Source: Candidatus Saccharimonadota bacterium (lineage in GTDB: Bacteria > Pseudomonadota > Gammaproteobacteria > Enterobacterales > Enterobacteriaceae). From it: DNA of 32,000 nt. Position 1 is the stretch's first letter. Every line of letters starts with the position of its first letter. The position numbers and the translations under genes were made by a program. Below the pieces are notes generated by a model, which saw only the letters and a list, made by a program, of their open reading frames with translations, did not search any database and was not told the origin of the DNA. The stretch covers positions 233,548 to 265,547 of the forward strand of contig CP024013.1 of NCBI GenBank assembly GCA_002688505.1. The letters are read 5' to 3'. This document shows, piece by piece, positions 1 to 32,000 of this stretch.

Positions 1-256
1 CTCCGTGACATTGAAGTTCTAATACATCTTCACCTGTAAAAGATTTAGGAGATTTATAATATATAGCTATACCATAATCCATTAATTTTTTTTTTTTATT
101 TAAGAATTTACAAAATTTTGCATATCTAATTTTAGGTATTTTACCAATTATAATTTTAGCAATTTTATTTGATTTTCTACCTGATATTCTTATTATACCT
201 ATACCTCCATTACCAACAGGAGTTGTTTGTGATATTATAGTTTTTAAAAATTTCAT
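1..256 (-). CDS. mnmE: tRNA modification GTPase MnmE/TrmE, N-terminal about 85 codons (gene runs off the left edge)
   Basis: Reverse translation from ATG (comp 254-256) gives MKFLKTIISQTTPVGNGGIGIIRISG...KSFTGEDVLELQCHG. This matches the E. coli MnmE N-terminus ([20 protein letters not shown]...NSFTGEDVLELQGHGG). The position downstream of yidC is the conserved one. Confidence 0.9.
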   Translation of the reverse strand, partial: MKFLKTIISQTTPVGNGGIGIIRISGRKSNKIAKIIIGKIPKIRYAKFCKFLNKKKKLMDYGIAIYYKSPKSFTGEDVLELQCHG

Positions 257-291
257 AAAATTATTATATTTTATATTAAATATTTATTATT

Positions 292-1077
292 TTATAATAT
301 TATATTTAAAATATTATTTGTTATATTATAAATCAATATACTACAAGGTATTTTAAATAATATATATATAAAAATCATAGATATTACTATTTTTAGTATA
401 TAGTAATTATTTTTATAATTTATTAAAATTTTTTTATAATATAAATATATTGATATTCCTAATAATATTTGTAAAATATAATATTTATCATAATTAGATA
501 GATTATTAATTCATAAAAATATTAAGTTATTATTATATTTAATATTATTTAATATTTTATATATTAATATAAATGTAAATATATTAATTAAGTTATATAA
601 TATATTATATATAAAGTATATTTTATTTTTTAAATATATTTTTTTTATATTTATAATATTTTTGTTATTAGTATTTAATTTTTTTTTGTTTATAGAATAT
701 ATATTTTTTATTTTATTTATTAAATATAAAAATAATTTTATAATAATTGATATAACTACAATAGTTATTATTCAATCTTTGTAAATATAATTAATATAAT
801 ATATTATATTAATTATTATATTTATAAGAAAAAAATTTTTTTTAGTAAAAAATATATTATTATTTTTTATTATTTTATTTAATTTATTTATAATATCTAG
901 TTTTGTTTTTTTTTTTATATAAATTATTTTTTTATTATTTATATTTTTATTTATTATTTTATTATTAATAATAATATTTTTATTTTTTAAATTTAAATAT
1001 GTATTATTAAAATATTTTATTATAAATATAAAAAGAAAAGTTATTAATAGTGAGTAAAGAAATTTTTTATAATACAT
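292..1077 (-). CDS. yidC: Membrane protein insertase YidC, minimal form of 261 aa (two in-frame TGA=Trp)
   Basis: Track ORF 772..1077 ends at TGA (comp 772-774). I read on codon by codon, and the frame stays open to TAA at comp 292-294. The extension reads WIITIVVISIIIKLF...LWINNLSNYDKYYILQILLGISIY...KIPCSILIYNITNNILNIIL. It aligns with the E. coli YidC core (NWGFSIIIITFIVRG...[24 protein letters not shown]...[20 protein letters not shown]). Both TGAs fall on E. coli Trp. Confidence 0.85.
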
Positions 1078-1086
1078 TTATTTGTT

Positions 1087-1443
1087 TTAATTTAAAATTT
1101 TTATTTTTCATATTTTATTTATATATTTATTAAATATTTTTTTATTTATTTTAGTAATACTATTATTTATTTGAAATATAAAATCTATTTTTTTAATTTT
1201 AAATTGATTTATTCTAAAATTTTCATATATTTTTCTTTTAATTTTATTTCTTAATGTTGATAATTTTATTTGTTTTTTTTTAATTATTATTTTAATTCTT
1301 GGATATTTTAAGTTATTTAATTCATAATATATTATAAAAGGTTTAAATATTTTTATATTTTTTAATTTATTTTTGTTTTTAATTTTCATTTTTTTTTTGA
1401 AAAATAATCTTTTTAAGATGATAATTTTTTTCTTTTTTTTCAT
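1087..1443 (-). CDS. rnpA: RNase P protein component RnpA (118 aa with one TGA=Trp near the C-terminus)
   Basis: [34 protein letters not shown]...IDFIF aligns with E. coli [34 protein letters not shown]...MDFVVV. The TGA at comp 1108-1110 gives NKIWKIKILN*, compared with E. coli EKLWRRH. The true start could be the later Met (MKIKNK). Confidence 0.85.
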
Positions 1444-1547
1444 CTTCTATTTGATAATATTTTTCTTCCACTTTTTTTAGACATTCTTTTTAAGAATCCA
1501 TATTTTCTTTTTCTTTTTATTTTTGATGGTTGGTATGTTCTTTTCAT
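1413..1547 (-). CDS. rpmH: 50S ribosomal protein L34 (44 aa, one in-frame TGA)
   Basis: Not in the ORF track. Reverse translation from ATG at comp 1545-1547 gives [47 protein letters not shown]. coli L34 is [46 protein letters not shown]. The gene overlaps the 5' end of rnpA. Confidence 0.9.
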
Positions 1548-1622
1548 TTTTTTTAAATTTTATTTAATATTTATAATTTAAATTATTATATTATTAATAA
1601 TATATAATATTATAAATTATTT

Positions 1623-3065
1623 ATGTGTAAATATGGGGTTATTTTGTTAAAAAATTTATGAAATAAATGTTTATTAGAGTTAAAAAAATATATATCTATT
1701 TATGAATTTAATATTTGGATATTACCCTTACAGGTATTAATTTATAATAATATTATAAATTTATATTCTCCTAATAAATTTGTTATTAAACATATTAAAA
1801 AAAATTATTTAATTTATATAAATAATTTTTTTTTAAAATATTGAAAATATAAAAGAATAAAACCTATTTTAAATTTTTTAATTGGAAGTATAAATAATAG
1901 TAATAAAAATAATTTATTTAAAAATAATTTTATTTATTTAAATAGTAAAAAAAATAAATATAATTCATATGATTTTAAAGAATTTAATAATTTTAATTTA
2001 TTAAAGAAGTATAGTTTTGATAATTTTATATATAATAAATCTAATATTTATGCATATAAAAAATCCATAAAAATATGTAATTTAAATAGTAATTTTAAGT
2101 ATTTATTTATTTATTCAAAAGTTGGTTTAGGTAAAACTCATTTATTAAATTCTATAGGTAATAGGATTAATTATTTATATAATGGTAAAAAAAGTATTTT
2201 TTATATAAATATGAAAGTCTTTTTAAGTAAAATTGAATATTTTTTATATAAAAATTTAATTGAAAATTTTATATTTTATTTAAAATCTTTTTCTATTTTT
2301 TTAATTGATGATATACAATTTTTATATAATAAAAAATTAATTCAAAATAAATTTTTAAATATATTTAATATGTTATTTAAATATAATAAATTTATAATTT
2401 TAACATCTAATTGTAATGTAAATAAATTAAAAGGTATAAATAATGAAATAATTTCTAAATTGTATTATAATTTTGTATTTATAAAAATTAATAATTGTGA
2501 TATAAATTTAAGGTATAAATTTTTAATTAGTAAGTGTAAATATATTAATTTTTGTTTAGATAAAAAAATATTATATTTTATATCTGAATATTTAAATTCA
2601 AATTTTTATGAATTAGAAAATATATTATATTTAATATATGTAAATGCTATTAATTTAAATTATATTAATAAAATAAATATTAATTTTATTAAATATATAT
2701 TATATAAATTTATTTTAAATAATAGTAATTATAATTTAAATGTTAAAATATATGATATACAAAAAGTAGTTTGTAATTATTATAATATAACTATTGATAA
2801 TTTATTGTCTAAATATCGTTATAAATCTTTTGTATGACCAAGACAAATATCAATAGCTATAAGTAAAAAATTAACTAATTATAGTTTAATAAAGTTAGGA
2901 TTATATTTTGGTGGTTTAAGTAATTCTTATATTTTATATTCTTATAATAAAATAAAAAAATTATATATGAATAATTCTAAAGTTAAATTAGAATTTAATA
3001 ATTTAATAAAACTTATTGTTTATTATAAAAATGAAATTTATTATAAAAAAAAAAAAATTAATTAA
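1623..3065 (+). CDS. dnaA: Chromosomal replication initiator DnaA (480 aa, three in-frame TGA)
   Basis: The N-terminus LWNKCLLELKKYISIYEFNIWILPLQ matches E. coli [26 protein letters not shown]. A Walker A-like motif is present (YSKVGLGKTHLLNSIGN). The C-terminus WPRQISIAISKKLTNYSLIKLGLYFGG...EFNNLIKLI matches [27 protein letters not shown]...DFSNLIRTL. TGAs are at 1659-1661, 1842-1844 and 2835-2837. The start at ATG 1623 is the best guess. Confidence 0.9.
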
Positions 3066-4176
3066 ATTTTTATCTAAATTTAATAGTTGTGTATCAATAA
3101 ATCCTAAAAATCCTATTTTATCTAATATTTTATTATCATTAAATAAAAATTTTCTTTTTTTAATGGTTACTAATTTAGATATTGAAATAGGATATAGTTT
3201 ATTTTTACCTAGTGAAAATATTTTAGATGTAGGTGATATTACAGTTAATATTAGAAAATTATATGATATATGTAAAACATTTCCTGAGAATAGTAATTTA
3301 TTATTTAAGTCATATAATAATAAAATTAAAATTTTTTGTTTAAATAGTGTTTTATCATTATCTATTTTACCTTCTTATGATTTTCCTATAATTAATAAAA
3401 ATCAATTTAATTTTAAATATAAATTTATTATATATTCTTATTTATTTAAAGATATAATAAGTTCAATTTATTTTTCTATAGGTAATAATGATATTCATTG
3501 TTATTTAAATGGAATGTTAATAGAATATATTGATAATATTTTTTATTTTGTTACAACTGATAGTTATCGTTTATCTATTTATAAAATTTATGATAATAAT
3601 GATTTAATAGTAAAATATACTAAAAGTAAATTTAATTTTATTTTACCAAGAAAATTGGTTATAGAATTATATAAATTATTAGATTTAATTAAAGATAATA
3701 AAAAGATTATTTTTGAAATTGATAATAATATTGTCAAAATTAATTTTGATAATTTTATTATATATTCTAGTTTAATTGATGGTGATTTTCCAGATTATAA
3801 AAATGTTTTGGATTTAACTTATAATTGTTATAATTATATAGATTTAAATATAAAAGATTTTAAAAATTCTTTATTAAGATCTTCTATAATTAGTAGTTAT
3901 TCATTTAATTATGTAACTTTAACTTTTAAAAAAGATTTATTAAAAATTTATTCTAATAATACATTTTCTGATGAGATTAAAGATATAATATATATTAATA
4001 ATAATAATGATTTTTTTAAAATTAATTTAAATGTTAAATTTATATTAGATATATTAAATGTTATTAAAGATTCATCAAAAATTAGATTTTATTTTAAAAA
4101 TAGTAATTCAATAATTAAAATTGATGATATTAAAAATAAATATATAATATATATGATAATGCCTATTAAATTATAA
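3031..4176 (+). CDS. dnaN: DNA polymerase III beta sliding clamp DnaN
   Basis: MKFIIKKKKLIKFLSKFNSCVS...PILSNILLSL...LFLMVTNLDIEI aligns with E. coli MKFTVEREHLLKPLQQVSG...PILGNLLLQV...LSLTGTDLEMEM. I prefer ATG at 3031 to the track's TTG at 3016. The gene overlaps the dnaA 3' end by 35 nt. Confidence 0.88.
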   Translation: MKFIIKKKKLIKFLSKFNSCVSINPKNPILSNILLSLNKNFLFLMVTNLDIEIGYSLFLPSENILDVGDITVNIRKLYDICKTFPENSNLLFKSYNNKIKIFCLNSVLSLSILPSYDFPIINKNQFNFKYKFIIYSYLFKDIISSIYFSIGNNDIHCYLNGMLIEYIDNIFYFVTTDSYRLSIYKIYDNNDLIVKYTKSKFNFILPRKLVIELYKLLDLIKDNKKIIFEIDNNIVKINFDNFIIYSSLIDGDFPDYKNVLDLTYNCYNYIDLNIKDFKNSLLRSSIISSYSFNYVTLTFKKDLLKIYSNNTFSDEIKDIIYINNNNDFFKINLNVKFILDILNVIKDSSKIRFYFKNSNSIIKIDDIKNKYIIYMIMPIKL

Positions 4177-4209
4177 TTAATTTTATTAAATTTTATTGTA
4201 GAGATAAAT

Positions 4210-6615
4210 ATGTTATTTAATAATTCTTATAATTCTTCTAATATTAAAGTTTTAAAAGGTTTAGATGCAGTTAGAAAACGTCCTGGTATGTATATTGGTG
4301 ATACAGATGATGGTACTGGATTGCATCATATGGTTTTTGAAGTTATAGATAATTCTATAGATGAATCTTTATCTGGTTTTTGTAAAAATATTTTTGTTAA
4401 AATATATAAAGATAATTCTATTTCTGTTTTAGATGATGGCAGAGGTATACCAGTAGATATACATAAAGATGAAAATATTTCTGCAGCTGAATTAATAATG
4501 ACAGTATTACATGCTGGTGGGAAATTTGATAATAATTCTTATAAAATTTCTGGTGGTTTACATGGTGTTGGTGTTTCTGTAGTTAATGCTCTTTCAGAGA
4601 AATTAATATTAAAGGTTTATAGAAATAAAAAAATTTTTTATCAAGAATATAATTATGGGGTTCCTTTATCAAAATTATATATAATAGGTAATACAATTTA
4701 TAATGGAACTTATATAAGATTTTGGCCTGATAAAAGTATTTTTAAAAATTGTATAAAATTTAAATATTCTATTTTATTTAAAAGATTAAATGAATTATCA
4801 TTTTTAAATAATGGTTTGAATATAAGTTTAGTAGATAAAAGAAATAATAAATCTTTTTTGTTTAATAATAAAGGAGGTTTAAAATCATTTTTAAATTATA
4901 TAATAGATAATAAAGTTGTTATAAATAATAAAAAATTTTATTTTTATTATATTAAAGATAATATGTCATTGGAAGTATCTAGTTGTTGATTAGATAATTC
5001 AAATTGTTCTATTTTATGTTTTACTAATAATATTCCTCAAATAGATGGAGGAACTCATTTAATAGGTTTTAAATCTGCTATAACTCGTACTATAAATTTT
5101 TACATTAATAATGAATTTTTAAAAAAAAAAAATAAATTAAATGTTATAGGAAGAGATACTCAAGAAGGCTTATATGCTATAATTTCTATTAAATTTTTTA
5201 ATCCTAAGTTTTCTTCTCAAACAAAAGATAAATTAATTTCTTCTGAAATTAAAAGTTTTGTTGAATCTTTGGTTATAAAAAATTTGTATGATTTTTTATT
5301 AGAAAATCCTAATGATGCTAAATTAATAATTAATAAAATAATTAATTCTTATAAGATTAGAGAATCTATTAAAAAATTTAGAGAAATATCCAAAAAAAAA
5401 TCTAATTTAGATTTATTAAATATTTCTAATAAGTTAGCAGATTGTCAGGAAAAAAATCCTTTATATTCTGAAATTTTTTTAGTTGAAGGTGATTCTGCAG
5501 GAGGTTCAGCTAAACAAGGTAGAAATAGATTAAATCAAGCAGTATTGCCTTTAAAAGGTAAAATTTTAAATGTAGAAAAAACTAATTTAGATAAAATATT
5601 ATCTTCAAATGAAATAAATATTTTAATTTCTGTTTTAGGTTGTGGTATAGATAATAATGATTTTAATATAAATAAATTAAGATATAATAAAATTATTATT
5701 ATGACTGATGCTGATGTTGATGGAGCACATATTCGTACTTTATTATTAACATTTTTTTATAGATATATGAAACAATTAATAATTAATGGAAATTTATATA
5801 TTGCTAAACCTCCGTTATATAGAATACAAGATAAAAAAAATATATTATATGTTAATAATGAAAAAGATTTATTAAAAAATAAAATTTTATTTATTTTTAA
5901 TAATATTAACATTTACAAAAAAAAAAATTTTATTTTATTAAAATCTAAATATTTAATTAAATTAGTTTTAATTTATATTAAATTTTTTAAAAATTTTAAT
6001 AATTATAAATATAAATTTATAGATTTTTTATTGAATAAATTAATATTTTTTAAGCTTTTAAATATAAAAAATATAAATAAATATAATATTTGGTTAGATA
6101 GTTTTTTGTTTTATTTAAATGATAATAATTTAAATATAAAAGTAAATTGTGATTTAATATTAAAAGATGATGTTTTTATAGGTTTTGATTTTAAAATTTT
6201 TAGTGGTTTTTATAGTGAAAATATTATTTTAAAAAAAAAATTTTTTAATAAATATTATATTAAAATTATTAATTTATGTAAAAATTTATATTTTTTTAAA
6301 AGTTATAATAAATTTTATGTTTTATTAAATAATAAAAAATATTATTTTAATAATATATTAAATTTGATAAATTTCGTTTTAAAAATTAAGAGTAATAATA
6401 TATATATTCAACGTTATAAAGGTTTAGGTGAAATGAATCCAGATCAGTTATGAAATACTACTATGAATCCAAAAAATAGATTTTTAATAAAAATTAATTT
6501 ATCTAATTTAGAAACTTCTGATGTTTTATTTAAAATTTTAATGGGTGATAATGTAAAATTAAGAAAATCTTTTATTAAAAAATATTCTAATAAATTTAAT
6601 AATAAAAATATTTAA
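4210..6615 (+). CDS. gyrB: DNA gyrase subunit B (801 aa, two in-frame TGA=Trp)
   Basis: [44 protein letters not shown] is near-identical to E. coli GyrB. The TGA at 4987-4989 aligns with the W in QWNDGF...[14 protein letters not shown]. The TGA at 6451-6453 aligns with the W in GLGEMNPEQLWETTM. Track ORFs 4210..4989 and 5269..6453 share one frame. A low-complexity stretch (about 5830-6400) occupies the position of the enterobacterial GyrB insertion domain. Confidence 0.95.
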
Positions 6616-6621
6616 TTAAAT

Positions 6622-6694
6622 CTCCTCCGACTGGATTCGAACCAGTGACATACGGATTAACAGTCCGTTGTTCTACCAACTGAACTACAGAGGA
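6622..6694 (-). tRNA. tRNA-Asn (anticodon GTT), 73 nt, no encoded CCA
   Basis: Cloverleaf read by hand on the minus strand: acceptor TCCTCTG/CGGAGGA, anticodon stem ACGGA/TCCGT, loop CTGTTAA, T-arm ACTGG-TTCGAAT-CCAGT. Confidence 0.92.
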
Positions 6695-6778
6695 ATATAA
6701 AGTTATTATATATTTAATATATTTTTTTGTCAAAATTTTTAGTTAATTTTTTATATATTTATAGTATAATAATTTTAT

Positions 6779-6865
6779 AGTGGGATGTCTGAGTGGTTTA
6801 AAGAGCATGCTTGGAAAGCATGTATACTTTTATTAGTATCAAGGGTTCAAATCCCTTTCCCACTA
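6779..6865 (+). tRNA. tRNA-Ser (anticodon GGA), 87 nt, long variable arm, no encoded CCA
   Basis: Acceptor AGTGGGA/TCCCACT, anticodon stem CATGC/GCATG, loop TTGGAAA, variable arm containing ATAC...GTAT, T-arm AAGGG-TTCAAAT-CCCTT. Confidence 0.9.
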
Positions 6866-6905
6866 TTTAGTTTATATATTAAATAATTTTTTAAAAGGTA
6901 TTTAA

Positions 6906-7163
6906 ATGGTAATTATACGTTTATCTCGTTATGGTAGAAAAAAGAGACCTTTTTATCATATTACTGTTTCAGATAATAGAAAGTTTAGAAATTCTAAATT
7001 TTTAGAAAAAATAGGGTTTTATAATCCTTTATTATCATTTAATTCTAAATATAGTATTTTTATTAATTTGGATAAATTTAACTTATGAATTAAACGTGGT
7101 GCTAAAGTTACTTGTAGAATTAAATATTTATTTAAAAAATATAAAAATTTATTAAAATTATAA
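6906..7163 (+). CDS. rpsP: 30S ribosomal protein S16 (85 aa, one TGA=Trp)
   Basis: [41 protein letters not shown] matches E. coli [41 protein letters not shown]. The TGA at 7086-7088 aligns with the W of HWVGQGA (here LWIKRGA). Confidence 0.95.
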
Positions 7164-7190
7164 TTTTTTTAAATTTTAATTATATAAAAT

Positions 7191-7883
7191 ATGTATATAA
7201 ATTTAATTACTTTTAATCCTAATTTTTTTACATCTATTTTTAATAATGGTTTAATTTATAAAGCTATTAAAAATAATATTGTAATTTTTAATTTTTTTAA
7301 TCCAAGATTATTTTTAGATAAAAATGATAAAAATATAAATGATAAGATTTATGGAGGTGGTCCAGGTGTATTGATTAAACCTAAATTGTTATATTTATGT
7401 ATAAGTAAAGCTAAAAAAGTATCTAATAATTATTGTATAATATATTTGTCTCCTCAAGGTAGTATAATTAATAAAAACATTTTAATAAAGTTATTAAAAT
7501 ATAAATCAATAATTCTAATATGTGGTCGTTATAGTGGTATAGATGAAAGAATTATTAATAAATATGTTGATTTTGAAATATCTATTGGAGATTATGTTGT
7601 TAGTTGTGGTGAAATCTCATCAATAGTAATTATTGATATATTAATAAGAAATTTACCTGGAATTATAAATAATTTTTCTAATAATTATGATTCATTTAAT
7701 TTTAATAAAGGATTATTAGGTTGTTCTAATTATACGAAACCAAAAATTTTTAATGGAATGAAAGTACCTAAAGTATTATTATCTGGTAATCATAAAAAAA
7801 TTTATAAATGAAAAATAAAAAGTTCATTTAAGAATACTATTAAAAAAAAATTTTATTTATTAAAAAAAATATATGAAAAATAA
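7191..7883 (+). CDS. trmD: tRNA (guanine37-N1)-methyltransferase TrmD (230 aa, one TGA=Trp)
   Basis: YGGGPGVLIKP, IYLSPQG, LICGRYSGIDERI, SIGDYVVSCGE and VPKVLLSGNHKKIYKW all match E. coli TrmD motifs (YGGGPGMLM, IYLSPQG, LVCGRYEGIDERV, SIGDYVLSGGE, VPPVLLSGNHAEIRRW). The TGA at 7809-7811 falls on the E. coli W. Confidence 0.93.
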
Positions 7884-8214
7884 AATAATTAGTTATATAG
7901 AAAATAAACAAATGTTAAAAAAATTTTCTTTTTTTAATTCAGGATATTTTTTAGAAGTTAAAATTTGAGTAGTTGAGGGAAATAAAAAAAGAATACAATC
8001 ATTTGAAGGATTAGTAATTTCTAAAAAAAATAGAGGTTTAAATACTTCTTTTATATTAAGAAAAATATCTCATGGTATTGGTGTTGAAAGAGTTTTTCAG
8101 TTATATTCTCCAATAATATATGATATTATAATAAAAAAAATTAGAAGATTTAAAAAATCAAAGTTATATTATTTACGTTATAATAATAAAAAATTTTTGC
8201 GTAGTTTAAATTAA
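7873..8214 (+). CDS. rplS: 50S ribosomal protein L19 (113 aa, one TGA=Trp)
   Basis: Not in the ORF track because of the TGA at 7966-7968. Translation gives ...[58 protein letters not shown]. coli has [57 protein letters not shown]. The gene overlaps the trmD 3' end by 11 nt. Confidence 0.93.
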
Positions 8215-8215
8215 A

Positions 8216-8980
8216 ATGTTTTTAAATAAGAAATTATATAGATTATTAGTTTGTGTAGAATATAATGGTAGTAATTATCATGGTTTTCAAAGACAATTAA
8301 ATTATAAAAAAAGATTAACTATACAAGAAGTAATAGAAAAAGTTTTAACAAAAATTACTAGGGATAAAATTAAAATATTTTGTGCTAGTAGAACTGATTC
8401 AGGTGTACATAGTATAGGTCAAATTTTTCATTTTGATACTAATTTATATAAAAATGAAAAAGATTGATTAATTATTTCTAATTATAATTTACCTAAAGAT
8501 ATTTGTTTTAAATGAGTAAAATATATATCTTTTGATTTTCATGCTAGATATAATGTATTAGCTAGAAGATATATATATGTTTTGTTAAATTCATTTTTAG
8601 GTTCAAGTATATTATATAATTTAGTTTTAATTTTTCAAAAAAAATTAAATATTAATTTAATGTTAAAAGCTTCTAATATTTTATTAGGTATTAATGATTT
8701 TAGTTCTTTTAAATCTTCTGGTTGTCAATCTAATAATAATATAAAATATATATTTCATTTTAATATATTTAAAAAAGGTTTATATATTTATTTTGATATT
8801 AAAGCAAATTCTTTTTTATATCACATGGTTAGAAATATTATAAGTTGTCTTTTACTTGTAGGTATAAAAAAATATTCTATAAATTGATTTAATAATTTTT
8901 TTTTTTCTAAGAATAAAAATTATTGTAAATTTAATTTAATCAAACCTAATGGTTTATATTTATATAAAATTTATTACTAA
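8216..8980 (+). CDS. truA: tRNA pseudouridine38-40 synthase TruA (254 aa, three TGA=Trp)
   Basis: [62 protein letters not shown] and [16 protein letters not shown] match E. coli TruA ([78 protein letters not shown]). The TGAs at 8465, 8513 and 8885 align with E. coli W (AAW, VRW, ESW). Confidence 0.92.
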
Positions 8981-9009
8981 TGAAATTTTATTTATTTTAA
9001 AATATTATT

Positions 9010-9309
9010 ATGAATTTATTTTATTTTATTTTTATATTTTTATTATTTGATAAAAATTTTTTTTATAAAAATATATTATTATTAGTATTAACTTATTGAT
9101 TTTTAAATAAATTTTATTATATTTTTTTTTTATTTTTTTATAAAGATATTAGTAACTTAAATATAAATATAATATTTTATGATATTATTTTATATTTATT
9201 AATATATTGAATTTTTTATATATTTTACGATTTAGTTTGTTATTTAATTAAAATAATTTTAATTTTAATAATATTTATTTATTTTATAAAAATTTTATTA
9301 AAAACATAG
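9010..9309 (+). CDS. Hypothetical small hydrophobic (membrane) protein, 99 aa, two in-frame TGA
   Basis: ATG at 9010, TAG at 9307-9309. The product MNLFYFIFIFLLFDKNFFYKNILLLVLTYWFLNKFYYIFFLFFYKD...IILILIIFIYFIKILLKT has about 3 hydrophobic segments. I recognise no homologue. The support is that 99 codons without TAA or TAG is unlikely by chance in DNA this AT-rich. Confidence 0.35.
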
Positions 9310-9319
9310 AATTAAAATA

Positions 9320-9393
<74 letters not shown>

Positions 9394-9510
9394 ATATTAA
9401 TATTATATCATTTAGTTTTATAAAATCAAATTAATTTTAAAATTTTATGTAAAAAATAGTATAAATATAATATTATAATATAATATTATTAAATAATTAT
9501 TAGGATTTTT

Positions 9511-10830
<1,320 letters not shown>

Positions 10831-10836
10831 ATTATT

Positions 10837-10875
10837 ATTTCCTTTTTTATTTTAAATTTTAATAAAAAAGGAAAT
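10837..10875. terminator. Perfect 15-bp-stem hairpin between the convergent eno and tyrS genes (candidate bidirectional terminator)
   Basis: ATTTCCTTTTTTATT (10837-10851), a 9-nt loop TTAAATTTT, then AATAAAAAAGGAAAT (10861-10875), an exact reverse complement. It lies 6 nt after the eno stop and 12 nt after the tyrS stop. Confidence 0.55.
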
Positions 10876-10887
10876 ATAATTATATTT

Positions 10888-12135
10888 TTATATTCAATAA
10901 ATTAAATAAAAATTTTTTTTTCCTTTAGATATAATTGTATATTTATTAAATAATTTATTTTTTTTTGTTATTTTAAAATTAGTATCATTTATTAATTGTT
11001 TATTTATATTTATTGATTTATTTATAATTAAATTATGTGCATGTGATTTTGAGTTTGAAATTTTTAATTTTATTAAAATTTTTTTTATTTCTTTATATTT
11101 ATTTTTTAATTTTATTTTAGGTATATTAAGTTTATATAATTTATTTAATATTTTTAATGTTAAATAATTAAATTTAATAAAATAATATTTAGAAACAAAT
11201 ATAGCTTTTTTAGTTTCTTTTTTTCCATGTACTATTTTTGTTATATATTTAGCAAGTATTTTTTTGTTTTTATTTATGTTATTTTTTTTAAATATTTTTT
11301 TTATTTGTTTTATACTTAAAAATGTTAATTGTTTAAAGTATATATATAATTTATCATCTTTAATATTTAATCAAAATTGATAAAATTCAAATGGAGTAGT
11401 TTTATTTTTATCTAATCAAATATTGTTTGTTTTTGATTTTCCAAATTTTTTTCCTTTTTTATTAGTTATTAATGGTATAGTTAAACCATAAGATTGTTTA
11501 TTAAATATTTTTTTAATTAAATAAATACCTGAAGTAATATTACCTCATTGGTCTGATCCTCCTATTTGAAGATTAATATTATATTTTTTAAAAAGTAAAT
11601 AAAAATCGTAACTTTGTAATAAATTATATGTTATTTCTTTAAAATTAATTCCATATTTTTTATTTCTTTGTTTGATAGAATTTTTATTTAATAAATATTT
11701 TATTTTAAAATGTTTAGCTATTTTATTTAAAAAATTTATTAATTTTATTTTTTTGAATCATTTTTTATTTGATATTATATTAATTTTTTTTTTATTATTA
11801 TTATTTAGTATATAATTAATTTGTTTTTTAATTTTTTTTTTAAAATCATTAATTTTTTTTTTTTCTATTTGTTTTCTATTTTTTTTTTTAAAACTTGGAT
11901 CACCTATATATGCTGTAATTTCTCCTAATATTATTGTTATTTTATATTTATATTTTATAAATCTTTTTAATGTAATTAATAATAATAAATGTCCTATATG
12001 GAGACTTTTATATGTAGGATCAAAACCACAATATATTTTAATATTTTTATTATTTATGTTATATAATAAATTTTTATTTGATATTTGTTTAATAAGTTTT
12101 CTTTTATATAAATCATATATAATATTATTTTTCAT
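10888..12135 (-). CDS. tyrS: Tyrosyl-tRNA synthetase (415 aa, five in-frame TGA=Trp)
   Basis: YCGFDPTYKSLHIGHLLLLITLKRF (HIGH motif), IGDPSFK, LQIGGSDQWGNITSG, KFGKS (KMSKS-like), FYQFWLN and a C-terminus of KGKKNFYLIYWI*. E. coli has ALYCGFDPTADSLHLGHL, IGDPSFK, LQIGGSDQWGNITSG, KFGKT, FYQFWIN and RRGKKNYCLICWK. The TGAs align with W. Track ORF 11758..12135 is only the N-terminal part. Confidence 0.93.
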
Positions 12136-12223
12136 TTTATATTTTTATTAAAATTTAAATTGATTTAGATATTATTATATAATAATATATATTTATTAAT
12201 ATTTTGTTTTATTAATTTTATTA

Positions 12224-12295
12224 GCGTTCTTAACTCAGAGGTAGAGTGCCATTTTGACGTGATGGAAGTCAGTGGTTCAAATCCACTAGAACGCA
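12224..12295 (+). tRNA. tRNA-Val (anticodon GAC), 72 nt, no encoded CCA
   Basis: Acceptor GCGTTCT/AGAACGC, D-stem ACTC/GAGT, anticodon stem CCATT/GATGG, loop TTGACGT, T-arm AGTGG-TTCAAAT-CCACT. The ends resemble E. coli tRNA-Val(GAC) (GCGTTC...GAACGCA). Confidence 0.9.
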
Positions 12296-12331
12296 TTTAT
12301 TATTTATTTTTAAAATATTTATTAAAAAAAT

Positions 12332-13750
12332 ATGAAGAAAACTAAAATTGTTTGTACAATAGGTCCATCAAGTTGTTACAAAGATATAATTATAAATTTA
12401 TTAAAAAATGGTATGGATGTAGCTAGATTAAATTTTTCTCATGGAAATTATAATGATTATGAAAATTATATTTTAAATTTAAGAGAAGCTAGTAAAGAAG
12501 TAAATAAAAGAATAGCTATTATTTTAGATACTAAAGGTCCTGAAATACGTACATTAAAATTATATAATTCTAAGGAAGTTTTTTTAAAGAAAGGTAATAT
12601 TTTTACATTTATATGCAATAATAGAAAATTTATTGGTAATGAAAAAAGTGTATCTATTTCTTATGAAAATTTTTTTAATGATGTAAATATAGGAAATTTA
12701 ATATTAATTGATGATGGTTTAATATCAATGAAAATAATAAATAAATTAAATGATAAAGTAATTTGTAAAATATTAAATAGTGGATTTTTAGGTGAAAATA
12801 AAGGTATAAATTTACCAGAAATAAATATAAATTTACCTTATTTATCTGAAAAGGATAAGAGTGATTTAATATTTGGATGTAAATATAATGTTGATTTTAT
12901 AGCTGCTTCTTTTGTTAAAACTAGTGAAGATGTATTGCAAATAAGAAAATTATTAGATAATAATAATGGTAATAATATACAAATAATTTCTAAAATTGAA
13001 AATAATGAGGGTTTAAAAAATTTTGATAAAATATTAAATGTATCTGATGGTATTATGGTAGCAAGAGGTGATTTAGGTGTTGAAATACCTGTAGAAGATG
13101 TTATTTTTGCTCAAAAAAAGATGATTAAAAAATGTAATATTGCAAGAAAAGTAGTTATTACAGCAACTCAAATGTTAGAATCTATGATAAATAATCCTAG
13201 ACCTACTAGAGCTGAAGCAGGTGATATAGCTAATGCTATTTTAGATGGTACAGATGCTGTTATGCTTTCTGGTGAAAGTGCTAAAGGAAAGTATCCTATA
13301 GAATGTGTTAAAATAATGTCAATGATTTGTAAAAGAGCTGATGATTCATTAAATAAATATAATGTTAATTATAAAGATAATAAATATATACCTATAAGTG
13401 AAGCAATATGTAAAAGTTCTGTAGATATATCAAAAAAATTAGAATGTAAATTGATTTTAGTTTATACTAGAGGTGGTAAGTCACCTAAATTTATTAGAAA
13501 ATATTTTCCTAAGTCATTAATTTTAGCATTAACTGATAGTGAAATTGTATGTAGACAATTAGTATTAATTAAGGGTGTAATATCTTGTTTAGTTAAAAAT
13601 ATTAATTCTACTGATGATTTTTACAATATTGGTAAAGATTTATCAATATCTAATAGTTATGCTAAAGTAGGAGACATAATAATAATGGTTTCAGGTTCTT
13701 TAGTTTCTAAAGGTGGAATAAGTAATACTGTTTCAGTACATGTATTATAA
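12332..13750 (+). CDS. pykF: Pyruvate kinase I (472 aa)
   Basis: [12 protein letters not shown]...[10 protein letters not shown]...[11 protein letters not shown]...[44 protein letters not shown]...[48 protein letters not shown]...NTVSVHVL is colinear with E. coli PykF along its whole length. Confidence 0.96.
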
Positions 13751-13787
13751 GATTTTATTTAAATTTATTAGAATTTATATTAATTTT

Positions 13788-16277
13788 TTATATTTTTTCA
13801 CATTGTATAACTTTTTCTAAATTTTTTAGTTTAATTAAAATTATTCCTTGTGTATTTCTTTTAAATATATTTATATTTTTAGTATATATTCTTAATATGT
13901 TACCTTTATCAGTTATAATTATTATTTGTTGTTTTTTGTTTTTATTTGTAGTATATATTGATTTTATTATATAACCATTTTTATTATTAATTTTTATTGA
14001 AATTAATCCTTTTATTGCTCTTGATTTTATAGGAAATTCTGTTATACTTGTTTTTTTACCATATCCGTTTTGTGTAATTATTATTACATATCCTTTTTTA
14101 TATTTATATTTTATTATTAATGATGAAGAAACTTTATCTTCTTTAGATAAATTAATACCTTTTATTCCATATGCATTTTTACCCATATTTCTAATATTTT
14201 TTTCTAAAAATCTTACTGTTTTACCTTTTTTAGTAAATAACATTATTTGATTTTTTCCATTTGTTATATGTGCGTTAATAATTTTATCTTTATTTTTAAA
14301 ATTTATAATATTTATTCCATTTTTTCTATTTAGATTAATTTTATTTAATTTAATTTTTTTTATTAATCCATTTTTAGTTATTAAAATTATATATTTTTTA
14401 AGTAATTTTTTATTATTTATTGGAATTAAATAATTAATATTTTCATTTTTTAGTAAATTAATAAAATTTATTATTGGTTTTCCTGTAGGATTTTTAGTAA
14501 AATTTAATATTTTAAATATTTTTAGATAAAAAATTTTTCCAGTATTTGTAAATAGTAATAGATTTTCATGTGTATTGGTTATTAACATATTATTAACTTT
14601 ATCTTTATTTTTTAATTTTATTATATTTTTACCCATTCTTCCTTTGTTTTTTATTTTTAGTTTATATAATTTTTTATATTTTATATATCCTAATTTAGAT
14701 AAAATTATTATAATTTTTTCTTTTTTTATTAAGTCATTAGTTTTTATTAATTTTGTTTTTTTATTTATTTTAGTAATTCTTTTATCCCCAAATTTTTTTT
14801 TTATATTTATAAATTCTTTTTTAATTATATTATTAATTAATTTTTTATTATTTAATATATTATTAAATTTTTTTATTTTTTTAATTATTATTTTATATTT
14901 ATTAAATATATTTTTATTCTCTTTTTTTGTTAATTTTATTAAGCTTAATTTTAATATATTATTTATTTGTTTAATTGAAAATTTATATTTATTTTTTTTA
15001 ATTATTATATTTTGTGTTTCTATAGGTATTTTTCAGTATTTTTTTATTATATTTTTTATAGCTAATTTTTTATTATTTGAATTTTTTATTATATATAATA
15101 TTTTTTTAATGTTATATAAAGATATTATTAATCCTTCAAGAATATGTAATTTTTTTTTAGATTTTTTTAATTTAAATATTATTTTTTTTTTAATTATATT
15201 TTTTCTATGTTTTATAAATATTTTAATAATTTTTTTTAAATTTAATATTTTAGGTCTATTTTTATATAAAGCAACTATATTTATTCCATAAGATATTTTT
15301 AAATTAGTTAATTCTATTAATTTATTAATTAATATTTTTCTTTTAATATATTTTTTTACTTCTATTACTATTCTCATTCCATCTTGATCAGATTCGTCTC
15401 TTATATTTTTTATTTCATTTATTGTTTTTTCCTTCATTAATTCTATAATTTTTTTTATTATTTTTGATTTATTTGTTTGATATGGTAATTGATTTATAAT
15501 TATATTTCTTTTATTGTTTATTTTATTATTTTCAATATTAATTTTTGCTAATATTTTAATGTTACCTTTTCCTGTTTTATAAGCATTATATATACCGTTA
15601 TTATCTTCTATAATACCTCCAGTAGGAAAATCAGGTCCTTTAATATATTTCATTAATGTTTTTGTTTTTAATTTTTTATTTTTCATAAATTTTATAAAAA
15701 CATTCATTACTTCTGATATATTATGAGGAGGTATATTTGTAGCCATTCCAACTGCTATTCCAGTAGTGCCATTTATTAAAATATTAGGTATTTTTGTTGG
15801 TAATATTTCTGGTATTTTTTCAGTAGAATCATAGTTAGGAAAGAATTTTACTGTTTTTTTTTCTATATCTTTTAAAAATTCTTTTGTTATTTTTGACATT
15901 CTAATTTCTGTATATCTCATAGCTGCAGCTTTATCTCCATCTATTGATCCAAAATTACCTTGACCGTCTATTAATGGATATCTCATAGAAAAATTTTGAG
16001 CCATTCTTACTATAGATTCATATACTGCATTATCTCCATGAGGATGATATTTTCCTATTACATCTCCTACTATTCTAGCAGATTTTTTATATGGTTTATT
16101 ATGAATATTTTTTAAAATAAACATTGCATATAATATTCTTCTATGTACAGGTTTTAATCCATCTCTTATATCTGGTAAAGCTCTTCCTATAATTACAGAC
16201 ATTGCATAATTAAGATATGATTTTTTTAATTCATTTTCTATATCAATTTCTTTAATTTTGTTTTTTATATTATTCAT
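13788..16277 (-). CDS. gyrA: DNA gyrase subunit A (829 aa, in-frame TGA codons)
   Basis: The N-terminus [33 protein letters not shown]...[50 protein letters not shown] matches E. coli GyrA. The middle part reads FGDKRITKI...LSKLGYIKY...KNKGRMGKN...[18 protein letters not shown]. Track ORFs 15033..16277 and 13788..14636 share one frame (2490 nt total) and join through TGA (for example comp 15033-15035). Confidence 0.94.
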
Positions 16278-16480
16278 TTTAATATTTTTATATATTATTA
16301 TAATTTTAAATTAATTTTTTTTTATATTATTTATTAATTTAAATTTTTTATTTTATTAAAAATATAAATTTTATAAATATTTAAAAGTTATATATTTTAT
16401 TAAATAAAATTTATATTTTTAATAATATTTTAATTTTATTTTATTAAATTTAAATTTATAAATTAAAATTTAATTTTTTT

Positions 16481-16513
16481 ATACCCATATATTATTTAGT
16501 TATATATGGGTAT
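16481..16513. repeat. 12-bp-stem inverted repeat (hairpin) just downstream of the ElaB-like gene and upstream of gyrA
   Basis: ATACCCATATAT (16481-16492), a 9-nt loop, then ATATATGGGTAT (16502-16513). This is one of the few GC-containing elements in a 240-bp spacer. On the minus-strand RNA it is followed by an A-run rather than a U-run, so an intrinsic-terminator role is uncertain. Confidence 0.4.
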
Positions 16514-16518
16514 ATAAT

Positions 16519-16767
16519 CTATTTTTTTCTTAAAATATATCCTATTAATAATCCTATGGATAATGATAACATTATAGATGTTATAGGTTTATTTTTAATA
16601 TTATTTTTCGTGAAATTTATTGTTTTATTAATTATTTCATTTATTTTATTTATATATTTTTTAGTTTTGTCTTTTATATTTTCATTTTTTGAAATATTAT
16701 TATATTTTTTTGTTATACATTTAACAGCTTCTTTAATTTTTTTTTCTGTTTTATCTAAAATATTCAT
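16519..16767 (-). CDS. ElaB/YqjD/YgaM-family (DUF883) tail-anchored ribosome-associated membrane protein, 82 aa
   Basis: The body is Lys/Glu-rich and helical, followed by a C-terminal anchor NKPITSIMLSLSIGLLIGYILRKK. This resembles the family's conserved PWQ..GVGAAVGLVLGLLLARR tail. Confidence 0.6.
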   Translation of the reverse strand: MNILDKTEKKIKEAVKCITKKYNNISKNENIKDKTKKYINKINEIINKTINFTKNNIKNKPITSIMLSLSIGLLIGYILRKK

Positions 16768-16781
16768 TTTTTTAATTTTAA

Positions 16782-17609
16782 TTAAGATAATATTTTAAAA
16801 TAGTTACAAATTATTCCAAGTGTTAATAATATAAACATTAGTATTAGAGGATTTATTTTTTTATTTAATAATCACATACATGTTAATGTTAATATAAGTG
16901 GAATTATTCCAGGTATTAAATTATCTAACATATCTTGTAATTTAACATTTATATTTTTGCCATTTTTTATAAAGTGTGTAATTATTATAGGTGTTTTAAC
17001 TTTTGTTCATTTATTTACTAAAGCTCCTAATACAAATAATCCTAATATTGAAGATGCTTCTGTTATTTTTTTTATAAAATTGTCATTTAATTCTTTTATT
17101 ATATTAATACCCTTTTTATATCCATAATGTAATCCATAGTATAAAGTTAATAGTCTTATTATATTAAATGATATAAAAAAGAAAATTGGACCTATTATAC
17201 TTCCATTAATTGCTAGACTAGCACCTATAGCTGATAACATAGGTCTAATAGTACCTCAAAATACTGGATCTCCTATACCTGCTAATGGTCCCATTAATCC
17301 TATTTTTATATTTCTTATGGAATCAGATTTAATTTTATTATATTTAGATTTTTCTTCTTCCATAGCTATAATAATTCCAATTATTGGTGATACCATATAT
17401 GGATGTGTGTTAAAAAATTCTAAATGTCTTTTAAAAGCTTTTTTTTTTTTATTATTATTATTTTTATATAGTTTATTTAGTACAGGTAATATAGAGTAAC
17501 AAAAACCTAAAGCTTGCATTCTTTCAAAATTTCATGATCCTTGTAGTAAAAAACTACGTATAAATACTTTATTGATATCTGTTTTAGTTATTTTTATGTT
17601 ATTTTTCAT
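16782..17609 (-). CDS. manZ: PTS mannose-family transporter subunit IID (275 aa, four TGA=Trp)
   Basis: VFIRSFLLQGSWNFERMQALGFCYS..., RHLEFFNTHPY, GLMGPLAGIGDPVFWGTIRP, ILGLFVLGALVNKWT and LTLTCMWLLNKKINPL. E. coli ManZ has VFLRSNLFQGSWNFERMQALGFCFS, RHLEFFNTQPF, GLMGPLAGVGDPIFWGTVRP, ILGLFVMGALVNKWT and LTFACMWLLRKKVNPL. All four TGAs fall on E. coli W. Confidence 0.95.
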
Positions 17610-17624
17610 ATTTTTAAAATCTCT

Positions 17625-18431
17625 TTAATCTAGTTCATCTTCTTTAATTTTTTTTTGTTTATTTTTATAATTTTTTATATTTTTAAAATCATAATATTTA
17701 GGTGATAATTGTATATATAATATTGATAGAATTATACCTATTATACCTAAAGATAATAAATTAAATGAAGTTGAACCTGCAATTATAAATCCTAAATAAA
17801 AAAATGGCATTAAGTATTTTTCTTTTATCATATTTATTACCATAGCATATCCTATAGTTACTATTATATTACCAGAAACATTTAATCCTTTAGTTATAGA
17901 TTCAGGTATTATATTTAAAAGATTTTTAATAGTTTCAGTTTTCATAGAATAGCAAAATATAATTACAGGTATAGATATTCTTAAAGCTTGAAGTGTTAAT
18001 GCAATTATATGTATATAGGATAAATAAATAGTACTTTTATTATTTTCTATTATTTTATCAGCTAAATGTTGAAAACTTATACATATACTTCTTATAATTA
18101 TTGTTAATATTTGTCCTGCTGCTGCTATAGGTATAGCTAATGTTATTCCAGAACCTATAGTTTGTTTTCCTATAATAACTAATAAAGTTGATATTATAGA
18201 AGATAATGCTGAATCTGGACAAATAGCTGCACCTATATTTATTCATCCTAATGACATAATTTCTAATGTTCCACCTATTATAATTCCTGTTTTTATATCT
18301 CCTAGAATTAATCCAATTAATGTACATGCCAATAATGGTCTATGTAATTGAAATTGATCTAATATTGATTCTATACCTATTAAAGAACTTATTAAAAATA
18401 TTAATATTAATTTTAATGATGTTATTTCCAT
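17625..18431 (-). CDS. manY: PTS mannose-family transporter subunit IIC (268 aa, one TGA=Trp)
   Basis: MEITSLKLILIFL...ILDQFQLHRPLLACTLIGLILGDIKTGIIIGGTLEIMSLGWINIGAAI...GYAMVINMIKEKYLMPFFYLGF...LYIQLSPKY...DELD aligns end to end with E. coli ManY (MEITTLQIVLVFI...LYIQLSPKY...NELD). Confidence 0.95.
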
Positions 18432-18439
18432 TTTTTTTC

Positions 18440-19354
18440 CTAATTAATTTTTATATTATTTAATATATTTATTAAATTTATTTTTTTATTATTAGGTACT
18501 TTTCTAATTTCTAGTTCTATATTCATTTTATTTAATTTATAAAATGATTTTATATCTTTTTTATTTACAGAAATAGCATCTGTTATTTGTATTTTACCTT
18601 CTTTATATGACATTCCTCCTATGTTTATAGAATTTATTTTTAATCCTTTTTTAATTGTTTCTAATATATCTGTAGGATTTGTAAATAGTAATAAAACTCT
18701 ATCATTTTTATATTTTATATTATTATATACTTTAATAAATTTATTTATATTTACTACATGAGAATTTATACTTGGTGGTGATACTTGTTTAAGTAATTTA
18801 ACTCTAATTGGATCTTTATATATTTTATTATTAATTACTATTATTCTAGATATTTTTAATTCTTTACTTCATCCAGTACATACTTGTCCATGTATTAATC
18901 TATCGTCTATTCTTGTAAGTTCTATTTTCATATTATTATTTTTATTTTTTTTTATATTTATTTTTGTACTATTTATACCTTTTTTACCACTATTTAACGC
19001 TATTTTTACTAATTTATATATTTTATTATTTTCTTTACGACACATTAATATTTCCAATAACATTGGAATATTAGTACCTGATATTATTTCTCCTTTGATT
19101 TTTTTATTTGTATTAAGAATATTATTTGCAGCATTAAATGGACTTCCTCCTAATATATCTACGAAAAAAATTAGTTTTTTGATTTTTGATTTTTTTATAC
19201 ATTTTTTATATTTATTAATTATGTTATCTGCATTTTCTCCAGTTAAAAATTTTATTGCAAATATGTTTAATTGTTTACCTATTATTAATTCAATAGTATT
19301 TAACATTTCTATAGCTAATTTACCGTGCATACATATTATAATTGATATATCCAA
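18440..19354 (-). CDS. manX: PTS mannose-family enzyme IIAB (304 aa, TTG start, one TGA=Trp)
   Basis: MDISIIICMHG (IIA His), VDILGGSPFNAA, GTNIPMLLE, RIDDRLIHGQVCTGW (IIB His), LLFTNPTD and ELEIRKV match E. coli ManX. The TGA at comp 18869-18871 aligns with the W of ATRWTKE. There is no in-frame ATG upstream before a TAA. The TTG at comp 19352-19354 is preceded by a strong SD. Confidence 0.93.
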
Positions 19355-19360
19355 TGTTTT

Positions 19361-19367
19361 TCTCCTT
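19361..19367 (-). promoter_or_regulatory. Shine-Dalgarno sequence AAGGAGA for manX
   Basis: The plus-strand TCTCCTT is AAGGAGA on the coding strand, 6 nt upstream of the TTG start. This is a rare G-rich heptamer in AT-rich spacer. Confidence 0.6.
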
Positions 19368-19368
19368 T

Positions 19369-19437
19369 TATAATTATTATATAATTTATTTATTATAAAT
19401 TTTTATAATTATTATATAATTTATTTTATTATAAAAT
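19369..19437. repeat. Imperfect tandem direct repeat (2 x about 32 bp) in the manX-mutH divergent spacer
   Basis: TATAATTATTATATAATTTATTTATTATAAAT (19369-19400), then TTT, then TATAATTATTATATAATTTATTTTATTATAAAAT (19404-19437). The copies are identical apart from extra Ts/As. Confidence 0.5.
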
Positions 19438-19807
19438 ATATTATATATAATATTATATATATAAATATAAGTTTTAAATTTTTTAAATAAATTAAAAATA
19501 TATTTAAACTAATATAAATTTAGTTTTTAAATTTATAATAAAATTTAATAATATAATTTTTATTTATAAGTTTTTTTTTATTATTTTATATTAATTTATA
19601 TTTTTATATTATTAAAATTATTTATTTTTATAAATTATATATATATAAAATAATAAATATTATTTTATATTATTAATTTTTTGTATATAATAAATATTTA
19701 TTATAAATTTATTAGTTAATTTTATATTTAAATTTAGATTTTATTGTAAAATATTTTATTATTTATATTATATAATAATATTATATAAATATAATATTTA
19801 TGAATAT

Positions 19808-20428
19808 ATGTTAAATTTATTAGAAAATAAGATATTAAAATTTTTGGATAATATTTATGGTTTTTATGTTTATGATTTAATTAATTATATTGGATATAAT
19901 ATTAATAATATTAATAGATTTAATAAAGGTTTTATAGGTAATTTAATTGAGAGTTATATAAATTTAAATATAAATAAAAAAAATATTTGTGATATATCCT
20001 TAATTAATTTAGAAATAAAAACATTTAGTATTGATTATAATATTAATTTATTAAATGATATTTCATTAGTTACTTTTAAATATTTTAGATATTTAAATAT
20101 ATATATTATTTTAGAAAAATTATTTTATAAAATTAAAAATATTTTATTTGTTCCAATTTTATCTAATAAAAATTCTTGTATTGAAGATAAAGTTATAGGA
20201 AAATCTTTTATAATAAAATTTAGTAAATATAATATTTTATCTTTTAAAAATGAATTATATGATTTAAGTATTTTATTTAGTAATAATATTAATATTTTAA
20301 ATAGTTATTATACTAAAAGTTTTAGATTATATTTCTTTATAAATAAAAATAATAAAATTTATTTAAATATTTTTTTTAGAAAAAATTTTATATTTAAATT
20401 AATTAATAAATATAATATTATTTTATAA
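19808..20428 (+). CDS. mutH: DNA mismatch repair endonuclease MutH (206 aa)
   Basis: NKGFIGNLIESYINLN...DISLINLEIKTFSID...KIKNILFVPI...FFRKNFIFKLINKY aligns with E. coli DKGWIGVLLEIWLGAS...DFAALGVELKTIPVD...KLKRVLWIPV...FYLKKNFTSALLARHF. The catalytic D-(x6)-E-x-K triad is present. Confidence 0.75.
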   Translation: MLNLLENKILKFLDNIYGFYVYDLINYIGYNINNINRFNKGFIGNLIESYINLNINKKNICDISLINLEIKTFSIDYNINLLNDISLVTFKYFRYLNIYIILEKLFYKIKNILFVPILSNKNSCIEDKVIGKSFIIKFSKYNILSFKNELYDLSILFSNNINILNSYYTKSFRLYFFINKNNKIYLNIFFRKNFIFKLINKYNIIL

Positions 20429-21823
20429 TTTTTTAAAATTTATTTTTTTTTTTAGTATAGGAAATAATATTATATCTTTAATAGATGAACTTTTTGTAAA
20501 TATCATTATTAATCTATCTATTCCTATTCCTACACCAGCTGTAGGTGGTAATCCATATTTTAGTGCTTCTATATATTCTTTATCATATTTATAATTTTTA
20601 TTTATTAATTTTTGTTGTTTAAATCTTTTTTTTTGTTCTTTATAGTTATTTAATTCTGAAAATCCATTAGCTATTTCAATTCCTCCTATAAATAGTTCAA
20701 ATCTATCTGCTACTTTTTTATTTTTTTTGTTATTTAGAGATAAAGGAGATATATCTATAGGATATTTAGTTATAAATGTAGGTTGAATTAATTTTTTTTC
20801 TGTTGTTAGTTTAAATATTTTTTCTATTATTTTAGATATTTTAATTTTTGTATTTATATTAAGTTTTTTAGCTACTTTTTTAATAATTTTTTTATTATTT
20901 AGTTCTTTAATATTATTAAAATATTTAGAATATTTATATATTGCTTTTTTTATAGGTATAATTCTAAATTTTTCATTTAAAAATATTTTTTTATTATTTA
21001 AATTAAAATATTTTTTTTTTTTAAAAATATTATTTTTTATATATATAATAATATTTTTTGTTAAGTTCATTATATTTTTATAGTTTGAATATGCTTTATA
21101 TATTTCTATCATAGAAAATTCTGGATTATGTATTCTTGATACACCTTCATTACGAAAATTTCTATTTAATTCAAATATTTTTGTAAAACCTGCTATTATT
21201 AATTTTTTTAAATATAATTCAGGTGCTATACGTAAATACATTTTAATATTTAATTTATTATGATATGTTTTAAATGGTTTTGATATAGCACCACCTGGTA
21301 TAGTATGTAACATAGGTGTTTCAACTTCTAAATAATCATTATTATTTAAGTATTTTCTTATAATATATATTATTTTTGTTCTTAATAAGAATTTATTTTT
21401 AGTTTTATTATTTATAATTAGATCTAAGTATCTTTTTCTAAATTTTTTTTCTTTTTTTTTTAATTTATAATATTTATCTGGTAAATGTTTATATATTTTA
21501 ACTAATATTTTAAAATATATACATTTTATTGTTAATTCATTAGTTTTAGTTTTAAATAACATTCCATTAATATATACAATATCTCCTATATTAGAATTAT
21601 TTATTCTTTTTATATATTTTTTATTTAAATAATTCTTAATAGCTAATATTTGTATATTTGATTCTATATCTTGTATATTAAAAAAAATATTATTTTTCAT
21701 TATTCTTTTGGATATAATTCTTCCTGATATATATACTTTTATATTTAGATTATTTATTATATTTCTAGTTTTGTTTTTAAAATATTTTACTATATTATAT
21801 ATTTTATTTATTTTTTTAAACAT
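20423..21823 (-). CDS. lysS: Lysyl-tRNA synthetase, class II (466 aa)
   Basis: RKRYLDLIIN, LEVETPMLHTIPGGAISKPFKTYHNKLNIKMYLRIAPELYLKKLIIAGF..IFELNRNFRNEG.S..HNPEFSMIE, DRFELFIGGIEIANGFSELN and ALKYGLPPTAGVGIGIDRLIMIFT match E. coli LysS motifs 1-3. The N-terminus is about 40 aa shorter than in E. coli. Confidence 0.95.
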   Translation of the reverse strand: MFKKINKIYNIVKYFKNKTRNIINNLNIKVYISGRIISKRIMKNNIFFNIQDIESNIQILAIKNYLNKKYIKRINNSNIGDIVYINGMLFKTKTNELTIKCIYFKILVKIYKHLPDKYYKLKKKEKKFRKRYLDLIINNKTKNKFLLRTKIIYIIRKYLNNNDYLEVETPMLHTIPGGAISKPFKTYHNKLNIKMYLRIAPELYLKKLIIAGFTKIFELNRNFRNEGVSRIHNPEFSMIEIYKAYSNYKNIMNLTKNIIIYIKNNIFKKKKYFNLNNKKIFLNEKFRIIPIKKAIYKYSKYFNNIKELNNKKIIKKVAKKLNINTKIKISKIIEKIFKLTTEKKLIQPTFITKYPIDISPLSLNNKKNKKVADRFELFIGGIEIANGFSELNNYKEQKKRFKQQKLINKNYKYDKEYIEALKYGLPPTAGVGIGIDRLIMIFTKSSSIKDIILFPILKKKINFKKL

Positions 21824-21824
21824 T

Positions 21825-22391
21825 TTAAATATTTATATTTTTTTTATTTATTAAATTTTGTATTTTATTTAAGTTGTTATTTTTAATTAATTTTTTTATA
21901 TAAATTATACATTTTTTTATTAATTTATTAATTAATAATTTTTCTAAATTATTTGGTTTAGATATTACAAAATTAATTAAATTATTATTTTTAGGTTTAC
22001 CTATACCTATTCTTAATTTATAAAAATTATTTTTTTTAATGTATTTTAAAATATTTTTTATACCATTATGTGTACTTGTTTTTTTGATGTTTTTTTGTAT
22101 TTTACAATTTCCAGGATATATATTAATGTCATCATATACAATTAATATATTTTTATTTTTTATATTTAATTTTTTTTTTATTTTAAGTATTGATTTTCCA
22201 CAATTATTTATATATGAATTAGGAGTATATAGAAATATCTTTTTTTTTTTTATTTTTTTTTTATATATTTTATTTAAAGTAATTTTTTTTAATTTTAAAA
22301 ATTTTTTAATAAATCATATACCAACATTATGTCTTGTATAAAATAATTTTTTATTTTTATTACCTAATCCAATTATTAATTTAATATTCAT
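21825..22391 (-). CDS. pth: Peptidyl-tRNA hydrolase (188 aa, one TGA=Trp)
   Basis: Not in the ORF track (only an antisense shadow ORF is listed). Reverse translation gives [31 protein letters not shown]...[14 protein letters not shown]...[18 protein letters not shown]...STHNGIKNI...[12 protein letters not shown]. coli has [31 protein letters not shown]...MNLSGKAV...ILVAHDELDLPPGVAKFK...GGHNGLKDI...FHRLRIGIGHP. The stop lies 1 nt from the lysS start. Confidence 0.9.
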
Positions 22392-22533
22392 ATTTAAATT
22401 TAAAATAAAAAATTTTTTTAAAATTATATCATATATAATATATATATTTATATTATATTTTTTAGTATGTATTTTTTATAATTTAATATTTTGTATATAT
22501 AATTTTTATAAATTTATAATTATATTTTTTATT

Positions 22534-23595
22534 ATGAAGAGAAATTTAAAATTAAAGTTTAATAAATTAAATAAAAGATTATTATATTTAAAGGAAAAAA
22601 TTAATAATAGTAAAGATATTAATAGTAATAATTTTAATTATATTTTATATAAAGAATACTTTAATTGTTTAAAAATTAATAATATTTTTAATAAATATAT
22701 TAAATTTGATAATGAATTAAATTCATTAAAAGAATTAAATAATGATAAAGAATTATATCTTTTAGTTAAAGAAGAAAAATTTAAATTAAAAAATATTTTA
22801 AAAAAATTAGAAAATAAATTAAATTGTTTTTTTTTATTTAATAAAAAAAATAAAAATGATAATTTAAATATATATTTAGAAATTCATGCAGGTACTGGTG
22901 GTAATGAGGCTTCTATATTTGTTTCAGATTTATTTAAAATGTATGTTAAATATTGTGAAAAAATGAAATGAAAAGTAGAATTAATAAATTTTAATAATAG
23001 TAATTGTAAAGGATATAAATATATAATATGTAAAATTATAGGTAAATGTGTTTATAAAAATTTAAAATTTGAATCTGGTGGTCATAGAGTACAAAGAGTA
23101 CCTAAAACAGAGTCTAAAGGTAGAATACATACTTCTACTTGTATAGTAGCAGTTACTCCAGTATTACCTAATATAAAGTTACCTATTATTAATAATGAAG
23201 ATATTAAAATTGATACTTTTAAATCTTCAGGAGCTGGTGGTCAACATGTAAATACGACTGATTCTGCGGTTAGAATAACTCATATTCCTACTGGTATAAT
23301 TGTTGAATGTCAACAAGAAAGATCACAACATAAAAATAAATCTAAAGCTTTAGAAGTATTAAAATCTCGTATTTATAATTTAGAGATTAGTAAAAGAAAT
23401 AAAGATAATAATAAAAAAAGGAAAAATTTATTAGGTACTGGGTTTAGAAATGATAGAAATAGAACTTATAATTTTGTTCAAAATAGAATTACAGATCATA
23501 GAATTAATTTAAATATATATTCTTTAGATAAGATATTAAATGGTGATTTAGATTTATTATTAAAACCTTTATTAAATAAATTTAATAGTAATTAA
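22534..23595 (+). CDS. prfA: Peptide chain release factor 1 (353 aa, one TGA=Trp)
   Basis: [54 protein letters not shown] (RF1-type PxT motif), [41 protein letters not shown] (GGQ motif) and [19 protein letters not shown] match E. coli RF1. The TGA at 22969-22971 aligns with the W of ARRWRVE. Confidence 0.95.
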
Positions 23596-23601
23596 TTTTT
23601 T

Positions 23602-24444
23602 ATGAAAATTAAAGATTGATTTAAAAAAGTTAATTTATATAGTAAAACTAATTTATATATATATGATGATTGTTATATTTTTTTAGAATTTTTATTAAAA
23701 AAAAATCGTATTTGGATAGAAATTAATATTAATAAAAATTTAGATTTTAAATTTATTGAATATTTAAATATATTTTTAATAAGAAGATTAAGAGGTGAAC
23801 CAGTAGCTTATATATTAAATGGATATTATTTTTTAAATATTTCATATATAATTTATCCAGATATTTTTATACCAAGATTAGGTACTGAATATATGGTAGA
23901 TTTTATTATTAAATTAATAAAAAAAAAAAATTTTTTAAATATATTAGATTTAGGTAGTGGTTCTGGAGTTATAGCTTGTTCAATTGCTAAAAATTGTCCT
24001 GATACTAATGTTTGAGCATTAGATAATAAAATTTTATCAATAAATTTAATTAGATTAAATTGTTTAAAATTAAATTTATTTAATGTTTATTTATTAAAGA
24101 GTAATTGATTTTTAAATATTTATAATAAATTAAATTTTTTTAATTTAATAGTTTCTAATCCTCCTTATATTTGAAAAAAGGATGTATGTATTAATAATAA
24201 TGATTTACGTTTTGAATGTAAATATTCATTAGTTTCTAATAAAAAAGGTTTTGAAGATATTATATATATAATTATATCTTCTTTTATTTATTTAAAGAAT
24301 AAAGGTTGATTAATTTTAGAACATTCTTTATTAAATTTATATAAAATTATTTATTATTTTAAAAAATATTATTTTAATGTTTGTACATTTAAAGGAATTC
24401 ATAATAATTATAGGTTTACAATAGGTCAAAAATTATTAAAATAA
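23602..24444 (+). CDS. prmC: Release-factor glutamine N5-methyltransferase PrmC/HemK (280 aa, about 7 in-frame TGA)
   Basis: Not in the ORF track because it is fragmented by TGA. Translation gives RRLRGEPVAYILNGYYF, FIPRLGTEYMV, ILDLGSGSGVIA, LKSNWF, IVSNPPYI (NPPY motif), LRFE and GWLILEH. E. coli PrmC has RRRDGEPIAHLTG, LIPRPDTECLV, ILDLGTGTGAIA, LQSDWF, IVSNPPYI, VRFE and GFLLLEH. Confidence 0.88.
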
Positions 24445-24446
24445 AT

Positions 24447-26248
<1,802 letters not shown>

Positions 26249-26342
26249 TTTAAAAAAATTTAAAATAATTTTATAATATATATTATAATATAATAATTAA
26301 TTTTTATTATTAAAATTTTAATAATTATAATGAAAAAATATT

Positions 26343-28016
26343 ATGCGTACACATTATTGTAATTCACTATCTTATAAAGATATTAATAAAAATGTTAAAT
26401 TATGTGGTTGAGTACAAGATATACGTTTATTAAAAAGTATAATTTTTATAGATCTTAAGGATTGTAGTGGTAATTTACAATTAATAATTTTAAGTGAAAA
26501 TATAAAATTATGAAATTTATCTAAAAGTTTAACTCATCAATCGTGTATAAAAGTTAATGGTATAGTAAAAAAAAAAAATAATAATAAAATTGAGATTTTA
26601 GTTAATAAATTAATTGTTTTTAATTATTCTAAATTATTACCATTAGATATATTTATTAAAAATTCTGAAAAGATAAAATTTAAATATCGTTATTTAGATT
26701 TTAGAAACAAAAAAGTTTTTAAAATATTTAAGATAAGATCAAAAGTTAAAAATATTATATATAATTATTTTGAAAAAAGAAATTTTTTAAATATAGAAAC
26801 TCCTTTTTTAAATAAATCATTTTTTGAAGGTTCTAGAGATTTTTTAGTACCTAGTAGATTAGGTATTGGAAAAAATTATTCTTTACCTCAATCTCCTCAA
26901 ATTTTTAAACAATTATTAATGATTGGTGGTATAGATAAATATTATCAAATAGTAAAATGTTTTAGAGATGAAGATTTAAGATCTGATAGGCAACCTGAAT
27001 TTACTCAATTAGATTTAGAATTATCTTTTGTTAATTTTAATTTTATTAAAAATTTAATAGATAAGTTAATTAATAAAATTTGATTTAATATTTTAGGTAT
27101 TAATTTATGTAAAGAAATTAAAGTTATTAAATATAGTAAATGTTTAGTTAATTATTCTACTGATAAACCTGATTTAAGAAATCCTATAAAATTTGAAAAA
27201 AATATATATAATTTTTTAGTTAATAATAAAATTTTATTTAAAAATTCTAATTATACAATATTATCAATTTTATTAATTAATAAAGATTTAAAATTTGATT
27301 TAAATGATTTTATTTTATTTTTATCTAATAAAAATATATATAATATTATATTTTTAAAAGTTTATAATTTTGAAAATAATAAATTTATTTATAAGTGATC
27401 TTATAATTATTGAAAGTTAGATGATAATTTAACTCAAAAATTATTATTTTTTTTAAAATCTCCTATTAATTGTGTATATTTTATATTTATAGGTAAATTA
27501 TTGGTATATTCTTATTTATTAAAAATAAGAAATTTTTTTTGTGATTATTTTAAATTATTTAATAAAAATAAATTTATTCCTATATGAATTAAAGATTTTC
27601 CTATGTTTTATTATGATAAACATAATAAAATTAATTCTTTTCATCATCTTTTTACTAAACCTAAAATATTAGATATAAAAGAGTTAAAAATTTGTAATGA
27701 TTATACTAAATTATTAGCAAATTCATATGATTTAGTAATTAATGGATTTGAAATAGGCAGTGGTTCTGAAAGAATTAATAATTATATTATACAAAAAGAA
27801 ATTTTTAATATATTAAAAATTAATAAAAATATTATTTATAAAGATTATGGATTTTTTTTAAATTCTTTAAAATATGGAACTCCACCACATATTGGAATTG
27901 CACTTGGATTAGATCGTATTATTATGTTACTAACTAAAAGAAATAATATTAGGGAAGTAATTGCTTTTCCTAAATCTACATCTGGTAAATGTTTTGTTAC
28001 TAATGCTCCAGATTAA
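26343..28016 (+). CDS. aspS: Aspartyl-tRNA synthetase (557 aa, about 7 in-frame TGA)
   Basis: MRTHYCNSL...VKLCGWVQDIR.L...IFIDLKDCSGNLQL, KYRYLDFRN, LNIETPFLNKS..EGSRDFLVPSR, YSLPQSPQIFKQLLMIGGIDKYYQIVKCFRDEDLRSDRQPEFTQLDLELSF, STDKPDLRNP, IWIKDFPMF, YDLVINGFEIGSGSERI and LKYGTPPHIGIALGLDRIIMLLT...NIREVIAFPK are colinear with E. coli AspS. Track ORF 27603..28016 is only the C-terminus. Confidence 0.95.
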
Positions 28017-28025
28017 TAATATTTT

Positions 28026-28511
28026 ATGAAAATAAGAATAATTGGTATAGATCCTGGTACTTATTGTACAGGATATAGTATTTTAGAATTTAACAATTTA
28101 AATAAATTAAATAGAAAGATATTTTTTATTTCTAGTGGTTGTATTAAAAGTAATTCGAAAATTTTTTCTTTAAGATTAAATAAAATTTATAGATCTATAT
28201 TAAATATATTATTTATATTTAAACCTTTTGTGTTAGCTATTGAAAAAACTTTTTTATTTAATAATTTAAATTCTAGTTTTAAATTAAATCAGGTTAATGC
28301 AGTTATAACTTTAGCTGCTGTCAGAAATTTTATTCCTATTTATGAATATAATATTAATAAAATAAAAAATTCTATTTTTAAAAGAACTAATATAAATAAA
28401 AAATATATTAATTTATTTTTCAAAGATTTTTTTAATATTAATAAAGATATAGATTTAAATATAACAGATTCTATAGCAGTTGCTATGTGTCATATATTTT
28501 TAAATTATTAA
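28026..28511 (+). CDS. ruvC: Holliday junction resolvase RuvC (161 aa)
   Basis: MKIRIIGIDPGTYCTGYSIL, SSGCIK, FSLRLNKIY, LAIEKTF, FKLNQVNAVITLAAV...IPIYEY and DSIAVAMCH align with E. coli ILGIDPGSRVTGYGVI, GSGCIR, LPSRLKLIY, FAIEQVF, LKLGQARGVAIVAAV..LPVFEY and DALAIAITHCH. By my alignment the residue matching E. coli D138 appears to be Asn; D7, E66 and D141 are conserved. Confidence 0.85.
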   Translation: MKIRIIGIDPGTYCTGYSILEFNNLNKLNRKIFFISSGCIKSNSKIFSLRLNKIYRSILNILFIFKPFVLAIEKTFLFNNLNSSFKLNQVNAVITLAAVRNFIPIYEYNINKIKNSIFKRTNINKKYINLFFKDFFNINKDIDLNITDSIAVAMCHIFLNY

Positions 28512-28599
28512 TTTTTAAATATTTTTAAAAAATATTTGATTTAAATTTTATATATGATAATCTATTTATATATTATATTTTATTTTAAAGGTAATTTTG

Positions 28600-28812
28600 A
28601 TGTCTACAAGAGTAAAAGGTAATGTTAAATGGTTTAATGAATCTAAAGGTTTTGGATTTATTACACCAGTTAATGGTGATAAAGATGTTTTTGTTCATTT
28701 TTCAGCTATTCAAAGTAGTGGATTTAAAACTTTAACTGAAGGTCAATCTGTTGAATTTGAAATTACTAATGGAGCTAAAGGTCCTTCTGCTACAAATGTA
28801 GTTCCTTTATAA
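28600..28812 (+). CDS. cspE: Cold-shock-domain protein of the CspC/CspE type (70 aa)
   Basis: [70 protein letters not shown] is near-identical to E. coli CspC/CspE (...[58 protein letters not shown]). Trp is encoded by TGG here. I prefer ATG at 28600 to the track's TTG at 28597. An AAAGG SD-like motif lies about 9 nt upstream. The assignment to C versus E is uncertain. Confidence 0.9.
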
Positions 28813-28880
28813 AATTAATATATAATTAATTTTATATAATTTAAAGTTTTTTAAATTATATTTTAAATTTTATTTAATTA

Positions 28881-28949
28881 GTGAATTATTTAAATATAAT
28901 AAATAACTTAAGTTTTTTAAATTTAATTATATATATTTAAATAATTCAC
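28881..28949. repeat. 18-bp-stem inverted repeat downstream of the csp gene (possible terminator or RNA structure)
   Basis: GTGAATTATTTAAATATA (28881-28898) and TATATTTAAATAATTCAC (28932-28949) are exact reverse complements, separated by 33 nt. Confidence 0.45.
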
Positions 28950-29101
28950 ATTTTATATATTTTATATAAGTTTAAAATTTTATTTATTAATAATATTTCT
29001 TTCTTTTTATTATTTAATAAAATTAATTTTTGTATTTAATATTATTTATTTTAAAAAATAAATTAAATAAAAACAATAAATCTTAAAATAATATTATAAT
29101 T

Positions 29102-29177
29102 TTATATATTATAATGTAACATATAATATAAATATATATATATATATTTATATTATATGTTACATTATAATATATAA
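29102..29177. repeat. Perfect 76-bp palindrome (38-bp arms, no spacer)
   Basis: I checked it base by base around the centre between 29139 and 29140. All 38 pairs are complementary, including the G/C-containing GTAAC (29116-29120) and GTTAC (29159-29163). The symmetry breaks at the pair 29101/29178. Confidence 0.9.
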
Positions 29178-29759
29178 TCAAAAAAGAAAAAATTAGACTG
29201 AAATTTATTTAAATCTCTATTAAAAAATAAAAAATTATTAAATATTTTAATATTTTCTATTCCTTCTAGTGGTTTATTTCAATATCTAATTGTTACATTA
29301 CCTTTTTTAACTAAAATAATTAATTTAAAATCTAATTATTCTTATTCTATATTAAATTTTTTTTGTACTTTTTTTTCTTCTATTGTTGGATTTTTATTAT
29401 ATAGTAGTTATATTTTTAATTTAATTAAAAATTATACTTTTATAATATGCTCTATATTATTATCAATTTTAATATTTAGTAAAAATTTTTTTTTACTTCT
29501 AATTATTAATTCAATATGTTTTGGTTTTTTAGCAGGTCATATAATTTGTATGCAAATAGAAATAAATAAATTTTCTTCATATTTTAATTTAGGAAAATAT
29601 ACAATTATACGTAATTCTATATCAAGTCTTTCTAAAATTTTATTTTCTTTATTATCTGTTTATTTTATAAAAAATTTTTCTTTATCATTAGTTTATATAT
29701 TTGGTTCTGGAATTTTATTTTTATTTCAAATTATATATTTTTTATTTAATTATTTATAA
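29178..29759 (+). pseudogene. 3' half of an MFS-like transporter gene (open frame with no start codon; about 6 TM segments)
   Basis: The frame is open from 29178 to TAA at 29757-29759. It reads ...LDWNLFKSLLKNKKLLNILIFSIPSSGLFQYLIVTLPFL...FGFLAGHIICMQIE...GSGILFLFQIIYFLFNYL*. The first 24 codons after LD are the repeat shared with the 5' half at 31901..31972. The first in-frame ATG is only at 29550 (track ORF 29550..29759). Confidence 0.6.
29190..29267 (+). repeat. Left copy of a perfect 78-bp direct repeat
   Basis: AAATTAGACTGAAATTTATTTAAATCTCTATTAAAAAATAAAAAATTATTAAATATTTTAATATTTTCTATTCCTTCT is identical to 31895..31972 (offset 2705 bp). Confidence 0.95.
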
Positions 29760-29843
29760 ATTTTATAAATTTTATTTTTATTAAAAATTTTATTACAAAC
29801 ATTATTATTTATATTTAAATACTTTAGTTCAGAAATAAAATTC

Positions 29844-29888
29844 GAAATTAATTAATTTTTAATATATATTTAAAAATTAATTAATTTC
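29844..29888. repeat. 19-bp-arm inverted repeat between the MFS 3' half and the 3' end of repA
   Basis: GAAATTAATTAATTTTTAA (29844-29862) and TTAAAAATTAATTAATTTC (29870-29888) are exact reverse complements, with a 7-nt loop. Confidence 0.7.
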
Positions 29889-30045
29889 TTAAAATTTTTA
29901 AATGAAAAATATATTAAAATTATAAGATAGTAAATAAAAAACAAAAAATTTTTACTAAAATATAAATATTTACATATAATATTATAACATAATTTTAATT
30001 AAAAAAAAGAATACCTCAAAAATTTAAAATTACTTTTAATAATTA

Positions 30046-31056
30046 TTAAAATAATAAAATTTTTTTACCTCTCTTTAATAAATTCTTATAATACATTTCA
30101 GAATTCTTAATTAATTCAGGATTCTCTTTTTTAAACTTTTTCTCTAAAAAAATTATTTTATAAGGCATTTGGGTTAAACTTCAATTAATAAATTTACAAT
30201 ACCAAAATTTTGATTTAGCTTTATTATTATTATTATTAATTAAAGAAGAAACAATCTTACTAGAATTAAAATTTTTATTATAACTAATATTTTTATTAAA
30301 AGATCTAAAAATATTTTTTGAATATTTATTTAAATTTTTACAATTACCATATAACTTAATATTTAATTTTATTTTATCTATAAGTTTATTTCCTAAAATC
30401 AATTTTCTTTCTTTAATCAATAAACATCTTAAAGATTTTTTTCTTAATAAATCAATACCTATAACTCTCATTTTAAGTAAATGTTTATTATTAAAATATA
30501 ACAAATTAGAAGTAAAATTATTATTTAATACTCATTTTTCATATTTATTTAAATAAAACCTTAACTCACCAACAGTAATATTTCTTGAAGTAAAAAATTT
30601 TTTAGTTAATCAAATACGTAAAGGTTTATTATGACCTGTATCAGGATTTTTACCTCTTAATACTATTATATATTTTAATTTTTCTAATACATGTAATGCA
30701 TTTAAAGGAGGATCATAAGATTTTCTTCCGTTACTATAAATATGTAACATATTCATTGAATGTGATATAATCTCAAATGGAGCTTTTATCTCAAATATAT
30801 AATTACTATATAAAGTGTAATTACAATATATAAGTAATGTACTAGATAAAACTGTAAGAGATTCACATAATTCTGATCTTACATGAATACGCATATTTAA
30901 TTTTCTACGTAATTTAATAAGATCATAATTATAGTGTCAATTATGTTTACTAATTTTATCAATTAATTTAGTTGTTATACCTCTAGGAATATTACATATA
31001 ATCTTAGGGGTATATCTTCTATGTATTTTATTAATTTTACTTTTTCTTAATAACAT
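30046..31056 (-). CDS. repA: Plasmid replication initiator, IncFII RepA-like (336 aa, four in-frame TGA)
   Basis: Track ORFs 30610..30894 and 30181..30504 share a frame with ATG at comp 31054-31056 and join through TGA. The product is MLLRKSKINKIHRRYTPK...KLIDKISKHNWHYNYDLIKLRRKLNMRIHVRSELCESL...SYDPPLNALHVLEKLKYIIVLRGKNPDTGHNKPLRIWLTKKFFTS.... From memory it parallels R1/R100 RepA (KLMEKAVGFTSRFDFAIHV...LRRRMPPVLRRRAIDAL...SITRATRALTFLSELGLITYQTEYDPLIGCYIPTDITFTSALF). I did not run a search, so the family call is moderate. Confidence 0.55.
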
Positions 31057-31270
31057 TTTTATTTTATTTATTTATAATTTATTAAAATTATTTAATTTAT
31101 TTAATTTATTATTTAATATTTTATTATTAAAAAATAAAATTTTATATTTTCATAATCTACATATTATAACTAAAAATAAAAATTTTTATAAAATTATTTT
31201 AAATAAAAATTTAATATAATTAATTTTTATATTAATATTACATAAATTAAAAATATAATATATTAAAACT

Positions 31271-32000
31271 ATGATTAACAAATTAATAAAAAATAAAAAT
31301 ATTAATTACTATATTACTAATATAATAGTAGCTTCAATAGAATGTGTACAAAATACAATTTTAGTTTGATTAGTATTTAATTATACAAATAATAATTTAT
31401 ATTCTATTAGTTTAATAAATTTTGCAAATTATTTTCCTATGGTAATATCAATATTTACATTTATTTCAATAGCAGACAAAATTAATCCTTTATATCAATA
31501 TTATATAAATAATTTATTTTCTTTAATAATATCATTTTTAATGTTCTTATTATTTTTAATAAAACCAAGAATAAAAATATTTTTAATAATAATATTTATA
31601 TTACAAATAAGTTTCTCATTTATTAGAACATTAAATAAAACTAATTTTAATAAAATTACTAAAATTTTATTTAAAAAAAGTTCTATAGACAAAACATTTA
31701 AAATGTTGCTTTCTTTAATACAAATTTCACAGACTGTAGGTAATATTATAGGTAGTTTATTTATAGCACAAAATATACCTTTATTTGGTTTTATATTTAC
31801 ATTTTTTATGTATAGCATTAGTTTATTTTTATCATATTTTTTATTAAAAAAATATAAAAACATTTTCATTAATAAAAATAAAAAAAATAAAATTAAATTA
31901 GACTGAAATTTATTTAAATCTCTATTAAAAAATAAAAAATTATTAAATATTTTAATATTTTCTATTCCTTCTCAAAAAAAAAAAATTATTGAAAAAAAAA
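31271..32000 (+). CDS. 5' half of the MFS-like transporter gene; after the 78-bp repeat it runs into a Lys-rich tail and off the window
   Basis: ATG at 31271. The product is MINKLIKNKNINYYITNIIVASIECVQNTILVWLVFNYT...PMVISIFTFISIADKINP...IAQNIPLFGFIFTFFMYSISLFLSYFLLKKY...KLDWNLFKSLLKNKKLLNILIFSIPS, about 6 TM segments then a central loop. After 31972 it reads QKKKIIEKK instead of the continuation found at 29268. The MFS assignment rests on topology and loose similarity to EntS/MFS_3-type transporters. Confidence 0.55.
31895..31972 (+). repeat. Right copy of the perfect 78-bp direct repeat
   Basis: Identical to 29190..29267. The flanks diverge on both sides (the preceding base is T versus A; the following base is C versus A). 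Confidence 0.95.

Follow-up and report, generated by a model that had tools for sequence, protein, structure and literature searches.

What a long perfect palindrome is doing between a conserved chromosomal gene and a stretch of plasmid-like DNA is the question raised by this locus. The window, by which is meant the whole stretch of 32,000 nt that was analysed, comes from the beetle symbiont Candidatus Stammera capleta (G+C 14.8%). Its genes are intact only when UGA is read as tryptophan (code 4), an assignment published for Stammera capleta (PMC8629427). They are arranged in the order mnmE-yidC-rnpA-dnaA-dnaN-gyrB ... argS-aspS-ruvC-csp, after which comes the palindrome. The original prediction assigned it to an integration or misjoin junction with the plasmid-like DNA, and its candidates included a resolution site, a cruciform origin, a replicated hairpin end and a library artefact. 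The reading put forward here, with considerable confidence and from the comparison of sequences, is that the Stammera chromosome is linear and that the palindrome represents the hairpin telomere at its right end, the tel site of a phage-type protelomerase. The features concerned are as follows.

26343-28016, aspS (code 4), upstream of csp
28026-28511, ruvC, upstream of csp
28600-28812, plus strand, csp, cold-shock protein of 70 aa, last gene of the chromosome arm (open reading frame and homology)
28813-29101, plus strand, putative subtelomeric spacer, AT-rich and non-coding, 289 nt from the csp stop codon to the palindrome, not conserved among strains
29102-29177, no strand, perfect 76-bp palindrome (symmetry, shuffles, same feature at contig or record ends of relatives)
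29115-29139, plus strand, putative 25-nt telomere half-site TGTAACATATAATATAAATATATAT, reaching the dyad (conservation; predicted protelomerase recognition half-site)
29137-29142, no strand, central TATATA, 6 bp about the dyad (predicted hairpin turn and, by analogy with TelK and TelN, predicted interval of staggered cleavage)
29140-29164, plus strand, mirror copy of the half-site, ATATATATTTATATTATATGTTACA (symmetry)
29178-29189, no strand, 12 nt TCAAAAAAGAAA separating the palindrome from the plasmid repeat, not a mirror of 29090-29101
29190-31972, no strand, circular plasmid of 2705 bp given in linear form, its ends overlapping by 78 nt (repeat and plasmid identity), not telomere

Comparison of the two arms (29102-29139 and 29140-29177, 38 nt each) bore out the geometry given in the original prediction. 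They are 100% complementary about a dyad at 29139/29140, with a spacer of 0 nt and 0 mismatches, and the symmetry covers GTAAC...GTTAC too. The runner-up among spacer-less palindromes of the 32-kb window has arms of 15 nt. In 200 shuffles of the window that preserved dinucleotides the longest arm had a mean of 10.7 nt and a maximum of 17, and 100 shuffled sequences of 32 kb, matched in composition to the AT-rich spacer nearby, gave a mean of 13.3 and again a maximum of 17. Since the observed arms measure 38 nt, AT-richness cannot account for the palindrome, as had been argued at the outset. Perfect dyad symmetry without a spacer is what is expected of a protelomerase target of the N15 telRL type. 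The alternating TA centre can be read directly at 29137-29142 and is fixed at 25 nt from TGTAAC in the window and in nine relatives that carry the same core. TelK and TelN cleave their targets with a stagger of 6 bp, and the cleavage positions about the present dyad would be placed by analogy with these enzymes. Rfam and tRNA scans of the window returned four tRNAs only, with no match at the palindrome.

The half-site and its neighbouring gene in related chromosomes

A search for the palindrome or its half-site elsewhere and in related strains, proposed with the original prediction, proved informative. Eight other Stammera chromosomes were found by a RuvC-based search and three by protein look-ups, and all 11 have a palindrome at the equivalent place, mostly downstream of csp. 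The 25-nt half-site of the window is common to nine of the 11 and consists of TGTAACATAT[T/A]ATATAAATATATA and a central TA or AA, always 25 nt from the dyad; the other two have a diverged core at the same place. Mean pairwise identity is 91% in the core compared with 50% in the adjacent 30-nt flank (16 half-sites from 10 strains). Variants of the core that are specific to one strain match between its two ends, for example TGTCAC at both ends of CP043975.1, and among the relatives both ends carry the 25-nt core wherever both are visible (L002, L003, L005, L006, L009, L026). There was no other copy of the core in the window or in the 20-kb loci, and a scan of three small plasmid records did not reveal one either.

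In 11 of 11 relatives the gene next to the palindrome on its inner side encodes a protelomerase homologue of ~505 aa, lies 50-100 nt from the dyad and points inward. The Stammera protein matches the phiKO2 TelK structure (PDB 2v6e) with E=9e-88 over residues 42-502 and is assigned above threshold to the Pfam families TelK_muzzle and TelK_stirrup (PF20849, PF20818), and PF16684 is precomputed for most of the Stammera homologues. It aligns over its full length with TelN, TelK and the PY54 Tel at 29-34% identity, without their C-terminal tail of ~120 aa. Of 17 Stammera homologues, 16 retain all five catalytic residues, namely R275, K300, R383, H416 and the nucleophile Y425 (TelK numbering); P0014 of CP144771.1 has K/K/I/Y/Q instead and has lost four of the five. 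These homologues are found on contigs of 212-314 kb, and the six contigs checked were all Stammera chromosomes. Judged by such matches the enzyme clearly belongs to the N15/phiKO2 phage type.

Several strains depart from this pattern in detail. The degenerate homologue of CP144771.1 (L024 4001-5554) occurs in a strain of 313 kb that nevertheless has the longest fold-back, with arms of 115 nt; an intact second copy may lie in the unassembled other end of that chromosome. The gene of CP144810.1 is split at an A-run into ORFs of 217 aa and 280 aa (L006 11104-12620), through either a frameshift or an assembly error. A second, diverged type of protelomerase (P0015, P0021), with 44-49% identity and with GAAK and NLCH motifs, is accompanied in CP144819.1 by a diverged telomere core, GTGTTACATAATAATACATTATATATAT (4322-4463 of locus L035), a pairing that suggests co-evolution of enzyme and site. 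For the strain of the window itself, the tel gene is expected at the opposite end of the chromosome, beyond the window, and a protelomerase search of the protein collection gave no member from run SRR6147586.

The arrangement closely follows that of the phages N15, phiKO2 and PY54. Their enzymes (TelN, TelK and Tel) are homologous to that of Stammera over the N-terminal, muzzle, catalytic and stirrup regions and have the same catalytic pentad, and in each phage the protelomerase gene is closely preceded, at a distance of 119-165 nt, by a spacer-less palindrome of ~50 bp in whose centre pyrimidines and purines alternate. The phiKO2 telRL is annotated as 50 bp, which matches the 2 x 25 of Stammera. 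Counted from the dyad, TATA (+4 to +7) and GT (+20/21) occupy the same positions in the Stammera half-site as in the phage sites, GTTAC occurs at +20 to +24 as in PY54, and the diverged type-2 Stammera site has TATAATG at +4 to +10 exactly as in N15. These in-register matches, which occur in AT-rich DNA, suggest kinship with the phage tel sites. The two systems nevertheless differ in several respects. Protein identity is only 29-34% and the Stammera enzyme is shorter at its C-terminus; the Stammera site is almost pure A/T with a (TA)n or AATT centre, whereas the phage centre is CGCGCG; the site lies 50-100 nt from the start codon in Stammera as against 140-190 nt in the phages; and what would be capped is a cellular chromosome of ~250 kb rather than a prophage of 46-52 kb.

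The recurrence of the feature also bears on a purely technical origin, in which chimeric inverted reads, read-through of hairpin adapters or an assembler error would have created the palindrome. Suspicion is justified to the extent that the arm length equals (k-1)/2 for k=77 and that the record has other assembler signatures (the 78-nt overlap and a run of 79 T), but a dyad at a fixed 25 nt from TGTAAC recurs in read sets that are independent of one another and come from different years and assemblers (Logan k=31, MEGAHIT and the window record), in nine other strains and, with a diverged core, in two more, always beside the protelomerase gene. An artefact is effectively refuted by this recurrence and is scarcely credible.

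A replication origin in cruciform or hairpin form would likewise be a perfect AT-rich inverted repeat in intergenic DNA downstream of csp, as would a transcription terminator of that gene. The strand composition speaks against an origin. Both GC and AT skew switch sign at the palindrome in the terminus sense in four relatives, the G-rich leading strand converging from both sides, and in the five 2024 records checked, which begin at the GC-skew origin, the palindrome lies at 45-46% of the record length, opposite that origin. The neighbouring gene, moreover, encodes a protelomerase and not an initiator. A stem of 38 bp that is almost pure A/T, placed 290 nt past the stop codon and with no T-run logic, does not resemble a terminator, and either role is hardly conceivable. 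The position at the terminus is in keeping with work on the N15 tos/TelN cassette, for which, in the account of Cui et al. (2007) contained in PMC5862497, only placement at the terminus gave a healthy linear E. coli chromosome. From the list of candidates first drawn up, the resolution site and the replicated hairpin end are retained, while the cruciform origin is lost to the terminus-type skew and the pure library artefact to the finding of the same dyad in independent read sets and assemblers.

Sequence ends and chromosome topology

The way in which assembled sequences end at the palindrome was compared among records. An independent k=31 assembly of run SRR6147586, from the same strain as the window, contains a Logan contig (L001) that is 100% identical to the window over 25899-29154 (3256 nt); it runs from argS to 15 nt beyond the dyad and then stops, with no branch at 29101/29102. 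Logan contigs built with k=31 end 15-16 nt beyond the dyad, while others stop within the core, and in the strain of CP144782.1 the left-end contig (L022) starts inside the core and misses the dyad, so that contigs of this k-mer length cannot separate a hairpin from a circle. The 2024 records, which were assembled with MEGAHIT (k up to 141) from 150-nt reads, curated manually and set to begin at the GC-skew origin, have NNNNN exactly at the palindrome, where it joins two contig ends that each carry a fold-back of their own flank. The arms beside the NNNNN are 35 and 35 nt in CP144810.1 and 28 and 41 nt in CP144843.1, with end-specific variants outside the core. The fold-back arms of CP043989.1 (L026) and CP144819.1 (L035) measure 71 nt, equal to (141+1)/2, and those of CP144771.1 (L024) 115 nt, the right arm taking in the first 16 nt of the tel ORF.

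Wherever it can be seen in assembled sequence, the arms extend to the boundary of the contig or record (15-16, 38, 71 or 115 nt); at the level of assembled sequence, that is, these chromosomes end in an unbounded fold-back into their own flank. The underlying reads would then hold a fold-back without a limit of its own, the visible arm length reflecting assembler or curator. In the window three numbers fit a graph of k=77, namely the arm of 38 nt, which is (77-1)/2, the plasmid overlap of 78 nt and the T79 run in argS, and the length of the arm was probably set by the assembler and not by the sequence. The T79 run occupies 25490-25568 (poly-A in coding orientation), at a point where relatives encode a few consecutive lysines (KLKKKKKN), and it shifts the frame to leave two ORFs (24447-25391 and 25484-26248); it is probably an artefact of the k=77 graph assembler or else a slippery homopolymer. 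Reads that fold back at the centre of the palindrome had been taken in the original prediction as a sign of an assembly or library artefact; they are the expected mark of a genuine hairpin telomere and are no proof of an artefact. The recurring breaks of assemblies at this place would find their cause in a chromosome end that is a hairpin telomere.

Some records are written differently. CP043978.1 opens with the tel gene (position 40), and its last bases lie within the palindrome, in which CP043980.1 also ends. CP043975.1 passes through a palindrome of 50 bp and ends ~100 nt into the tel flank, and both this record and CP043973.1 continue across a single 50-bp palindrome, with the csp flank on one side and the tel flank on the other, in the manner of a circular molecule. 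Such records can be used to argue for a circular chromosome with the palindrome as a tel-like site in its interior, intact and bounded, of ~50-76 bp. This would be either a relic or an occasional target of a domesticated N15-type protelomerase, and assemblies would break there only because palindromes confuse de Bruijn graphs. In agreement with this, contigs of k=31 would be unable to cross a 50-bp palindrome anyway, and the genome authors describe complete single chromosomes. The degenerate tel gene of one strain (P0014 of CP144771.1) and the split gene of another (CP144810.1) also weigh against the telomere reading.

Against a circle, the fold-backs exceed the 25-nt core and mirror their own flank, with arms of 35-41 nt (L002, L006), 71 nt (L026, L035) and 115 nt (L024). 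A bounded site in a circle cannot yield fold-backs that are specific to the flank, which argues against circularity. MEGAHIT, at k up to 141 and with 150-nt reads, should cross a 50-bp palindrome, yet its contigs end there, and the closure of records via the shared core is the expected product of merging two fold-back ends by their overlap. An active protelomerase with its site would also be expected to linearise the molecule, as in the engineered E. coli of Cui et al. (2007) to which PMC5862497 refers. Both the internal site in a circle and the attribution of every break to graph confusion are considered improbable, and the Stammera chromosome, although deposited as circular, is probably linear in physical form.

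If the chromosome is linear with hairpin ends, the course of events can be proposed by analogy with the phage enzymes. Both DNA strands would be covalently joined at each chromosome end, and replication from an internal origin would pass round the hairpin turns, so that the ends become perfect inverted repeats, R-R' and L-L'. A TelK/TelN-like protelomerase would bind the two 25-nt half-sites (TGTAACATAT-ATATAAATATATA), make a cut in both strands, a few bases to each side of the dyad, and join each strand to its complement to give two hairpins. Sequencing reads would pass round the tip, and a de Bruijn assembler would continue for ~(k-1)/2 bases beyond the dyad, producing the right arm of 38 nt, while what follows 29177 (the 12 nt and then the plasmid) would be a different piece of sequence placed behind the chromosome end. 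The right arm (29140-29177) is very probably the complementary strand of 29102-29139 read round the hairpin tip and not additional genome, and the 76 bp are very probably equivalent to the replicated-telomere junction R-R', the predicted substrate of the Stammera protelomerase.

The adjacent plasmid

The 12-nt gap between the palindrome and the plasmid repeat was found as originally described, with the repeat beginning at 29190. The repeat is direct and exact (29190-29267 and 31895-31972, 78 nt) with an offset of 2705, and the unit that it delimits is 81-84% identical to separate circular plasmids of 2.6-2.75 kb from Stammera (CP144845.1, CP144784.1, CP145601.1 and CP043982.1). A gene for an MFS transporter is split by the linearisation, the N-terminal half running from 31271 and the C-terminal half to 29759, and circularising the unit restores one transporter gene with a weak match to Pfam MFS_1 (E=3e-7, 30.0 bits, below the gathering cut-off of 33.4). 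Another Stammera plasmid record retains an assembler overlap of 141 nt. The restored gene and the assembler-like overlap indicate that the 78-nt repeat represents the ends of a linearised circle. The 2.7-kb module is a circular plasmid in its own right, written behind the end of the chromosome, and is not an integration partner; it adjoins the palindrome because the chromosome sequence ends there.

The proposal that the palindrome belongs to a junction, as the entry point or recombination site of this plasmid, was natural given plasmid-derived sequence only 12 nt away and flanked by 78-nt direct repeats, and the Stammera authors do report plasmid integration in some strains. It did not survive the comparison with relatives, all 11 of which have the palindrome beside a protelomerase gene and no neighbouring plasmid. 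None of the three plasmid records scanned contains the telomere core, and L001 has no branch, so that a site common to plasmid and chromosome, as in an att-type junction, was not found there; the repeat, as noted, behaves like an assembler overlap. A real and well-covered junction into TCAAAAAAGAAA should produce a branch, and the unbranched same-strain k=31 contig therefore indicates that the sequence from 29178 onward is a separate piece. A plasmid junction is accordingly judged highly improbable. In another strain a 30-nt repeat common to both ends does interrupt the Logan contigs. The practical consequence is that the plasmid written beside the palindrome in the window record must not be read as an integration.

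The 12-nt TCAAAAAAGAAA is most likely a join or filler from the building of the record. Neither it nor the A-rich tail CAAAAAAAAAAAATTATTGAAAAAAAAA past the second repeat (31973-32000) has an exact match in any fetched locus, and BLAST of both against the 5.6-kb plasmid CP144844.1 gave low-complexity matches only. The filler has some likeness to the first ~33 nt of CP043978.1 (TAGATAATCAGAGAATAAAAGAAAAAAAG), which do not agree with the Logan contig from that run. The small plasmid also contains ORF336 (30046-31056, minus strand), whose region is the sole part in common with the larger Stammera plasmids of 8.7-9.6 kb (72-82% identity). It has no Pfam match and is a candidate for a replication protein of an undescribed family.

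Known hairpin-ended replicons and variation at the probable Stammera chromosome ends

Hairpin ends have been described for both engineered and natural bacterial chromosomes. E. coli carrying N15 tos and TelN near dif is reported, in what PMC5862497 relates of Cui et al. (2007), to be viable with a linear hairpin-capped chromosome. Stammera would share with it a TelN-type enzyme, a palindromic site at the terminus (defined in Stammera by skew) and an enterobacterial setting. The E. coli system is artificial, whereas that of Stammera, with linearity deduced from sequence records, would be natural, ancient and fixed throughout the clade. [quoted passage not shown] Like the proposed Stammera ends, these are covalently closed hairpins capping cellular replicons, but the telomere sequences of Borrelia and Agrobacterium are unrelated to those of Stammera. 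The enzymes ResT and TelA are smaller and are not known to have the muzzle and stirrup domains of TelK. 'Candidatus Phytoplasma mali', also small in genome, AT-rich and dependent on its host, has a linear chromosome with reported hairpin ends, according to the description in PMC2459194. It differs in belonging to another phylum and, by that description, in having large terminal inverted repeats.

It also seems fairly likely that all Stammera, as known from tortoise and hispine leaf beetles (~50 sequenced strains of 0.21-0.33 Mb), have naturally linear, hairpin-capped chromosomes maintained by a domesticated N15-type protelomerase, which would have co-evolved with an almost pure A/T tel site since the origin of the symbiosis. 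Were this correct, the topology of a well-studied model symbiont genome would change, together with dozens of GenBank records labelled circular or complete, in some of which the NNNNN would sit exactly at the telomeres. A phage protelomerase, once domesticated, would have served for tens of millions of years in the maintenance of a primary cellular chromosome, and the chromosomes would be among the smallest linear ones in bacteria and a natural counterpart of the engineered linear E. coli. They would have been missed because all public records are closed or gap-joined as a circle. As an idea only, an extremely reduced genome could in this way dispense with the resolution of chromosome dimers and with decatenation at the terminus. 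In the searchable literature no link of Stammera to a protelomerase, telomeres or a linear chromosome was found; the 2017 Cell and 2020 Current Biology papers may mention one.

The order of genes at the chromosome ends varies by strain (L003, L023, L024, L026 and L035). The neighbour of tel is gapA, in an arrangement shared with the strain of the window, csp (CP043989.1, CP144771.1) or ruvC (CP144819.1, SRR23946976), while in every terminal order no gene lies between tel and the palindrome, and tel is oriented inward. This variation looks like an exchange of segments between the two chromosome ends, and if all Stammera chromosomes are linear it would represent such exchanges. In the strain of CP043978.1 the subtelomere on the csp side and the beginning of tel, with its ATG, share a 30-nt inverted repeat (3' end of L033 and 5' end of L017), at which both k=31 contigs of that strain break.

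Follow-up and report, generated by a model that had tools for sequence, protein, structure and literature searches.

A free 2,705-bp plasmid of 'Candidatus Stammera capleta' is probably concatenated with a chromosome contig that ends in a palindrome

The window analysed here, 32,000 nucleotides long, is part of a 'Candidatus Stammera capleta' record of 271,175 bp, Stammera being a gammaproteobacterial foregut symbiont of tortoise beetles. Close to its right end, the window very probably carries a free plasmid of the p2 type that was concatenated with the chromosome contig during assembly of the record. We regard it as a plasmid of known type, joined into a pseudomolecule, because a second assembly contains it as a circle, several lengths around the joins fit k=77, p2 plasmids are deposited as records of their own and the related Rep genes lie on small contigs. 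The circle, its gene content, its relatives and the contig-end geometry are direct observations. The contig end at the palindrome, for its part, appears to be explained by a hairpin telomere together with an adjoining intact protelomerase gene. The window genome has a G+C content of 14.8% and reads TGA as Trp, with 46 TGA vs 5 TGG codons in the long ORFs; Stammera chromosomes measure 0.21-0.33 Mb. The features discussed are collected in Table 1.

Table 1. Coordinates, in the window, of the features around the junction and in the plasmid unit.
Feature	Position	Strand	Remark
80-nt poly-T run, then ~70 nt unlike any relative	25489..25568		splits argS
csp, cold-shock protein, 70 aa	28600..28812	+	Pfam CSD; last chromosomal gene ahead of junction
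Perfect 76-bp palindrome, centre 29139/29140	29102..29177		12 nt left of repeat
12-nt A-rich filler TCAAAAAAGAAA, palindrome to plasmid	29178..29189		no informative match in fetched loci
78-nt terminal redundancy, copy 1 (MFS gene central loop)	29190..29267	+	identical to 31895-31972
MFS transporter 3' part, codons 235-397 + stop	29268..29759	+	contiguous with 5' part in L009 and all deposited p2 plasmids
Conserved non-coding block ACTTTAGTTCAGAAATAAAATTCGAAATTAATTAATTT downstream of rep	29821..29887		small-plasmid comparison
14-nt palindrome AAATTAATTAATTT, two copies	29845-29858, 29874-29887		inside conserved block
rep, 336-aa plasmid replication protein	30046..31056	-	single ORF under code 4
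Divergent intergenic region between rep and MFS start codons	31057..31270		gene layout; promoters inferred
MFS transporter 5' part, codons 1-234	31271..31972	+	final 78 nt = repeat copy 2 (31895-31972)
A-rich tail CAAAAAAAAAAAATTATTGAAAAAAAAA following plasmid, not plasmid sequence	31973..32000		

The unit is bounded by a direct repeat whose copies, 29190-29267 and 31895-31972, are identical across exactly 78 nt, with a mismatch directly on either side, and are spaced 2705 nt apart; the longest exact repeat in Markov-1 simulations of the window (n=20) was 19-25 nt. The original prediction had described a perfect 78-bp repeat around a circularly permuted small replicon made of a replication gene and an MFS transporter, and this description stands: closing the 2705-bp circle restores the transporter gene, and 31271-31972 joined to 29268-29759 gives an unbroken ORF of 397 codons.

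This 2.7-kb unit of a replication gene and a transporter is an already known plasmid type. It aligns end to end with CP144845.1, CP144784.1, CP043982.1 and CP145601.1 (79-83% identity, 100% query coverage), and nearly end to end with CP144812.1 (96% covered) and CP043977.1 (91% covered, 74.5% identity). The suggestion that a RepA plus MFS minicircle had not been described is therefore to be dropped, as six stand-alone plasmids of this kind, of 2.5-2.75 kb, are deposited from sister Stammera strains and a Stammera preprint reports one or two plasmids of 2.5-9 kb in most strains. The RepA+MFS unit is also found inside ~9-kb plasmids of other Stammera, and the PLSDB matches amount to 33 in total. 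Five small plasmids with listed ORFs contain solely Rep and an intact MFS protein of 395-409 aa, and both genes are present in CP144845.1 (pStCm2, 2696 bp). When the window proteins are compared with those of five deposited p2 plasmids, Rep is 60-71% and the MFS protein 62-75% identical. The p2 plasmids are circular, have the same two genes (rep and an MFS gene of ~397 aa) in the same convergent layout, and have a conserved block downstream of rep in common with the window unit. They differ from the copy of this strain, which has no record of its own and is written, together with a redundancy of 78 nt, within the 'chromosome' of 271,175 bp. An untrimmed overlap, of 141 nt, is also retained in CP043982.1.

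The plasmid and the chromosome end are separate in Logan contigs of run SRR6147586, an independent assembly of the same strain. Contig L009 is 2735 bp long, that is 2705 bp plus a 30-nt self-overlap, and matches the window unit with 0 mismatches. The breakpoint of this contig, at window 31274-31303, is away from the repeat edges, and the Logan graph is therefore without a branch at the 78-mer. Contig L007, from the same run, is 100% identical to window 25899-29154, passes 29102 unbroken and stops at 29154, 15 nt past the palindrome centre, where 15 = (31-1)/2; the join 29177/29178 is therefore absent from the Logan graph. No branch was found at 29102, 29190, 29267, 31895 or 31972 among the contigs of this run, in a graph whose cleaning could drop a minority integrated form. 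As a calibration, Logan contig L032 of a sister strain has the same signature (2696+30) and shows 0 mismatches to CP144845.1, which is deposited as a circular plasmid.

The chromosomal side gives a concordant picture. At the site, 13 chromosomal loci from at least 9 strains contain neither an MFS or Rep remnant nor a copy of the 78-mer, whose matches there are all low-complexity and no longer than 33 nt. Among 20 Stammera Rep homologues, 19 lie on contigs of 2.7-9.7 kb, and the only one on a chromosome-sized contig is that of the 271,175-bp record. The GC skew of the unit is -0.20; of eight chromosomal bins, seven have values of +0.16 to +0.31. Campbell-type integration of the circle, as originally proposed, is thus disfavoured by the closed circle and the palindrome-ended contig of the second assembly, by the lack of a chromosomal 78-mer or transporter in the loci compared and by the k=77 geometry of the junction, and it is an assembler misjoin of a free plasmid, named beforehand as the refuting scenario, that fits best.

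As regards this geometry, the record was probably stitched from k=77 de Bruijn contigs, where we infer both the assembler and the k value. The palindrome arms of 38 nt equal (77-1)/2, the redundancy of 78 nt equals 77 plus one chance base (P ~0.29 from composition), and the poly-T run of 80 nt in argS equals 77+3. Copy 1 of the repeat is interpreted as the untrimmed 77-nt overlap of a circular contig plus one chance base. A fold-back palindrome terminates the chromosome contig at 29177, the plasmid contig was probably put next, its overlap included, and 29190-31972 very probably represents a free circular 2,705-bp p2-type Stammera plasmid, written linearly with its untrimmed terminal overlap. 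Mis-assembly of this record is indicated independently by the poly-T run in argS, a gene split into 314 + 254 aa in the window vs one ORF of 567-569 aa in loci L001-L005. Besides mixing replicons, the 271,175-bp record has at least one further mis-assembly, that of argS, and claims on gene order or 'integration' drawn from it are unsafe.

Neither the 12 nt of 29178-29189 nor the 28 nt that follow 31972 are accounted for by plain concatenation of two contigs, which counts against a misjoin. Both A-rich flanks, when searched in the fetched loci and in the p1 plasmid of a sister strain, gave low-complexity matches only. They resemble one another (TC-A6-G-A6-TTA vs TC-A12-TTA); this likeness could hint at a duplicated target and likewise counts against a misjoin.

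The resemblance of the two flanks also speaks for genuine integration. Here, some or all members of the population would carry a plasmid copy slightly longer than unit length joined physically to the chromosome beside the tel palindrome, through recombination in A-rich sequence of the illegitimate or microhomology-mediated kind, and the circle could be released again across the 78-bp repeats. The 12-nt filler is, as read by eye, in frame with the transporter loop, and such an event is not implausible in principle, because a preprint reports chromosomal integration of plasmids in some Stammera species. In addition, the Logan contig on the telK side, L022, ends 27 nt before telK and stops short of the tel core, as it might if something else lay there. 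We nevertheless hold genuine integration to be improbable, given that the independent assembly is unbranched both at 29102 and at the edges of the repeat, that the junction coincides exactly with the k=77 contig-end position, palindrome centre + 38, that no homology for a Campbell event was found in the chromosomal loci compared, that all the other Stammera Rep genes found are on small contigs, and that nothing can follow the palindrome if it is a hairpin end. Physical capture of the plasmid beside the telomere in some cells is similarly doubtful. For a symbiont plasmid, chromosomal integration of such a RepA+MFS minicircle would have been something new.

A further account, to which we give very little credence, is that the 78-bp segment is shared with another replicon of the same cell, for instance the enzyme plasmid p1 or a plasmid multimer, and that the assembler looped p2 once and took the flanks from that replicon. 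The succession flank - repeat - loop - repeat - flank is indeed what a loop resolver puts out, and sister strains have a second plasmid (CP144844.1, 5574 bp). However, p1 of a sister strain has only low-complexity matches to p2 and to the flanks, L009 closes without a branch, and the exact k+1 length of the repeat would have to be a coincidence.

Concatenation of a free plasmid raises the question of why the chromosome contig stops where it does. Each arm of the palindrome, a feature absent from the original prediction, is made up of a 24-nt half-site, GTAACATATAATATAAATATATAT, and then of 14 nt mirroring the flank on the csp side. No other palindrome of the window has arms >15 nt, and simulations reach at most 13. 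We read it as a hairpin-telomere fold-back at the end of a k=77 contig. Most relatives examined also have csp ahead of the palindrome. The relatives carry no insert at this place, the palindrome being followed either by a protelomerase gene within ~20-30 nt (some) or by the end of the record (others). An intact TelK-type protelomerase gene adjoins the palindrome in relatives and in many Stammera genomes. That of the window strain is encoded on L022, outside the window, and its product matches Pfam ResT-TelK_cat (E=1.2e-23) and PDB 2V6E (E=3.9e-89). Its motifs SGRRMIEI, GQVK, KDSRSIYAR, ILGH and YYKQF align with the catalytic residues R, K, R, H and Y. Nucleotide skews flip at the palindrome site, and a palindromic target beside the telK gene, with contig ends folding back onto their own flanks, is seen in the window and in L001, L003, L026 and L027. 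The second telomere (L end) of the window strain was not seen, L022 stopping 27 nt before telK.

Fold-back overhangs of 5, 9 and 10 nt, and not 15, occur in other Logan contigs; they were left out of the support and are attributed to cores common to both ends or to internal TA repeats.

The palindrome could alternatively be an ordinary internal inverted repeat of 76 bp, either a terminator or a site left unprocessed, and the window would then be colinear with a circular chromosome. Depositors do treat the chromosomes as circular and set oriC, and CP043973.1 and CP043975.1 run from csp through a single palindrome to telK. Such a repeat is nonetheless very hard to reconcile with an arm length that follows the k of the assembler (15 past the centre at k=31, 38 in the window, 71 in a record assembled by MEGAHIT with k values of up to 141), with the two adjacent palindromes of L001, L003 and L026, each mirroring its own flank, with the 115-nt arm of L027, which mirrors the telK flank, or with the intact TelK gene that adjoins it, and we regard it as highly improbable.

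A fold-back at a hairpin end leads to a broader proposal, which we consider rather likely: Stammera chromosomes would be linear, with covalently closed hairpin telomeres and a phage-derived TelK encoded beside its own target, at a site that lies at the replication terminus and is conserved in the clade. The arrangement recalls the protelomerase-tel systems of N15 and phiKO2, with a TelK homologue that keeps the catalytic R, K, R, H and Y, a gene beside a palindromic site and a position of this site at the skew switch, but N15 and phiKO2 are phage/plasmid replicons whereas the Stammera site lies on a symbiont chromosome of 0.21-0.33 Mb. The nearest relatives of Stammera TelK, in Xenorhabdus, also carry a C-terminal PF22853 domain, which is missing from the Stammera protein of ~500 aa. 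E. coli has reportedly been linearised with TelN/tos; the likeness to all these systems concerns the junction and not the plasmid, and the Stammera hairpin ends are predicted ones. If confirmed, these would be, to our knowledge, among the smallest linear bacterial chromosomes, and a domesticated phage enzyme would have been retained through extreme genome reduction. As a speculation, so small a genome might make do with linearisation at the terminus in place of dimer resolution and decatenation. Public records all treat Stammera chromosomes as circular, and none of the papers searched was found to mention a Stammera protelomerase or palindrome; of two papers matched on telomere/linear chromosome, one cites Stammera for its genome size alone, without discussing topology, and the other deals with a Streptomyces symbiont.

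Turning to the plasmid genes, the rep gene has in-frame TGA at codons 40, 149, 175 and 292, and positions 40, 149 and 292 correspond to invariant Trp among homologues, including those of standard-code bacteria; the family alignment has 61 invariant columns, 3 of which are Trp. The window Rep is 100% identical to P0001 and 43% identical to a Photorhabdus 'Replication protein'. Its homology to annotated plasmid replication proteins is full-length, at the rep position and with conserved motifs. On these grounds it belongs to the Enterobacterales 'Replication protein' family, with a predicted function in replication. This family is present in 409 PLSDB plasmids, and its replicons in Serratia, Yersinia ruckeri (pYR4), Edwardsiella, Erwinia amylovora (plasmid 2) and Photorhabdus/Xenorhabdus align over the full length with 40-43% identity.

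The label 'IncFII-like' given to this repA is not supported. Pfam gave no match of the window Rep to IncFII_repA (PF02387) or to any other model, none of 14 family members matches PF02387 at E<=1, and neither NCBIfam nor a PDB sequence search yielded a match or a significant assignment, respectively. An hhalign comparison with a bona fide IncFII RepA (checked by its 99.6% identity to E. coli plasmids) returned a probability of 0.8% (E=0.068) over 59 columns in a putative winged-helix region. Foldseek with an AlphaFold model of Rep (pLDDT 75) found no significant PDB match, only weak winged-helix ones. An Rfam search over 28800-32000 at E<=1 detected no CopA-like RNA and no other regulatory RNA on the module, and a copB gene is absent from the 2.7-kb plasmid. 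Two features of layout do recall IncFII, from which a copB-repA arrangement is known and in which the origin of R1 lies downstream of rep: in plasmid 2 of Erwinia amylovora, the family rep gene has just upstream of it a gene that bears the annotation 'replication regulatory protein RepA', and the candidate Stammera origin is likewise downstream of rep. This candidate is the conserved block with its twin 14-bp palindromes, which is probably an origin or a putative Rep-binding site; among seven small plasmids compared, six share its core, TTTAGTTCAGAAATAAAATTCGAAATTAATTAATTT, without any difference, for an overall identity to the window unit of just 79-83%. Replication would be Rep-driven and theta-type, through the host replisome.

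The rebuilt 397-aa transporter scores 30 bits against Pfam MFS_1 (E=3.2e-7), for a gathering cut-off of 33.4. Two orthologues reach 45 and 48.8 bits, two are under the cut-off of 33.4 and one has no match; because of the former two, the orthologue group as a whole is taken as MFS. The transporter would thus be a 12-helix MFS protein forming a conserved plasmid cargo. Small Rep-driven plasmids with host-relevant cargo are known from a reduced insect symbiont, as pLeu and pTrp of Buchnera. The Stammera preprint likens the Stammera plasmids to them. Both are small, Rep-driven symbiont plasmids, but the cargo consists of biosynthetic genes in pLeu and pTrp and of a transporter in Stammera p2.

The plasmid unit begins and ends with the same 78 nt (29190-29267 and 31895-31972), an exact match at a spacing of 2705 nt and with an immediate mismatch on both sides, the longest exact repeat in simulated windows being of at most 25 nt. 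In the window (14.8% G+C), TGA is read as Trp, with 46 TGA against 5 TGG codons in the long ORFs, and rep itself contains TGA at codons 40, 149, 175 and 292, three of which (40, 149 and 292) correspond to invariant Trp residues in bacterial homologues using the standard code. This reassignment is found here in a gammaproteobacterium, and all ORF lists drawn up with table 11 break up the genes. The original prediction of a RepA-plus-transporter minicircle, integrated in or joined to the chromosome, is right as to the sequence features and the replicon. Its embedding in the chromosome is most likely an artefact of record construction, as several independent lines argue against integration: the closure of the unit as a circle, the fold-back of the neighbouring chromosomal contig, lengths matching k=77 and the lack of a chromosomal target.

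Coordinates of the features discussed in the window and in related sequences
Feature	Sequence	Position	Strand	Remark
tel palindrome	window	29102-29177
tel palindrome	L001 (relative)	10557-10702
tel palindrome	L003 (CP144810.1)	10376-10521
tel palindrome	L026 (CP043989.1)	1268-1482
tel palindrome	L027 (CP144771.1)	1286-1516
telK of the same strain	L022 (Logan contig)	2886-4406		intact, 506 aa
12-nt filler	window	29178-29189		TCAAAAAAGAAA; between palindrome and plasmid
rep	window	30046-31056	-	one 336-aa ORF under the TGA = Trp code
MFS transporter gene	window	31271-31972 joined to 29268-29759	+	one 397-codon ORF
Candidate origin or Rep-binding site	window	29821-29887		non-coding, downstream of rep; block given as 36-38 nt; 14-nt palindrome AAATTAATTAATTT present twice
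A-rich tail	window	after 31972		28 nt
argS break	window	25489-25639		80-nt poly-T and ~70 nt with no counterpart in any relative

The chromosomal part of the window, from mnmE, rnpA, dnaA, dnaN and gyrB to argS, aspS, ruvC and csp, is 80-88% identical to the 'Candidatus Stammera capleta' chromosomes CP144843.1, CP043973.1, CP144810.1, CP043975.1 and CP043978.1. This strain has also been assembled independently, as the Logan contigs of run SRR6147586, which match the window at 100% identity. Among them, contig L009 measures 2735 bp, i.e., 2705 plus a 30-nt self-overlap, has 0 mismatches to the unit and breaks at 31274-31303, away from the 78-mer edges. In a k=31 graph, integration between 78-bp repeats would produce branches, hence contig breaks, at the repeat edges. 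The same signature is observed in a sister strain, whose contig L032 (2696 + 30) shows no difference from CP144845.1, a plasmid deposited as circular. On the csp side, contig L007 spans 25899-29154, unbroken at 29102, and ends 15 nt beyond the palindrome centre, which is the fold-back pattern at k=31, unlike that of a palindrome with two different flanks.

Furthermore, three lengths in the window match k=77: the palindrome arms are of exactly 38 nt, i.e., (77-1)/2, the plasmid redundancy of 78 equals 77 plus one chance-matching base (P ~0.29 from base composition), and the poly-T that, together with about 70 foreign nucleotides, breaks argS is of 80 nt (77 + 3). One assembler in wide use has 77 as its highest default k and leaves a k-nt overlap on circular contigs. 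An untrimmed overlap, of 141 nt, is present elsewhere in the same lab's CP043982.1, and MEGAHIT was used for later Stammera genomes according to the preprint. argS consists here of ORFs of 314 and 254 aa and, in five relatives, of a single 567-569-aa ORF; its break looks as if the source record had been mis-joined there through a homopolymer k-mer.

The 13 chromosomal loci compared around this site contain no copy of the 78-mer and no transporter or Rep remnant. Relatives have nothing inserted there, the palindrome being directly followed by telK in some and by the record end in others. Rep and GapA of the same strain both lie on one 271,175-bp NCBI contig, and the sister chromosomes (258-263 kb) plus the sister-strain plasmids p1 (5.6 kb) and p2 (2.7 kb) amount to about the 271 kb of this source record, an agreement with chromosome, p1 and p2 in one record that is suggestive only. 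The 12-nt filler and the A-rich tail match none of the fetched sequences and resemble each other; graph tips, gap-fill or the beginning of a further homopolymer join could account for them, or else they weakly hint at a real junction. Because of these flanks, of the telK-side contig of the same strain, which ends before the tel core, and of an analysis bounded by position 32000 and by assembled sequences rather than reads, a genuine integrated plasmid is retained as an unlikely minority form, against the circular closure of L009 and the empty chromosomal loci.

In the preferred reading of a free plasmid placed beside the chromosome in the record, the adjoining palindrome is probably a hairpin telomere of a linear symbiont chromosome. 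Its 24-nt half-site is conserved in close relatives, to which the window adds 14 nt mirroring the csp-side flank. Two palindromes stand abreast in CP144843.1 and CP144810.1, with NNNNN between them and each mirroring its own flank; one in CP043989.1 has 71-nt arms, consistent with k=141, and a 115-nt arm mirrors the telK flank in CP144771.1. Contig ends are folded back onto their respective flanks, and arm length follows the assembler's k. In many Stammera chromosomes, an intact TelK-type protelomerase gene, with muzzle, catalytic and stirrup domains, adjoins a perfect palindrome. TelK of this strain matches phiKO2 TelK (PDB 2V6E; E=3.9e-89) and retains the catalytic Arg, Lys, Arg, His and Tyr. 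Stammera chromosomes with a protelomerase homologue number at least 17 (213-314 kb), and outside Stammera the protelomerases of Xenorhabdus come nearest (34% identity). A linear chromosome with hairpin telomeres is the simplest reading of this assembly geometry and gene content. The depositors describe verified 'complete single-chromosomal' genomes with oriC set (preprint). In a literature search covering papers other than the 2017 and 2020 Stammera ones, none was found to link Stammera with protelomerases or palindromes, and a paper from the 'telomer'/'linear chromosome' literature mentions Stammera for its genome size only, not its topology. In a few Stammera genomes (CP144810.1, 10537-12053; P0044, P0047), telK is split into two ORFs or of just ~320 aa, by either gene decay in some lineages or homopolymer sequencing errors.

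In three relatives (L001-L003), the palindrome is exactly where GC and TA skews reverse sign; within the window, 7 of the 8 4-kb bins of chromosomal sequence (1-29177) have a positive GC skew, with no lasting switch at dnaA (1623-3065), only ~27 kb from the palindrome. The flip at the palindrome and the lack of a lasting switch at dnaA place the tel site where the terminus would be and indicate that dnaA does not mark the origin. Gene order near the tel site varies by lineage (CP144771.1, 1115-3661; CP043989.1, 32-3385): one of these two has a truncated csp copy to the left of NNNNN and, past telK, a complete inverted csp, and the other gapA, two palindromes, telK and an inverted csp. Terminal inverted repeats or rearrangements close to the telomere may underlie these differences. 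A further perfect palindrome, of 30 bp, lies at ~786-815 (centre 801) within ORF 292-1077 (- strand), its 15-nt arms slightly exceeding the simulation maximum of 13.

The minicircle had been thought not described, but the plasmid type is already public: four stand-alone Stammera plasmids on deposit match the unit over its entire length and two others over nearly all of it, each of the six being of 2.5-2.75 kb. The unit also aligns with part of ~9-kb plasmids, and the matching records are 33 in all. The preprint reports 1-2 plasmids of 2.5-9 kb in most Stammera strains. Five small plasmids whose ORFs were listed encode only Rep and an intact 395-409-aa MFS protein, and the sixth, CP144845.1, has both genes. 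The rebuilt transporter scores 30 bits on Pfam MFS_1, slightly under the 33.4 cut-off, and two of its orthologues reach 45 and 48.8 bits. The core of the block bearing the twin palindromes does not vary among six of the seven small Stammera plasmids compared, at a background identity of ~80%, and this conservation makes it a likely origin or Rep site. CP043982.1, deposited as a 'complete' 2750-bp plasmid, has identical first and last 141 nt, so that its true circle is of 2609 bp and the public record retains assembler overlap.

Rep has 19 further Stammera homologues (52-86% identity), every one on a 2.7-9.7 kb contig, followed by 'Replication protein' of Photorhabdus and Xenorhabdus (40-43% identity). 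PLSDB has 409 plasmids with a member of this family, from Serratia, Providencia, Yersinia, Edwardsiella, Erwinia and other genera, and the annotation is usually the same. The designation of Rep as IncFII-like is unproven, since the protein matches no Pfam or NCBIfam model, neither its sequence nor its fold retrieves a significant relative in the PDB, its hhalign probability against validated IncFII RepA is 0.8%, and a CopA-like RNA is absent from the plasmid unit. One hint towards IncFII is that, in Erwinia amylovora plasmid 2, a 'replication regulatory protein RepA' gene lies directly upstream of the Rep homologue. In protein searches, the closest relatives outside Stammera come from Photorhabdus and Xenorhabdus for the plasmid Rep as well as for the protelomerase, a kinship that may point to the source of these two mobile-element genes.
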